NCBI GenBank assembly: GCA_964492965.1
Contig: CAZBME010000015.1
Span: 13,927 to 77,926, forward strand
Length of the DNA stretch: 64,000 nucleotides
Direction: 5' to 3'
Origin: an uncultured Syntrophaceae bacterium
GTDB taxonomy: Bacteria > Desulfobacterota > Syntrophia > Syntrophales > UBA8958
Shown: positions 1-64,000 of the stretch, one piece after another
Layout: every line of letters begins with the position of its first letter
How positions within the stretch are numbered: the stretch's first letter is position 1
The notes under the pieces: model-generated
Database searches by the model: none
Told to the model about the DNA's origin: nothing
Seen by the model: only the letters and a program-made list of their open reading frames with translations
Program-made: the position numbers and the translations under genes

Positions 1-57
1 TCGGATTGCCTCGGAATCGCTGATCTTATCGAGGTAGACATGGGTGGTTTTTAAGGG
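1..57 (-). pseudogene. Possible C-terminal remnant of a tyrosine recombinase/integrase (runs off the window edge)
   Basis: Minus strand reads PLKTTHVYLDKISDSEAIR directly after an in-frame TAG (58-60); resembles the TTxxY box-II tail of deltaproteobacterial integrases as recalled from memory. Confidence 0.4.
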
Positions 58-94
58 CTATTAAAGCACCTCATCTTTTGCGGCCAAAATTCAA

Positions 95-123
95 TTGACA
101 CCTAAGACCATTCTTCATATACT
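95..123 (+). promoter_or_regulatory. Sigma70-type promoter upstream of the CDF gene
   Basis: TTGACA (95-100), 17-nt spacer, TATACT (118-123). Confidence 0.7.
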
Positions 124-264
124 CCCATCGTAAAATACAATGTTTTATCAATTATTTAAGCCACTTATTCGGAGACCATAACGACAACCCGGACAAGTAG
201 CATAAGATATTCGATTCCAGAGGGAAATAATCGCCCTAAGGGTATCGGCTTTACGGAGATAAAC

Positions 265-1164
265 ATGGACAGGGAAAAACGTTTTGGAATGGCCGATCAG
301 GTTATCGCCACTGGCTTCTGGGTCAATGCCATATTGATGATCATGAAGCTTATGGCCGGCCATTTCGGAAATTCCGAGGCGGTCTTCGCCGACGGGTTGG
401 AAAGCGCTTGTGATTTCATAGCGATTCTCTCGGCCATCATCGCCCTCAAGATCGGCCGCAAACCCTTCGACGCCAAGCACCCGTATGGACACGGCAAGGC
501 AGAGTGCATCGCCGCCATCATGGTATCGCTGGTTATTTTCACGACAGGCGGCGGAATACTCTTTAAGGCGGTCATGACCATCATTGACCGCGACTATACG
601 GAACCGCAGCTGATAGCCGTCCTTGCCGCCCTGGCAACCATCATCATCAAGGAAATCCTTTTCCGTTATACCCGCAAAGTATCCAAACGAATTGAAAGCC
701 CGGCCGTTGAAGCCATTGCCAAAGATCACCGCAAGGACGCCCTCACCTCCATTGCCACGCTTGTCGGGGTCGGCGGTGCATACTTTGGTTTTGCCCTCAT
801 GGACCCTCTTGCCGCCGGACTCACGGCCTTCTTTATCTTTCATATCGGACTGAAAACTTTCAATGGGGCTTGCCATGACCTCATGGATGGACAACCCCCC
901 TCGGAAACGCTGACGATCATGACCTCCATCGCGGAAAAAGTTCAGGGCGTTGATCAGGTCCACGAGATCCGCGGCCGCCGTTCCGGGCAATACCTGATCA
1001 TTGACCTGAAACTGGAGATGGACCCCGACATGACGGTGAAAAAATCCCACGAAATAGCAACAGAAGTCAAACGGCTGATTTTTGAAAGGTTTTCAAACGT
1101 GGGGGACGTGATGATCCATATCAATCCCCATGAAGAGGACCATGAAGACCTCATTCGCCTCTGA
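265..1164 (+). CDS. Cation diffusion facilitator (CDF) family metal transporter
   Basis: About 6 TM helices, HPYGHGKAE motif, C-terminal cytoplasmic domain ending DVMIHINP; RBS GGAG. Confidence 0.92.
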   Translation: MDREKRFGMADQVIATGFWVNAILMIMKLMAGHFGNSEAVFADGLESACDFIAILSAIIALKIGRKPFDAKHPYGHGKAECIAAIMVSLVIFTTGGGILFKAVMTIIDRDYTEPQLIAVLAALATIIIKEILFRYTRKVSKRIESPAVEAIAKDHRKDALTSIATLVGVGGAYFGFALMDPLAAGLTAFFIFHIGLKTFNGACHDLMDGQPPSETLTIMTSIAEKVQGVDQVHEIRGRRSGQYLIIDLKLEMDPDMTVKKSHEIATEVKRLIFERFSNVGDVMIHINPHEEDHEDLIRL

Positions 1165-1247
1165 TGGTTCAAGGTCTTTAATAGATTCCGGATACGAATC
1201 TCTCCGCCCCGCTGTTTATTATCTCATTCAAACTTGTATAGATTCCG

Positions 1248-1276
1248 TTGACAAGAAGACTTGAGTCGGATAGAAA
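1248..1276 (+). promoter_or_regulatory. Sigma70-type promoter for the ahbC-hemB operon
   Basis: TTGACA (1248-1253), 17 nt, TAGAAA (1271-1276). Confidence 0.55.
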
Positions 1277-1287
1277 TCACTCTGATT

Positions 1288-1328
1288 AAAGGCGTCATTC
1301 CTGTGGGACGGGTATGGCGTTTATTTTT
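1288..1328 (+). promoter_or_regulatory. 5' leader hairpin followed by a T-rich tract (terminator-like or stabilising)
   Basis: GGCGTCAT-T-CCTGT-GGG-ACGGG-T-ATGGCGTT pairs with G-U wobbles, followed by TATTTTT. Confidence 0.4.
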
Positions 1329-1369
1329 CGGTGAGTTAGATTAGGAAGTAACCAGACAGGAATTCAATC

Positions 1370-2548
1370 GTGATAGGCATCTCCAAACTATACTGCGGGG
1401 CCGTGGAACCGGGCGATGTGCTGCGTTACCATCGTGAATCGGGGAAGCTGCCGTCGCATCTGCTCCAGTTTTCTGCAGACAAGAAACCGGTTGTCGTCTG
1501 GAATTCTACCAGACGATGTAACCTGAAGTGCATCCATTGCTACTCCAGTTCCCAGAATATCGATTATCCGGATGAACTGACCACCGCGGAAGCCAAGGCG
1601 ATGATCGATGATCTTGCCGCCTTCGGTTCCCCCGTCCTGCTTTTTTCCGGAGGGGAGCCGCTTCTGCGGCAAGATCTGCCGGAGTTGCTTCAATATGCCG
1701 TCGATCAGCGTATGCGGGCGGTTATTTCGACGAACGGCACCCTCATCACCAAGGCCCAGGCCGCAATTTTCCGGAAGATCGGATTGTCTTATGTGGGAAT
1801 CAGCCTGGACGGCATCGAAAGCACCCACGACCGTTTTCGCGGGACCACCGGCGCATTCAACGCAGCCATGAAGGGACTTCGCAACTGTCAGGATGCGGGC
1901 CTCAAGGTTGGCGTCCGCTTTACCATCAACCGTCACAACGTGGCTGACATCCCGGCGATTTTCGATCTCCTGGAGGCGGAAAGCATCCCCCGGTGCTGCT
2001 TTTACCATCTTGTCTATTCGGGACGGGGATCGAAGCTGGTCGATGAGGACCTGACTCATGAAGAGACGCGGCGGCTGCTCGATCTCTTCATGGACCGGAC
2101 GAAGGACTTCTTCCGCAGAGGCATGGATAAGGAGATCCTCACAGTGGACAATCATGCCGACGGCCCCTATGTCTATATGCGGCTCCTCCGGGAAGATCCG
2201 GCGAGGGCGGCGGAGGTTCTGGAACTCCTGAAAATGAACGAGGGAAACAGCTCGGGAAACGGCATAGGATGTATCAGCTGGGATGGAGAAGTCCATGCGG
2301 ATCAGTTCTGGAGGGGCATCTCATTCGGCAATGTGCGAAAACGGCCCTTCAGCGACATTTGGACAGACCTGGACAACGAGCTGATGGCCCGGCTGAAAGA
2401 CAAGAAGCCCCATGTTAAGGGGCGTTGCGCCACATGCCGCTGGCTTGCCGTTTGCGGCGGCAATTTCCGCACCCGCGCAGAGGCCGTAACCGGCGATATC
2501 TGGGCGCCGGACCCGGCGTGTTATCTCACGGATGAGGAGATAGCTTAG
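1370..2548 (+). CDS. ahbC: 12,18-didecarboxysiroheme deacetylase (Fe-coproporphyrin III synthase), radical SAM/SPASM
   Basis: MIGISKLYCG N-terminus typical of AhbC/NirJ1, CNLKCIHC radical SAM motif, SPASM cysteines, next to hemB. Confidence 0.92.
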   Translation: MIGISKLYCGAVEPGDVLRYHRESGKLPSHLLQFSADKKPVVVWNSTRRCNLKCIHCYSSSQNIDYPDELTTAEAKAMIDDLAAFGSPVLLFSGGEPLLRQDLPELLQYAVDQRMRAVISTNGTLITKAQAAIFRKIGLSYVGISLDGIESTHDRFRGTTGAFNAAMKGLRNCQDAGLKVGVRFTINRHNVADIPAIFDLLEAESIPRCCFYHLVYSGRGSKLVDEDLTHEETRRLLDLFMDRTKDFFRRGMDKEILTVDNHADGPYVYMRLLREDPARAAEVLELLKMNEGNSSGNGIGCISWDGEVHADQFWRGISFGNVRKRPFSDIWTDLDNELMARLKDKKPHVKGRCATCRWLAVCGGNFRTRAEAVTGDIWAPDPACYLTDEEIA

Positions 2549-2564
2549 GTTCAAATAACGCAGT

Positions 2565-2595
2565 GGGTAGATGCACTTCGCTTCATCCACCCGAC
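2565..2595 (-). repeat. REP-like palindrome
   Basis: GGGTAGATG...CATCCACCC inverted repeat; minus strand reads GTCGGGTGGATGAAGCGAAGTGCATCTACCC, like GTAG-type REPs. Confidence 0.45.
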
Positions 2596-2675
2596 ATAGA
2601 TGTAAAAAATGATGTTACCTGTTACCGGCAACTTTGAACTCGAAACTCGGAATGAAACTGAAGGAGGAGGCATTT

Positions 2676-3650
2676 ATGCAATTTCCAGAATACAGACCCA
2701 GAAGATTAAGAAAAAATGATCATTTTAGAAGGATGATCCGGGAGACAACCCTCTCGGTAAACGACTTTATTTATCCTCTCTTTATCGTACCGGGGAAGGG
2801 CGTGAAGAAACCCATCGGATCCATGCCGGGGATTTTTCAGATGTCCATAGACAACATCGTGAAAGAAACCGCCAGCACAAAGGACCTGGGTATCCCGGCC
2901 GTGCTGCTGTTCGGAATCCCCGACAAAAAGGACGAACTGGCCACCGGGGCCTTCATCAAGGACGGCATTGTCCAGAAGGCTATCCGCGAAATCAAGCAGA
3001 AGGTGCCGGATATACTGGTCGTTACCGATGTATGTCTGTGCGAATATACGAGTCATGGCCATTGCGGCATGATTGAAAAGGGCGATGTCGTTAACGATTC
3101 AACGCTGGATGTCCTGGCGGAAACTGCCGTATCCCATGCCCGTGCAGGTGCGGACATGGTGGCGCCATCGGGGATGATGGACGGACAGGTCGGGGCCATT
3201 CGCGAAGGGCTTGATGAAGCTGGGTTTGATGGCATTCCCGTCATGGGATACAGCGCCAAATACGCCTCCTGCTTTTACGGCCCCTTCCGGGAAGCGGCGG
3301 AATCCACCCCGCAGTTCGGCGACCGCAGATCATACCAGATGGATGCCGCCAACAGCGACGAAGCCATGCGGGAGATCACTCTCGATGTGGCAGAAGGGGC
3401 GGACATTATCATGGTGAAGCCGGCCCTGCCTTACCTCGATGTCATCCGGCGGGCCAAGGAGGAATTTGACCTGCCTCTGGCTGCTTATAATGTCAGCGGA
3501 GAATATTCCATGATCAAAGCGGCGGCCCAGATGGGCTGGCTGGACGGAGAACGGGCCATGATGGAGGCCCTGACCGCCATCAAACGGGCGGGAGCGGATA
3601 TCATCATCACCTATTTTGCCCAGGAAGCGGCAAAGGTTTTAAGAAAATAG
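2676..3650 (+). CDS. hemB: Porphobilinogen synthase (ALA dehydratase)
   Basis: RPRRLR start, [14 protein letters not shown] Zn site, [20 protein letters not shown]; ATG 2676 after AGGAGGAGG. Confidence 0.97.
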
Positions 3651-3672
3651 TGCCCGGAACGACTGATGTGGA

Positions 3673-3966
3673 ATGGAGTGCCGGTTAGTGAGTGATATTG
3701 AGCAAAAAGAGGCTGCTGACCATGCGGAGGAGACGGGGAACCATAAGAAGCTGTGGAAGTTTTTTCGGATCATATCGATTATCTTCCTGATTCTTTGGGT
3801 CGTTTATTTTCTTTACCTGGTCATAGACCCCAAGAATTTGCATCCCGAATACCGCCTCCATGTAGGGTCAACATTACTTCGTTCCTTTATTCAGTTGCTC
3901 AAGTGGTTTGTGGCCGTTGCCCTCATCTATGTTGTCTTGTACACCCAGGTTCTTCGGAAAAAATGA
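3673..3966 (+). CDS. Hypothetical two-TM membrane protein
   Basis: 97-aa ORF filling the hemB-ahbD gap with two hydrophobic helices; start uncertain. Confidence 0.55.
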   Translation: MECRLVSDIEQKEAADHAEETGNHKKLWKFFRIISIIFLILWVVYFLYLVIDPKNLHPEYRLHVGSTLLRSFIQLLKWFVAVALIYVVLYTQVLRKK

Positions 3967-3994
3967 GAGGCATGATGCAGGAAAAAGAGAACCT

Positions 3995-5095
3995 ATGGAT
4001 GACGGAAAAGTGATTAGGGAATCTTCTCATATATTGCCTTCAACCCTGCGCATGGTGGCCTGGGAAGTGACGCGGAGCTGCAACCTGGCCTGTGTCCATT
4101 GCCGGGCGTCGTCGATCCTGGGGCCTTACAACGGGGAGCTGAATACGGCGGCCTGCCGGAAGCTCATCGATGGCATGGCGGCCTTCAGCCAACCCGTGGT
4201 GATCCTCACAGGGGGCGAGCCTCTCCTGCGTGAGGACATCTTCGAAATCGCCTCTTATGGAACCGGCAAGGGCCTGCGGATGGTCATGGCAACCAATGGG
4301 ACGCTGGTTTCGGAAGAAATCGTCCGGCGCATGATCGAATCCGGCATCAAGCGGGTGAGTGTGAGTATCGACGGCGCCGATGCCGGGAGCCACGATCGAT
4401 TCCGCCGTGTTCCCGGGGCCTTTGACGGTTCCATGCGGGGCATCGAGGCGATGAAGAAGGCGGGGATGGAATTCCAGATTAACACGACGATTACGCAGGC
4501 CAACCTGGGTCAAATGAGCGCCATCCACGATCTGGCGCTCCGTATCGGGGCGGCGGCCCATCATATTTTCCTCCTCGTGCCGACTGGCCGAGGCAAACAG
4601 ATGGCTGATCAGGCCATATCCCCCGGCGATTACGAAGAGACGCTGGAGTGGTTTTACGAGCAAAGCATCGCCTGCCCTATTCAACTCAAGGCGACGTGCG
4701 CACCCCATTACTATCGCATACTCCGGCAGAAGGGGAAAGGACGGCCATTGTCGGAAAGCAAGGCCGGATCCGCTGCCGGTCATCCCCTGAACGCTATGAC
4801 GCGGGGCTGTCTGGGCGGAAGCTCATTCTGCTTCATTTCCCATACCGGTCAGGTGCAGCCCTGCGGTTATCTGGAAATTGACTGCGGCCAGATCAAGGAA
4901 AAAGGATTTGAGGACATCTGGAAAGAATCGAAGGTGTTCAGCGAATTGCGCAATCTCGGCCGCTACAAGGGGAAGTGCGGACGCTGTGAATTTATCAAGG
5001 TCTGTGGCGGGTGCCGGGCGCGGGCCTACGAAGTGACAGGCGACTATTTGGCGGAAGAGCCTTTTTGTATCTATGAACCCGCCAGAAGTATTTGA
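3995..5095 (+). CDS. ahbD: AdoMet-dependent haem b synthase, radical SAM/SPASM
   Basis: VAWEVTRSCNLACVHC, FLLVPTGRG, KATCAPHYYR, RGCLGG, CGGCRARA; start moved to ATG 3995. Confidence 0.92.
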   Translation: MDDGKVIRESSHILPSTLRMVAWEVTRSCNLACVHCRASSILGPYNGELNTAACRKLIDGMAAFSQPVVILTGGEPLLREDIFEIASYGTGKGLRMVMATNGTLVSEEIVRRMIESGIKRVSVSIDGADAGSHDRFRRVPGAFDGSMRGIEAMKKAGMEFQINTTITQANLGQMSAIHDLALRIGAAAHHIFLLVPTGRGKQMADQAISPGDYEETLEWFYEQSIACPIQLKATCAPHYYRILRQKGKGRPLSESKAGSAAGHPLNAMTRGCLGGSSFCFISHTGQVQPCGYLEIDCGQIKEKGFEDIWKESKVFSELRNLGRYKGKCGRCEFIKVCGGCRARAYEVTGDYLAEEPFCIYEPARSI

Positions 5096-5117
5096 ATAAA
5101 CATAGAAAAACAGGAGG

Positions 5118-5678
5118 TTGGCTTTGGCGAAGATGATCCGGATTGCGTCGGCGGGTTTGTTGATCATGTTTATCCTGGCGGGGTTTGTTTGGGGACAGGG
5201 GAAGTTGTTCGATAAACTGGATAAAAACAAAGATGGCCGCCTGGACTTAAAAGAGATCAACGAAGCGGCCGAGACCCTTTTCAAACAATACGACCGGAAT
5301 GGTGACGGCAGCCTGAGTGCATCGGAGTTTTATAAAATCAAAGACGCCAAGTCGTCCTTTGAATCGCTGGATACGGGGAAAGACGGCAAGATTAATGCCG
5401 AAGAACTGAAACGGGCCGCGGAAAAAAGATTCAGGCAATGCGACAAGAATGGCGACGGATACCTTGACGAGGCGGAGCTTGATGCCTGTGTGTCCAGAGG
5501 AGCACAGGAGGGAAGCCCGGCATGGGAACAGGAAAGGACAGACCGTGTCCGCATCTTCGATCGCACCGAGAGATGGTCTTTGCAGAAACAGGAGCAGGCC
5601 ATCCGGGATATTCACATGGATCCCGTAGATCCCAAATATAAACCTGAATTAGCCCCCATGGTTTCGGTTTTTTTCTAA
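5118..5678 (+). CDS. Secreted EF-hand (calmodulin-like) calcium-binding protein
   Basis: Signal-peptide-like N-terminus and four DxxxDGxLxxxE-type loops (DKNKDGRLDLKE, DRNGDGSLSASE, DTGKDGKINAEE, DKNGDGYLDEAE); start may be 5124 or 5133. Confidence 0.85.
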   Translation: MALAKMIRIASAGLLIMFILAGFVWGQGKLFDKLDKNKDGRLDLKEINEAAETLFKQYDRNGDGSLSASEFYKIKDAKSSFESLDTGKDGKINAEELKRAAEKRFRQCDKNGDGYLDEAELDACVSRGAQEGSPAWEQERTDRVRIFDRTERWSLQKQEQAIRDIHMDPVDPKYKPELAPMVSVFF

Positions 5679-5679
5679 G

Positions 5680-6132
5680 ATGATTATGGACGAGATCGAC
5701 AAACGCATTCTGAATATTCTCCAGAAGGAATTCCCCATTGTCCCTGAGCCTTTTGCCGCGGTAGCCGCGATGGTGGCCATCGGGGAGGAGGAGGTCCTGG
5801 AGCGTGTCGTCAGGATGAAGGATGATGGCCTGATCCGGAGAATCGGCGCCATTTTCGAGAGCCGGAAAGTGGGTTATGTGAGCGCCCTGTGCGCCGCCCG
5901 GGTTTCCGATGAAAAGACGGCAGCCTTTGTCGAAATCGTCAATGCCTACAAGGGCGTGACACACAACTACCGGCGAAACAATGCTTATAACATCTGGTTT
6001 ACCTTTATCGCCCCCACGGAAGAGCATCTGCAGACGTATCTGACGGAGATCCGTGAGAAGACAGGCGTTGAGGATATCTTGTGTATGAGGGCTAAGCGAA
6101 CGTTTAAGGTTAATGCACAGTTCGAAGTATGA
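5680..6132 (+). CDS. ahbA: Siroheme decarboxylase alpha subunit (AsnC-like fold)
   Basis: LQKEFPIVPEPF, IRRIGAIF, VTHNYRR, YNIWFT motifs; position in the ahb cluster. Confidence 0.85.
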   Translation: MIMDEIDKRILNILQKEFPIVPEPFAAVAAMVAIGEEEVLERVVRMKDDGLIRRIGAIFESRKVGYVSALCAARVSDEKTAAFVEIVNAYKGVTHNYRRNNAYNIWFTFIAPTEEHLQTYLTEIREKTGVEDILCMRAKRTFKVNAQFEV

Positions 6133-6204
6133 AACGCCAAGCCCCAGGGTTGAAGTGTTATGATTTAACGGTTCCTCGTACACTAAAATCTGAATGGAAT
6201 ATTA

Positions 6205-8886
6205 ATGGAAGAAACGAAAATATCGACGATATATCTTGTGGATGGCAGCAATTATCTTTTCCGGGCCTTTTATGCCATCCGGGAATTGTCCAATTCCAAA
6301 GGCTTCCCCACCAATGCCATCTACGGGTTTACGATGATGCTTCTGAAACTCCTGCGAGAGAGCGATCCGGAGTACATCGTCGTAGCCTTCGACGTCAAAG
6401 GGCCCACATTTCGCCACGACGCCTACGAGGGCTACAAGGCAACCCGCAAGGCCATCCCCGAGGCCATCATCCCCCAGATTCCCTATGTGAAGGAAATCGT
6501 CCGGGGTCTGGGCATCACGATCCTGGAACAATCAGGCATCGAGGCCGATGATATTATCGGAACTTTGGCCAAGACCTGTTCCGACCACGGGATGCGGGTC
6601 GTCATGGCGTCGGGCGACAAGGATCTGATGCAGCTTGTTTCTGATAAGGTTGTCCTCGTCGATACGATGAAAGACAAGCGCTATGATGTGGCGGCTGTCA
6701 AGGAGCGTTTCGGGGTTGAGCCGTCACAGGTCGTCGATATTCTTGCCCTGGCGGGGGATGCTTCAGACAACATCCCAGGTGTACCGGGTATCGGGCCAAA
6801 GGGCGCCGAGCGGCTCATCCAGGAGTTTGGAAGCGTTGAAAACGTCCTCAGCAATATCGAAAAGATCAAGAATGCCCGGGCCAAGGTCGCCATTTCCGCA
6901 CATATCGATCAAGCCAGGATGTGCCTCAATCTGGCCCGGATTCGTCTCGATGCCGACATTCCTTTCTTGATTGAAGACAGCCGCCGTCAATCCCCCGACC
7001 TGGATGTGCTGAAAAGATTATTCGGTGAATTCGAATTTTCCTCCCTTCTCCAGGACCTGAAGATCAAGGATGAGGTTTTGACGGGCGATTATCGTATGAT
7101 CTGCGATGAGGCATCCCTCCGGACCTGTCTGGAAAAAATCGGAAAAACACATGCGGTGGCGCTGGATCTCGTATTGACGTCCCAGGAGTCCATGCGGGCG
7201 GAGATGGTCGGCGTGGCCCTGTGCACCACCTCCGGGGAGGCCGGCTACATTCCCCTGAGCCCGGTTCACCGGGATAGCGTCGCCACACTTTTGTCTGATG
7301 AGGCCTGGGAGGCTCTGGCGCCTATCCTGGCTGATGAAAAGATCGCCAAATACGGTCATGACCTCAAAACGATTGCAGTCGTCCTGGAACGGAAGGGGAT
7401 GACGCTACGAGGGCTCGCCTGCGATACGCTGCTGGCGGCCTATGTTTTAAACCCTTCCCGTCACAGTCTTGAGCTCTCCGATATTCTTCGGGATTATGCC
7501 GGCCGCGGGATTGCCTCCCTGAAGGACATAGCCGCAACCGGTTCAAAGGCGCTGCCGCCGGAAATGGTCCCCTTGGAAAAGATGACGACTTATGCCTGCG
7601 GGCGGGTTGATGCCATCTTCAATCTCGTTGGCCATCTTCTGCCGTCCCTGAAAAAAGACGGTCTGGACGGCCTCCTGAATGACCTGGAAATGCCCCTCCT
7701 GCCCGTTCTGGCGAACATGGAACAACACGGGGTCCTTCTGGACCTCGATCTTCTGAAAATAATGTCCCTTGAACTCCGGCAATTAATGGACCTGTCTGCG
7801 GAAAAAATATACAGTTTGGCGGGTGAGCGGTTTAACATCAATTCATCAAAACAACTGCAGGTGATCCTCTTTGAAAAGATGCGTCTGCCCCGGGGCCGTA
7901 AAACCAAAGAGGGATATTCCACGGATGTGGATGTCCTTACCCAGCTGGCCAGAAGCCACGAACTGCCCGGCGAGATCCTGTCCTACAGGAGTCTGGCGAA
8001 GCTCAAATCCACATACATCGACGCCCTGCCCCTTCTCGTGCATCCGGAGACGGGCCGGGTCCATACCTCCTATAATCAGGCCGTGACAGCCACCGGGCGG
8101 CTTTCGAGCAGCAACCCGAATCTCCAGAACATCCCCGTGCGTACCCTGGAGGGAAAGCGCATCCGCCAAGCCTTCATCGCCTCACGGGATAGCCGGATTG
8201 TTTCAGCGGATTATTCCCAGATTGAACTCAGGGTGCTGGCCCATCTGTCGGAGGATGAGACCCTCCTTTCGGCCTTTGCCTCGGGGGAGGATATCCACAG
8301 CCGGACAGCCTCCAATATCTTCGGTGTTTTCCCGGAAATGGTCAATGAAAGCATGCGTCGCCAGGCCAAGGTGATCAATTTCGGCGTCCTTTACGGCATG
8401 AGTGCCTTCGGCCTTGCCAAGGAGCTTGACATCTCCCAGAAGCTGGCGCAGGCCTATATCGATGAGTATTTTCAGAAGCACGCGGGTGTGCGGACCTATC
8501 TGGATAAGATCCTTTGCCGGGCGCGAAAGGATGGCTACGTAACGACGATTTTGAACCGCAGGCGTTATCTGCCGGAAATGAATGCCGATAATATCAATGT
8601 CCGTCAGTTTGCCGAAAGGATGGCTGTCAACACGCCGATTCAGGGCACAGCGGCGGACCTTATCAAAATGGCCATGATTCATATTGACCGACGCCTCAAA
8701 GAACAAAAGCTGGAGGCCCGCATGATTATGCAGGTCCACGATGAGCTTGTTTTTGAGGTTCCTGAGGGAGAAACGGCTGCCGTCATGGACATGGTCCGGG
8801 AAGAAATGGAAGGCATCATTGCCCTTCGCGTTCCCTTGAAGGTGGATATCGGTTGTGGTAAGAATTGGGATGAAGCCCATGGTTGA
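6205..8886 (+). CDS. polA: DNA polymerase I
   Basis: 5'-3' exonuclease (DGSNYLFRAFYA, EADD), TGRLSSSNPNLQNIP, DYSQIELR, QVHDELVF. Confidence 0.98.
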   Translation: MEETKISTIYLVDGSNYLFRAFYAIRELSNSKGFPTNAIYGFTMMLLKLLRESDPEYIVVAFDVKGPTFRHDAYEGYKATRKAIPEAIIPQIPYVKEIVRGLGITILEQSGIEADDIIGTLAKTCSDHGMRVVMASGDKDLMQLVSDKVVLVDTMKDKRYDVAAVKERFGVEPSQVVDILALAGDASDNIPGVPGIGPKGAERLIQEFGSVENVLSNIEKIKNARAKVAISAHIDQARMCLNLARIRLDADIPFLIEDSRRQSPDLDVLKRLFGEFEFSSLLQDLKIKDEVLTGDYRMICDEASLRTCLEKIGKTHAVALDLVLTSQESMRAEMVGVALCTTSGEAGYIPLSPVHRDSVATLLSDEAWEALAPILADEKIAKYGHDLKTIAVVLERKGMTLRGLACDTLLAAYVLNPSRHSLELSDILRDYAGRGIASLKDIAATGSKALPPEMVPLEKMTTYACGRVDAIFNLVGHLLPSLKKDGLDGLLNDLEMPLLPVLANMEQHGVLLDLDLLKIMSLELRQLMDLSAEKIYSLAGERFNINSSKQLQVILFEKMRLPRGRKTKEGYSTDVDVLTQLARSHELPGEILSYRSLAKLKSTYIDALPLLVHPETGRVHTSYNQAVTATGRLSSSNPNLQNIPVRTLEGKRIRQAFIASRDSRIVSADYSQIELRVLAHLSEDETLLSAFASGEDIHSRTASNIFGVFPEMVNESMRRQAKVINFGVLYGMSAFGLAKELDISQKLAQAYIDEYFQKHAGVRTYLDKILCRARKDGYVTTILNRRRYLPEMNADNINVRQFAERMAVNTPIQGTAADLIKMAMIHIDRRLKEQKLEARMIMQVHDELVFEVPEGETAAVMDMVREEMEGIIALRVPLKVDIGCGKNWDEAHG

Positions 8887-8961
8887 CAGTTCCATGAAAA
8901 GCCGGCGATACGGGGTTGCGCTTTACCCTTCATCATGAATACTTATTGGATAGGACCCTCT

Positions 8962-10677
8962 GTGAAAAAACTGATTATGATTCTTTTAGGGATTGCCATA
9001 TGCCTTCCCGTACCGTCCTTTGCCGTTGGATTGACCGATGCTTCGCCTGGAGTCCAGACCATTATTCAGGCACGCCTTGGCCTTTTGCCACCGGCAGACC
9101 CGGGAAAATCCAGAGAACCGGCGCAGGACATCAGCCTCGTGGTCCGCGAATTTTACACCCGTCGGGATTACCGGCCGGCCTGGACCCTTCTTCAGGCGGA
9201 AGCCCTCATCAAAACCATCCGTGAAGCCGATCAGGATGGGCTCGATCCCCAAAGCTACGATCTTACGGAAATAAGAGGGCTTGTAGCAGCTTTCGGGCAT
9301 GCCAGAGAGGCCGGAGAAACCGTTTCGGAAGAAAGACAGGCCGATTTCGATCTTCTCCTGACGCAGACTTTTTTGAAATACGGCCTGCACTTGTCGCAGG
9401 GCCGGGTAGATCCGGAAGAATGGTTTTTTCAATGGGTTCCCTACCGGCGCCCAGTCGACATCCTTCAATCCCTGAAGACTGCCCTGGAGAAAAACGATGT
9501 TGAAAAAATCTTAAAAGGGCTGGCGCCCCGCCACCCCTCCTATGTACTGATGCGACAGGAACTGATTACTCTCCGGCGCATCGGTGCGACCGGCGGCTGG
9601 CCCGTCATCCCAGCCGGCGCAAAACTCAAAAAAGGCGACCATGGCCTGGCCGTTGCCCTCCTGAAGCGGCGAATGGTCATGACGGGAGATTTGAGCCCGG
9701 AAGCGATAGGCGACGACAAGCGGTTTGACGCCCCCCTGGAGATGGCTGTCCGCAGATTTCAATGGCGTCATGGTCTTAGCTTAAGCGGTGCCATCGATCC
9801 GGAGACGCGCACGGTCTTTGGCGTACCCGTCGAACAGCGTATCCGGCAGCTGGAAATCAACATGGAACGCTGGCGCTGGCTGCCTGATGATTTCGGACCC
9901 CGTTATGTCATGACCATTATCCCCGATTTCTGGCTCTATGTCGTCGATGATCAAAAGACGATCCTGTCCATGAAAACCGTCATCGGCACACCGAAACAGC
10001 CCTCGCCAGTCTTCAGCAACGAGATGAGCTACCTGGAGATCAACCCCACCTGGGGTCTGCCCAATTCCATCATTGCCAAGGAAATCATTCCCAAAGTCAA
10101 GAAAGATCCGGAATATCTAACCAAAAAACGCATTCGGATCTACAATAACTGGAGCGATAAGGCCAAAGAGATAGACCCGAAAAAGATTGATTGGGCCAAA
10201 ATCAATCCTGAAAAATTTCCTTACCGGATGATTCAGGATTCCGGGGTGAATCCCCTGGGGCGGATCAAGTTCATGTTCCCGAATGAATTCGATGTGTACC
10301 TTCACGATACCACGGAGAAATATCTTTTTAAGCGGCAACGCCGCCTGTTCAGCCATGGGTGCATCCGTGTGGAAAAGCCATACGACCTGGGGGAATGGGT
10401 CCTGAAGAATGATCCCTCCTGGTCGCGGGAACGGATCATTGCGGAGATCAAAAAGGGAAAACGCCTGCAGGTGAACCTGCCGCGAACCGTGCCTGTTCAC
10501 GTCATGTATCTGACAGCCTGGGTGGATGGAAACGGCCTGCTGCAATTTCGGAACGACTACTACGGCTACGATAAATTATATGAAGATACTCTGCGAAATA
10601 TCGATCGGCCGAAAACAGGCAAGCAGGAATCCCGGGATTTAAAGAAATCAATCAGCATGATATCCCCCAACCACTGA
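8962..10677 (+). CDS. Murein L,D-transpeptidase, YcbB/LdtD family
   Basis: Signal peptide, scaffold and PG-binding domains, INMERWRW, NPLGRIKFMFPN, YLHDT...SHGCIRV; start GTG 8962 or ATG 8935. Confidence 0.92.
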   Translation: MKKLIMILLGIAICLPVPSFAVGLTDASPGVQTIIQARLGLLPPADPGKSREPAQDISLVVREFYTRRDYRPAWTLLQAEALIKTIREADQDGLDPQSYDLTEIRGLVAAFGHAREAGETVSEERQADFDLLLTQTFLKYGLHLSQGRVDPEEWFFQWVPYRRPVDILQSLKTALEKNDVEKILKGLAPRHPSYVLMRQELITLRRIGATGGWPVIPAGAKLKKGDHGLAVALLKRRMVMTGDLSPEAIGDDKRFDAPLEMAVRRFQWRHGLSLSGAIDPETRTVFGVPVEQRIRQLEINMERWRWLPDDFGPRYVMTIIPDFWLYVVDDQKTILSMKTVIGTPKQPSPVFSNEMSYLEINPTWGLPNSIIAKEIIPKVKKDPEYLTKKRIRIYNNWSDKAKEIDPKKIDWAKINPEKFPYRMIQDSGVNPLGRIKFMFPNEFDVYLHDTTEKYLFKRQRRLFSHGCIRVEKPYDLGEWVLKNDPSWSRERIIAEIKKGKRLQVNLPRTVPVHVMYLTAWVDGNGLLQFRNDYYGYDKLYEDTLRNIDRPKTGKQESRDLKKSISMISPNH

Positions 10678-10688
10678 GGTCATTGACA

Positions 10689-12047
10689 ATGGAAGATTAT
10701 ACCGAAATCATGATTACCCTGATCAACAGCATGGCCGTCATTGCTGTGATCGCTTATCTCATGACGAAAATTCAGTTCTATCATGACATCATCGACAAGA
10801 AGATCTCATGGCGCAACCGGATTCTTTTGATCTTTGTATTCGGCCTCCTGTCCATCTATGGAACGATCAGCGGCATCCATCTCATGGGGGCCATCGCCAA
10901 TACGCGAGATCTCGGGCCGGCCCTGGGCGGTCTCTTTGCCGGTCCAATCGTGGGCGTGGGCGCCGGACTTATCGGAGGCATCCATCGTTATTCCATGGGA
11001 GGGATTACCTGTGTTTCCTGTTCCATCGCCACCGTCTTATCCGGTCTCATCGGCGGTCTGGTTTACATGTGGAACAAGGGGCGATTTGTCGGCATTACCG
11101 GCGCCGTCGTTGTGGCGATCGTCAATCAGATCATGCACTCGGCGTTGACATTGCTCATCGCCCGCCCTTTTGATCAGGCTTTTATCATTGTCCGCGATTT
11201 CACCATTCCCATGATTGTGGCCAACGGGGTAGGCATGGGATTTTACGCCTTTATCATCACGGATATGATCAAGGAAAGAGCCCTGGAAAAAACCAAACAG
11301 CTCATGGATGGTGAGCTTCAGGCGGCCCATCAGATCCAGATGAGCATGGTGCCAAAGGTGTTTCCCGAGCATGCTTCATTTCAGCTCCATGCGCACATGG
11401 ATCCGGCCAAGGAGGTCGGGGGCGATCTCTACGATTTTTTCTTTATGGATGAGCATCGCCTGGTTTTTGTCGTGGGCGATGTTTCCGGCAAAGGAGTCCC
11501 GGCATCCCTTTTTATGGCCGTCACGACGAAGCTCCTCAAGGCCAAAACCCATGAGGGCATCGGACCCCATGAAATACTTGCCGGGGTCAATCAGGAGCTC
11601 TGCCGGGAAAATGATACGAGCATGTTTGTAACCTTGTATTGCGGCGTTCTGGATACACGCACGGGCCAGGTCGCTTACTGCAATGCCGGCCATAACGCCC
11701 CGGTTCTTGCGCGTCCCGGGAAGGCGTCGGAATTCCTGCCGGCGGGAGAGCATCCGCCTCTGGGTGTCATGGAGGATTATCCTTACGAGCAAGGAACGTT
11801 TTTCCTGTCGCCAGGCGATATAATTTTCGTTTATACAGACGGCGTTACGGAGGCCATGGATCGGCAATGCAATCTCTTTTCCGATGAACGGCTTCTGAAA
11901 AGCATGGATGATGCCCAGGGGATGACCGTGGACAAGCTTGTCGAAACCATCCTGGGAGATGTTCATCTGTTTATAAAAGGTGCTCCGCCCTCTGACGATA
12001 TCACCATGCTGGCGCTGCAATATAGGCCCAATACGGATACGAGGTAA
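10689..12047 (+). CDS. Membrane sensor phosphatase: 5TMR-LYT (LytS/YhcK) domain fused to a SpoIIE/PP2C domain
   Basis: IFGLLSIYGT-like and IANTRD...GGIHRY LytS motifs; EVGGDLYD, GDVSGKG, NAGH, YTDGVTE, DDIT. Confidence 0.9.
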   Translation: MEDYTEIMITLINSMAVIAVIAYLMTKIQFYHDIIDKKISWRNRILLIFVFGLLSIYGTISGIHLMGAIANTRDLGPALGGLFAGPIVGVGAGLIGGIHRYSMGGITCVSCSIATVLSGLIGGLVYMWNKGRFVGITGAVVVAIVNQIMHSALTLLIARPFDQAFIIVRDFTIPMIVANGVGMGFYAFIITDMIKERALEKTKQLMDGELQAAHQIQMSMVPKVFPEHASFQLHAHMDPAKEVGGDLYDFFFMDEHRLVFVVGDVSGKGVPASLFMAVTTKLLKAKTHEGIGPHEILAGVNQELCRENDTSMFVTLYCGVLDTRTGQVAYCNAGHNAPVLARPGKASEFLPAGEHPPLGVMEDYPYEQGTFFLSPGDIIFVYTDGVTEAMDRQCNLFSDERLLKSMDDAQGMTVDKLVETILGDVHLFIKGAPPSDDITMLALQYRPNTDTR

Positions 12048-12053
12048 ATCGAC

Positions 12054-12800
12054 ATGCGCGATGCCCTGGCCATGTGGCAAAATACACGGATGATCGTCCT
12101 GGTTGCGGTCTGCGCCGCCATTTATGCAGCAACACTCATCGTCTTCAAAACAGCGATACCCCTCATCCCCGGCATTACGGAGGTCCGGGTGGCCAATATC
12201 TTCCCCATGGCCTTCGGTTTTCTCTTCGGACCCGCCGGCGCCTGGGGGCTGGCCATCGGCAACCTCATCGGTGATATTTTCGGCGGCACGTTGAGCCCTG
12301 CGTCAATCGCCGGCTTCTGGGGCAATTTCCTCCTGGGATATCTTCCCTATACGCTCTGGACCACTTTAATCCCCATTTCGGAGTCTGCCTATGACTGGCA
12401 GGCCAAACATTGGCGCAGCTGGTTGACCTACATCGTCATTGCCGTCATTTCGGCTGCTTCCTGCGGCGTCATGATCGGCCTGTTTACGGATGTGCTGGGG
12501 ATGGTTCCCTTTGCCGTTCTCTCGAAGATCATCACCCTTAACAATACCATCGGGTCTCTCGTGGGCGCGCTCTTCCTCGTGGCCATTTCCGACGTGGTGC
12601 GTAAACAGCTCGGTCTTTTCTGGACCGATGTGATAACCCCGAGCGTCGGGAAACATAAAAGCCTTAGGCATATCGGCGCCTGGGTCGTAACAACCGGGGC
12701 TGTCATAGGCATCCTGGGCGGTTTCATCCCCGGCATGCCTGCCTCCATTATCCCTTGGCTGTCTGCCAGCCTCATTGTTTGCGGCTGCGTCCTCTTATAG
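12054..12800 (+). CDS. ECF transporter S component, QueT-like
   Basis: AAIYAA, EVRVAN, LFGPAGAWGLAIGNLIGD motifs; followed by ECF ATPase and T genes. Confidence 0.8.
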   Translation: MRDALAMWQNTRMIVLVAVCAAIYAATLIVFKTAIPLIPGITEVRVANIFPMAFGFLFGPAGAWGLAIGNLIGDIFGGTLSPASIAGFWGNFLLGYLPYTLWTTLIPISESAYDWQAKHWRSWLTYIVIAVISAASCGVMIGLFTDVLGMVPFAVLSKIITLNNTIGSLVGALFLVAISDVVRKQLGLFWTDVITPSVGKHKSLRHIGAWVVTTGAVIGILGGFIPGMPASIIPWLSASLIVCGCVLL

Positions 12801-12807
12801 AGCCCCC

Positions 12808-14490
12808 ATGTCCGATGCCGTCCATATTCAAAACCTGACCTTCAGCTATCGCGATGCCGACCGGCCGGCTTTGAATGGTGTCACCGGGTCCATTGAAGAC
12901 GGTAGTTTTGTCGTGATAATGGGCCATGGGGGCGCCGGGAAATCCACTCTCTGCTGCGCCATGAACGGCTTGATCCCCCACTTTCACCGGGGTGCGTATG
13001 AAGGCCGCGTGATCATCCGGGATCACGATGTGGGGCACCAAACCGTTGCCGAGATGTCAAAGTTTGTGGGATTGGTGTTTCAGGATTTTGAGGCCCAGCT
13101 CTTCTCTTCCACCGTGGAACTCGAAATGGCCTTCGGGCCGGAGAACCAGCAGCTTCACCGCATGGATATAGAGCAGCGAATCACGCGTTATCTCAACTTT
13201 ATCGGCCTCACGCCAAAACGCAAAAAAGAGACGGCGACCCTGTCCGGCGGGGAAAAACAGCGACTTTGCATCGGGTCCGTTCTGGCAGCAGAACCGGAAG
13301 TCCTAGTCATGGATGAAGCAACGACGGACCTGGATCCCGAAGGCCGCCGGGGTATCATTTCCCTGGCCACCGCCCTGCGGGAAGAGGGCCGGACGCTCAT
13401 TATGGTGGACGAGTCGCCGGAGGCGGCGGTGAACGCCGATCAGGTCTGGCTGATGAAGGATGGACACCTTGTGGCCCAGGGGCCGCCGCGGGAGATTCTG
13501 GCCGATCTGCCCCTTCTCGCGTCTTGCGGTGTAGGCGCTCTGCCGACCCTGGCGCTGTTCAAGGCCATGAACTGGCCCGGCTGTCCTCTGACCGTGGAGA
13601 AAGCCCTGACCCTGATGGAAGAACATCGACTCATCCCCGCACGCCGCTCAGTACCTGATACCAGCCCCCCCCGTTCAACCGGCAATCCCGTTCTTTCGGC
13701 CCGGGGGCTTTCACACCGCTATCCTGCGGGCGATCAGACGGTCTTGAAAGACATCGACCTGGATATCGGCCAGGGTGAATTTATAGCTATTTTGGGTCGT
13801 AATGGTTCAGGCAAAACAACCCTGGCCAAGCATTTCAACGGTCTTTTAAAGCCGGCAACGGGTCGGATGCTCGTTTCCGGCAGGCCGACGACGGCCTGCA
13901 AACGACATGAACTGGCCCGGCAGGTGGGATATGTCTTCCAGAATCCCGATCACCAGATTTTTGCGCCGACGGTCCGGGAAGAAATCAGCTTCGGGTTACG
14001 CGTCCTGGGAGAAGACCCAAAAACCATCGAAAGAAATGTCGCCGAGGCTATGGAGGTGACAGGACTCGCCGGATATGACGACAAAACGCCATTCCTGCTT
14101 TCCCGGGGGGAAAGACAGCGGGTGGCTGTCGCGTCCGTTCTGGCCATCAAGCCCCAGGTGATCGTCCTCGATGAACCGACCACGGGTCTTGATGACCGCC
14201 ATCAGAGGGACGCCATGGAGATGTTAAAACGACTTCACCGCATGGGACACACAGTGGTTATTATCACCCATGCCATGGCTGTCGCTGAGGCCTATGCCGA
14301 CCGCGTGATTCTGATGAAGGCGGGAAAAATCATCGGTGACGGCCCCACCCGCGTTATCTTTTCCGATGAGGCCCTGCTGGCCGAAGCGTCTCTACTGCCT
14401 TCTCCTCTGGCGCGCCTGAGCAACAGGCTGGGCCTGGCATCTCTGACCCTGGAGGGAATGATCGAAGAAATCCGGGGAATGCGGGAATGA
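12808..14490 (+). CDS. ECF transporter ATPase with two fused ABC domains (A-A')
   Basis: Two Walker A motifs (GHGGAGKS, GRNGSGKT), LSGGEKQR and LSRGERQR signatures, FQNPDHQIF. Confidence 0.92.
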   Translation: MSDAVHIQNLTFSYRDADRPALNGVTGSIEDGSFVVIMGHGGAGKSTLCCAMNGLIPHFHRGAYEGRVIIRDHDVGHQTVAEMSKFVGLVFQDFEAQLFSSTVELEMAFGPENQQLHRMDIEQRITRYLNFIGLTPKRKKETATLSGGEKQRLCIGSVLAAEPEVLVMDEATTDLDPEGRRGIISLATALREEGRTLIMVDESPEAAVNADQVWLMKDGHLVAQGPPREILADLPLLASCGVGALPTLALFKAMNWPGCPLTVEKALTLMEEHRLIPARRSVPDTSPPRSTGNPVLSARGLSHRYPAGDQTVLKDIDLDIGQGEFIAILGRNGSGKTTLAKHFNGLLKPATGRMLVSGRPTTACKRHELARQVGYVFQNPDHQIFAPTVREEISFGLRVLGEDPKTIERNVAEAMEVTGLAGYDDKTPFLLSRGERQRVAVASVLAIKPQVIVLDEPTTGLDDRHQRDAMEMLKRLHRMGHTVVIITHAMAVAEAYADRVILMKAGKIIGDGPTRVIFSDEALLAEASLLPSPLARLSNRLGLASLTLEGMIEEIRGMRE

Positions 14491-15281
14491 ATATATCCCT
14501 CTACCAGGATAAAGCGACATGGTTGCACCGCCTGGATCCCCGGACAAAACTGGTCGGCGTTGCCATCATTTTTACGCTTTGCCTGTGCTTTAACCATCCC
14601 CTCTACATGGCGGCTCTGACGGTGGCGATTCTGTGTGTCATCTTTTCAAGCCGAGCCCAAGGGGCATTATGGATGCTTCGATATCTTATCCTGATGCTCT
14701 TTCTTTTCAGTCTTATTCTCTGGCCCTTTTTCGTCAAAGGGCCGACCCGCCTGCTCAATTGGCATTTCCTGGAAATCAGCCGCGAATCGCTTCTTTACGG
14801 CATTGCCATGGGACTGCGGCTGGCTACCTTCGTCATGGGGGGGCTTCTCCTGCTGGCGACCACACGCAATGAGGAGATGAGCAGCGGCTTCATCCGTATG
14901 GGCCTTCCTTATCCCGTCGCCTTTGCCCTGGCCACGGCCCTGAGGCTGGTGCCCACGTTCGTCGGCGCCGGTGCGACGATCATTCAGGCCCAGGTTTCCC
15001 GGGGCCTTGATCTGGAGTCAAAAAATATCCTGTCGCGCTTTGGCAAGTTCCTGCCGTTGGCCGTACCCATGTTCATCTCCGCCATCCGCTATACGAACCT
15101 TCTTTCCATGGCCCTGGAATCCAGAGGTTTCAGTCCCGGCGCGCCCAGAACCCTTTATTATGAGCCCCGGATGACGGGAAAGGATTGGTTTGTCCTGTCC
15201 TTCCTGGCGGCTCTCCTGGCGGGCCTTCTTTACATGAGGCTGGTCCTGCAATGGGGATCGGTTATTCCGGGAAGGATATAG
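14487..15281 (+). CDS. ECF transporter T component (CbiQ/EcfT family)
   Basis: LHRLDPRTK, AQVSRG and ALESRGF Arg motifs. Confidence 0.92.
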   Translation: MNISLYQDKATWLHRLDPRTKLVGVAIIFTLCLCFNHPLYMAALTVAILCVIFSSRAQGALWMLRYLILMLFLFSLILWPFFVKGPTRLLNWHFLEISRESLLYGIAMGLRLATFVMGGLLLLATTRNEEMSSGFIRMGLPYPVAFALATALRLVPTFVGAGATIIQAQVSRGLDLESKNILSRFGKFLPLAVPMFISAIRYTNLLSMALESRGFSPGAPRTLYYEPRMTGKDWFVLSFLAALLAGLLYMRLVLQWGSVIPGRI

Positions 15282-15361
15282 ATCCTCATCCCCCATCGCC
15301 TCTCCTCTGTCGCCTTCATCGCATCGCTGAAGACCGCAGGGCATCAAAAGGTACGCAAAAC

Positions 15362-15398
15362 AAACCGGCCGCCGGGAGGTCCCGAAACGGCCGGTTTT
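15362..15398. terminator. Probable bidirectional intrinsic terminator between convergent genes
   Basis: AAACCGGCCG...CGGCCGGTTTT inverted repeat. Confidence 0.55.
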
Positions 15399-15458
15399 AT
15401 GCCATTGTCATAGAGTATGATTATGTTCCCGATTGGCGTTCTGCCGACCGCCGCAGGA

Positions 15459-15938
15459 TCAGGACAGGGTTGACAGATAGGAACGGAGATTCACTTTTTT
15501 GTTGTTCAGGCCCAGTTTGTTGCGGATATGATTTCTGTGAAGATCGATGGCGCTCTTCGAAACATTCATGACCTTCGCGATATCCTTTGTCTTTTTCCCA
15601 TCCCGGATAAGACTGGCAACCTGAATCTCTTTCGGTGTAAATCCCAGATAGGTTGACGTCAATTTCATGAGGAATGGGGCGGTAATCTCGTTGAGATGGA
15701 TCTCGATAATTTCCAGAAAGATACTTTGCGATTCATCGAGGGTCGTCGTTTTCAGCTTTTCAATATAGGGCAGAACCAGATCCTTCACATTAGCGATGAC
15801 TTTTATCCCTACTTCATTTTTATCATCTTCCCGGTGCTTGAGCAGGACCTTCATGGCGGCATTCAGCTCTTCCATAGATTTTGCGCCGGCCTCCAGTTCT
15901 GCCACCCTTCTTTCCAATTCTTCCTGTGTGTTGCGCAT
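15459..15938 (-). CDS. LuxR-type HTH transcriptional regulator (coiled coil plus HTH only)
   Basis: FTPKEIQVASLIRDGKKTKDIA...HRNHIRNKLGL; ATG 15938 after AAGGAGA. Confidence 0.85.
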   Translation of the reverse strand: MRNTQEELERRVAELEAGAKSMEELNAAMKVLLKHREDDKNEVGIKVIANVKDLVLPYIEKLKTTTLDESQSIFLEIIEIHLNEITAPFLMKLTSTYLGFTPKEIQVASLIRDGKKTKDIAKVMNVSKSAIDLHRNHIRNKLGLNNKKVNLRSYLSTLS

Positions 15939-16327
15939 CGCTTGATCTCCTTTCTTCAAGTAGCATCTCTAAAAGGTGTTTTCATGTTCTGCTTATCCGG
16001 CTGTCCCAATGATTCTGCTGAGAAAAATACTGATCAATCTCCTGCAATATAAGCACCGGATGAAATGGGAAGATGGAAAGAAAAAATCCGAAATGGGAAC
16101 GCGAGCTATAGCGCAGGTTAAATGTTATGCTTATATATATGATAAAAGACTGATAAAATCAAGTAAAATATTATCAGCGGGGAGAGGATATCTTCTCCAC
16201 GGGGTAAGATGCTTCTAAGGCAATCGGGACCTTAAAGATTTTTGTTATTGACACTTTATATCCTTTCCGCTACACCATGCCAAATTGTTAATCCACCTGA
16301 GTCAAAGGAACCCTCAAGTCGCCCGTT

Positions 16328-16984
16328 ATGGATCTGCTCATTACTTTCGCCGATTATTTTATCCACCTGGATCGTCATTTAGGGGCTTTGATTCAGAACT
16401 TTGGCGGGTGGACCTACGTTATCCTGTTTTTGATCATCTTTTGCGAAACAGGGCTGGTCGTTACCCCCATATTGCCGGGGGATTCTCTCCTTTTCGGGCT
16501 GGGGGCCTTTGCTGCCAACCCCTACCTGAAAGGTCCCCTGGAGATTGAATGGCTTCTGGTTATCCTGGGTACGGCAGCCATTTTAGGTGATACGGTTAAT
16601 TATGCCATTGGGAAATATTTGGGGCCGAAAGTATTCCACTTTGAAGACGGCCGTTTTTTTAAAAAGGAATATCTGCAGCGAACCCATGAATTTTATGAAA
16701 AGTACGGCGGGAAAACGATCATAATCGCACGTTTTATGCCTATCATCCGGACCTTCGCCCCCTTTGTTGCCGGAATCGGCCAAATGACATACAGCCGGTT
16801 CGTTTTCTACAACATCGCAGGCGGCATCTTATGGATCGCCTCATTTCTGCTGGGCGGCTATTTCTTCGGTAATTTCCCCGTCGTGAAAGAAAACTTTACC
16901 CTGGTCATTATTGCTATCGTCATTATTTCCGTCATGCCGGGCATTTATGAATATGTGCGGCAGCGCTACCTGGTGAGAGGTTGA
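16328..16984 (+). CDS. dedA: DedA family membrane protein
   Basis: [39 protein letters not shown]. Confidence 0.93.
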
Positions 16985-16991
16985 ATGGAGC

Positions 16992-17870
16992 ATGAAAAAA
17001 GGTTTGTCCCTTGTTTTATTTCTCATATTCTTAAGCAATCCCGGCCATGTCTGGGCCGAAGGCGCCAATATCTTCAAGATTGGCGAAAGTGTCATCGTCG
17101 ATAGCGGGACCAAAGTGAGCTCGGTCACGACGATCAACGGCCAGATCACCATAAACGGCAAGGTGGAAGGCAATGTGACCGCTATCGGCGACTCCATTGT
17201 CTTGACGAAAAGAGCGGTTGTCGAAGGCAATGTAACCAGCATCGGCGGTGTGGTTGTCCTCGGTAAAGGGGCTGAGGTCCAGGGAAAACTGACGGAAATC
17301 AACTCATCCAATGTTTCGGATGTGATTTCCACGTTGCTCAGCGATGACTGGGAAGGCTGGTCCTGGGTGTGGGCCATTTTTTCCCTGATTATATTTTTCA
17401 GCGTCCTCATCATTGCCCTTCTTCTGGCCGCCCTGCTTCCCGCACACGTACGCGCCGTTTCCCAGGCTATGCAAGCGGAGACATTGAAAGTTACGCTTTG
17501 GGGGATTCTTGGGTTGATTCTGATTGTTCCCCTAGCGGTTCTCCTGACAATCTCCGTTGTCGGAATCGTCCTGATCCCCCTGGAAATCATCCTTGTCACA
17601 TGTGCTGCGCTCATGGGTTTTATTGCCATGTCTCAACTGATCGGACAACGGGCTTACGGCCTCTTCAAAAGAACGAATCGGCATATCATTCGTGAAATAT
17701 TCTGGGGGCTGGTGGTTCTCTGGGGTGTCGGCTGGATACCTTATATCGGATGGATGGTGAAAGTGATTGTCCTGACGCTGGGACTGGGAGCCGTTATTTA
17801 TACCCGCTTTGGTACAGCGCATCACACGGACCCACAGAAACAGATGGCACCGGCGCCAGTCGAAAATTAG
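16992..17870 (+). CDS. Membrane protein with an exported bactofilin-like beta-helix region
   Basis: Signal peptide, repeated V-x-G-N-V-T-x-I-G-G units, then several TM helices. Confidence 0.65.
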   Translation: MKKGLSLVLFLIFLSNPGHVWAEGANIFKIGESVIVDSGTKVSSVTTINGQITINGKVEGNVTAIGDSIVLTKRAVVEGNVTSIGGVVVLGKGAEVQGKLTEINSSNVSDVISTLLSDDWEGWSWVWAIFSLIIFFSVLIIALLLAALLPAHVRAVSQAMQAETLKVTLWGILGLILIVPLAVLLTISVVGIVLIPLEIILVTCAALMGFIAMSQLIGQRAYGLFKRTNRHIIREIFWGLVVLWGVGWIPYIGWMVKVIVLTLGLGAVIYTRFGTAHHTDPQKQMAPAPVEN

Positions 17871-17948
17871 AAGGTAAAAGCAAAGTCTTCAAATTATCAG
17901 GAAAGGTTTTACTGTTTCCTGGCAGAAAGTGTGGCAGGAAGGACAGCT

Positions 17949-19298
17949 ATGGGAAAATTATTCGGAACGGACGGCATCCGCGGCATGGCCAATCAATACC
18001 CCATGACCGCAGAGATGGCCCTGAACGTGGGGCGGGCAACGGCTCATATCTTCAAGCGTCGCGGGCATTCTCCCCGGATCATCATCGGCAAGGATACGCG
18101 TCTGTCGGGTTATATGTTTGAAAATGCTCTCGTTTCCGGGATCTGTTCCATGGGAGTCCACGCGATCCTGGTCGGCGTTATCCCCACGCCGGGGATCGCC
18201 TTTCTGACGGGCAGTATGCGGGCCGACGCAGGTATTGTCATTTCCGCCTCCCACAACCCTTTTCATGACAATGGATTCAAGATCTTTTCCGGCGAGGGGT
18301 TCAAGCTCCCCGACGAGAAGGAATCCGCCATCGAGGAGATGGTGTTTGCCGAGAACATGCAGGACCTCCATCCCTCTCCCCGGGAGCTGGGAAAGGCCTT
18401 TCGCATGGAAGATGCCCGTGGCCGCTATATTGTTTTCCTGAAGCATGCCTTTCCCAAGGCGTTCAGCCTCGAAGGGATGAAAATTGTCCTGGATTGCGCC
18501 AACGGCGCCACATATCGCGTGGCTCCCGAAACTTTTGCCGAGTTGGGCGCCGAGGTTATCACCCTCTTCGACGAACCCAACGGGGAGAATATTAATGTGG
18601 ATTGTGGGTCTCAACACCCCGAACACCTGGCCAGGGAAGTACTGAAACAAGGTGCGGATGCCGGATTTGCCTTTGATGGTGATGGCGACCGTGTCATTGC
18701 CGTGGATGAAACGGGTGCGGTCCTGACGGGAGACCGGATTCTGGCGATCTGTGCGAAATATATGAAGGAAGAAGGAATGCTGGACAATAACCTCGTGGTT
18801 CGCACCGTGATGAGTAATATCGGCCTGACCATCGCCTTTCGCGAACTGGGGATCGATTCGATGATGACGGACGTGGGCGACCGATACGTCCTGGAGGCCA
18901 TGCAGGCCCGAGGCGCCGTCATCGGCGGGGAGGACTCGGGGCATCTTATTTTTCTGCAGCATCACACCTCAGGCGACGGGATTACGACGGCCCTGCAGGT
19001 CCTGGCGGCGATGAGACGCAGCGATCAACCCTTATCCGACCTTGCGAAAATCATGACTGTCTATCCCCAGGTTCTCATCAATGTGGACGTGAAGGAACGC
19101 CGCGACATCTCAACGGTGCCGAAAATCGTGGAGGCGATTCGGGACGTGGAGGAAAAACTTGGCACCCGCGGTCGTGTTCTGGTTCGCTATTCGGGAACCC
19201 AGCCGCTTTGCCGCATCATGGTGGAGGGGCCGACGCAGGAAGAAACGGATGCCCATTGCCGCCGGATCACCCAGGTTATAAAAGAGGAATTAAGTTAA
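17949..19298 (+). CDS. glmM: Phosphoglucosamine mutase
   Basis: LFGTDGIRG, ISASHNP, DGDGDR, GGEDSGH, VRYSGTQP. Confidence 0.95.
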   Translation: MGKLFGTDGIRGMANQYPMTAEMALNVGRATAHIFKRRGHSPRIIIGKDTRLSGYMFENALVSGICSMGVHAILVGVIPTPGIAFLTGSMRADAGIVISASHNPFHDNGFKIFSGEGFKLPDEKESAIEEMVFAENMQDLHPSPRELGKAFRMEDARGRYIVFLKHAFPKAFSLEGMKIVLDCANGATYRVAPETFAELGAEVITLFDEPNGENINVDCGSQHPEHLAREVLKQGADAGFAFDGDGDRVIAVDETGAVLTGDRILAICAKYMKEEGMLDNNLVVRTVMSNIGLTIAFRELGIDSMMTDVGDRYVLEAMQARGAVIGGEDSGHLIFLQHHTSGDGITTALQVLAAMRRSDQPLSDLAKIMTVYPQVLINVDVKERRDISTVPKIVEAIRDVEEKLGTRGRVLVRYSGTQPLCRIMVEGPTQEETDAHCRRITQVIKEELS

Positions 19299-19382
19299 CA
19301 GGCTGAACGGGCAACCCATCCGTCATAGCATGGATAATTTTGTGCAAACCGTTGCTTTCTGCACACCTAAATCGGGAGTCTC

Positions 19383-20153
19383 ATGAGTTTTGTAATCGGT
19401 CTGACGGCGGGCGCTTTTGGCGGTCTCGTCGGCCTGGGCGGCGGCGCGCTGATGATTCCCCTGATGGTGGGGATACTGAAGCTGGCCCAGCACAGGGCCC
19501 ATGGCACCAGCCTGGTTGCACTCGTCTTCACGGGTTTAGCCGGCGCCTTTACTTACGCCTTTCATGGCCATGTCGATGTGCTGTCGGCCCTGATTCTGGC
19601 AGTGGCCGCTTTGTGGCCGGCCCGGTTCGGTGCCCAGTGTTGCAGGCTCATGCCTGAAACAGGCTTGAAAAGGTCTTTCGGCTACTTTCAGATTTCGATG
19701 GCCATCCTGCTCCTGGTCAAAACGTTTATCACACCGATAGCGATTCCCATGACCGGCTGGGCCAAGCTGGTCACCCTGCTGGCAACGGGAGCCGTGACGG
19801 GTTTTCTGAGCGGCCTGATGGGAATCGGCGGCGGGGCGATCATGATCGCCGCCATGGTTCTCCTGGTCGGCTACAGCCAGCATATTGCCCAGGGAAGCGC
19901 TCTGCTTGCCATGGTTCCCGCCGGAGCGGTCGGCGCCTTTACCCACTGGCGCCTTGATAATGTGGATACGGGCCTGCTCAAGGGACTGGTCCCGGGGATT
20001 GTTCTGGGCACCCTGTCAGGGGCTGCAGCAGCCCAGTTTATGCCGGAGGCGGCGTTGCGGGTTATTTTTGCCGTGGTGTTGATCTGGATGGGAGTGCGCC
20101 TGATCCGAACGAAACAGCCGGCGCCCTGTGAAAATGGGCTTGACGGCATTTGA
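19383..20153 (+). CDS. TauE/SafE (TSUP) family transporter
   Basis: Duplicated GLxGxGGG motifs, AHGTSL and AQGSAL. Confidence 0.88.
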   Translation: MSFVIGLTAGAFGGLVGLGGGALMIPLMVGILKLAQHRAHGTSLVALVFTGLAGAFTYAFHGHVDVLSALILAVAALWPARFGAQCCRLMPETGLKRSFGYFQISMAILLLVKTFITPIAIPMTGWAKLVTLLATGAVTGFLSGLMGIGGGAIMIAAMVLLVGYSQHIAQGSALLAMVPAGAVGAFTHWRLDNVDTGLLKGLVPGIVLGTLSGAAAAQFMPEAALRVIFAVVLIWMGVRLIRTKQPAPCENGLDGI

Positions 20154-20186
20154 GGTAAATAATCTGGATGTTAAAGGAGTTCTTCG

Positions 20187-21656
20187 ATGGACGTGGCTGT
20201 AAATCATACTGATTTCGAACGGATTTTTCACCCCCGCCGCCTTGCCGTCATTGGCGTTTCTGCGCAGGGCATGGGGTTTGGCAGAGGCATTCTCGACTCT
20301 CTTTTGTCCATAGGGTTTGAGGGAGAGATCTTTCCCGTCAACCCAAAGGGCGGAGAAGTTTTCGGGCTGAAAATATATCCCCGGGTGGAAGACATCCCCG
20401 GACAAATCGACTTTGCCATTATCGCCGTGGCGGCTTCACTGGTCCCGGAAACCCTGAGGGTCTGCCGGGAAAAGGGGGCGGCCGGCGCCGAGATCCTTTC
20501 TGCAGGATTCCGGGAACTGGGAACGGAGGAAGGTATCGCCCTGGAAGAGGCCATCAAGGCCGAGGCGGCGAAAGGCATTCGCGTGGTCGGTCCCAATTGT
20601 TTCGGGATTTATTGTCCGCGAAGCGGCCTGACCCTTCTTCCCGGCCCCGATCTTTCCCGGAAGAGCGGCCCCGTAGCCTTTATGTCTCAGAGCGGCGGCA
20701 TGGCCATCGATTTCGCCTTCACGGGAATGTGGATGGGATTCGGCTTCAGCAAGATGATCAGCTTTGGAAACGGGACGGATTTGCGGGAAACGGAACTGCT
20801 GGATTACTTCGCCGACGACCCCGAAACGGGCGTCATCGCCCTTTACATGGAAGGCGTGGACGACGGGGACCGGTTTTTCAGGGCACTGAAGTCGGCAGCG
20901 GCGAAAAAGCCCGTTATTGTTTATAAGGGAGGGCTTTCCGAGGCAGGGAATCGTGCCGTGGCGAGCCATACTGCCTCTATGGGTGGGAGCCGCGTGATTT
21001 GGGAATCCTTGATCAAGCAGGCTGGCGCTGTCCAGGTTCATGATTTCCAGGAGCTTTGCCATGCGTGCCTGGCCTTTACCCTGTTGCCTTTGCGGGCATA
21101 CCATGGATTAACCGTCCTGGGCGGCGGCGGCGCTTTGGGTGTCGCCGCCTGTGATGCCGCCGAAGCGAACGGAATGTTTCTACCCCCTCTGTCGGGCGCC
21201 ATCTATGATGCTGTCTACGAAGCTCTCCCCAAGCCGGGATCGAGCGCTGCCAATCCCATTGACGTGGCCAATCCCTTTGTCCCGCCCCAGGCTCTGAAAA
21301 CCGTGTTAACCGAAGCCGGGAAGGATGAGCGGGTGGATATCCAGATTCAGGTCACCCTCCTTTACCATTACAAGGCCATCACGAAAAGGCTGGGGTTGCC
21401 TTCGATGAGGGAGGCCGCGCCGCTGAAGGAATTCGGGGAAGCCGCCAGAATAGCGTTTCAGAAAACGGGGAAACCCGTTGTGCTTGTCCTGCCGAGCTGC
21501 CGGCAGGCGATTGATGACATGGATCTCGAGGACCTCATGCGATATGCCAGACAGATCTTCATCGAAAGAGGGATTCCCGTATTCACTACCTTGCAGGATG
21601 CCCTGCGGGCAATCCGTCATGTGTCGGATTACTATTGCCGCCGCAATGACGCTTGA
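20187..21656 (+). CDS. Acyl-CoA synthetase (NDP-forming) alpha-subunit-like CoA-binding protein
   Basis: AVIGVS, PVNPKG, RVVGPNCFG, SQSGG, SHTAS phospho-His, NPIDV; no ATP-grasp domain. Confidence 0.85.
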   Translation: MDVAVNHTDFERIFHPRRLAVIGVSAQGMGFGRGILDSLLSIGFEGEIFPVNPKGGEVFGLKIYPRVEDIPGQIDFAIIAVAASLVPETLRVCREKGAAGAEILSAGFRELGTEEGIALEEAIKAEAAKGIRVVGPNCFGIYCPRSGLTLLPGPDLSRKSGPVAFMSQSGGMAIDFAFTGMWMGFGFSKMISFGNGTDLRETELLDYFADDPETGVIALYMEGVDDGDRFFRALKSAAAKKPVIVYKGGLSEAGNRAVASHTASMGGSRVIWESLIKQAGAVQVHDFQELCHACLAFTLLPLRAYHGLTVLGGGGALGVAACDAAEANGMFLPPLSGAIYDAVYEALPKPGSSAANPIDVANPFVPPQALKTVLTEAGKDERVDIQIQVTLLYHYKAITKRLGLPSMREAAPLKEFGEAARIAFQKTGKPVVLVLPSCRQAIDDMDLEDLMRYARQIFIERGIPVFTTLQDALRAIRHVSDYYCRRNDA

Positions 21657-21711
21657 TGGATATCAGATTCGTGCCGGATAGGGATATCCGACCTATCGGG
21701 CTGGATTCATC

Positions 21712-21751
21712 ATGCAGATGGCCGGTGCTTTTAAGCCCCGGCTATCTGCAT
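21712..21751. terminator. Long inverted repeat, likely terminator upstream of the purL promoter
   Basis: ATGCAGATGGCCGG...CCGGCTATCTGCAT 14-bp stem with one G-U pair. Confidence 0.45.
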
Positions 21752-21770
21752 TTCGTGCGGGTTGTTTTTC

Positions 21771-21799
21771 TTGACACACAGCAGCCCTTCCCCTATACT
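21771..21799 (+). promoter_or_regulatory. Sigma70-type promoter of purL-purQ
   Basis: TTGACA (21771-21776), 17 nt, TATACT (21794-21799). Confidence 0.75.
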
Positions 21800-21862
21800 C
21801 GCCGCCTGAATCGGGGGCACTTTATTCCTGCGTAAACAAGCGTACAGAGGACAGCATCGGGC

Positions 21863-24841
21863 ATGGCAAATCGCATTGAAATAGGATTTAACTCAGGTAT
21901 CCGGGATGCCCTGGGAGAAAAAATCAAACGACGGATTAAGGAACATCTCAGCCTTCCCGTGGAAGGTGTTCAAACCGTTGAAGTCTATACCATTGAGGGC
22001 GGTTTTTCCGCTCAAGAACTGGAAGCGATTGCCTCCGGTCCCCTATGTGATCCCATCATCCAGCACTATGCCATCGACTGCGGTGTCGCCCGCTCTTTTG
22101 ACTGGCTGATCGAGGTGGGCTTCCGACCCGGGGTGACGGATAACGTCGGTAAAACGGCCCGGGAAGCCATTGAACTTCTTCTGGGCAAGACGGCACAGAG
22201 GGCAGTTGCCGTTTACACCTCCCGGCAATACATCCTCTCGGGACCGCTTTCCAAGGAAGATGCGGAAAAGATTGCCGGCAACCTCCTGGCCAATGATTTG
22301 ATCGAACGCTTTGATATTGTTGACGGGAAGACATGGAACCCCACCAGGGGCATGACGCCCTATGTCCCGAAGGTCGGCGGCGTCGAACATCCCCAGACGA
22401 CTCAGGTCGATCTCAATGTCGATGACCAAACGTTGATCTCCATTAGCAATGAAGGGGTTCTGGCCCTGACCCTTGAAGAGATGAAAATCCTCCAGGCCTA
22501 CGTAAGGGATGAAGCCGTCGTGGCCGAACGCCGACAGGTCGGCCTTGGGAATATAATGACGGATGCGGAACTGGAATGCCTGGCCCAAACCTGGTCGGAA
22601 CATTGCAAACATAAGATTTTCAGCAGCCTGATTACCTATGACGACGGATCGGGACAAACGATTAAGGTCGACTCTTTGTTTGACACCTATATCAAAGGGG
22701 CCACAAAGGCCGTCCGGGAACAAATGGGACAGGACGACTGGTGCCTGTCCGTCTTTGTCGATAATGCCGGGATCATCAAATTCAACGACGACTATAATCT
22801 CGTTTTCAAAGTGGAAACCCACAATTCCCCATCGGCCCTGGACCCTTACGGTGGAGCGCTGACGGGTATTGTCGGTGTGAACCGGGACCCCTTCGGCACC
22901 GGCAAAGGCGCAAAACTGATTTTCAATACGGATGTCTTCTGCTTCGCCTCGCCGTCTTACGATAAAGAACTTCCGGCGCGCATTTTACACCCGCGGCGCA
23001 TATACGAGGGCGTTCGGGAAGGCGTGGAGCACGGCGGCAACAAAAGCGGGATCCCCACCGTTAACGGCTGCATTGTTTTTGATGATCGCTACCTGGGAAA
23101 ACCCCTAGTTTACTGCGGAACCGGCGGCATCATGCCGGCCCGCATCCACGGCGAAGTAACCCATACCAAAGAAATCATAACCGGCGACCTGATTGTCATG
23201 ACCGGCGGCCGGATCGGAAAAGACGGCATCCACGGGGCCACTTTTTCGTCGGAAGAGCTCCATGAAGGATCGCCCGTGACGGCTGTCCAGATCGGCGATC
23301 CCATCACCCAGAAGAAAATGACCGATTTCCTTTTGAAAGCACGCGACCTGGATCTGTATCGATGCATCACGGACAACGGCGCCGGGGGACTATCATCATC
23401 CATCGGTGAAACGGCCCGGCTTTCCGGCGGTTGTGATCTTGACCTGAAGAAGGCCCCTTTGAAATACCCCGGATTGTACCCCTGGGAAATTTTGATTTCC
23501 GAATCCCAGGAACGCATGAGCCTGGCCGTTGACCCGCAGAAGATCGATGCTTTTCTTGAACTGGCCCGGAAGATGGATGTTGAGGCCACTGTTCTTGGAA
23601 CCTACACCGACACCGGCATGTTCCATATTCGCTACGGTGAACAGACCGTGGCTTACCTACGGATGGATTTCCTCCACGAGGGGCTTCCCCAGATGCAGCT
23701 CAATGCTCGCTGGACGACACCCCGTTACGATGAACCGGAGATCCCCCTGTCTGAAATGATGGGCGAGGCCCTGAAAAAAATGCTGGCCCGCCTGAATATC
23801 TGCAGCAAGGAATCGGTTGTGCGGCAATATGATCATGAAGTGCAGGGCGGGAGCGTAGTGAAGCCCCTTTCGGGGGTCACAGACGACGGCCCCAGCGACG
23901 CCGCCGTCATCCGGCCGCTTCTGGACAGCTTTGAAGGCATTGTCGTCGCCAATGGGATCTGCCCGCGATACAGCGATATCGATGCTTACGCCATGGCAGC
24001 CTGTGCCATTGACGAAGCCATACGCAACAGCATCGCCGTGGGAGGGACCTTGGATCACCTGGCCGGCCTGGATAATTTCTGTTGGTGCGATCCCGTCCAA
24101 TCGGAAAAAACCCCCGATGGGGAATACAAACTGGCCCAGCTGGTAAGGGCGAACATGGCCCTTTACGATTACGCAACGGCCTTCGGCATCCCATGTATTT
24201 CCGGGAAAGACAGCATGAAGAACGACTACTCCATAGGCAATACGAAGATCTCCATTCCGCCGACCCTGCTTTTTTCGACGATCGGTAAAATTGCGGACGT
24301 ACGGAAGGCTGTGACAATGGATGCCAAGAAAGCGGGAGATCTGGTCTATATGCTCGGGAAAACCCGCCGGGAAATGGGGGCTTCCGAATGGTACGCCCTT
24401 CATGGGGCGATAGGCAATGACGTGCCCCGGGTAGATGCGAAGACGGCCAAGGCCCTTTATAAAGCCCTCAGCCGGGCGATTGGAGAAGGGCTCGTTGCCT
24501 CCTGCCACGATTGTTCCGATGGCGGGTTGGGCGTCGCCCTCGCCGAGGTAGCCTTTGCCGGCGGCCTGGGCATGGAAATTGAACTGGCCCATGTCCCCGT
24601 CGAAGGCATAACACGGGATGATGAGATCCTTTTCTCGGAATCGCAGAGCCGCTTTATTGTGACGGTTTCTCCCGATAAGCGGGAGGCCTTCGAAAGGGCC
24701 TTGCAGGGCTGTGTCGCAGCGCAGATCGGAACGGTGACAGCTGCCCCCGTGTTAGCGGTTGACGGCCTGTCGGAAGCGCGGATTGTTGAAGAATGGATTG
24801 ACGAATTAAAAGCGGTCTGGCAGGGACCGCTGAACTTTTAA
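21863..24841 (+). CDS. purL: Phosphoribosylformylglycinamidine synthase PurL with an N-terminal PurS-like extension
   Basis: QTWSEHCKHK, KVETHNSPS, DGIHGATFSS, DNGAGG, ISESQERM, ISGKDSM, HDCSDGG. Confidence 0.95.
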   Translation: MANRIEIGFNSGIRDALGEKIKRRIKEHLSLPVEGVQTVEVYTIEGGFSAQELEAIASGPLCDPIIQHYAIDCGVARSFDWLIEVGFRPGVTDNVGKTAREAIELLLGKTAQRAVAVYTSRQYILSGPLSKEDAEKIAGNLLANDLIERFDIVDGKTWNPTRGMTPYVPKVGGVEHPQTTQVDLNVDDQTLISISNEGVLALTLEEMKILQAYVRDEAVVAERRQVGLGNIMTDAELECLAQTWSEHCKHKIFSSLITYDDGSGQTIKVDSLFDTYIKGATKAVREQMGQDDWCLSVFVDNAGIIKFNDDYNLVFKVETHNSPSALDPYGGALTGIVGVNRDPFGTGKGAKLIFNTDVFCFASPSYDKELPARILHPRRIYEGVREGVEHGGNKSGIPTVNGCIVFDDRYLGKPLVYCGTGGIMPARIHGEVTHTKEIITGDLIVMTGGRIGKDGIHGATFSSEELHEGSPVTAVQIGDPITQKKMTDFLLKARDLDLYRCITDNGAGGLSSSIGETARLSGGCDLDLKKAPLKYPGLYPWEILISESQERMSLAVDPQKIDAFLELARKMDVEATVLGTYTDTGMFHIRYGEQTVAYLRMDFLHEGLPQMQLNARWTTPRYDEPEIPLSEMMGEALKKMLARLNICSKESVVRQYDHEVQGGSVVKPLSGVTDDGPSDAAVIRPLLDSFEGIVVANGICPRYSDIDAYAMAACAIDEAIRNSIAVGGTLDHLAGLDNFCWCDPVQSEKTPDGEYKLAQLVRANMALYDYATAFGIPCISGKDSMKNDYSIGNTKISIPPTLLFSTIGKIADVRKAVTMDAKKAGDLVYMLGKTRREMGASEWYALHGAIGNDVPRVDAKTAKALYKALSRAIGEGLVASCHDCSDGGLGVALAEVAFAGGLGMEIELAHVPVEGITRDDEILFSESQSRFIVTVSPDKREAFERALQGCVAAQIGTVTAAPVLAVDGLSEARIVEEWIDELKAVWQGPLNF

Positions 24842-24851
24842 TGCCTTAATT

Positions 24852-24885
24852 CCATCTCCTGTACGGGAGAGGGTAAAGGTGAGGG
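24852..24885 (+). repeat. Degenerate CCCTCTCCC...GGGAGAGGG...GGTGAGGG type intergenic palindrome that overlaps the purQ RBS
   Basis: CCATCTCCT-GTAC-GGGAGAGGG-TAAA-GGTGAGGG. Confidence 0.4.
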
Positions 24886-24889
24886 AGAG

Positions 24890-25717
24890 ATGTCAAAAAT
24901 AGTTAAATCCATCGTCATCACCGGAAACGGAACCAACTGTGAAATGGAAATGGCCCATGCATGCCGCCTGGCCGGGTCCGAGGTGGTGGATATTGTCCAT
25001 ATCAGCGAGCTTCTTTATGGCGAAAAACGTCTGGATGATTATCATTTTCTAAATCTTCCCGGTGGTTTTTTAGACGGAGATGATCTTGGCTCGGCCAAAG
25101 CAGGCGCCAACCGGATCCTTCATGCAGCCGTGGCCGGCCAATCCGAACAACTCTTCGATCAGTTTGCCCGCTTTATCGACGCCGGAAAGCTGATCCTCGG
25201 GGTCTGCAATGGCTTTCAACTCCAGGTAAAGCTCGGGCTGCTTCCGGGTTTTGACGGAGACTACAGGACCCAGACGACAACTTTGTCCTTTAACGATTCA
25301 GGGCGCTTTGAGGATCGTTGGGTCTATCTGAAGGTGAATGAGAAATCTCCCTGTGTCTTTACCCGCGGCATTAAAGGCCTCTACCTGCCTGTCCGGCACG
25401 GTGAAGGGAAGTTTTTGGCCCGCGATGAAGGCGTTCTGGAGCGTATCTGCGCCGAAGAAAGCATTGTTCTTCAATACAGCGATCCTTCTTGTGAGATTCC
25501 CGCAATCGACTATCCGGCCAACCCCAACGGATCCATTGAGGCCATCGCCGGCATCTGCAATGGAACGGGGCGCATCTTCGGCCTGATGCCTCATCCGGAG
25601 GCCTACCTCCATCGCACCAATCATCCCCGCTGGACCCGCGAAGCGTTACCCGAAGAAGGCATGGGTCTGGCCCTCTTCAAAAATGCCGTCTTGTTCATCC
25701 GTGAGACGCTGTTGTAA
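24890..25717 (+). CDS. purQ: FGAM synthase glutaminase subunit
   Basis: GTNCE, PGGFLDGD, GVCNGFQ, HGEG, GLMPHPE. Confidence 0.95.
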   Translation: MSKIVKSIVITGNGTNCEMEMAHACRLAGSEVVDIVHISELLYGEKRLDDYHFLNLPGGFLDGDDLGSAKAGANRILHAAVAGQSEQLFDQFARFIDAGKLILGVCNGFQLQVKLGLLPGFDGDYRTQTTTLSFNDSGRFEDRWVYLKVNEKSPCVFTRGIKGLYLPVRHGEGKFLARDEGVLERICAEESIVLQYSDPSCEIPAIDYPANPNGSIEAIAGICNGTGRIFGLMPHPEAYLHRTNHPRWTREALPEEGMGLALFKNAVLFIRETLL

Positions 25718-25724
25718 ATTCCTC

Positions 25725-26192
25725 ATGAAAAAAAAGCATCCGATGTCCATGAGCCTCTTATTTATATTTCAACGCGGATGGGTTATGATTCTGCTTGTTT
25801 TTCTGTCGGCTTGCGGGATCGGCTTCTGTGACGAGGGGGCGAAGAACGAAGGCCATAAACCTGGCATTGCCAATCCGGCAACGGTCAATTGTATTGAAAA
25901 AGGAGGGACGCACGCCATCTTGAAACGAAATGACGGTGGCGAATATGGGGTCTGCGTATTTGCGGATAACCGTCAATGTGAGGAATGGGCTCTCTTTAGA
26001 GGAGAATGCCCGGAAGGCGGTATCAGGATAGCCGGATGCGTGACGCCGGCTGCTTTATACTGTGCGATTACAGGGGGATATTACTCTGCGTCAAGACAAG
26101 GCAGCGGGAAGGATGAACCAGGAACCTGCTTCTTTCAAAACGGGAACCGTTGCAACGCATCAGACTATTACAGCGGGCAATGCTCCAAATAA
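25725..26192 (+). CDS. DUF333 (putative haemolysin) domain exported protein
   Basis: IANPATVNCIEKGG...GVCVF...CEEWALFRGEC plus a second Cys-rich repeat; start uncertain. Confidence 0.75.
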   Translation: MKKKHPMSMSLLFIFQRGWVMILLVFLSACGIGFCDEGAKNEGHKPGIANPATVNCIEKGGTHAILKRNDGGEYGVCVFADNRQCEEWALFRGECPEGGIRIAGCVTPAALYCAITGGYYSASRQGSGKDEPGTCFFQNGNRCNASDYYSGQCSK

Positions 26193-26268
26193 CGAGATTC
26201 GAACACCATGAACGTATCGTCAATGTAGGGCTCTATTATCATGAGCTTTGACGCCGGGTATTCCTCCG

Positions 26269-26775
26269 ATGCCGATAACCGCAAATGACATTATCACTTT
26301 TTATGGTCTCGAACCGCTTCCCGGTGAGGGAGGCTTTTTCAGGCAGAGTTACCGTTCTGCCGATGTCTTGCCACCGGAGGTTCTGCAGGGGAGGTATTCA
26401 GAACCCAGGCTGCTGGCCTCAGGGATTTATTATCTATTGACACCTGATACGTGTTCCCGCCTCCATCGCCTGCCGACCGATGAAATATACCACTTCTATC
26501 TGGGCGATCCCGTGACCCTTCTGCGCCTCTTTCCTGACGGCACTTCCAATGCCGTTACCCTGGGGCAGAATATTAGAAAAGGCGAGCATGTTCAATTTGT
26601 TGTCCCGAAAGGCGTTTGGCAGGGATCTTTTCTGAATGAAGGTGGTGTATTTGCCTTTATGGGAACGACCATGGCCCCGGGGTTTGAATATTCCGATTTC
26701 GAAGCAGGCGACCGGGATTTTCTTACCAATGCCTATCCTGAAAGGGAAGCTATCATCAGAAGGCTCACGGTGTAA
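26269..26775 (+). CDS. Cupin_5 (DUF985) family protein
   Basis: LEPLPGEGGFFRQ, IYYLL, HRLPTDEIYHFY, TMAPGFEYSDF. Confidence 0.88.
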   Translation: MPITANDIITFYGLEPLPGEGGFFRQSYRSADVLPPEVLQGRYSEPRLLASGIYYLLTPDTCSRLHRLPTDEIYHFYLGDPVTLLRLFPDGTSNAVTLGQNIRKGEHVQFVVPKGVWQGSFLNEGGVFAFMGTTMAPGFEYSDFEAGDRDFLTNAYPEREAIIRRLTV

Positions 26776-26957
26776 AAGCTTTTCATGCCTTTCTCCCCGA
26801 CTTGTTTCAGGACCCAGAATATCGCGGCCCCCCGCATCAGTGTCCGGGACGCTTGGATCGACCGTCCGATGATGTTGTTTTTCCAAAAAGTTATGGAAAT
26901 TTTCCAGAAAAGAGTGCTATTGATATTTATATATGTCAACTCTCGTCGGAGGCGGTA

Positions 26958-28328
26958 ATGAAAAGCGTGAAATATAAGGGGTGGGTTATAGCTCTAGGGT
27001 TGGTGATGTGGCTGGTGTTTTTCGGGCCTTACCATGACAGCCATGTCTCTGCCGCCCTTGACCGCAGCATCTATCAAAATATCAAGACCTTCAATGAGGT
27101 CATGAGTATCATTGACAAGAATTACGTAGAACCCGTCAGCTCCGATACCCTGCTTCAGGGCGCCATCAACGGCATGGTGAAGAGCCTTGATCCCCACAGC
27201 AGCTACATGACCGCGGAAATGTATAAAGACCTTGAGGTTGAAACCCGGGGCAGCTTCGGCGGAATCGGCACGGAGATCACGATCCACAAGGATATCCTAA
27301 CCATTGTATCACCGATTGAAGATACGCCGGCTTTTAATGCGGGAATCAAGGCGGGTGACCAGATCATCATGATCGACGGCAAATCGACCAAAGACATTAC
27401 GATTATGGAGGCCGTGAAGCGTCTCCGCGGGCCCAAAGATACCAAAGTCACCTTGTCGATCATGCGGGAAGGCAGTCAGAAGCTCAAAGAGATCGTCATT
27501 ACAAGGGCAATCATCAAGATCGTCAGCGTGAAACATAAAGTGCTGGAAGGCAATATCGGTTATATCCGCCTGGCGTCTTTCCAGGAAAAGACCATGGATG
27601 ACCTCCGAAAGGCCCTTCAAAACATTACTGAAAAGGCAAAACCATTGAAGGGTCTCATTCTTGACTTGCGGAACAACCCGGGAGGCCTCTTGGCACAGTC
27701 CATTGAGGTATCGGATGCCTTCCTGAAATCAGGGACAATCGTTTCCACCAGAGGACGGTCGAAAATCATGGAGAGCAAGGCCATTGCCAAAGATAACGGC
27801 GATGAGCCGACTTGCCCCATGATTGTCCTGGTCAATGAAGGCTCGGCCAGCGCAGCGGAGATTGTCTCCGGGGCGCTTCAGGATAACAGCAGGGCTCTCA
27901 TCCTGGGCACGCAAACCTTCGGGAAAGGGTCCGTGCAGACGGTCATCCCGCTTGAAGGGGGGGCCGCCCTGAAACTGACAACGGCTAAATATTACACACC
28001 CAAGGGCCGATCCATCCAGGCCGAGGGGATTGTTCCGGACATTCTGGTCAAATTCCACCGGGCAGGCGACGAGACGGATACTGACGATGACTATATCCGG
28101 GAAAAAGATCTAAAGGGGCATATCAAATCGCCGAAGGAGTTGGAAAAGCTCGGTACGGAACCTGCCAAGGAACGCGATGTCAAGATTCCACCGCGATCCG
28201 GAAAAGAAAATGGTTCAAGGAAAGAGCTGCCGCTCAAGAGGGAGTTCGGCGATATGACCCATGATAATCAATTGAAAAGCGCCTATGACATGCTGAAGAG
28301 CTGGGATATATTCAAGAAAAATTTATAA
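26958..28328 (+). CDS. ctpA: Carboxyl-terminal processing protease, S41A family
   Basis: LDPHSSY, PDZ domain, LDLRNNPGG, SASAAEI, TFGKGSVQ; ATG 26958 after GGAGG. Confidence 0.93.
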   Translation: MKSVKYKGWVIALGLVMWLVFFGPYHDSHVSAALDRSIYQNIKTFNEVMSIIDKNYVEPVSSDTLLQGAINGMVKSLDPHSSYMTAEMYKDLEVETRGSFGGIGTEITIHKDILTIVSPIEDTPAFNAGIKAGDQIIMIDGKSTKDITIMEAVKRLRGPKDTKVTLSIMREGSQKLKEIVITRAIIKIVSVKHKVLEGNIGYIRLASFQEKTMDDLRKALQNITEKAKPLKGLILDLRNNPGGLLAQSIEVSDAFLKSGTIVSTRGRSKIMESKAIAKDNGDEPTCPMIVLVNEGSASAAEIVSGALQDNSRALILGTQTFGKGSVQTVIPLEGGAALKLTTAKYYTPKGRSIQAEGIVPDILVKFHRAGDETDTDDDYIREKDLKGHIKSPKELEKLGTEPAKERDVKIPPRSGKENGSRKELPLKREFGDMTHDNQLKSAYDMLKSWDIFKKNL

Positions 28329-28411
28329 AATGGATAGCACCCGGCTTTTTTGTGAGGAAAAATAACTGGTTAGAATATATAGCAAGAAAGTCCCTTGAGG
28401 CCGTGATTCTC

Positions 28412-30160
28412 ATGTTTTTCCTCAGAAAAATACCCTATATCATAGTGCTTTTTATTCTCAGCGGTTGCCTGGGAATGCCCGGCTGGCTCATGGAGACAGC
28501 AGAGCATCCTGATGCTGCGGCCGTAAAAATATCTGACAAACGTCCGCCGAAAACGCCGAAAGCCTCGGGACCGTGGCCACCCTATCAGGCGACCTATCAT
28601 TATTCCATGGGTGTCCTCAATAACCTGGATGAAAATAATACCGGGGCGATCAGGGAATTCGAAGAGGCGATAAAGTACGATCCTCAATCTGCCCAGATCG
28701 CGACGGAGCTTGCTTCCGCTTATGGAGAGAAAGGGGACATGCAAAAGGCCATGGCCGTGTGCGAGGCATCCCTGCAATATAACCCCGAGGATATCGAACT
28801 TAACATGATCCTCGGCGGATTATATATGAACACCCGGGACTACAAGCGTGCGATTGTGCAATATCGAAAGGTCATCACCCTTGATCCGAGAAATATCAAT
28901 GCCCACCTCTATCTTGGCACGGTCTACGGCGATGAAAAGCAGTTTCAAGAAGCGCTCAACGCTTTCAATGGACTTCTGGCCATCGATCCCGATCATCTTA
29001 TGGGGAATTATTACCGTGGCAAGATTCTCGTAGAACTGGAAAACTATGAAGAAGCGGTGAGGTCTTTTAAAAAGACTCTTGCCATCAGGCCCAACTTTGA
29101 TTCGGCACTGATAGAACTTGCCTTGGTTTATGAAAAGCAGAAAAAGTCGGATCTGGCAATTGAAACCCTGAAAGACTATCTCTCTCTTTACCCCGACCGC
29201 GTCAATGCCAGGATCAAGCTAGGGGAACTGCTTCTGAGGGAGAAGCGGTATGATGATGCCGAAAGGGAATTCAGCCGAGTTCTCAAGGCAAACCGGGGTA
29301 ACCGGGAAGTGCGGCTTACGATGGGGCTGATGTACCTGGAGAGCGGGCGTTATGACCAGGCCATCGATATGTTCAGGGATTTGATAAAAAGTTTCCCGAC
29401 GGATCACCGTTTCGCCTATCTGCTGGCAACGGCATTTGAAGAAAAAAAGGAAACCGGGCAGGCGATACAGCAGCTCAAAACCATTCCCGTCAAATCAGAT
29501 CTTTATGGAAATGCCAGGATCCGAATCGCCATGATTCTGAAAAAGCAGGGCCAGATAAAGGAAGCCGCTGCTGTTATGGAAAAGGCGATCAAGGCCAAAA
29601 ACGATGCGGGGATGTATGCTGTACTGTCTTCCCTTCACGAGGAAAATAAAGATATCCCTGCGGCCGAGAAAACCCTGAAGGAAGGCCTTCGTGCCTTTCC
29701 CCGGAGTGTAGAGCTTTATTACACCCTGGGGGTTCTTTATGAGAAGACGAACCGGATCGATGAGAGTATGAGGCAGATGGAGGCCGTTCTGAAGATTGAG
29801 CCGGATCATGCCGATGCCCTCAATTTTATCGGCTACAGCTATGCGGACAAAGGAATCCACCTGGACGAAGCTGAAAAAATGATCAAAAAGGCCCTCAGCC
29901 TCAAGCCGGGAAGCGCTTATATCATTGATAGCCTGGGGTGGTTGTATCTTCGGCAAAACAAGATCGATGAGGCCCTGAAATATTTGCAGGAAGCCTCTGC
30001 CGCCTTGCCCGGTGACAGCACAATTGCTGAACACCTGGGAGATGCATTCGTGAGAGCCGGGCGAATCACGGATGCCCTTAACGCCTATCAGAGAGCCATG
30101 AAACTGACTCCCGGCAATAAAACCGTCCAGAAAAAAATTGACGCGCTGCAGAACAAATAA
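28412..30160 (+). CDS. TPR-repeat lipoprotein
   Basis: Lipobox LSGC, many TPRs, ALNFIGYSYAD and IIDSLGW C-terminal motifs. Confidence 0.88.
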   Translation: MFFLRKIPYIIVLFILSGCLGMPGWLMETAEHPDAAAVKISDKRPPKTPKASGPWPPYQATYHYSMGVLNNLDENNTGAIREFEEAIKYDPQSAQIATELASAYGEKGDMQKAMAVCEASLQYNPEDIELNMILGGLYMNTRDYKRAIVQYRKVITLDPRNINAHLYLGTVYGDEKQFQEALNAFNGLLAIDPDHLMGNYYRGKILVELENYEEAVRSFKKTLAIRPNFDSALIELALVYEKQKKSDLAIETLKDYLSLYPDRVNARIKLGELLLREKRYDDAEREFSRVLKANRGNREVRLTMGLMYLESGRYDQAIDMFRDLIKSFPTDHRFAYLLATAFEEKKETGQAIQQLKTIPVKSDLYGNARIRIAMILKKQGQIKEAAAVMEKAIKAKNDAGMYAVLSSLHEENKDIPAAEKTLKEGLRAFPRSVELYYTLGVLYEKTNRIDESMRQMEAVLKIEPDHADALNFIGYSYADKGIHLDEAEKMIKKALSLKPGSAYIIDSLGWLYLRQNKIDEALKYLQEASAALPGDSTIAEHLGDAFVRAGRITDALNAYQRAMKLTPGNKTVQKKIDALQNK

Positions 30161-30235
30161 TTCCACTTTTATCAAGACGGTGCCAACGAAGATGGCGCGT
30201 TGATTTGAAATTGGAAAAAGAGACATTTACCTCTC

Positions 30236-31063
30236 ATGACAACAAGATCTCTTTCCCCGGTCATTCTTATTATCATTTTTATCTTTCTCGTTTCCGGCTG
30301 CCTGCCCTCCATCAACCAAGTCGATCCCCCCGCGGCCTGTTCTTCTGCCTCGACCAACCTGGAACAGCTCGTCATTCGTGATGGCTTTAAAGGAACCATG
30401 AAAGCCCTTGCGGATATCGAGATACAAACCATGGGGAGAAGGTATCCTGCCCGGATGGCGGTCATGGCCAGAGGACCCGACAACCTGAGGATGGAAGCGA
30501 TCCCTTTGATCGGCCCCCCCGATTTCATGCTTTCTATCAAGGGCGATCGGTTGAGGGTTTTCCTGCCGCAAAAAGGGGAATTTTATATCGGAGAAGCCTC
30601 GAAGCATCTGTCCCGTTTTATGCCTGTCCCCATTGATGTTCGCGATGTAGTATCCATCCTCATGGGCACTTACCCGCGCTTAAAGGAGGGAGACTGTATC
30701 GCGCCTGACGTTGCGGAAGGTGATCTCAGACCGATGAATGTATTTTCCAGAGAAGGCGATCTCCGGATGTCCCTTTGGATAAAATCACCGGAGCAGACCC
30801 TGATCAGACTCAAGACATATGGAGGCAACGAAAAGGCCGACTATACCGTCGTCTTTTCCGATTACGGGATAATAAACCGGATTGCCATGCCGGAAAAGAT
30901 CCTGATCCGGGGCGGGAGCGTTGCCGGTCTCAGGCAAACGGTTACCGTTCGGTACTCCGATCTGGAATTTACGAATGAAACCGATGCGCAGCTCTTCGAA
31001 CTTCCTGTGCCTCCAGGATTACTACCCATCGATTTGAGGAACGAAGACATTAAAAACGATTGA
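30236..31063 (+). CDS. LolB-like/DUF4292 outer-membrane lipoprotein
   Basis: Lipobox VSGC, predicted beta-rich LolA/B-type fold, usual position after the TPR gene. Confidence 0.6.
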   Translation: MTTRSLSPVILIIIFIFLVSGCLPSINQVDPPAACSSASTNLEQLVIRDGFKGTMKALADIEIQTMGRRYPARMAVMARGPDNLRMEAIPLIGPPDFMLSIKGDRLRVFLPQKGEFYIGEASKHLSRFMPVPIDVRDVVSILMGTYPRLKEGDCIAPDVAEGDLRPMNVFSREGDLRMSLWIKSPEQTLIRLKTYGGNEKADYTVVFSDYGIINRIAMPEKILIRGGSVAGLRQTVTVRYSDLEFTNETDAQLFELPVPPGLLPIDLRNEDIKND

Positions 31064-31179
31064 TATTTTTCAATAGGATAACAGAGGAGCAAAAAAGAGT
31101 CGATACCGGTGTATCGTCAATACGTCGAGAGCCGACGACAAAGCCACAGCGCGGATATCCTGATAAAGACGCTTCGGTA

Positions 31180-32034
31180 TTATTTGATTTCCAGAAGCTT
31201 TGCCCTGGCAATGCGGGCCTGATTGGTGTTTGGGTAGTCTTTGATGATACTTTGCAGAATGGCCTTGGCGCTGGCCTTGTCACCCAGGCTCAGGAAGGAA
31301 AGCCCCTGCTTCAAAAGAGCGTAAGGAACCTTATTTCCATCCGGGTAGTTTTTCACCACCTTCTCGTATTCAAGGATGGCCTTTTCATACTTCTTTTCGA
31401 AATAGTAACACTCCCCAATCCAGAATTGGGCATTGCTCGAATACTCTGTGTCGGGATAGGTCTTTAGGAAATTCTGGAAATCCGTTCGGGCCTTTTCATA
31501 TTTTCCGTCTTTAAAACTTTCGTATGCCTGAGCGTAAAGAGCTTCTTTGTCGCCCTTGCCTTTGGCCGTAGTTCCATTCTTGCTGCCGTTTTTTGCCCCC
31601 TTTTCGCTATTTTCGGCCTTTTCGTCTTTTTTGCTGATGCCGAGGAAATTTTCTATATAGCTGACTTTAAAATTAATGTGGTCCAGCTTTTCCTTGAAGT
31701 CCTTACCGTCTCCGGTGCGGCCCTGCTGGGAGGAAATGTCCTTCTGAAGGGTCTCCATGAGGCCTTTCAACTGACGGATCTGATCTCTGATATCCGTCAT
31801 GTCCGCCCGCATTTCAGCTTCGACCTTGCGCAGGGAAGCGATGGACTCGTTGGTCTTCTCGATTTCCTTGCGCAAGGCTGCCGTTTCCGTCTGCAGGGCC
31901 GAAGCCTTTTCGTCAGTAGCTGATATTTTCTTTTCAGTTTCTATTCTGAGGAGGCGTAGATCTGAATTTGTCGCACATCCCGATAATATGCAGATTCCCA
32001 GAATCAGAAAAAGGGGCGAAAATTTTTTGGACAA
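31180..32034 (-). CDS. cpoB: Tol-Pal system protein CpoB/YbgF
   Basis: Coiled coil plus TPRs (NAQFWIGECYY, KVPYALLKQG); downstream of pal. Confidence 0.92.
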   Translation of the reverse strand: MSKKFSPLFLILGICILSGCATNSDLRLLRIETEKKISATDEKASALQTETAALRKEIEKTNESIASLRKVEAEMRADMTDIRDQIRQLKGLMETLQKDISSQQGRTGDGKDFKEKLDHINFKVSYIENFLGISKKDEKAENSEKGAKNGSKNGTTAKGKGDKEALYAQAYESFKDGKYEKARTDFQNFLKTYPDTEYSSNAQFWIGECYYFEKKYEKAILEYEKVVKNYPDGNKVPYALLKQGLSFLSLGDKASAKAILQSIIKDYPNTNQARIARAKLLEIK

Positions 32035-32047
32035 TAGGGCCTCTTTC

Positions 32048-32617
32048 TTACTTTAATTTGACAACGAAGTGATCCCTGCGGTTTTTAGCCCAAGCCTCTT
32101 CCGTATGGCCCGGATCGAGGGGCCGTTCTTCACCGTAACTGATTGTTTTTATTCTTTCTTTTTCAACGCCGAGCCCGATAAGATATTTTGCCGCCTCGTT
32201 TGCCCGCCGTTCGCCCAAGGCAAGGTTGTACTCCGTCGTGCCGCGCTCATCGCAGTTCCCTTCGATAAGAACCGTGTAAGTATTGTTTTTCATGAGCCAG
32301 TCGCCATGTTTTTTAAGAATTTCCCGATCCTGGGGTCGAAGGACCGATTTGTCATAATCAAAGCGGATATCCTCCAAGTCGATGGCGGCTGTTGCTGCTG
32401 CCTTTTCCTTGGCCTCTCCTTCTACCGCACGCTCGGTCCCCGGCTCTGCCTTCTGGGGAACGGGTGCCTTTTCCACGCCGGACTGCGCTGTTCCCGCCGT
32501 CTGTGCGCCGGTTGTATCGCCCTGCTGAACCGCCTTCTTGGAACAGCCCGCCATCCAGAGAGCGCAAACCAATACTGTAACCATGATGGTAATTATACTG
32601 ATACGACATTTCTTCAT
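32048..32617 (-). CDS. pal: Peptidoglycan-associated lipoprotein
   Basis: Lipobox MAGC, IEGNCDERGTTEYNLALGERRA, AWAKNRR. Confidence 0.96.
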   Translation of the reverse strand: MKKCRISIITIMVTVLVCALWMAGCSKKAVQQGDTTGAQTAGTAQSGVEKAPVPQKAEPGTERAVEGEAKEKAAATAAIDLEDIRFDYDKSVLRPQDREILKKHGDWLMKNNTYTVLIEGNCDERGTTEYNLALGERRANEAAKYLIGLGVEKERIKTISYGEERPLDPGHTEEAWAKNRRDHFVVKLK

Positions 32618-32721
32618 CTAACATACCCTCCTTTCACTTTTGACCAGTCATTATGGGAACACCAAATCAATGTTCATTGTTAAAGCAAAAATTGTCCCAA
32701 AGGTCAATCTAAAATTGGACC

Positions 32722-34047
32722 TTATTCGACAACCGGCGACCAGGCCGGATTGATTCCATCGCATAATATCCGGATATTCGATCCATTGGCGGTCATGATC
32801 CCGATTTTATGCGTGCCCCCTGCCTTGACGGTGAAGGCCACATATCTGCCATCGGGAGACCATGAGGGATATTTATGTTCACCCCCTGTCGAGGTCATTT
32901 GTACGGAATCTGTTCCATCGGCGTTGATGGAAAAAATCTGGAAGGTTCCACCGGCACTGCCTTCATAGGCAATGCGGCCACCCTTTGGCGACCACGACGG
33001 CGAGGTGTTGTACCCCCCGACATAAGTCAGCCTGCGTACGTTGTTGCCTTCGCTGTCCATGACATAAATCTGGGGCGATCCGGAACGGTTCGAGACAAAG
33101 GCAATGTTCCGGCCGTCCGGCGACCAGACCGGAGACACATCAATGTCATGGTTGGTGGTCAACCGCTTCAGCTGTCCGCCGGATACGTCCATGGCGTAGA
33201 TTTCCTGATTGCCTTCAAAGCTGAGGGAGAGGAGAATTTTCTTCCCGTCGGGTGACCAGGCCCCCGACAAATTGAGGCCCGGACGATTGGATGCCTTCTT
33301 GAGGGTGTTGTTTTTAAGATCACGAATATAGAAATCGGGGTTGCCGTCCTTGTAGGATGTAAAGGAAATGCGCGTTCCGTCGGGCGACCACCGGGGCGAC
33401 AGCGTCAGCGTTTTTAGCTGGGTAATCTGTGTCAGGCCTGAGCCGTCGAAGTTGATCACCTGGACCTCCGAGTTGGGGCCCTTTTTGAGGACAAATGCGA
33501 GTTTCGTATTGAAAATGCTACCGTCTCCGGAGAGGGCCTTGAGAATATCTCCTGCCATTTTTCTGATAATTTTTATTTTGTCTTCGGGCTTCCCGTAATA
33601 GCGGCTGTTTGTGATGAGCTCCCCCTTGACCACATCATAAAGACGCATTTCGCAAGAAATATTCTGCTGGGTCGCACGGAAGGTTCCCCGGACAAGATAT
33701 TCCGCTCCGATCGTTGACCAGTTGGCGTAATTGATATTTTCATATCCCTGCTGAACGCCGGCGGGATATTCGAGGAAGGCCTGGGGGGGGATGATATTGA
33801 AGAATGCTGTCATGTTCAGGTATGTTGATAGTGTATTGGAAAACCAGGATGGCAGGTCGTCGTTGCCTCGTTCGGCGGAGAGCTTATTGAAATCCGTAAC
33901 GGCAATCGGGAATTTCTGGAAGCTGGGGGCATCGATGTCGATATAGACCCTGGCCGCTGCCGGCGAAATGATTCCGGACAGAAATAAGATGACCAGCCCG
34001 GCGGCGAACTTCTGGATATTACCTGTCATGATGGTATAGCCTTTCAT
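32722..34047 (-). CDS. tolB: Tol-Pal beta-propeller protein TolB
   Basis: Repeated PxWSPDG blades; position in tol operon. Confidence 0.94.
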   Translation of the reverse strand: MKGYTIMTGNIQKFAAGLVILFLSGIISPAAARVYIDIDAPSFQKFPIAVTDFNKLSAERGNDDLPSWFSNTLSTYLNMTAFFNIIPPQAFLEYPAGVQQGYENINYANWSTIGAEYLVRGTFRATQQNISCEMRLYDVVKGELITNSRYYGKPEDKIKIIRKMAGDILKALSGDGSIFNTKLAFVLKKGPNSEVQVINFDGSGLTQITQLKTLTLSPRWSPDGTRISFTSYKDGNPDFYIRDLKNNTLKKASNRPGLNLSGAWSPDGKKILLSLSFEGNQEIYAMDVSGGQLKRLTTNHDIDVSPVWSPDGRNIAFVSNRSGSPQIYVMDSEGNNVRRLTYVGGYNTSPSWSPKGGRIAYEGSAGGTFQIFSINADGTDSVQMTSTGGEHKYPSWSPDGRYVAFTVKAGGTHKIGIMTANGSNIRILCDGINPAWSPVVE

Positions 34048-34778
34048 TACATCAATTCTGAAGAATGGAACCGGATGCCGATGTCGAGGCTGCTATCCCT
34101 GAACCATTCCGGCAGGGGCGGCAAAGGGTTGGATTTGTTGACCGCCCGGAGAGCGGAATTGTCAAAATAGCTGTTTCCTGAGCGCTTTTCCAGACCGATG
34201 TCCATCAAGCTGCCATTTCTCAATATGCGAACATGGACAATCGCTTCCAGGCTCCCTTTCGGCAGGATCCCCGGCGGCAGAGCCCACTGGCTTTTAATTC
34301 GGGACCAGAGGGAGCGGTAATAATCATTCAGCCTTGAATCGCTGCTGGAAGAGGTCTGCCTGTCTTGCTGCACTCCCGTTTGTGCATTGGCTGATGTTTC
34401 CGCCGCCGCTTTTTTCCTGATCCGGTCGAGAGCCTGATCCACTTGGGGATTCCGGCTTGACGGGCTTTCCGCGCGACGGATCGGAACCTTCCCCAAGGCA
34501 TCGCTTTGTTTGCGAAGGACGCTGGATCGATCTCGGGAATCGGCTGCTGTGATGTCTTTGCTCAAGGAGGATGCAGGGGTTGCCTCCGTGAGGGAGGCAG
34601 GCGTGTTGACCAGTTGTACGGCATAAACGGGACCGAAGGTCAGCCGTGGCGTCGACGACATTTTGAGGAAGGCGCCGCTTGAAAGAATCAGGACATGAAT
34701 CGCCACGGAAATTAAAAGCATGCTGTTCAGGCTGATTCCCCGGCCATTCTGAGGATTGCTGCCCCGTGAAGAGCTCAT
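34047..34778 (-). CDS. tolA: TolA/TonB C-terminal domain energy transducer
   Basis: SVAIH TM motif, SGNSYFDNSALRAV; lies between tolR and tolB. Confidence 0.8.
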   Translation of the reverse strand: MSSSRGSNPQNGRGISLNSMLLISVAIHVLILSSGAFLKMSSTPRLTFGPVYAVQLVNTPASLTEATPASSLSKDITAADSRDRSSVLRKQSDALGKVPIRRAESPSSRNPQVDQALDRIRKKAAAETSANAQTGVQQDRQTSSSSDSRLNDYYRSLWSRIKSQWALPPGILPKGSLEAIVHVRILRNGSLMDIGLEKRSGNSYFDNSALRAVNKSNPLPPLPEWFRDSSLDIGIRFHSSELM

Positions 34779-35197
34779 CGCGATTCCTGTGGCGGCTCCG
34801 TTATCATCCCCAGCTTGTCGACACCGGCCTTCCGGATTTCCGCCATGACTTCTACAACAAATCCATAGGGGACGTTTTTGTCGGCGCGCATAAACATTTC
34901 CTTGTCAATCCGAGCGCTTATAATGCTTTCCAGCTTTACGCGCAAGTCGCTGACGGGGATTTTCACCTTATTGATAAAAATTTCCTTGGCGCCATTAATG
35001 GTCAGGACAAGCTTTTCTTCGCTGATATCAACACTTTTTGACTTGACCCGGGGCAGGTTGACGTCTATGCCCATCTGGAGCATGGGCGCTGTGACCATGA
35101 AAATAATCAAAAGCACAAGAATCACATCAACGAGAGGCGTCACGTTAATCTCGGCCAATAACCTGTCCTGCTGGGGGCGTCTGCGATGATATCTCAT
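34775..35197 (-). CDS. tolR: TolR
   Basis: EINVTPLVDVILVLLIIFMVTAP, RADKNVPYG. Confidence 0.93.
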   Translation of the reverse strand: MRYHRRRPQQDRLLAEINVTPLVDVILVLLIIFMVTAPMLQMGIDVNLPRVKSKSVDISEEKLVLTINGAKEIFINKVKIPVSDLRVKLESIISARIDKEMFMRADKNVPYGFVVEVMAEIRKAGVDKLGMITEPPQESR

Positions 35198-35208
35198 GTC
35201 AAGGCACG

Positions 35209-35958
35209 TTATTTTAAATAATTACGCTCAATGATATTGAGCAGTTCCGACCCAAAGGCGTCCATTTCCTGGGAAAGCGTCTTCACCCGGTTGATGTAAT
35301 AGTTATAGAAGACAACAGCGGGGATGGCCGCTGCGAGTCCGGCAGCCGTTGCAATAAGGGCCTCGGAAATGCCGGGCGCAACGACGGCCAGGGTTGCCGA
35401 ACCGCGGGCCCCGATGCTCTTGAAGGTATCCATGATGCCCCAGACGGTGCCGAACAGGCCGATGAAGGGACAGGCGCTTCCCGTTGTGGCCAGAAATCCC
35501 AGAAAACTCTCCAGTTTGCCCGTTTCGCCGCCGCTCGCCCTGTTCACGGCTCTTTCGATGTTGTCTATACCCCGCATTTCAATAGACGGCTCTGCGGATG
35601 GGTCGTCTTTCCTATAGAGCCCCTGTTCCTTTGATGAACGTGTCATGTTGGCCAGTTCAGCGTAACCGGACCGGAATACTTCGGCAACCGTCGAATATTT
35701 GAAACGCTTGGCTTCCGTAAAAACATCCGACAGCCTTTTGGATTTCAGATAGGCATCGAAGAAGGAATCATTTTCCTGCTTGATCTTCCTGTAAGCCAAA
35801 TATTTCATAAAAATGATTGCCCATGATACAACAGAGAAGAAAAGGAGAATGAACAAGACAAACTGGACCATCAATCCGGCATCGAGAATCATGCCGAAAA
35901 GACTGCCGTGAAACTGCCCATTCAGGCCTGCGGCGGCAACATATGGAATTTCTTTCAC
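35209..35958 (-). CDS. tolQ: TolQ
   Basis: PFIGLFGTVWGIM, VAPGISEALIATAAGL. Confidence 0.94.
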   Translation of the reverse strand: MKEIPYVAAAGLNGQFHGSLFGMILDAGLMVQFVLFILLFFSVVSWAIIFMKYLAYRKIKQENDSFFDAYLKSKRLSDVFTEAKRFKYSTVAEVFRSGYAELANMTRSSKEQGLYRKDDPSAEPSIEMRGIDNIERAVNRASGGETGKLESFLGFLATTGSACPFIGLFGTVWGIMDTFKSIGARGSATLAVVAPGISEALIATAAGLAAAIPAVVFYNYYINRVKTLSQEMDAFGSELLNIIERNYLK

Positions 35959-36095
35959 TATTTCTGTCTCCCCATGATCGATGGATGTGTGTGTTCCGTA
36001 CCTGTAATGAAAAAACAGACGCTTGTCAATAAGCCATTTACATCAGGCTGAAGGGATTCAGACTGAAGGCCGTTGCAAGACAATTCTTTTAGCCT

Positions 36096-37022
36096 TCAGC
36101 TAACGTCTTCCGGGGTGAACGCGACCACGTCGTCAATTTGACGGGTATTGGCCAGGATCATTGCCAATCTGTCCAGCCCCAGTGCAATGCCTGCGGATTC
36201 CGGCATCTGGTTCAGGGCATGCAGAAACGCCTCCGGAGAGGGGTAGGGGGGCTTTCCAGCGGTGCGTCGAAGAGTTTCTTCTTCCTCGAAGCGTTGCCGT
36301 TGTTCCTTTTCATCCGTCAGTTCCGAAAAGGCATTCGCCAATTCCAGGCCTGCCATGTATAATTCAAACCGTTCCGCCACGGCCGGATCCTCGACGTTTC
36401 TCCGGGCCAAGGCTCCCATGGACAAGGGATAGTTATAGAGAAATGTAGGACGTGTTCGGCCAAGGTGACTTTCAACGTGACCGGCAAGCGTTTCCTCAAA
36501 GCGATCCCGGGCAATCGATTCCTCCAGAGTGCAGGGTGCGTAACGCTCGAAAGCAGCCTTGACGGAAATCCTTTCCCAGGGTTGATCGAGACGGATACTG
36601 CCCCCGTCATGTACGATGGCATGGCCATGTCCGAGGTGTGAGGCCACATACCGGATAAGGTCCTCGCATTCCTCCATGAGTTGCCGATAATCGATGCCTG
36701 CCCGGTACCATTCCAGAAGGGTGAATTCAGAAAGATGAAGGTTTCCGCGCTCGCCATGGCGGTAACATTTGCATATCTGGAAGATTCGGGGATAACCGGC
36801 GGCGAGAAGCCGTTTCATGCAGAGTTCCGGGGAGGTATGGAGGAACCAGTCGAGGGAGGGGACGGCATCAATATGGCATTCCGGCGCAGGGGCCGGAATG
36901 CGGTTCGGTGTTTCAACCTCCAGGTAATCCCGATCAACGAAATACTGACGGATAGACCGGATCATTTTTGCCCTTGTCCACAAGGCGTCATGCTTTTTGG
37001 CTAACGACCAGGAGGGCTCCAC
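36096..37022 (-). CDS. epmA: EF-P lysine aminoacylase (GenX/PoxA)
   Basis: LysRS catalytic domain only; TSPELCMKRLLA, ELANAFSEL, GIALGLDRL; next to efp. Confidence 0.93.
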   Translation of the reverse strand: MEPSWSLAKKHDALWTRAKMIRSIRQYFVDRDYLEVETPNRIPAPAPECHIDAVPSLDWFLHTSPELCMKRLLAAGYPRIFQICKCYRHGERGNLHLSEFTLLEWYRAGIDYRQLMEECEDLIRYVASHLGHGHAIVHDGGSIRLDQPWERISVKAAFERYAPCTLEESIARDRFEETLAGHVESHLGRTRPTFLYNYPLSMGALARRNVEDPAVAERFELYMAGLELANAFSELTDEKEQRQRFEEEETLRRTAGKPPYPSPEAFLHALNQMPESAGIALGLDRLAMILANTRQIDDVVAFTPEDVS

Positions 37023-37029
37023 GAAGTTA

Positions 37030-37593
37030 TCAGTCCTTGACGCGGGTCAGATACTCTCCCGTGCGCGTATCCACACGAATTTTCTCGCCTTCTTCAACGA
37101 ACGGCGGCACCTGAATGATATAGCCCGTCTGGAGGGTAACGGGTTTTGTATTGCCGGAGACGGAATCTCCCTTGGCCCAGGGGTCGGCCTTAGTGACGAT
37201 CAAATCGACAGCATTGGGCAGGGTCACATCCAACGGCCTCTCCCCGAAAAACAGAACTTCCGCCTCGATATTTTCTATCAGATAATTCTTGGAGTCACCG
37301 ACTTGATCTTCCGTCAGGTAAAATTGCTCGAAAGTTTCATTGTCCATGAAGCAGTATTTATTCTCCTGTTCATAGAGATACTGCATTTTCTTCTGCTGAA
37401 GATCAGCGGGTTCAAAAGAATCCACGGATCGGAACGTTCTTTCAAACTGGGCGCCCGATATCATGTTTTTAAGCTTGCAACGGTAAAGGGCTTGCCCCTT
37501 GCCGGGCTTTACAAAATTGAATTCCGTGACGATATGGGGATCGCCATCCAGTTTGAGTCTTAATCCTTTTCTTAAATCGCTAGCCTGGTACAT
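37030..37593 (-). CDS. efp: Elongation factor P
   Basis: VKPGKGQA loop, VDTRTGEYLTR; ATG 37593 after GGAG. Confidence 0.97.
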   Translation of the reverse strand: MYQASDLRKGLRLKLDGDPHIVTEFNFVKPGKGQALYRCKLKNMISGAQFERTFRSVDSFEPADLQQKKMQYLYEQENKYCFMDNETFEQFYLTEDQVGDSKNYLIENIEAEVLFFGERPLDVTLPNAVDLIVTKADPWAKGDSVSGNTKPVTLQTGYIIQVPPFVEEGEKIRVDTRTGEYLTRVKD

Positions 37594-37622
37594 ATTACTC
37601 TCCATTAATCAAAAGTTGATGG

Positions 37623-37651
37623 CTTTTAATGCATTTTAAAAATTTTGTCAA
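37623..37651 (-). promoter_or_regulatory. Possible sigma70 promoter for efp
   Basis: Minus strand TTGACA, 17 nt, TAAAAG. Confidence 0.45.
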
Positions 37652-37658
37652 ATAAAAT

Positions 37659-38738
37659 TCATGGTTTCGATTCGATCGACGATGATTGAAGCGAATAGGG
37701 TTGCAAGGGGATTTTGCCGCGGGCGCCGGGGACATCCAGAACGAAGCGGGGAAGGCAGAGACCCGAAATATTGCACCAGAGCCTTTCCATGATCTCCATT
37801 CCTTTCCAGATATCCACACGAAAGTGATCCGTGCCTTTCACCGGGTCACACTGAAACAGATAGTAAGGCCGCACGGACATCTTCTGAAGGCCGTAAAGGA
37901 GGTCTTTCATCGTCTGGTAACTGTCGTTCACGCCTTTGAGCAGAACCGACTGGTTGGAGACGGGAATGCCTGCGGACAACAGCATGTCGCAGGCCTTGGA
38001 TGACTCGGGGGTGATTTCCTGCGGGTGATTGAACTGGGTGTTCAGCCACAGGGGCCGGTACCGACCAAGCATTTTGCAAAGATCCACGGTGATTCTCATG
38101 GGGAGAACAACGGGCATACGGGTTCCTATCCGGATGACGTCCAGGTGCGGGATGGCCCGAAGTGAACCCAGCAGCCGGTTTAACGCCTGGTCGGACAAGA
38201 TCAGCGGGTCGCCACCCGACAGGATGACTTCCCGGATAGAAGGCGTCTGCCTGATGTAATCAATCATAGGTTGAAAGTAGGATCTCCTCGGGAGCGTCTG
38301 TTTTTGTCCCCACAGGCGCTTGCGATTACAGTGACGGCAATAGACGGAGCAGGCATGGGTTATCATCATCAGGCAACGATCAGGATAACGGTGAACAAGG
38401 CCCGGCACGGGCATCTGTTTTTGTTCTTCCAGGGGATCATCTTCCCCGCCCTGGGAAAACATTATTTCATTCAGATCAGGGACACATTGGCGCCGAATGG
38501 GGTCCTGGTCATTTTTCCCATCCATCAGCGAAAAATAGTAAGGTGTTATGGACATGGGATAAGCGTTCACGACGGGTTGCCTCTGCCTGATGTCGTCCGG
38601 CAGGGCATTCATCACGGCAGCCAACTGCGGCAGTGAAGCGATCCGGTTTTTATACTGCCACTGCCAGTCGGACCATTGTTCGGGTGATGTATTCTTCAAT
38701 AAAATACGACATTTTGACGAATCTGTTTTTTCTGCCAT
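37659..38738 (-). CDS. epmB: Lysine 2,3-aminomutase, KamA/EpmB family radical SAM
   Basis: WSDWQWQ, HRYPDR, CSVYCRHC, SGGDPL, NQSVLLKGVND, GKIP; clustered with efp and epmA. Confidence 0.88.
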   Translation of the reverse strand: MAEKTDSSKCRILLKNTSPEQWSDWQWQYKNRIASLPQLAAVMNALPDDIRQRQPVVNAYPMSITPYYFSLMDGKNDQDPIRRQCVPDLNEIMFSQGGEDDPLEEQKQMPVPGLVHRYPDRCLMMITHACSVYCRHCNRKRLWGQKQTLPRRSYFQPMIDYIRQTPSIREVILSGGDPLILSDQALNRLLGSLRAIPHLDVIRIGTRMPVVLPMRITVDLCKMLGRYRPLWLNTQFNHPQEITPESSKACDMLLSAGIPVSNQSVLLKGVNDSYQTMKDLLYGLQKMSVRPYYLFQCDPVKGTDHFRVDIWKGMEIMERLWCNISGLCLPRFVLDVPGARGKIPLQPYSLQSSSIESKP

Positions 38739-38840
38739 CCCTTTATCCCCGCCAGCGAAAAGGCCTGCTTTCTATCACCGATTCTTCCCTTTTAAAAGAA
38801 AATGTTTGCGTTGTCGATATGGATTATATAAGAGCTCCGT

Positions 38841-39119
38841 ATGAATCGCCGATACCTGTATATCATCTATGCCGCCTTGTGGGCCTTCACGATCTGGCTG
38901 TTTTATTATATGAAGCCGCATGGGGGAGGCTTTCCCGGGACGCTCAGCCTCTATGGGCCGCCCGTTTTCGCCCTTTATCTGTTTTCCCTGTTCCTGATGG
39001 ACCATCGGGAAGACAGGGTCAACCTTGCCATGGTCAAGCCGTTTCTCCAGCACCGCAAGGTACCCATCGGGCTGTTTTTATTCGGGCTGATAGTTCTTGT
39101 TCTATTGATTTTCAGGTGA
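38841..39119 (+). CDS. Hypothetical small membrane protein (about 3 TM)
   Basis: 92-aa hydrophobic ORF in an intergenic gap. Confidence 0.6.
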   Translation: MNRRYLYIIYAALWAFTIWLFYYMKPHGGGFPGTLSLYGPPVFALYLFSLFLMDHREDRVNLAMVKPFLQHRKVPIGLFLFGLIVLVLLIFR

Positions 39120-39457
39120 AATCCCTATCCTCTAAGGTCTGCCTGAAGCACGCAGCCTGTTCCGGATTCATAGAACGCAACGGATGACCTTTTCCCTGTC
39201 GTGGGACCATCGAGACCATTTTGGATCAGGGTCAGGGTCAGGTTCATATCATCTGCTGAAAATTCTTGACAATTTTGGTATTTTCGCTTATCGCCATGAC
39301 ACATGTCATTGATATATCAACCATTGTCATAGCTTGATCTGTTGAAGGGGAAAAGATTGCACGGCAAAACGAACTGCTATTCGAATCCAGGCAACCAACC
39401 GGGAGAAAAATATCCCGGATACTCAGAAGCGGCCAAGCGGCTGAATAGGCTATTGCC

Positions 39458-39982
39458 ATGGCGTTAAAGGTCTGTCCCAGATGTTCATCATGGAGGGTTC
39501 AGGGTTCGGAAACAGGGTCTTTATTCGACCGCCTGCTTCTGGCGCTGAATTTGCGGCTCTACTACTGCGATGACTGCAACTGGCAGGGCATAGGCAGAAT
39601 AAAGGGGAAAAGGAATCACGCCGGCGAGGCCCGGCGGTTATTGGCCTGGAAATACGTCTTTATTGCCCTGATCATCTTTGCCGCGGCATATGCCGTTTCC
39701 GTGCTCCTGGTCCATATGATCGGCGGGAATTTCACGAAAAATGCCGATGTCGTATCCGCGGGTCCGAACAGGGGGGTGCCGGAGACAGGCCTTGCTGTTG
39801 CGAAGGAAGAAACAACCGCACCAAAGCCCTTGTCCGTTGTCAAAGTGATTGGTAATCGGGACAGCAAGCTTTATCACCTTCCCGGGATGAAATACTATCA
39901 GCGGGTTGCCGCCTATCACCGCGTCGAATTTCCTTCCGAAGAAGAGGCCATCGCTGCTGGCTATCGCAAGGCGCCCCGATAG
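39458..39982 (+). CDS. Zinc-ribbon, TM and Ada-like C-terminal domain protein
   Basis: CPRC...CDDC, one TM helix, GNRDSKLYHLPG...FPSEEEAIAAGYRKA. Confidence 0.75.
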   Translation: MALKVCPRCSSWRVQGSETGSLFDRLLLALNLRLYYCDDCNWQGIGRIKGKRNHAGEARRLLAWKYVFIALIIFAAAYAVSVLLVHMIGGNFTKNADVVSAGPNRGVPETGLAVAKEETTAPKPLSVVKVIGNRDSKLYHLPGMKYYQRVAAYHRVEFPSEEEAIAAGYRKAPR

Positions 39983-39986
39983 GACT

Positions 39987-40670
39987 TTAAAGGCACAGGC
40001 GATAACCGTTTTTTCTTAACCAGTGCTTGTGTATTTCATAATCGGGCATGATCCGGGAGACAAGGGTCCAGAAAGAATGGGCATGGTTCTTTTCCCTGAT
40101 GTGGGCCAGTTCATGAATGACGACATAATCGATAACTGGCGGGGGAGCCATCATCAGGCGCCAGGTAAAGGACAGGACGTCCCGATGTGAGCAGGATCCC
40201 CAGCGGCTGCCTGCATTGCTGATACGAAGACCCGCCGCCTTCAGTTCCCATAACCGGCTGTAATACTCAACTCTTGCCGGAAGATAAGCTCGGGCCTGCG
40301 CTTCGTACCAGGCGCGGATGATGTCCTTCCCATGTCGGCGAATGCGCCCGTTCAGAATAAATTGTTCATCCCTTAATGTGAACAGCTCCACTTGGCTTCC
40401 GTGATCGTCGATCTCCAGGGAGTAGGGTTTCCCGAGAAAGAGGAATGGTTTTCCCGGCGCGAGCGGGCTGGGAGAATCAACTGCCGGAAATTCATTAATT
40501 TGCTTGATCTTCTCTCTTATCCAATCTTTTTTTCTTTCAAAAAAAGAGGCGATTTCCCCCACCGGGGTATGATAGGGCGCCTGAATGACAACGGTTCCGG
40601 TTCCCGTTATTTTCAGGGAGAGGGTTTTTTTTCGCTTGCGGCTTCTTATTAATTGATATTCCAGTTCCAT
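39987..40670 (-). CDS. YgjP/DUF45 family (M48-like) metal-dependent hydrolase
   Basis: RSRKRKKTLSL, RWGSCS, YVVIHELAH, NHxxxFW. Confidence 0.88.
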   Translation of the reverse strand: MELEYQLIRSRKRKKTLSLKITGTGTVVIQAPYHTPVGEIASFFERKKDWIREKIKQINEFPAVDSPSPLAPGKPFLFLGKPYSLEIDDHGSQVELFTLRDEQFILNGRIRRHGKDIIRAWYEAQARAYLPARVEYYSRLWELKAAGLRISNAGSRWGSCSHRDVLSFTWRLMMAPPPVIDYVVIHELAHIREKNHAHSFWTLVSRIMPDYEIHKHWLRKNGYRLCL

Positions 40671-40804
40671 AAGATTTTTCTTGGCCGAAGCCTGAGAGAT
40701 TTTTTCAACACGAAATTAATATTATGGTGCTGAATATCCCGCTACTTTATGTTAATGAGATGCGAAATGCTATCGCTTCTTTCGGAAGCGATCAGGAGAG
40801 CCAT

Positions 40805-41146
40805 ATGGAAACAGACTCCCGCCCCTGGGGCCGATATGACGTTCTGGCGGATGAAAAAGATCACAAAGTCAAACGCATTGTCGTTCAACCGGGCAAACGC
40901 ATGAGCCTTCAGTGTCACCGCCATCGTGCCGAACACTGGTATGTGGTGACGGGGCAGGCCCTCGTAACGCTGGACAATGTGGAACTACCCTTGTCTTCCG
41001 GCCTGGCCGTGGACATTCCCTGCGGCGTTGCCCATCGCATCCTGAATACGGGATCAGGCGATCTCGTTTATATTGAGATTCAGACGGGCGATTATTTCGG
41101 GGAAGATGACATTGAGCGTCTTGCCGATGATTACGGGCGCACCTGA
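40805..41146 (+). CDS. Mannose-6-phosphate isomerase type II C-terminal cupin domain protein
   Basis: RPWG, SLQCHRHRAEHW, EIQTGDYFGEDDIERLADDYGR. Confidence 0.88.
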   Translation: METDSRPWGRYDVLADEKDHKVKRIVVQPGKRMSLQCHRHRAEHWYVVTGQALVTLDNVELPLSSGLAVDIPCGVAHRILNTGSGDLVYIEIQTGDYFGEDDIERLADDYGRT

Positions 41147-41201
41147 TCCTTGGCCCGGATAGAGGGCCAAGGGGTCTCAGAATAAGATTTCCGGTAATTG
41201 T

Positions 41202-41594
41202 CTATTTTGCGAGGGTCAGTGAAACCGTCTTGGAGCCAAAGATACTGCATGTTGCGGTGACTTCAATGACATCACCGGGAACGGCTTCAACCTTGTATGT
41301 GTAGGTAAATTCCTTCGGGTCCGGTTGACTTTCATACAGATAGGTTTCAACAATATTCCCGTTTTTCTTCACGATCACCTTCTTGAGATAATGCGATGTC
41401 CATGGGGTTTCATGGGTGATCTTGACCTGCAGATTCTGGGCCTGGTTATCATAGGTCAAAACAACATCTTTCGGGGCATGGGCCTGGCAGACGGCCGGGA
41501 AACCGAAAATCACCGTTGTGACCATCAGGGCGAAGCAGATGGTCAGGAGAAGGGGAAGCCTTGCTTTTAAATTCCTTACGGATGCTCTGGTCAT
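41202..41594 (-). CDS. Secreted protein with superoxide-reductase-like metal-ligand spacing
   Basis: Signal peptide ending AVCQA, then HAP...THET...SHY...ATCSIFG. Confidence 0.65.
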   Translation of the reverse strand: MTRASVRNLKARLPLLLTICFALMVTTVIFGFPAVCQAHAPKDVVLTYDNQAQNLQVKITHETPWTSHYLKKVIVKKNGNIVETYLYESQPDPKEFTYTYKVEAVPGDVIEVTATCSIFGSKTVSLTLAK

Positions 41595-41638
41595 TTGTGC
41601 TTACTCCTTTTACAATATTTTATTGATAGCCATGCTAT

Positions 41639-42472
41639 CTATAGAATAAATTCCATACTCTGGCTGAGGGCGACACATTCCAACGGGGCTTTCGCGCGGC
41701 GGATCAGGTCTTTGCTGGCCGACAACATGGCATCAACGCCCTTGTCCGATCTTTCCTGATTGTGATGATATAGCCCCAGTTTTTTCACGTCGCTTTCCAG
41801 CGCCAGCCGAACCGCGTCCTTGAAGGTGGAGTGTCCCCAGGTCTTTTTATAATCCTCTTCCATAAATTCCGAGTCATGAATCAGAAAATCCGCCCCCGCG
41901 CAGAATTTCCGGTAATCTTCAAACAAAAGCCCGCCAGGATGCTGATAGGACAGCTCATTATCCGTCAGGAAAACGAAGGTTTTCCCGTCCTCTTCGAACT
42001 TGTATCCCACGCCCTGATTGGGATGGCTCAATGCAATGGAAGTGACTTTCATGGATTTTACGGTAAATTCGTCGCCGCAGGTTTCATGATAAGCGATGTC
42101 ACAGTGGATTTCTTCGTAGTCAACAGGGAAATGGGGGGCCGACATGACCTTCGACAGCATCTCCTTGACGGTAGACTGGGCGAAAGGACAACCGAACATA
42201 TTGATCCTGACAGCTTGATGATAGATTGGCTTGAAGAAGGGAAATCCGATGAGATGGTCCCAATGGGCATGGGTGAAAAACATGGTGTAGTCATGGCGTC
42301 CTTCGGCAAGGAGAGCATTGCCCAGACGACGGATGCCCGTTCCGGCATCTATAATTATAATGTCATCATCTTTGGTTCTTATCTCGATGCATGGCGTTTC
42401 TCCCCCATACTTCAGATACTCTTTACCGGAAACCGGTATGGAACCTCTGGCGCCCCAGCAGCGGATGATCAT
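41639..42472 (-). CDS. MBL-fold metallo-hydrolase
   Basis: WGARGSIP, DAGTG, HAHWDH, TDNE, WGHS. Confidence 0.9.
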   Translation of the reverse strand: MIIRCWGARGSIPVSGKEYLKYGGETPCIEIRTKDDDIIIIDAGTGIRRLGNALLAEGRHDYTMFFTHAHWDHLIGFPFFKPIYHQAVRINMFGCPFAQSTVKEMLSKVMSAPHFPVDYEEIHCDIAYHETCGDEFTVKSMKVTSIALSHPNQGVGYKFEEDGKTFVFLTDNELSYQHPGGLLFEDYRKFCAGADFLIHDSEFMEEDYKKTWGHSTFKDAVRLALESDVKKLGLYHHNQERSDKGVDAMLSASKDLIRRAKAPLECVALSQSMEFIL

Positions 42473-42640
42473 GAATGATCCTTAAAGCAGGAATAGTTAA
42501 AGATAATTCGTGTTAAAATACTTATAGTATTTGGCATTGTCAAGCAATTAATTTATATTATCGGCATTGTAGATGTCGCTGAAGTATGCTAATTTGATAA
42601 GAAAATCATGTTTCAATAACCAGAGGGAGGAGATCCATGG

Positions 42641-42841
42641 GTGATGACAACTATTAAAATCAGCGGTATGTCATGCCAACACTGCGTGATGGCTGTGACC
42701 AAGGCGTTGCAGAAAATCGAGGGGGTCAAGAATGTCCAGGTCAACCTTGACAAAGGTGAGGCGTCCTTTGATGACAATCACCCTGCTGACGAAAATGCGG
42801 TCCGGGATGCCGTGAAAAAAGCAGGATTTCACGTTGAATGA
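42641..42841 (+). CDS. copZ: Copper chaperone (HMA domain)
   Basis: GMSCQHC; directly upstream of copA. Confidence 0.9.
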
Positions 42842-45089
42842 ACAGGAGATTCAGGTAACGACTATTTCCGTAGGCGGCATGACCTGCGCGGCCTGTGTGC
42901 GTCGCGTGGAGATGGCGCTCAAGGAAATGGACGGCGTAACCGATGCAGCCGTCAATCTGGCAACGGCGCGGGCCACGATCAGGCATCGACCGTCATGGGT
43001 CCGCCTTGAGCAGGTCCGCGAAGCCATAGTGGATCAGGGATACGATTATCTGGGCATCCCCGATGAGCTCCAGGAAGACCCTATTCTGGCAGCGCGCGTC
43101 AAAGAAGTCCATGACCTGAAAGTCCGGTTTTCCGTAGGGACCGTTTTAAGCGTCATCATCTTCGCCGGTTCCATGCAGCACTGGTTCCCCTTTCTCATGT
43201 CCGTTCCCCGGCGCCCCCTCCTCATTGTCCTTTTTGTCCTGACGGCGCCTGCCGTATTCTGGGTCGGCAGCCGGTTTTTTATCGGCGCCTGGAAAGCGGC
43301 ACGTCAATTGACGACGGACATGAACACCCTTGTTGCTGTCGGAGCCCTTTCTGCTTACCTCTACTCGGCTCTGGCAACCTTCTTCCCTGCCTTTTTTACC
43401 GCTGCCGGCATCATGCCGCATGTCTATTACGACGGGGCGGCCATGATCATCACCCTCATCATTTTGGGACGGCTGCTGGAGGCAAAAGCAAAGGGCAATA
43501 CATCCATGGCCATCAAACGGCTCATGGGGCTTCGTCCCAGGACCGCATGTGTGATCCGCAACGGTGAAGAAATGGATATCGCCGTTGAGGGGATTGTCAA
43601 GGGAGATATCATCCTGGTCCGACCCGGAGAAAAGATTCCCACGGACGGCGTGGTCCTCGCGGGGCGCTCGACGGTGGATGAATCCATGCTGACGGGCGAA
43701 AGCATCCCGCTTCTGAAAGAAGAAGGTCAGAATGTTTTCGGCGCCACGATGAACAAAACGGGGAGTTTTACCTTCAGGGCCACAAAAATCGGTGTGGAAA
43801 CGGCCCTGGCCCAGATCATTCACCTTGTGGAGACAGCCCAGGGATCGAAAGCCCCCATACAACGGCTGGCGGACCGGGTGGCCTCTATTTTTGTTCCCGT
43901 TGTATTCTTCATAGCGGTCATCACATTCCTGATATGGTTTTTTCTGGTTCCCGAAGCCGGTTTCAGCCGCGCCCTCTTGAATTTCGTATCCGTCCTCGTC
44001 ATTGCCTGCCCCTGCGCTCTTGGTCTGGCAACGCCGACGGCCGTCATGGTCGGAACGGGCCTGGGAGCGGAGAGCGGCATCCTTATCAAAGGGGGGGAAT
44101 GCCTGGAGAATGCCTATAAGCTGACGACCGTTGTGTTCGATAAAACGGGCACCCTGACCCGGGGAGCGCCGGTCGTGACGGATATCATACCCGTCGGGAA
44201 CATCGAAGAAGGGAAGCTTTTAAAGATTGCGGTTTCTCTGGAGGCATTGTCGGAGCATCCCCTGGCACAGGCGATTGTGCAGGCCGGGCGGGAGAAGCGG
44301 ATCAATGCCCTTCCCGTTGAAGGTTTTGACAGTTTTTCGGGCCTCGGAGCCAGAGGGGTTATTGAAGGCCGCCCCTGCATGTTAGGAAATCGTCGCCTGA
44401 TGGATCAGGAAGGCATTGACTTGGGGACATTGGGCAGCGAAGCGGACCGTCTTGCCGGAAATGGCAAATCCATGGTCTATGTGTCGGAGGCAGGCGAGAT
44501 GCTCGGCCTGATCGCTCTTTTGGATATTCCCAGGGATTCGGCAAAGGAAAGTGTTCTCGCCCTGCAGGCTATGGGGCTGAAAGTGGCCATGATGACGGGC
44601 GACAACGCCGATACGGGCCGCGCCATCGGCAACGCCCTCGGTATCGATATGGTCTTATCGGAGGTATTGCCGGGTGATAAGGCAAAGGAAATCAAGAAAA
44701 TGCAATCCGATTGCGAAGTGGTCGCCATGGTGGGAGACGGCATCAACGATGCCCCGGCCCTTGCCGCAGCCGATATCGGCATTGCCGTCGGCGCCGGAAC
44801 GGATGTGGCCATGGAGGCCAGCGATATGACCCTAATGACGGAGAACCTGATGGCTGTCCCAATGGCGATCCGCCTCTCCCTGGAAACCATGAAGGTGATC
44901 CGGCAGAATCTTTTTTGGGCCTTTATCTATAATGTGATCGGTATCCCCATTGCCGCAGGCGTTTTATACCCCTTTGGCGGCATCCTCCTGAATCCCGAGT
45001 TTGCCGCTGCCGCCATGGCCCTGAGTTCCGTTTCCGTCATTACCAATTCCCTTAGATTGCGCCGGGTATGGGCGAGGGTTCGTCGTTAG
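42834..45089 (+). CDS. copA: Cu(I)-exporting P1B-type ATPase
   Basis: [40 protein letters not shown] and MALSS. Confidence 0.95.
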
Positions 45090-45092
45090 GAA

Positions 45093-45788
45093 TTACGCCA
45101 GCTTTTCAAACTGTGATTTATCGGCACCGCAGATAGGGCATGTCCAGTCCGCCGGTAAGTCTTCAAAGGCCGTGCCGGGCTTGATGCCGCGTTCCGGATC
45201 TCCAACGGATGGATCATACGTATAGCCGCAGATGTTGCAGGTGTATTTCGCCCCTACGGCTGCCTTGGGCTGCGCTTCTTCCTTGGGTGTAAACGTCGGG
45301 GCGTTCTTCGACGATTTGCCCTTCATAACATTGCTGTAATAGTCATAGGTCAGCGCCGGGCCGTCTCCCAGATTGTCATAGTCGGTGAGTTCGCCGATGA
45401 AGATGACATGGGTGCCGCAGTCCAACTCCTGCAATACTTTGGCTTCCATCCAGGCCACACAGTGATCGGTGACGATGGGAGCGCCTGTCGTGCCCGTCTT
45501 GTAGCTGCCCACCTGGGCAAATTTATCGACATCCCGGCCCGATTTGAATCCGAACAGCCCGATAAACGCCATGGGGGCATTGATGGCCAGAAGCGACACG
45601 GAAAAGACCTTGCTGGCCTGGATGTATTCATAGGTCAGGTTTTCCTTGTTGATGCTGATGGCAATTGTCAGGGGTTTGGCCGTTACCCGGAAGAGGCTGT
45701 TGATGATCTGGCCGTTGCATTTCCCGTCTTTTACCGAACTGGTGATATAGACACCGGATGTGATTTTGCCGAGAGCGGATCGGTCCAT
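45093..45788 (-). CDS. High-molecular-weight rubredoxin (flavin reductase-rubredoxin fusion)
   Basis: [21 protein letters not shown]; C-terminal [10 protein letters not shown]...WTCPICGA; ATG 45788 after AGGAGG. Confidence 0.9.
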
Positions 45789-45931
45789 GGAAGGTCCTCC
45801 TGCGATTTTTTCCTGTTTTATAAACCAAATCCGTCGAAACAACCACCAAAATATGATAGCTAATAGTGCTTTACCTTGGAGCGTAAGCTTGGTAAAGGAT
45901 GCATGAAAATTTTATTCAGGAGGTAAACCCT

Positions 45932-46759
45932 ATGGACTGGGGAATGAAAAATCGCATGTCCCAACTGATTCAACCCGATGGCCGTTGTTTTTTTCTGCCT
46001 ATTGATCATGGCTATTTTCAGGGGCCCACATCATGCCTGGAAAAACCCGGGGATACCATCAAGCCGCTGCTACCCTATTGTGACGCCCTGTTCGTGACCA
46101 GGGGCGTGCTTCGGGCCGCTGTGCCCGCCGAGAACAGCAAACCCGTCATTCTCAGGATTTCAGGAGGATCTACCGTCATCGGCGCTGACCTGGCCAACGA
46201 ATCCATTACGACCTCCATCGAGGAAGTCATCCGCCTCAATGCCACGGCTGTTGGTCTGTCCATCTTCGTAGGCACCGACTATGAGCGGGAATCGCTGATG
46301 AATCTCGCCGAGACGGTCAACATGTGCGAGGATTACGGCATTCCCGTTATGGCCGTCACGGCTGTCGGCAAGGAACTGGAGAAGCGGGACGCACGCTATC
46401 TGGCTCTGTGCTGCCGTGTTGCCGCCGAGCTGGGAGCGCGGGTGGTCAAGACTTACTGGTGTAAGAACTTCGACAAGGTGGTCTATGGCTGCCCCGTTCC
46501 GGTCGTCATGGCTGGCGGGCCCAAGTGCGAAACGGAGCTGGAGGTTTTTGATTTCGTCTATGACGGTATCCAGAACGGAGCCGTGGGGCTTAACCTGGGA
46601 AGAAATGTCTGGCAGAATCCTTACCCGCAGGCGATGATGAAGGCCCTTCATGCCGTGATCCACGAGAATCTTAAACCGAAAGAAGCCTTTCAGCTGTTCA
46701 ATGAGCTCAAGGGCAAGGGTGGAAAGGCTGTGAACGGCGTTAAAGGGAAGAAAAAATAA
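45932..46759 (+). CDS. lsrF: LsrF-like class I aldolase/thiolase
   Basis: MDWGMKNR, DHGYFQGP, RVAAELGA, VKTY, AGGPK, GRNVWQ. Confidence 0.85.
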   Translation: MDWGMKNRMSQLIQPDGRCFFLPIDHGYFQGPTSCLEKPGDTIKPLLPYCDALFVTRGVLRAAVPAENSKPVILRISGGSTVIGADLANESITTSIEEVIRLNATAVGLSIFVGTDYERESLMNLAETVNMCEDYGIPVMAVTAVGKELEKRDARYLALCCRVAAELGARVVKTYWCKNFDKVVYGCPVPVVMAGGPKCETELEVFDFVYDGIQNGAVGLNLGRNVWQNPYPQAMMKALHAVIHENLKPKEAFQLFNELKGKGGKAVNGVKGKKK

Positions 46760-46775
46760 AGGAAAGGTTACGGCC

Positions 46776-47801
46776 ATGCGTGTCGCCACCTATTATCGCA
46801 ACAACGACATCCGCCTTGAAGAGCGGCCCGCGCCCCCGATCGGTCCCGGCGAGATTCTCGTGAAGGTCATCGCCAGTGGGGTCTGCGGCAGCGATGTCAT
46901 GGAGTGGTATCGCATCAAGAAGGCGCCCATTGTTTTGGGCCACGAAATTGCCGGAGAGATAGCCGCCGTCGGCGAAGGCGTTGCCGCTTACCGACCCGGC
47001 GACCGCGTCTTCGTTTCCCACCATATCCCGTGCAATACCTGTAGCTATTGTCTACAGGGCTATCATACGGCCTGTGAAACGCTGCATACGACGAACTACG
47101 ATCCCGGGGGATTTGCGGAATATATCCGCATCCCCCGGCTCAACGTCGATCGGGGCGTCTTTCTTCTGCCTCCGGAAGTTTCCTTTGACGGCGGCGTGTT
47201 TGTGGAGCCCCTGGCCTGCGTCGTCCGGGGTCAGCGGGTCGCCGGTTTGAAACCGGGACAGTCGGTTCTGGTACTCGGGAGCGGCATATCGGGCATGCTC
47301 CATATCATGATGGCCCGCGCTTTGGGCGCCGGGCGAATTATGGCAACGGATATCAACCCTTTCCGGCTGGATATGGCCCATCGCCTCGGTGCGGATGCCG
47401 TCATGGATGCCCGGGGGGATGTCCCGTCCTGGGTCCGGCAGGTCAACGACAACCGTTTGGCCGATCTCGTCGTGGTCTGCGCCGGGCCCATTTCGGCCTT
47501 CAATCAGGCCCTCAAGTCTGTCGAACGCGGCGGGACGGTTCTTTGCTTTGCCACAACGGAACCGGGCGTCGAGTTATCCGTCCCCCTGAATGAATTCTGG
47601 CGCAATGAGATCAAGCTGATGCCCTCCTATGGGAACAGCCCCTATGATGCCAGGGTCGCCATCGACCTGATCCGTTTCGGGCGTGTGCCCGTAGAGGCGA
47701 TGATTACCCATCGCCTGCCCCTGGCGGAGGCCCGGCAGGGCTTCCAACTGGTGGCACAGGGCGGCGATTCGATGAAGGTCGTCATTTATCCCCAGCAATA
47801 G
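46776..47801 (+). CDS. Zinc-dependent medium-chain (polyol/threonine-type) dehydrogenase
   Basis: CGSD, GHE, CNTCSYC...C, EPLAC, GSGISG. Confidence 0.9.
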   Translation: MRVATYYRNNDIRLEERPAPPIGPGEILVKVIASGVCGSDVMEWYRIKKAPIVLGHEIAGEIAAVGEGVAAYRPGDRVFVSHHIPCNTCSYCLQGYHTACETLHTTNYDPGGFAEYIRIPRLNVDRGVFLLPPEVSFDGGVFVEPLACVVRGQRVAGLKPGQSVLVLGSGISGMLHIMMARALGAGRIMATDINPFRLDMAHRLGADAVMDARGDVPSWVRQVNDNRLADLVVVCAGPISAFNQALKSVERGGTVLCFATTEPGVELSVPLNEFWRNEIKLMPSYGNSPYDARVAIDLIRFGRVPVEAMITHRLPLAEARQGFQLVAQGGDSMKVVIYPQQ

Positions 47802-47814
47802 GGGATTCCCATAA

Positions 47815-48099
47815 ATGAAATTCATTGAACATTCGCGAAACCTGGTCAGACGCTTCCTGCAGGAAATTGAATTCTATAAACGGGTGCTCGGACATCCACA
47901 AACGCCGCGTACCTCAAAATTCCTGCTCGGCGCCGCAGTTGCCTATGCTTTATCCCCGATCGATCTGATCCCGGATTTTATCCCGGTGATCGGGCATCTC
48001 GATGACTTGATCATCGTGCCTTTGTTGATCTGGATTGCCGTTAGATTGATTCCGGAAAATGTCATGATGGCGTGCAGGCAGACAAGAGGGGACGTCTGA
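47815..48099 (+). CDS. YkvA/DUF1232 family membrane protein
   Basis: YALSPIDLIPDFIPVIGHLDD. Confidence 0.9.
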   Translation: MKFIEHSRNLVRRFLQEIEFYKRVLGHPQTPRTSKFLLGAAVAYALSPIDLIPDFIPVIGHLDDLIIVPLLIWIAVRLIPENVMMACRQTRGDV

Positions 48100-48165
48100 T
48101 CGCGACCGTCGCACTTTTCGGCCCCCCGGAACAGACAGCATCACCAATACGTTTTTTTGCAATTG

Positions 48166-48621
48166 CTAATAGATCCCCATCAGGCAGCCGCCGGCAATGG
48201 TACCGCCCAATTCACGGCACTGCTCCAGGATTTCTTCCGAAATGGCTCCCTTCGCGATGACGGGTGCGTAAACGTTTTTAAATTTGTAACCCAGGGCGAT
48301 CCGTTCGATGGCCCGGAGCGCCCCGGTACCGTCGTTTCCGGCGCTGATGAAAACGACGTAGGGTTTTCGAAAAACCTTATCCTGGGCGGCATAAAAGGTC
48401 CGGTCAAAGAAATCCTTGACCATCCCGGACATGTACCCGAAGTTTTCCGGCGTACCCACAGCAAGACCGTCGGCGGCCAGAAGATCTTCCAGCGTGGCCT
48501 CGCCGGCCATCTTCATGATGACCGCGGCCCCTTCGATGCTCTTGGCCCCTTCGGCGACGGCTTGGGCCATCTGTGCCGTATGACCTGTTTGGGAATGATA
48601 AAGGATCAGGATCTTAACCAT
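48166..48621 (-). CDS. Flavodoxin-like (WrbA-type) protein
   Basis: YHSQTGHT, GTPENFGYMSG, SAGNDGTG. Confidence 0.88.
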   Translation of the reverse strand: MVKILILYHSQTGHTAQMAQAVAEGAKSIEGAAVIMKMAGEATLEDLLAADGLAVGTPENFGYMSGMVKDFFDRTFYAAQDKVFRKPYVVFISAGNDGTGALRAIERIALGYKFKNVYAPVIAKGAISEEILEQCRELGGTIAGGCLMGIY

Positions 48622-48717
48622 GCTGCCCGGCCACCTTTTTGATTGTGTATTATCTCCATATTCTTTACAATAAAGAGAAATCAGCAGTCAATGGCATTAT
48701 AAAAGGAGGGGAATGCC

Positions 48718-49179
48718 GTGACCGAATCCTGGAGGAAAAGACTTCTCGCGGGCAGCTTCCTGCTGCAGCTTTTCTTTATGGCCGTACCGGAGGCCAGAAG
48801 CGAGAAATGGCAGTTTATCGGGTTTACCAAATATCGGGACCCTCTTTATGTGGATCTGGATCGCACGGCCCCAAAAGGGGATATCCTCAGTGCCTGGATG
48901 CGCATCACCCTGGCGGAGCACAGCCTGTTTCGAGGACAGGTGACACAGGACCTCCAACGGGTAGGCAAATCCGCCCAGTTGGTCAAGTATCTGGAGATGA
49001 ATAAGGAAATCGACTGCCGGAACAGCCGGATCCGTCATGGAAAGCTGACTTATTATGATTATCAGGACCGCATTCTGGCTTCAACGGGCAACCCCAAGGC
49101 GCTCTGGAAACCGATTGTGGCCGGCAGCCTGTGGCCCGGTCTGCAAAAAGCCGTCTGCACCCAGAAAAAAACTAAATGA
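48718..49179 (+). CDS. Exported protein, surface-adhesin E-like
   Basis: Signal peptide, YVD, EIDC, YDYQDRIL, WKPIVAGS...VC pattern. Confidence 0.6.
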   Translation: MTESWRKRLLAGSFLLQLFFMAVPEARSEKWQFIGFTKYRDPLYVDLDRTAPKGDILSAWMRITLAEHSLFRGQVTQDLQRVGKSAQLVKYLEMNKEIDCRNSRIRHGKLTYYDYQDRILASTGNPKALWKPIVAGSLWPGLQKAVCTQKKTK

Positions 49180-50174
49180 ATTTACCGGGCGCAAGAAATG
49201 TGAAGCGGGCATTTGCTTATTTTTGCATAAGTTTTCTTGTTTATCTTTCAATAAGCCTGATCCTGACATTTTGGCCCATACCCTTAAAGCAAAGCGGCGA
49301 CCCCAAAACCCTGGACTTTCGGAATTTACCGATCATGACGTCAATCGATCGTGGATCGTCGGATTATTATACAGCCCGGGACGGCAAGAGTCTCTTCTAT
49401 CGCTTTTATAAAAGCACGTCCCATAACCTGCTCATATTGCTTCACGGGTCAAGCGGAGAGGGCCGGTATTTTATCAAAATGGCCTCCGCCATCGCTGATT
49501 CAGGGGTCGCTCAGGTCGCCGTTCTTGATTTGAGAGGCCATGGATATTCCGCCTACAGACGGGGAGATATTGAATATATCGGCCAGTATGAGGACGATAT
49601 CCAAGACTTCATCGGGCAGTACAAGAAAAAATATGGCGACGCAAAGATCATCCTGGGCGGACATTCATCCGGCGGGGGGTTAGCAGTCCGTTATGGCGGC
49701 AATAAAAATCTGCCGAAGGTTAATGGCTTTTTACTTTTTGCCCCTTATCTGGCTTATGACGCCCCGACGACAAGACCCCATTCCGGCGGTTGGGTAACGC
49801 CGAATATCAAACGCATTATCGGTCTGACCTTGCTGAATAATTTCGGCATTCACTATTTCAATCACTTACCGGTACTTCATTTCAATCGGCCTGCCGGTGA
49901 CCGGGATGCCCTCAAAACCATGGACTATTCCTATCGCTTGAATGTGTCCTATGCGCCACGCCATTACAAGAAGGACCTGGAAAATATCGCCGTGCCGATT
50001 TATGTCATGGTCGGCAGGAATGACGATGCCCTGTATGCCGATCACTTTGAAGGCATCTTCAAGTCTCATACGAAAAATAGCCGTGTCGAAATCATCCCCG
50101 GGACTGACCATATGGGCCTGGTCGGAAACGATCAGGTGATAAAATCATCCATCGACTGGTTGAAAAGCCGATAA
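49176..50174 (+). CDS. Membrane-anchored alpha/beta hydrolase
   Basis: HGSS, DLRGHG, GHSSGG nucleophile elbow, DD and DHM. Confidence 0.88.
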   Translation: MNLPGARNVKRAFAYFCISFLVYLSISLILTFWPIPLKQSGDPKTLDFRNLPIMTSIDRGSSDYYTARDGKSLFYRFYKSTSHNLLILLHGSSGEGRYFIKMASAIADSGVAQVAVLDLRGHGYSAYRRGDIEYIGQYEDDIQDFIGQYKKKYGDAKIILGGHSSGGGLAVRYGGNKNLPKVNGFLLFAPYLAYDAPTTRPHSGGWVTPNIKRIIGLTLLNNFGIHYFNHLPVLHFNRPAGDRDALKTMDYSYRLNVSYAPRHYKKDLENIAVPIYVMVGRNDDALYADHFEGIFKSHTKNSRVEIIPGTDHMGLVGNDQVIKSSIDWLKSR

Positions 50175-50185
50175 AAAGGATCAGT

Positions 50186-51094
50186 TTATTTCAGAATATC
50201 CGCCAGGGCCTCCTGAATGTGAGGATATTGAAATTCAAAACCTGAGGCGAGCAGTTTCGCCGGGATCACTCGCTGGCCTTTGAGGAGAACATCTCCGAAT
50301 TCTCCCAGGATTATTTTCATCAGAAAGGCGGGAACGGCGGGGAGAAAAGTCGGGACGCGCAATGCGTCCCCCAGGGCCTTTGTCAGCTCCAGGTTCCGGA
50401 CAGGAAAGGGGGCCGTACAATTAACGGGGCCTTCCATGTTGGCCGTATCCAGAAGGAAAAGGAATATCCTCGCCAGATCACCTTCATGAATCCAGGAAAA
50501 CCATTGTTCCCCGCTGCCCAGGGGAGAGCCAAGCCGGGCCTTGAAGAGGGGCATCATCTGCGCCAGGGCGCCGCCATGGCGCCCGAGGACGATGCCGAAG
50601 CGGCAGGCGACCACGCGGGCGCCGAATCTTTGGGCCGCAAAGGCCTCTGTTTCCCAGTCGTCGGCCAGTTTGGCCAGAAAATCATTCCCCGGAGGATCCG
50701 TTTCTTTGAGCATTTCATCATGATGGAATCCGTAATAGCCGACGGCCGATGTGCTGAGCAAGGTCATGGATTTGCCCCCGGCGGATTCGATGGCCTCGAC
50801 GAGATGGCGGGTCGTTAAAATACGGCTTTCCAGAAGAAGCTTTTTGGTCTGTGCCGTCCAGCGGCTGAAGATGGAAGCCCCTGCCAGATTGATGATGACA
50901 TCATGTCCGGCCGCTCTTGCCTGCCAGGGGCCGCGGACCGTGGGATCTCCCATGAGCACCGACGCTTTGGCCCGGATGCTTCCCGCTGCTTCCGCCGGCC
51001 TTTTCAACAGGGTGACTTCGTGACCTTGATCTGCCAGGATTCTTGTCAGGGTTGTGCCGACAAAACCGGTGCCGCCGGTTATGAAAATTTTCAT
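50186..51094 (-). CDS. TIGR01777 family NAD-dependent epimerase (YfcH-like)
   Basis: TGGTGFVG, INLAGA, SAVGYYG, GSGEQWFSWIH. Confidence 0.9.
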   Translation of the reverse strand: MKIFITGGTGFVGTTLTRILADQGHEVTLLKRPAEAAGSIRAKASVLMGDPTVRGPWQARAAGHDVIINLAGASIFSRWTAQTKKLLLESRILTTRHLVEAIESAGGKSMTLLSTSAVGYYGFHHDEMLKETDPPGNDFLAKLADDWETEAFAAQRFGARVVACRFGIVLGRHGGALAQMMPLFKARLGSPLGSGEQWFSWIHEGDLARIFLFLLDTANMEGPVNCTAPFPVRNLELTKALGDALRVPTFLPAVPAFLMKIILGEFGDVLLKGQRVIPAKLLASGFEFQYPHIQEALADILK

Positions 51095-51104
51095 AGGACT
51101 CTCC

Positions 51105-51860
51105 TTATTTGGAAATCTTGCCCAAACGGATCGATTTGAATTGCCGGTACAGCAGGTAGCCTCCCCATATAAAGGCGATGATCATGAGCAGGGCACCGAT
51201 CTGATTGGAAAATACGGCCATGATGTGGTCGTATTTGAGCCATCCCAGGTCTCGCAGGAGATGATGCCAGTCGTGAAAGTCGGGGTTGTCGCTCCCGATG
51301 TTGCCGCCGAGCAGTGGCAGTTGCAGGGCTTGAGCGTCATTGATATAGGGCGCAAGATCCATGAAGCTCTGCCCCGTCCACCAGAGTGCCACGGATGCGG
51401 CGAAAGGATTTCGATAAAAAAGGAAAGTGCCCATACAGATGAGAGGCATCAGGATCTGACCGAGTGATCCGCCTAAAACGCCCAGAAAATGGCCCAAAAA
51501 ACCAAAAATGACGTGCCCGGCTTCATGAAAGGCCAGATTGACCCCATGCAGGAAGGTTCGGGCAAAATAATCGCTGGCCATGGGCGTCGCGATGAATTTC
51601 CACCCCCAGATCAGAATGATCAGAAAGGCAAGCATCCTGCCCGCCCAGAAAAAGGGGTTTTCTTCCTGGCCGGAACCAAGGAGAGAGGCCTTTATCGTAT
51701 CGGCCCATCGGTTTTCCGTGGCCGGGTCCGATGGCTTTATCTCGATTTCCGGCGTGATATGGCCATAGTCTTCCGGCGTCAGCTTGGCAAAGATAACACC
51801 GCAACCCATGCATTCAAGCTTTCCTTCTCCCTGCTGTGCGCCGCATTTTGGACAGATCAA
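51105..51860 (-). CDS. Zinc-ribbon plus membrane metalloprotease-like (HExxH) protein
   Basis: CPKC...CMGCG, FHEAGH in a TM region, GGSLGQ, APYIND, HDW; TTG start after GGAGG. Confidence 0.75.
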   Translation of the reverse strand: MICPKCGAQQGEGKLECMGCGVIFAKLTPEDYGHITPEIEIKPSDPATENRWADTIKASLLGSGQEENPFFWAGRMLAFLIILIWGWKFIATPMASDYFARTFLHGVNLAFHEAGHVIFGFLGHFLGVLGGSLGQILMPLICMGTFLFYRNPFAASVALWWTGQSFMDLAPYINDAQALQLPLLGGNIGSDNPDFHDWHHLLRDLGWLKYDHIMAVFSNQIGALLMIIAFIWGGYLLYRQFKSIRLGKISK

Positions 51861-52038
51861 TGATCAACCTCCGGCCCGGAAAGGTAAAAAGTGATTCTTA
51901 CTTTTATACGGCATGGGATAAAACGCAATTCTTTTCTTTAATGATCTTGATGCCTATGATATGCGTTGCCCTTTTTCCGGAGATGTAATATTAAGCAATG
52001 GATTATTTTGAAATGTGATGAGAAATGGAATTTAGCAT

Positions 52039-53346
52039 ATGGAAAAGCAGGAATACGCGGAATTGATCATTGAAGGTATGGCGCCCATTCGCCTCCGGAC
52101 TATCCAGGGCACCGAAGGGGGCCTGGCCATTGACGTCAGCGAACTCTATAAAAAATGGGGCATCCTCACATGTGATCCCGGGTATATGAGCACGGGAAGC
52201 TGTTATTCGGCCATATCCTATATTGACGGCGGAAAGGGCGTCCTGCGTTACAGGGGTTATAACATCCAGGATCTGGCAGTGAGAAACGTCGGTTTTGTGG
52301 AAACGGCCTGGCTTCTGATTCACGGCAATCTGCCGACGCCCGAAGAAAGGCTTTACTTCCGGGATCTTTTAACAAACCAGGAGATTCTTCATGAGGGGAT
52401 GTTGAAATTTTTTGATTCACTGCCGCCTTACGGCGATCCCATGCCGATTCTTTCAGCCGCTGTCCAGTGCAGCAGCCTGTACCATCCGGAGTTGCGGGCG
52501 ATCGATCCCGGGGATACGGATGCCTTCATGGTGGCAGCAGCCAAGCTGATCAGCAAGGTCCGGACAATTGCCGCCTTCAGCTACAAGAAATCCATCGGCA
52601 TGCCCTTCGAGTATCCCGATCCGGCCCTGGATTACTGCAGTAATTTTCTGCACATGATGTTTTCTCTGCCCTATAAGCGATATGGCGCATCACCCATGGT
52701 GATCGAGGCCCTGAACCTGTTTCTGATGCTTCATGCCGACCACGAGCAAAACTGTTCGACCTCGACCGTGCGAATGGTCGGCTCTTCCAAGGCGAATCTC
52801 TTCGATTCCGTATCTGCCGGTATCAGCGCCCTTTCAGGTCCTCTCCATGGCGGCGCCAACCGGGAAGTCATCAACATGCTCAAAGAAATTCATGCCGGGA
52901 AGATAACCGTAAAGGAATTGATCGCTTCCGCCAAGTCGAAAAGCGGATCAAAAATCCACGGGTTCGGGCATCGTATCTACAAAACCTACGATCCCCGTGC
53001 TTCGGTATTGAGGGGGTGCGTCGATCGCCTCCTCAAAGATCTCAATGCAAGCGATCCCCTGCTGGAAATCGCCCGGGAGCTGGAAGGAGAAGCCCTGCAG
53101 GATGATTACTTCAAGGAAAAGGGGTTGTACCCGAACATTGATTTTTACTCGGGCATTCTTCTGCGGTCCATCGGCATCGAGGAAAACATGTTCACGGTTA
53201 TATTCGCCATTGCCCGGATGGCCGGCTGGATCGCCCACTGGCGGGAGGGAGCCCTTGAGGAAAATGCGCGGATTCAGCGTCCGCGGCAGATCTATATCGG
53301 GATGAAGGAAAGGCCTTTCCCGGACAAAAGAGTCGTCTCGAAATAA
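52039..53346 (+). CDS. gltA: Citrate (Si)-synthase, type II-like
   Basis: DPGYMST, LRYRGY, HADHEQNCST, GPLHGGAN, GFGHR, YPNIDFYSG. Confidence 0.93.
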   Translation: MEKQEYAELIIEGMAPIRLRTIQGTEGGLAIDVSELYKKWGILTCDPGYMSTGSCYSAISYIDGGKGVLRYRGYNIQDLAVRNVGFVETAWLLIHGNLPTPEERLYFRDLLTNQEILHEGMLKFFDSLPPYGDPMPILSAAVQCSSLYHPELRAIDPGDTDAFMVAAAKLISKVRTIAAFSYKKSIGMPFEYPDPALDYCSNFLHMMFSLPYKRYGASPMVIEALNLFLMLHADHEQNCSTSTVRMVGSSKANLFDSVSAGISALSGPLHGGANREVINMLKEIHAGKITVKELIASAKSKSGSKIHGFGHRIYKTYDPRASVLRGCVDRLLKDLNASDPLLEIARELEGEALQDDYFKEKGLYPNIDFYSGILLRSIGIEENMFTVIFAIARMAGWIAHWREGALEENARIQRPRQIYIGMKERPFPDKRVVSK

Positions 53347-53397
53347 TTGACATTGTAAGGTATTCATGGCATCTCCGCTTCGTAAACCACATTATCA

Positions 53398-53426
53398 TTG
53401 ACTTTGCGGTGGCGGTCGGTTAAAAT
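53398..53426 (+). promoter_or_regulatory. Sigma70-type promoter for plsC-ftsK
   Basis: TTGACT, 17 nt, TAAAAT. Confidence 0.55.
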
Positions 53427-53479
53427 ATCGAGGTGTTTCAAAAGCTTATCGTGGAAGATCCATCACAGAACGGGGGGAT

Positions 53480-54211
53480 ATGATCCGATCGGCATTCCTG
53501 GTAGCCATCAGCGTTGCGATTACGGCGTTCTTTTCAGTTTTTGTCATTGTTCTGGCCCTGTTAAGGGCCGGAGAAAACTCGCTCCATAAAGTGGCGAGGA
53601 TATGGGCCGCCATCATCCTGAAGATATCGAGCGTCAAGGTCGACATGATCGGGCTGGAAAATGTTTTACGCAGCAAGCCACAAGTTTTCATGTCCAATCA
53701 TCAAAGCGATTTCGATATTCTGATTGTTCTGGCCTTTATTCCCGGTCAGTTTAGGTGGATTGCCAAAAAGGAACTCTTCCGGATCCCCGCTTTTGGAAGG
53801 GCCATGAGAAATGCCGGCTACATCGAAATGGACCGGCAAAATCATGAACGCGCCATGCAAAGCCTTGGCGTTGCCGCCCAGAAAATAAGGGAGGGTAAGT
53901 CCGTCATGAGCTTCCCGGAAGGAACTCGCAGCCGGGACGGGAAAATAAAGGGCTTCAAACAGGGAATGTTCCACCTGGCCCTGCATGCCGGTGTTCCCAT
54001 TGTTCCCATATCGATCATCGGCGCCTCGGAAATCATGCCCAAACGGTCCCTCAAGATCAATCCTGGGACAATTACCATGGTCATCGGCAAGCCGATCGAG
54101 GTGACACCTTACACAACGGAGACCCGTCACGAACTGATTGAAAAGGTGCGAGGGGTTATTGTCGAAAACTTCAATGCCTGGCGACGGCCCGGCGCCCCCA
54201 GGGCGGAATAG
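53480..54211 (+). CDS. plsC: 1-acyl-sn-glycerol-3-phosphate acyltransferase
   Basis: NHQSDFD, AKKELF, FPEGTRS. Confidence 0.9.
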   Translation: MIRSAFLVAISVAITAFFSVFVIVLALLRAGENSLHKVARIWAAIILKISSVKVDMIGLENVLRSKPQVFMSNHQSDFDILIVLAFIPGQFRWIAKKELFRIPAFGRAMRNAGYIEMDRQNHERAMQSLGVAAQKIREGKSVMSFPEGTRSRDGKIKGFKQGMFHLALHAGVPIVPISIIGASEIMPKRSLKINPGTITMVIGKPIEVTPYTTETRHELIEKVRGVIVENFNAWRRPGAPRAE

Positions 54212-54229
54212 ACCCGGATAGGCTCACCT

Positions 54230-56410
54230 ATGGCAGAAAAAGCTTCGTTTGTGAAAAGGCCATGGGAAATGAAGGGCATATCTTGTCTTGCGGCAGGTCT
54301 TTTCCTTTTGTTGTGCCTCGTCTCCTTTCATCCCCTGGACCCCTCCTTTACCCATTTCGTAGCCGAAGATGTCGCAGTGCATAATCTCATCGGCTCTTTC
54401 GGTGCTTATACCGCCGATATCATGGTTCGCCTCCTGGGATTTGGCGCCATCTTTTTGCCTGTCATCCTTTTTATCTGCGCCTACCGGTTTTTCCGGGAAC
54501 CCTCCTTCGAGATCGGACGGGCCGCTGCAGGAGGCTTTGCCTGTTTTCTCCTTTCCTTTTCCGGCCTGATGGCCCTCCTCATCACCAAGATTCAAGTCTA
54601 CGGCCTGATGTTCCGCGCCGGCGGCATTGTAGGATACGGCGTTCAGACCTATCTGAATTACTATTTCAATGTCGTGGGCTCGTATATCCTTGTTCTTTTA
54701 GTCCTCATCCTTTCGCTTATGATGACCATGGACCTGTCCCTTGTATCCCTGAACAACCGTTTGATGATCTTCCTGTCGCTCCTGTGGGGAAAGCTGAAGG
54801 GGCAAATGGAAAAATGGAGAACAAAAAACCGCACGGAAATTGACGTCCCGACACCGTTGCCTCTCAAAGAAGAACCGGAATCCCGCGATATCCTGGTGAT
54901 TGAAGAAGTTCGTCCCCCAGTGGTGGTGAAGAAGCCCCGTCCCGAACAGGAGCCGGGGGTCAAACAGGTGCATTTCGATTTTATTGATTCGAGCGGCCGT
55001 TTCAGCCCGCCGCCGGTCACCCTGCTCGAACAGACCGACCGGAAGGATACGAGGGTCAAGCGGGAGAGCCTGGTGGTCAATTCCCGCATTCTGGAGAAGA
55101 AGCTCTCCGATTTCGGCGTCGAGGCCAAGGTTGTGGAAGTCCGGCCCGGTCCGGTCATCACCATGTATGAACTGGAACCGGCGCCAGGCGTTAAGATCAA
55201 CCGGATTACGAATCTCTCCGACGATCTGGCGCTGGCCCTTAAGGCCTCCAGCATTCGGATCCTTGCCCCCATCCCCGGCAAGGCCGCCATCGGCATTGAA
55301 ATTCCCAATCAGGAGCGGGAGTCGGTGTCCCTGCGGCAGGTTCTCGATCACGACACCTTCATGGAATCCCGCTCGAAGCTGCCTATTGCACTGGGGGTTG
55401 ATATTGTGGGGATTCCCGTCATTGCGGACCTGATTCGCATGCCCCACCTGCTGATTGCCGGCACCACCGGGTCGGGAAAGAGTGTCTGCCTGAACGCCAT
55501 GATCTGCAGTATCCTGTTTAAGGCCTCCCCGGAAGAGGTCAAGTTTCTCATGATCGACCCCAAGCGGCTGGAGTTATCCTCCTACGAAGGCGTTCCCCAT
55601 CTGCTCCATCCCGTCGTCGTGGACCCGAAACAGGCTTCCCTGGTCCTGCGCTGGGCCGTGGAAGAAATGGAACGGCGCTATAAATTGATTGCAGAACGGG
55701 GCGTTAAAGGCATCGATTCCTTCAACCGGCTGATCGGAAAAGAAGGCCTCAAGATACCCCGGCTGCCGTATATCGTGATCATTATCGACGAACTGGCGGA
55801 CCTGATGATGGTCGCCCAGCGCAATGTCGAGGAATCCCTGGCCCGCATCGCCCAGATGGCCCGGGCCTCCGGCATTCACCTCATTCTGGCCACCCAGCGG
55901 CCTTCCGTCGATGTCATTACGGGGGTGATCAAGGCCAATTTCCCGACGCGGATTTCTTTCCAAGTCTCATCCAAGGTCGATTCCCGGACCATCCTCGATC
56001 AACTGGGCGCGGAAGCCCTTCTCGGTGCGGGAGACATGCTGTTCATGCCCCCCGGAACCTCCAAGTTGACGCGCATCCACGGCGCCTATGTGTCGGATAA
56101 GGAAATCGACAGGATCGTGGATTTTGTCAAGCAGCAGGGCAAACCGGCCTATGATGAATCGATCGTGGAATATGAAGAGGAAACGGCAACCGCCGAGAAG
56201 AGCAGCGAAGGTTACGACGAGAAATACGACGAAGCGGTGGAACTGGTGACCGATCTGGGGCAGGCCTCCATCTCCCTCGTTCAGCGCTATATGAAAATCG
56301 GCTACAACCGCGCCGCTCGGATTATTGAGCGCATGGAGGCGGAAGGCGTCGTCGGCCCCTCCGACGGGGTCAAACCGAGGAAGGTCCTGGCCCGAAAAGC
56401 CCCCCCCTGA
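54230..56410 (+). CDS. ftsK: DNA translocase FtsK
   Basis: N-terminal TM domain, PHLLIAGTTGSGKS, IIDELADLM, ATQRPSVDV, gamma domain IGYNRAAR. Confidence 0.97.
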   Translation: MAEKASFVKRPWEMKGISCLAAGLFLLLCLVSFHPLDPSFTHFVAEDVAVHNLIGSFGAYTADIMVRLLGFGAIFLPVILFICAYRFFREPSFEIGRAAAGGFACFLLSFSGLMALLITKIQVYGLMFRAGGIVGYGVQTYLNYYFNVVGSYILVLLVLILSLMMTMDLSLVSLNNRLMIFLSLLWGKLKGQMEKWRTKNRTEIDVPTPLPLKEEPESRDILVIEEVRPPVVVKKPRPEQEPGVKQVHFDFIDSSGRFSPPPVTLLEQTDRKDTRVKRESLVVNSRILEKKLSDFGVEAKVVEVRPGPVITMYELEPAPGVKINRITNLSDDLALALKASSIRILAPIPGKAAIGIEIPNQERESVSLRQVLDHDTFMESRSKLPIALGVDIVGIPVIADLIRMPHLLIAGTTGSGKSVCLNAMICSILFKASPEEVKFLMIDPKRLELSSYEGVPHLLHPVVVDPKQASLVLRWAVEEMERRYKLIAERGVKGIDSFNRLIGKEGLKIPRLPYIVIIIDELADLMMVAQRNVEESLARIAQMARASGIHLILATQRPSVDVITGVIKANFPTRISFQVSSKVDSRTILDQLGAEALLGAGDMLFMPPGTSKLTRIHGAYVSDKEIDRIVDFVKQQGKPAYDESIVEYEEETATAEKSSEGYDEKYDEAVELVTDLGQASISLVQRYMKIGYNRAARIIERMEAEGVVGPSDGVKPRKVLARKAPP

Positions 56411-56472
56411 AAGATGCCGTCGGTTCTGTCAAGAGATTATTCTGGGTACATGGGTAAGGTTTTTATATTAAA

Positions 56473-56525
56473 GCCCAAGGCAAAACAGCCGACCGCTACG
56501 CTCCGGCTGAATTTTTCGTTACGAC
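56473..56525 (+). mobile_element. Degenerate attC-like site upstream of the nicotinamidase gene
   Basis: CAGCCG-ACCGCTACGCTC-CGGCTG core, L' GCTGAAT, 5-nt spacer, R' GTTACGA; left R'' box decayed (GCCCAAG). Confidence 0.5.
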
Positions 56526-56547
56526 CAAAATAATCGGGAGGAGAAGA

Positions 56548-57210
56548 ATGGTGAATAAATGGGGAGTCATTGTTATAGACATACAAGGCGACTTTACGGA
56601 ATGGAAGCAGGGTAGCCTTGCCGTGCCCGGTTCGGACGAAGGTTATGTAAAAAGTGTTGAGACCACCACCCGGCAACTGAAAGAGCTTGGCGTCGCTATT
56701 TTTGGCACTCAGGATTGGCATACCCCTGATCACGTCTCTTTTGCTACCAGCCATCCGGGAAAGAGACCTTTCGAGACAGTGGTGATTGGTGGAGAAACGC
56801 AGGTTCTCTGGCCGCCCCATTGTATCCAGGGGACGGAGAATGCCCGTGTACTTATAGACAACAACCTCCTTCTTGCAGTGGTAAAGAGTGCGCAAAACGA
56901 TGATGTTGAAAGCTATTCCTTCTTTCAGGACGGGAACGGCACAAAAACAGAAATGGACACCATACTGCGGATAAATGGGGTTGAGAATGTTATCGTCTAT
57001 GGGATTGCCACAGAATACAGCGTGAGGGCAACATCTCTGGACCTTGTTGCGGCCAACTACAAAACCACTGTCATTGGCAGTCTGTGTCGAGGCGTTTCTT
57101 CCGACATTGCGGCAGTCGCACTCGATGAGATGAGAAATAAGGGTGTGAGGGTGATCACCACACCGGAAGAGATCATTGAGGAAATCCGTCGGGAAAATGC
57201 CTGCAAATGA
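56548..57210 (+). CDS. Nicotinamidase/isochorismatase family protein with catalytic Cys replaced by Ser
   Basis: IDIQGDF, GSLAV, TQDWH, WPPHC, ESYSFF, GIATEYSV (normally DYCV); RBS GGAGG. Confidence 0.88.
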   Translation: MVNKWGVIVIDIQGDFTEWKQGSLAVPGSDEGYVKSVETTTRQLKELGVAIFGTQDWHTPDHVSFATSHPGKRPFETVVIGGETQVLWPPHCIQGTENARVLIDNNLLLAVVKSAQNDDVESYSFFQDGNGTKTEMDTILRINGVENVIVYGIATEYSVRATSLDLVAANYKTTVIGSLCRGVSSDIAAVALDEMRNKGVRVITTPEEIIEEIRRENACK

Positions 57211-57249
57211 ATATATGGAAAAGCTGATTATATCGGGAATTTCGGTAAA

Positions 57250-57308
57250 GTCACAACCTCCGCATCCACCGGATCGGAGCAAGCTGCATCTCTTCTGCTG
57301 ATGCTGGT
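57250..57308 (+). mobile_element. Degenerate attC-like site downstream of the nicotinamidase gene, interrupted at its R' box
   Basis: R'' (G)TCACAAC, 5-nt spacer, L'' CAT(C)CACC with an extra C, L' GCTGATG. Confidence 0.5.
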
Positions 57309-57489
57309 GTATGCTGGGCATGGCAAAGAGCTATCAGGGGCGAACGTTCCTGAACCAAGTTCTCGCGGAGCCGGAGGCTAGGAGAATGACAAGGGCGTCA
57401 TCGTAAGGCGGGCCTGGAGGACGCCCAATCCGAAAGCACGGGGCGACAGGACCGGAGAAACAGGGACATCGATTTGCCTGCTACTCAAC
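57309..57489 (+). mobile_element. Internally deleted group IIC intron remnant (5' domain I plus domain VI/3' end; no ORF, no domain V)
   Basis: Starts GTATGCTGGGCATGG; contains CAAGGGCGTCATCG...CTGGAGGACGCCC; ends GAG..CAGG..CCTGCT-A-CTCAAC with the A at position -7. Confidence 0.7.
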
Positions 57490-57518
57490 TGCGGCATTTT
57501 TCAAAGGTCTCAATTAAC

Positions 57519-58391
57519 CTATAATGCCAATCCCAATATACGGCCGGCATTTCTGAGATACACCTTTTCCAGAATATCGGTTTTATATCCTTCATTCACC
57601 CAGTCCTGAAACAGGCGCTCATAGGAAAACCAGGGATGGTCGGAACCGAACATAAACCGGTCCTGGAGCCGTCCGTTGATCTCACGCTTCAATTCCGGGG
57701 GGAAGTACTTCGGAGACCAGCCGTGAAGTTCGTTATGGACATTCGCTTTATGCATCAACACCGCGATCATTTCATTCTGGAACGGCCATGCGCAATGGGC
57801 GGCAATGATGGTCATGTTGGGATATTGTATGGCAACCTCATCAACATAGGGGATGGGATTTTCATAGCCCAGATGAACCCCGCCGCCGCCGGGCGTTCCC
57901 TGACCGACGGCCGTCATGCCGACGGACAACTTGACCGGAAGGCCGGCTTCGGCACATACATCAAATAAAGGCCGGTATAATTTATCGTTCACCGGGATGC
58001 CCGTCAGAATCGCACCGGTATAGATACCCATCATGCCTGCATCCTTGATGCATCTTTCCAGTTCCCGGGCGCCGGCATAACCGAGCCGGGGATCAATGTC
58101 GCCCCAACAACCGAGAACGGTGTCCGGATAGGTCTTTTTAAGATGGCCCATGTAATCATGCATTTCCCTGATCTCGGCCATATCCCGACCCGCTTTGGCA
58201 AAGCCCATGGGGCTCATTAAAATGGCCTTGACGCCCGCATCTCTGATCCCGTCGATAAACTCTCTCTCCGGCATGAAAGCGGATTCTCTCTTGAATACGT
58301 TACGGGCCAGCGTTTCAATGCCTTCCGGATCGGGGTGGTAAGGCATGGACTCTCTGGTGAAAGTCTGCACCTGGACATCAATGGCTTTCAT
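57519..58391 (-). CDS. Amidohydrolase_2 family protein (CouO-like) with an altered metal site
   Basis: GQGTPGGGG, IIAAHCAWP, GWSPKYFP, FGSDHP; N-terminal IDVQVQ in place of IDxHxH. Confidence 0.85.
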   Translation of the reverse strand: MKAIDVQVQTFTRESMPYHPDPEGIETLARNVFKRESAFMPEREFIDGIRDAGVKAILMSPMGFAKAGRDMAEIREMHDYMGHLKKTYPDTVLGCWGDIDPRLGYAGARELERCIKDAGMMGIYTGAILTGIPVNDKLYRPLFDVCAEAGLPVKLSVGMTAVGQGTPGGGGVHLGYENPIPYVDEVAIQYPNMTIIAAHCAWPFQNEMIAVLMHKANVHNELHGWSPKYFPPELKREINGRLQDRFMFGSDHPWFSYERLFQDWVNEGYKTDILEKVYLRNAGRILGLAL

Positions 58392-58440
58392 GCGCCTGTC
58401 TCCCTTCATCATGATCGGTTCTGTTGAATCCCCTATCCTG

Positions 58441-58869
58441 TCATGCGGCAATATATATCCCCCGCCTTTCCTTCCTGATCTTACCCATTTTCTCCGCTCT
58501 GTAAATAACAGCCCAGATCTGTTTATCCGTCAAACCCGTCCTCTTTTTCAATTCCGTTGTCGTGATACCCTGCTTGCTATCCAGAATGAGCTGCAGGACC
58601 GTATTCATTTTACTGCCCCTTTTCGCTTTCTTCCCTTCGGCGGTTTTGGGGACCGCTTTCTTTAGCTCACGCGCGTTCCGCGCCGGTTTTTCTTCCCCGG
58701 TTTTTGCTTGACGGGCCGTTCCCCTCGCAGAAACCTTGACGGAACTCACCGTCATGCCGACCAACATGGATTGAATTTTGTCAAAATAGGTTTTCACAAA
58801 CTTCTCGGACCCTTCAATCTCAATCTCTTTCGTGATCGGATTAAACTTGATGCGCGACTGTTCCGTCAT
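58441..58869 (-). CDS. Basic hypothetical protein with a C-terminal winged-helix-like domain
   Basis: EIEIEGSEKFV N-terminal domain, K/A-rich linker, GITTTELKKRTGLTDKQIWAVIYR...GKIRKERRGIY; RBS AAGGAGG. Confidence 0.75.
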   Translation of the reverse strand: MTEQSRIKFNPITKEIEIEGSEKFVKTYFDKIQSMLVGMTVSSVKVSARGTARQAKTGEEKPARNARELKKAVPKTAEGKKAKRGSKMNTVLQLILDSKQGITTTELKKRTGLTDKQIWAVIYRAEKMGKIRKERRGIYIAA

Positions 58870-58978
58870 GGATTCTCCTCCTTAAGTGATGAAATGGTTT
58901 TATGACTTGCCGAAACACTATCGATAATTTTACAATGAGTCATAGTATTTTGCAAAAGGTATTAATAGAAATTGTTTC

Positions 58979-59008
58979 CCCGGATTCCGGCCCTTGTCGG
59001 AATGACGG
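58979..59008 (-). repeat. GTCATTCCG...CGGAATCC type REP-like palindrome
   Basis: Minus strand CCGTCATTCCGACAAGGGCCGGAATCCGGG. Confidence 0.55.
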
Positions 59009-59063
59009 TATGCGCCCAATATGTTATAGAGATATACCTTTTTGGAAGAGCGACTGATAAATC

Positions 59064-59105
59064 AAAAAGCCCCTCTATAAAATTTTATAGAAGGGCTTTC
59101 TTTTT
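59064..59105. terminator. Intrinsic terminator (bidirectional) downstream of the 91-aa gene
   Basis: AAAAAGCCCCTCTATAAAATTTTATAGAAGGGCTTTCTTTTT. Confidence 0.75.
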
Positions 59106-59155
59106 GGAGGAACACAGATCAGTAGTTATTGTTCTTGTATTTTAGTGTTCCTGGT

Positions 59156-59431
59156 TTAGCTCACCATGGTTTTCACTGCATCAATAACCGGGCTCGTGAA
59201 CAGGGCGATCAAGACCGTGTAAAGAGCGAAGGCACCGACTGCTTCATTCGTGTACATCTTCTCAAATTTCTGTTTCATGGAGATGATGATCATCCCGCCG
59301 ACAATCAGGGCGCCCAACTGGAAGTAAGGAAAGTTACCCGCACCTGCTGCTGCATATTCCGCAAAGCTGAAAGTTGCCGTGAAAAGAACCACCGTGGCCG
59401 CTACCATCATTGTTCCGAATGTCTTTTTCAT
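59156..59431 (-). CDS. Small hypothetical membrane protein with a signal peptide
   Basis: MKK-hydrophobic-SFA signal, two further TM helices; RBS AGGAGG. Confidence 0.75.
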   Translation of the reverse strand: MKKTFGTMMVAATVVLFTATFSFAEYAAAGAGNFPYFQLGALIVGGMIIISMKQKFEKMYTNEAVGAFALYTVLIALFTSPVIDAVKTMVS

Positions 59432-59488
59432 GATCTGTGTCCTCCTATGTCCATTTTTTATTATTTGTTTTTGTTTGACTTTATGTAT

Positions 59489-59505
59489 TGCTTAAAGCGT
59501 GCCAA
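59489..59505 (-). promoter_or_regulatory. Sigma54 (-24/-12) promoter
   Basis: Minus strand TTGGCACGCTTTAAGCA (GG-N10-GC) about 58 nt upstream of the ATG at 59431. Confidence 0.7.
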
Positions 59506-59748
59506 CTTTTTTGATACAAAGCCAAATACTCTATAAGTAGTTGTATCTAAAGGATGTTATTGAAATCCGGATGGGGAAATTTATTTGTTTTCAGGGCGGA
59601 TGGCGGCTGCTTTTTCAATGAATGATTAAAATCTATTTAACGAAATGATGGAAAAGAAGTCTTGAATAACTGAGAGATTCAAGGCGGGCCAGTTTTCCTT
59701 GGTCGGGTGATTGACGGGGTTGGGATAATCCCGGGGAAGCCATGCCTG

Positions 59749-60066
59749 TCAGCCTTTTTCTATATGTGACTTAGCCGTTTTAATCGCCAGGCCTTTATCT
59801 TTCGTGAACATCCACCACTGCGGCTGTGTCGTGTGGGGCCCCTTCTCCTTCTCTTTGTCATGGCCTCTGCAATAGTACCAGTTTCCGAACCGTTCAACCG
59901 TAGAAAAAGGATGACGGCCTGTGCAGAGAATACTGCATGGTCTAAGCTCCACAAAAAAGATGGTTTCGTCAGGACCTTCTTCATCATCCAGATCATCAGG
60001 CAGGACCATGCAAGACACATCCTTGCCTTCGGCTTCCTCGCTGTCTAACCATTCTGAAATAGTCAT
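59749..60066 (-). CDS. Hypothetical protein, Cys/His/Trp-rich
   Basis: 105-aa ORF co-directional with its neighbours. Confidence 0.65.
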   Translation of the reverse strand: MTISEWLDSEEAEGKDVSCMVLPDDLDDEEGPDETIFFVELRPCSILCTGRHPFSTVERFGNWYYCRGHDKEKEKGPHTTQPQWWMFTKDKGLAIKTAKSHIEKG

Positions 60067-60113
60067 AGATCATTTTCTCTTTTCAAAAAATGATGGCAAT
60101 GCTTGATCATCGA

Positions 60114-60359
60114 TTATATTGCATCAAGCTTCTTTAAGATGGGGTCATCCGCCAGAAATACATTGGTGGTTTCTGCTACATCATCAAAAATGAGAACGGC
60201 AACCCCGGTTTCAAGCTTGTATTTTGCTTGTTTGAATCTTGTTTCCGGAGAAGCCTCTACTTCGCCATAATCGGTTCCATCTCTGGAAATAAATTCTTCG
60301 ATCACGCCTCGCAAGGCTTCAGGGCTGAGTTTCTGGACGGGAATTTTATGGATTGACAT
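60114..60359 (-). CDS. YheU family protein
   Basis: IPVQKLSPEALRGVIEEFISRDGTDYGE. Confidence 0.88.
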   Translation of the reverse strand: MSIHKIPVQKLSPEALRGVIEEFISRDGTDYGEVEASPETRFKQAKYKLETGVAVLIFDDVAETTNVFLADDPILKKLDAI

Positions 60360-60391
60360 CTATGCTTGTGCCTGTTTTCGTATAAGAGGCT

Positions 60392-60943
60392 TCACTTGTT
60401 TATCTCTTTCATAATGTAACGGAAAACGCAGTGGTCTTTACCCGACTGGTGGCGATCCTCAAGGATAAGCTTCACGTCGGCATTATAGCCTTCGAGTATG
60501 GCATAATCGACGTATTTACAGTAAAACTTCGCGACGCCTCCCAGACCAAACGCCTGGGCTGCGTTCCAGAAAGCACACTCTCCGGCTTTCACGACAAGGT
60601 CATCGTTATCCAGATCCGGGTGCGGGTCGAAATTGCGTGAGTCTATGTCGCTGTATATGAGCCAGTTCTTCAAAGTCAGCGGCTTGCCCAGACTGGTAAC
60701 AATAGAGGCAATGCGCTTTCCTCTGGCACGGCCAAAGTCCTCGATGGCTTTTTTCAGCAATAACTCTCCTTTTTCCTGTCCAAGCTCCTGCATGACCGCC
60801 CGAGCCGTAAACGCAAACAGCACGGCGCCCAGGCCAAAACCCGGAATCTGGTATTCATCACCAATTTCTTGCTTCTTCGTTAAAACATCTGCCATGTAAG
60901 ACCAATCAAAACCTTCGGTCTTCTCTTTTTCCAGATCTTCCAT
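60392..60943 (-). CDS. L-2-amino-thiazoline-4-carboxylate hydrolase-like family protein
   Basis: AIEDFGRARG, CAFWNA, YCKYVDYAILEGYN, GKDHCVF. Confidence 0.75.
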   Translation of the reverse strand: MEDLEKEKTEGFDWSYMADVLTKKQEIGDEYQIPGFGLGAVLFAFTARAVMQELGQEKGELLLKKAIEDFGRARGKRIASIVTSLGKPLTLKNWLIYSDIDSRNFDPHPDLDNDDLVVKAGECAFWNAAQAFGLGGVAKFYCKYVDYAILEGYNADVKLILEDRHQSGKDHCVFRYIMKEINK

Positions 60944-61027
60944 AATAATTTCTCCCTCATGGCTCATGTCGTCTGTGCCGGGTGCCGGTCATGGATTATC
61001 ATTGGGCCATGGCGGCGATGCCTTTGG

Positions 61028-61597
61028 CTATTCCAGCAAGTGGCTTCCAAGGAGATAGGCTTTTTGCATTATATCCCTGTCTTCGGTCACCATTGGTTTA
61101 TCGTCCTTATCAAGGTTGCAGGCTAACAGGCTGCCCTTTATCTCATAACCAAAGACCTTCATCACCGCGCGAAAGGTCTTGATCGCAGGCAAAAAGAGAT
61201 TTTGATCCGGTTGATTCTGCGTAAAAATCAAAGCGGCTTTTTTCCCTTTGGGCAGTTTGGAATTCAACTGCTTATCGATATAAGGGTACATCCGATCCAA
61301 CCATGTCTTGGTCTGAGCGGTAACACCCGCAAAATAAATTGGCGATGCCACAATCAAACCAGCGCTGGATTCGATTGCCTGATGGATATTTTGTATGTCG
61401 TCTTTAATGACACAGGTTGTCGTATCGTTCTTCTTACATTGATTGCAAGCTTGGCAGCCTTTAATATCCATCTCATTGAGATAAAATATTTCGCTGGAAA
61501 TCCCGACATCGGCCAGCCCTTTTTGAGCTTCCTTAACCAGAATATCCGTATTGCTGCCTGTCCGGGGACTACCGAACACAATCGCTACTTTTTGCAT
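61028..61597 (-). CDS. Iron-sulfur flavoprotein (Isf-like flavodoxin family)
   Basis: GSPRTGSNT, CQACNQC-x7-C, ASPIYF, KTWLDR. Confidence 0.88.
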   Translation of the reverse strand: MQKVAIVFGSPRTGSNTDILVKEAQKGLADVGISSEIFYLNEMDIKGCQACNQCKKNDTTTCVIKDDIQNIHQAIESSAGLIVASPIYFAGVTAQTKTWLDRMYPYIDKQLNSKLPKGKKAALIFTQNQPDQNLFLPAIKTFRAVMKVFGYEIKGSLLACNLDKDDKPMVTEDRDIMQKAYLLGSHLLE

Positions 61598-61696
61598 GCC
61601 TTTTCTCCTGGAGGCTTTATGCTTGCGGGCCCCTCGAAGGGGCCTGATCGCAAACGAAATCCCAAAACCATCATCGTCTGGATTCTTGTAACACCT

Positions 61697-61730
61697 GTGA
61701 TTCCCGCAGCGGCTTTTATCGGGAATCCAG
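61697..61730 (+). repeat. GTSATTCCCG...CGGGAATCCAG type REP-like palindrome
   Basis: GTGATTCCCGCAGCGGCTTTTATCGGGAATCCAG, among further hairpins between 61627 and 61800. Confidence 0.55.
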
Positions 61731-61807
61731 ATTTTATCCTCCCGAAATTGTCAACCTCTGGGAGGGCCCCCGCCGCAACCAAAACCCTCGAGACTGGCGC
61801 CTCTTTG

Positions 61808-63037
61808 CTATTTTTTCCAGGCACACAGATCATTGGCGGTCCAATCCTGCAACAATATGGAATTGCCGCCAGGACCACATTTATGGATTTGGACAGCGTC
61901 CGCTCCCTGACGACGATCCGCCGTCCAAGTGATCGGCGGTCCCAGTCCTTTCCAATTTCTAAATGACTCGAGCGCCTTAACTGCAGCTTCTGTACTTAGA
62001 TCCCGTCCTACACGCTTCAATGCCTCGATCAGGGGTTCAGCAACCGTTATACCGGAGATTGTTGTAATTCCCCATGGTTCTTCCGGCGCAAATTTCTTTG
62101 CGGCTTCCCGGTATTTCAAGAGCGCAGGGTCTTTTGATTGCGGCATGGGATAGATTGCCGGAGTGATAACGCCTTCCCAGAGGCCTCCCGAGATTTTGTG
62201 CAGCAACTGATAATCGCTATTGCCGTCAAAGGAGAAAAACTGGGGATTATAGTTTATCGATTTAGCGGTTTTGACAGCCAATATTGCCTGAGACGGATTC
62301 AGCCACAAAACAGCGGCGTCCACTCCCGAGTTTTTTAGCCTTAACAGTTGGGAGCCAAAGTCTTTGTCGGTCGTTTCAACAGGTATTTGTGCAACCAATT
62401 GCATCCCATAGGCATCCAGCCGTTGCTTGACCCCTTTTAACCCGTTAATGCCGAAGACGTCATTCTGATAGATCACACCTATCTTTTTTAATTGAAGTTT
62501 CTTGACAATAAATTGGGTGAGAATACTTGCAGAATCCTCATAAACCGGAACAAAAGAAAAAAGATAGCGGTTTGGCGGAACGCCGGGCTTTATGTTGGCC
62601 TCCAGGACCGGACTTATGCCGGCTGTCCCCGCAGTACAAATAATGACCTTATGCTCAGCCAAATAATCCTTCACGGCATTCCCGCAGGCGCTCGATACAA
62701 TACCAGTGATAGCGAATATGCCGATCTTTTCGACCAGCTCTTTAACAACTGCTTTGGCTACGGCGGGATTATACTGATCGTCTCTTACATAATATTTAAT
62801 TTTTCGGCCGTAGATGCCTCCTTGCTCATTAATCATTTGATAAACGATATTAGGACTTCGACCGTGTCCTCCCCACGCGGCGGCAACACCGGTCTGGGGG
62901 CTAAAGTTACCAATCCTTATTTCTTTATCGTCAAAGCCCGGGTTACCTGCAAAAACATGATTTGGCATTATACAGACACAGACGATACCGAGCCAAAACA
63001 CCAATAACATAAGAACTGCATCACGTTTTAAATACAT
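61808..63037 (-). CDS. ABC transporter substrate-binding protein, branched-chain amino acid (LivJ-like) family
   Basis: Signal peptide, INEQGGIYGRKI, DDQYNP, YQNDVFG; ATG 63037 after GGAGG. Confidence 0.88.
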   Translation of the reverse strand: MYLKRDAVLMLLVFWLGIVCVCIMPNHVFAGNPGFDDKEIRIGNFSPQTGVAAAWGGHGRSPNIVYQMINEQGGIYGRKIKYYVRDDQYNPAVAKAVVKELVEKIGIFAITGIVSSACGNAVKDYLAEHKVIICTAGTAGISPVLEANIKPGVPPNRYLFSFVPVYEDSASILTQFIVKKLQLKKIGVIYQNDVFGINGLKGVKQRLDAYGMQLVAQIPVETTDKDFGSQLLRLKNSGVDAAVLWLNPSQAILAVKTAKSINYNPQFFSFDGNSDYQLLHKISGGLWEGVITPAIYPMPQSKDPALLKYREAAKKFAPEEPWGITTISGITVAEPLIEALKRVGRDLSTEAAVKALESFRNWKGLGPPITWTADRRQGADAVQIHKCGPGGNSILLQDWTANDLCAWKK

Positions 63038-63073
63038 GTCGCCTCCTTCTGTTTTAATGAATGACATCACTAA

Positions 63074-64000
63074 TTATTGTACAGTCATGACCGGAAGGGA
63101 AAAAAAGAACTCTGAGCCCTTTCCCATTTCCGATATGAACCATATTCTTCCCTCATTCGCTTCGACGATTTTCTTTGCGATGAGTAAACCCAGCCCGGTG
63201 CTGCGTTCTCCGGATGTAGGCTCGACAGAGGTTTTCCCGAAGGCCCTGAAAAGTTTGTGCTGTTCTCTTTCCGGAATGCCGGGACCCTGGTCGGCAACAG
63301 ATATGACGATTTCACTGCTCTCATAACGAAGACGCACAATAATATCCGTGCCCGGTTGAGAATACTTCATCGCATTGGAAAGGAGATTGTTGAGCACCTG
63401 CTCGATTCTGTTTATATCGACGAAAACCTGAGGCAGCCCTTCTGGATGAAATAGGGCTATTTTCATATCTTTTTTTGAAGCGAACAACCTGTTGGTTTCA
63501 ATAATTCTCGTAATCGGAACAGATAAATCGACCAACTGCTTCTCGATGGTCAGGTGACCGGATTCGATCACGGATATATCGAGAAGATTATTGATAAGTC
63601 CGAGCATGAACTCACTCGAATTGTGGATAATATCGAAACATCTAATTTGGCTTGGGGTCAGTGAAGGCGATAGTTCCTCAACCAGAAATTCGCTGAAACC
63701 CTTTATCGCGTTAATCGGATTACGAAGATCATGTGCCGCCATTCCCATAAAGTGGTTTTTCAGATCGTTCAGAGCTTTTAGTTCGATCTGCTGCCGTCGA
63801 AGGCGCAGGTGGGTTTGCACGCGGGCCAAGACAATGGGCGGGCTGATTGGTTTCGTGATGTAATCTACGGCGCCGAGGTCAAAGCCCTTCATCTCATCCT
63901 CTTCTTCGGCTTTGGCTGTGAGAAAAATGACGGGGATATCCTTCGTTTCAGCGTTTTCCTTGAGATAGCGGCAGGCTTCATAACCATCCATGACGGGCAT
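63074..64000 (-). CDS. Hybrid response regulator/histidine kinase (REC-HisKA-HATPase), 5' end outside the window
   Basis: MPVMDG...DYITKP receiver end, [25 protein letters not shown]. Confidence 0.92.

Follow-up and report, generated by a model that had tools for sequence, protein, structure and literature searches.

A probable relic of a class C group II intron in a Syntrophaceae genome, composed of a domain I piece joined to a scrap of the reverse transcriptase ORF

What is the 181-bp element that lies between two convergent genes of an uncultured Syntrophaceae bacterium, and does it still have the parts of an intron? It was found in a 64,000-nt stretch of DNA (here called the window) on contig C15 of an assembly of 3.70 Mb in 58 contigs that is 94% complete (G000). 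The initial annotation of the window described it as a miniature group IIC intron with both termini, inserted into an attC-like site, and the letters that it quoted were confirmed at positions 57309 to 57489. The element sits in a 308-bp spacer that separates an isochorismatase/nicotinamidase family gene (56548 to 57210, + strand; Pfam PF00857, E = 6.7e-17), which ends 98 nt upstream of it, from a convergent downstream gene of the Amidohydro_2 family (57519 to 58451, - strand; Pfam PF04909, E = 4.4e-30), both of them taken from the ORF list. In our reading, to which we assign a probability of about 0.8, it is a twice-deleted relic of a class C (group IIC) intron, in which a piece of domain I is joined to a scrap of the reverse transcriptase (RT) ORF. 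The surviving relic, 57309 to 57484, is ~176 nt long and has no catalytic core; neither splicing nor movement is expected of it, and it is most probably inert DNA.

The 5' part of the element, 57309 to 57456 on the + strand, is a remnant of intron domain I that corresponds to intron nt 1 to ~153. A covariance model (R1), prepared from eight relatives with the window left out, matched 57309 to 57463 (+), the first matched base being exactly 57309, with a score of 103.9 bits (E = 6.7e-24); the second-best match in the 64 kb had an E value of 0.63. The domain I helices are still paired in this alignment, and small deletions are located near the end of the remnant. When 339 genomes of Syntrophales, G000 included, were searched by BLAST, 57307 to 57447 was matched in 11 of the 338 other genomes, with identities of 73 to 89% and E values down to 2e-34. 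The exon/intron boundary (marked by a slash) reads GT/GTATG in the window, compared with GT/GTGTG in six of seven aligned relatives and GG/GTGTG in the seventh (G015_C110; alignment A1); the intron 5' end of the window is thus GUAUG in place of the GUGUG common to all seven relatives, a single substitution of G3 to A. A 5' end of the GUGYG type, altered at this one base, is found together with homology to domain I. The group IIC domain I motifs listed in the initial annotation therefore represent real homology, its 5' boundary at 57309 is correct, with the 5' splice junction preserved, and its description of the element as a collapsed derivative of a group IIC intron is supported by R1 and by the class C relatives.

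The check with Infernal and Rfam that had been suggested gave a divided answer. No Rfam family was matched over the whole window at gathering scores, and over 57100 to 57700 no group II family was matched even at E ≤ 10, the only match being a chance one to Srn266; of the 170 positions of RF02001, the remnant retains only ~60. The loci of the relatives, on the other hand, do match group-II-D1D4-3, and R1 does match the window, indicating that a relic this short can be missed wholly by Rfam and yet be found with a lineage-specific covariance model.

We classify the relatives, which are 1.9 to 2.0 kb long and come from Syntrophales genomes, as true class C (IIC) introns on the basis of their Rfam D1-D4 and Intron_gpII matches, of an RT closest to that of GsI-IIC, and of their insertion after hairpins. 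The loci matched by the 5' piece carry group-II-D1D4-3 at up to 128.6 bits, with D1D4-1 directly downstream. Three of the introns are full length (1,889, 1,990, and 2,022 nt, the longest holding masked N). Intron_gpII, which covers domains V and VI, was matched at 39.9 bits in locus L037 and at 41.0 bits in L038; it had no match at E ≤ 0.5 in L063, in which the 3' end was placed by sequence. The ORFs of the relatives consist of RVT_1 and GIIM and have no endonuclease domain. Among solved RTs, the RT of one relative is most similar to that of GsI-IIC (442.9 bits), followed by 7UIM (334.8 bits) and 5HHL/5HHJ (~290 bits), whereas the same protein reached 114.6 bits against a IIB RT and 106.9 bits against the IIA RT LtrA.

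The remainder of the element had been read as a stem like that of domain VI, carrying a bulged A and ending in AY, such that both intron termini would be kept. This interpretation did not hold, as the tail shows no likeness to the end of an intron above the null level. Aligned with the last 60 nt of the three full-length relatives, the tail (57448 to 57489) scored at the null mean (1,271, 1,220, and 1,208 of 2,000 shuffles were as good), and its alignment with the continuation of domain I was likewise null (867, 738, and 1,011 of 2,000 shuffles). The hairpin in this segment has a folding energy of -7.5 kcal/mol with a z-score of -0.56, which was equaled by 55 of 200 shuffles. Intron_gpII gave no match in the element at the gathering score or at E ≤ 10, and the 3' ends of the relatives' introns gave no BLAST match to it; domain V, a domain VI with a branch-point A, and a 3' splice site were not found.

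The 3' portion of the element is instead derived from the RT ORF, and no 3' terminus is retained. The segment 57451 to 57484 (+) corresponds to the codons just upstream of YADD; within it, 57455 to 57484 translates to EKQGHRFACY, compared with EKRGHRFARY in the RT of locus L128 (identical at 25 of 30 bases and, in frame, at 8 of 10 residues). Among 300 random 30-mers of the window, none reached 25 of 30 and one reached 24. The best local alignment of the tail with each whole intron fell at the same homologous ORF site in all three full-length introns, where 1, 4, and 9 of 300 shuffles scored as well; in L037 this site is intron nt 1190 to 1226, inside the RT ORF before YADD. The RT region was also taken from 30 loci of the order, 26 of which were kept after duplicates and segments shorter than 150 nt had been dropped, and the best tail match lay at the homologous position in 24 of these 26 segments. 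With an nhmmer profile of the 26 segments, whose 231-nt region was picked after the tail match had already been seen, 57451 to 57484 was the top match of the 64-kb window on both strands (E = 0.062); in the 3.7-Mb genome it ranked eighth (E = 3.6), which is not significant on its own. [quoted passage not shown] It is persuasive because strand, colinear order, frame, a position right after the domain I piece, and the near-repeat at the junction combine. Of a class C RT/maturase ORF in domain IV, only this scrap of 30 to 34 nt remains, and the case illustrates that a plausible-looking "domain VI" can be a piece of RT ORF. Homology to the intron ends after TAC (57484). The next five bases, TCAAC (57485 to 57489, +), have no homology to the intron; they show a weak pattern match to the GAAG/GAAA that precedes the repeat end in other copies of the flanking repeat described below, and they may be filler or part of that repeat.

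The two pieces meet at a deletion junction (57445 to 57456, +) with a loss of ~1,046 nt. An internal deletion junction had been predicted at about 57445 to 57455, and this was borne out, since the homology to domain I stops within 57447 to 57456. Past this point, the relatives run on as ...GGGGCGAC-GAACAGGAACCGGATAYGAGG, as do true-intron contigs of the same metagenomes, which diverge from the window after 57448. The junction is located in a near-repeat formed by the 10-mers AGGAACCGGA of domain I and AGGAACTGGA of the RT ORF, which align as GACGAACAGGAACCGGA and GACAAGGAACTGGA, respectively. When domain I nt 131 to 175 of L037 are compared with the rest of that intron, they match best at intron nt 1177 to 1208, which is the ORF site. 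Repeats internal to the intron appear to guide its collapse.

From these observations, we infer a route of decay with two deletions. A full-length, RT-encoding class C intron of ~1.9 to 2.0 kb would have inserted on the + strand downstream of a hairpin, at ...GCTGA-N7-GT/. A first deletion would have removed the ~1,046 nt between the near-identical 10-mers of domain I and the RT ORF, either by DNA slippage or illegitimate recombination or by a template jump of the RT at insertion. A second would have removed the ~660 nt that lay beyond the RY codons preceding YADD, and with them the remaining ORF, domains V and VI, and the 3' splice site, perhaps along with part of the 3' exon. Point changes would have built up, one of them the G3-to-A substitution at the GUGYG 5' end. 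The part of domain I that bears EBS1 went with the deletion, and the junction with the original 3' exon has been lost; the GT at the exon end is common to six of seven relatives.

The flank upstream of the element (57232 to 57308, +) is the former 5' exon, characterized by its fold, by alignment A1, and by a similarity to repeats. It holds two hairpins (57258 to 57279 and 57283 to 57308), and the fold of 57254 to 57308 has an energy of -17.6 kcal/mol (z = -2.1). A target-like motif, GCTGA, is found at 57297 to 57301 and is followed by 7 nt ending in GT, compared with GCTGA-N9-10 and then GT/intron in the relatives; c57295, g57297, t57299, and a57301 are invariant in all eight sequences of alignment A1. 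In the full-length relatives, the hairpins ahead of the intron are stronger and terminator-like, and one of them is followed by a T-run. The insertion point of the element thus lies shortly 3' of a stem-loop and outside coding sequence, in agreement with its earlier placement after a hairpin and between two convergent genes.

On the other side, the element is followed by the right-end motif of a MITE-like palindromic repeat (57490 to 57513, +; TGCGG plus CATTTTTCAAAGGTCTCAA), which abuts the stop codon of the downstream gene and was recognized by matches within its own genome and across the order. Starting at 57490, TGCGGCATTTTTCAAAGGTC is identical at 20 of 20 positions to positions 65500 to 65519 of contig C21 of the same genome, and eight other genomes contain matches to CATTTTTCAAAGGTCTCAA of 21 to 29 nt at 90 to 100% identity, amid unrelated flanking sequence. 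Allowing at most one mismatch, the 14-mer was counted 383 times in G007, 348 in G294, 85 in G038, 76 in G008, and 9 times in G000, and reversed patterns, used as controls, gave 0 to 5; the count of 9 in G000 is to be compared with a control count of 5. At 30 loci of G007, palindromic MITE-like repeats are bounded by the motif on the right and by its inverted form on the left. We also noted that this end motif, CATTTTTCAAAGGTCTC, with GAGACCTTTGAAAAATG as its inverted form (loci L069 to L098), is conserved in different families of the order and has unrelated flanks. The 383 and 348 copies of the 14-mer occur in genomes of 2.8 and 3.0 Mb, respectively, and many copies lie at contig ends; the repeat may be a MITE, REP-like, or of another kind. 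Part of the left flank of the element, 57232 to 57272, colinearly resembles the interior of a repeat type of G007. For the best unit, L073, 4 of 1,000 shuffles were as good, and for five other units of G007 the numbers were 24 to 366 of 1,000. On these comparisons, which are suggestive only, the spacer resembles a MITE-like palindromic repeat that has degenerated.

The same sequences had been taken for an attC-like site in the initial annotation. In PMC3053210, the attC consensus is given as RYYYAAC and GTTRRRY; the candidate boxes agree with it at five of seven positions each (TCACAAC, and GTTGCGG after restoration), and the restored GTT presupposes a 3' boundary for which there is no support. 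Integron context was screened by the IntI profile and by gene orientation: the flanking genes are convergent, and the best match to TIGR02249 in the 94%-complete genome was 86.5 bits against a cut-off of 265 bits, matches below the cut-off, and none above it, being also found in 14 of 14 control genomes. Neither attC core boxes nor an integron context was found, and because of the box mismatches, the lack of an integrase, and the unsupported GTT, we read the 3' flank as a repeat end and not as attC.

The initial annotation had left the nature of the element to its copy number, a mobile, MITE-like mini-element being expected in several copies with the same deletion junction, and a fossil in a single copy with a unique junction. 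The element is single copy in G000. The tail and junction (57448 to 57486) had no match in any other of the 339 Syntrophales genomes, and the exact junction 24-mer was absent elsewhere from the genome and metagenome contig collections searched. On these grounds the mobile mini-element is refuted, and the fossil is kept. The assembly of G000 contains no other intron either, with no match to Intron_gpII, none to D1D4-3 above the cut-off, and no group II RT (TIGR04416). An exact 24-mer search for more introns among the genome contigs yielded two loci. The search for a full-length parent succeeded in part, in that the full-length relatives described above were found at 73 to 89% identity, but no close parent (>90% identity) was present in the genomes and contigs searched.

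The search for an empty allele found none. The genome G001, of the same genus, has no match to the region and no isochorismatase at E ≤ 1e-40; the amidohydrolase homologue of G035 and the isochorismatase orthologue of G280 (71% amino acid identity) have different neighbors; and the 25-nt left flank was unmatched in metagenome contigs. Four metagenome runs hold the locus, and every contig that spans it carries the element, without joints. The element is fixed in the population sampled by these runs (4 of 4), which belong to one study and two of which are possibly the source of this DNA; since contigs drop rare variants, a rare empty allele may exist.

How far do other explanations account for these data? 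That the element is a 181-bp miniature IIC intron with both termini at the GT/T of an attC-like site, possibly a non-autonomous mobile one, is already largely refuted, and we regard it as extremely unlikely. Its 5' end and junction position are correct, a weak tail hairpin with an unpaired A does exist, and two-ended minis of this intron family in three other genomes make the concept realistic; however, the tail compares with domain VI at the null level (1,208 to 1,271 of 2,000 shuffles as good), the hairpin is unexceptional (z = -0.56), and it is the RT ORF that the tail matches. In addition, the proposed attC cores miss the consensus at two of seven positions each in a genome with no integrase over the cut-off, and the element is single copy, with no further copy of the junction in the genomes and contigs searched. 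If the tail is not an intron end, it might be no intron sequence at all, and the element would be a plain 5' fragment from 57309 to ~57456 followed by unrelated or filler sequence (57457 to 57489) that resembles the ORF by chance. The shortness of the ORF match, its nhmmer E values (0.062 for the window, 3.6 for the whole genome), and the one random 30-mer in 300 that reached 24 of 30 are compatible with this, as are 5' fragments of relatives that stop abruptly nearby (in G299:C81 at ...GGGGCGACGAA and in G027:C67 at ~nt 127). We nevertheless consider it unlikely, given that the same ORF site was the best in all three introns and in 24 of 26 RT segments and that the tail continues from the shared 10-mer repeat on the same strand, colinearly, and in frame with 8 of 10 residues.

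A different view is that the remnant has been exapted, as a bidirectional terminator, a 3' untranslated region structure, or an outward promoter like Pout of the IIC-attC introns, for which promoters within domain I are documented in PMC3001079. It would fit the presence of the element in all four metagenome runs that hold the locus and the domain I helices that still pair in the covariance model alignment. A scan of 57309 to 57489, however, revealed no terminator-like or promoter-like site, and the whole spacer folds no better than shuffles on either strand (z = -0.87 and +0.74). Searches of G001 recovered neither the element nor this isochorismatase gene, and the four runs come from one study, such that fixation says little; a retained function of this kind is hardly credible.

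The twice-deleted class C relic can be compared with several known systems. With class C introns such as GsI-IIC (PDB 6AR1) and the Eubacterium rectale intron (7UIM), the element shares the domain I homology over its 5' 150 nt and the insertion just 3' of a hairpin, outside genes, insertion after intrinsic terminators or stem-loops being described as a class C habit in PMC4424553 and PMC7306698. Unlike those introns, it keeps only ~9% of the length, without domains II to VI, an intact ORF, or a 3' splice site, and it begins with GUAUG and not GUGYG; it is a fragment of an intron. FRE652, an RmInt1-related relic of Sinorhizobium, is likewise an old intergenic 5' relic that lost its 3' terminus, which is presented as the usual route to inactivation in PMC4181065. 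The element differs from it in being IIC and not IIB-like as RmInt1 is, and in an extra internal deletion that joins domain I to the RT-ORF scrap via a 10-nt near-repeat. The IIC-attC introns (S.ma.I2) are also of class C and also target DNA stem-loops; they form a monophyletic subset that inserts in the bottom strand of attC within cassette arrays, according to PMC3001079, whereas the element has no attC consensus, integrase, or cassette array, and its full-length relatives sit after terminator-like hairpins. Finally, ORF-less introns (C.te.I1) have, like the element, lost the intron-encoded protein by deletion, but according to PMC4424553 they keep the whole ribozyme, domains I to VI, which the element does not. 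The relic is an ordinary genomic fossil of a known kind of element. The locus itself matters little, being one more truncated group II intron, and PMC4424553 gives truncation or inactivation as the condition of most bacterial group II intron copies.

Of more interest than the window's relic are the high-copy repeat family described above and other derivatives of these introns in related genomes, namely, minis and a multicopy ORF-less IIC intron. The two-ended minis, ~116 to 118 nt long, consist of intron nt 1 to ~97 fused to the 3' strand of domain VI (...CTCCCTATCCCGAT). They are located at L068:579-694 (G326:C118:14578-14693), at L135 (G299:C61:18743-18860, - strand), and on the - strand of L067 (G072:C56, around 17479 to 17588). 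The three genomes represent two families and have a single copy apiece, the flanks being unrelated; the window's genome has none. Their junction falls in a 9- to 10-nt repeat, CCGCGAGGC, common to the domain I tetraloop hairpin and domain VI; they could reflect a recurrent collapse or the spread of one mini form. A pattern search that pointed to four places had included G246:C29 as a fourth mini, but this proved to be an ordinary terminator hairpin and not an intron.

The ORF-less IIC intron is 602 nt long (L039:2438-3039; G027:C40:40437-41038) and matches RF02001 at 128.6 bits and RF01998 at 57.8 bits (domains I to III), and its 3' end shares 85 to 88% identity with the terminal 86 nt of full-length relatives. 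Copies of its first or last 51 to 53 nt, at 100% identity, lie at the ends of contigs C67, C45, C76, and C32 of G027, which implies some three copies of the intron. The genome is 96% complete, and a search of it for a group II RT (TIGR04416) was negative, although an unassembled RT copy is possible; ORF-less bacterial introns without a resident RT are called very rare in PMC4424553. Short intergenic 5' fragments were also found on the - strand of L066 (1907 to 2071; G299:C81) and at L041:3131-3282 (G027:C67), the former ending in ...GGGGCGACGAA, a few bases from the position of the window's junction, and holding a 24-nt insertion. These fragments were found with a 5' query, and their 5' bias is an artifact of ascertainment. 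The IIC introns of this Syntrophales lineage may repeatedly yield short derivatives via internal repeats, one joining domain I to the RT ORF, as in the window, and another joining the tetraloop hairpins of domains I and VI. It is conceivable, and in our judgment very unlikely, that some of the derivatives, possibly including the ancestor of the window's element, were formed by RT template jumping and spread as non-autonomous elements mobilized in trans, and were not each a dead end that arose in place.

Minor ORFs were noted around the locus. A 294-amino-acid ORF antisense to the isochorismatase gene (window 56437 to 57321, - strand) and an ORF of ~45 codons that runs from an ATG in the repeat-end motif through the intron relic (57363 to 57497, - strand) both look spurious. 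A small ORF at 58441 to 58869 (- strand), which adjoins the amidohydrolase gene, has matches to AbiEi_4 and HTH_11 and resembles an AbiEi antitoxin-like regulator.
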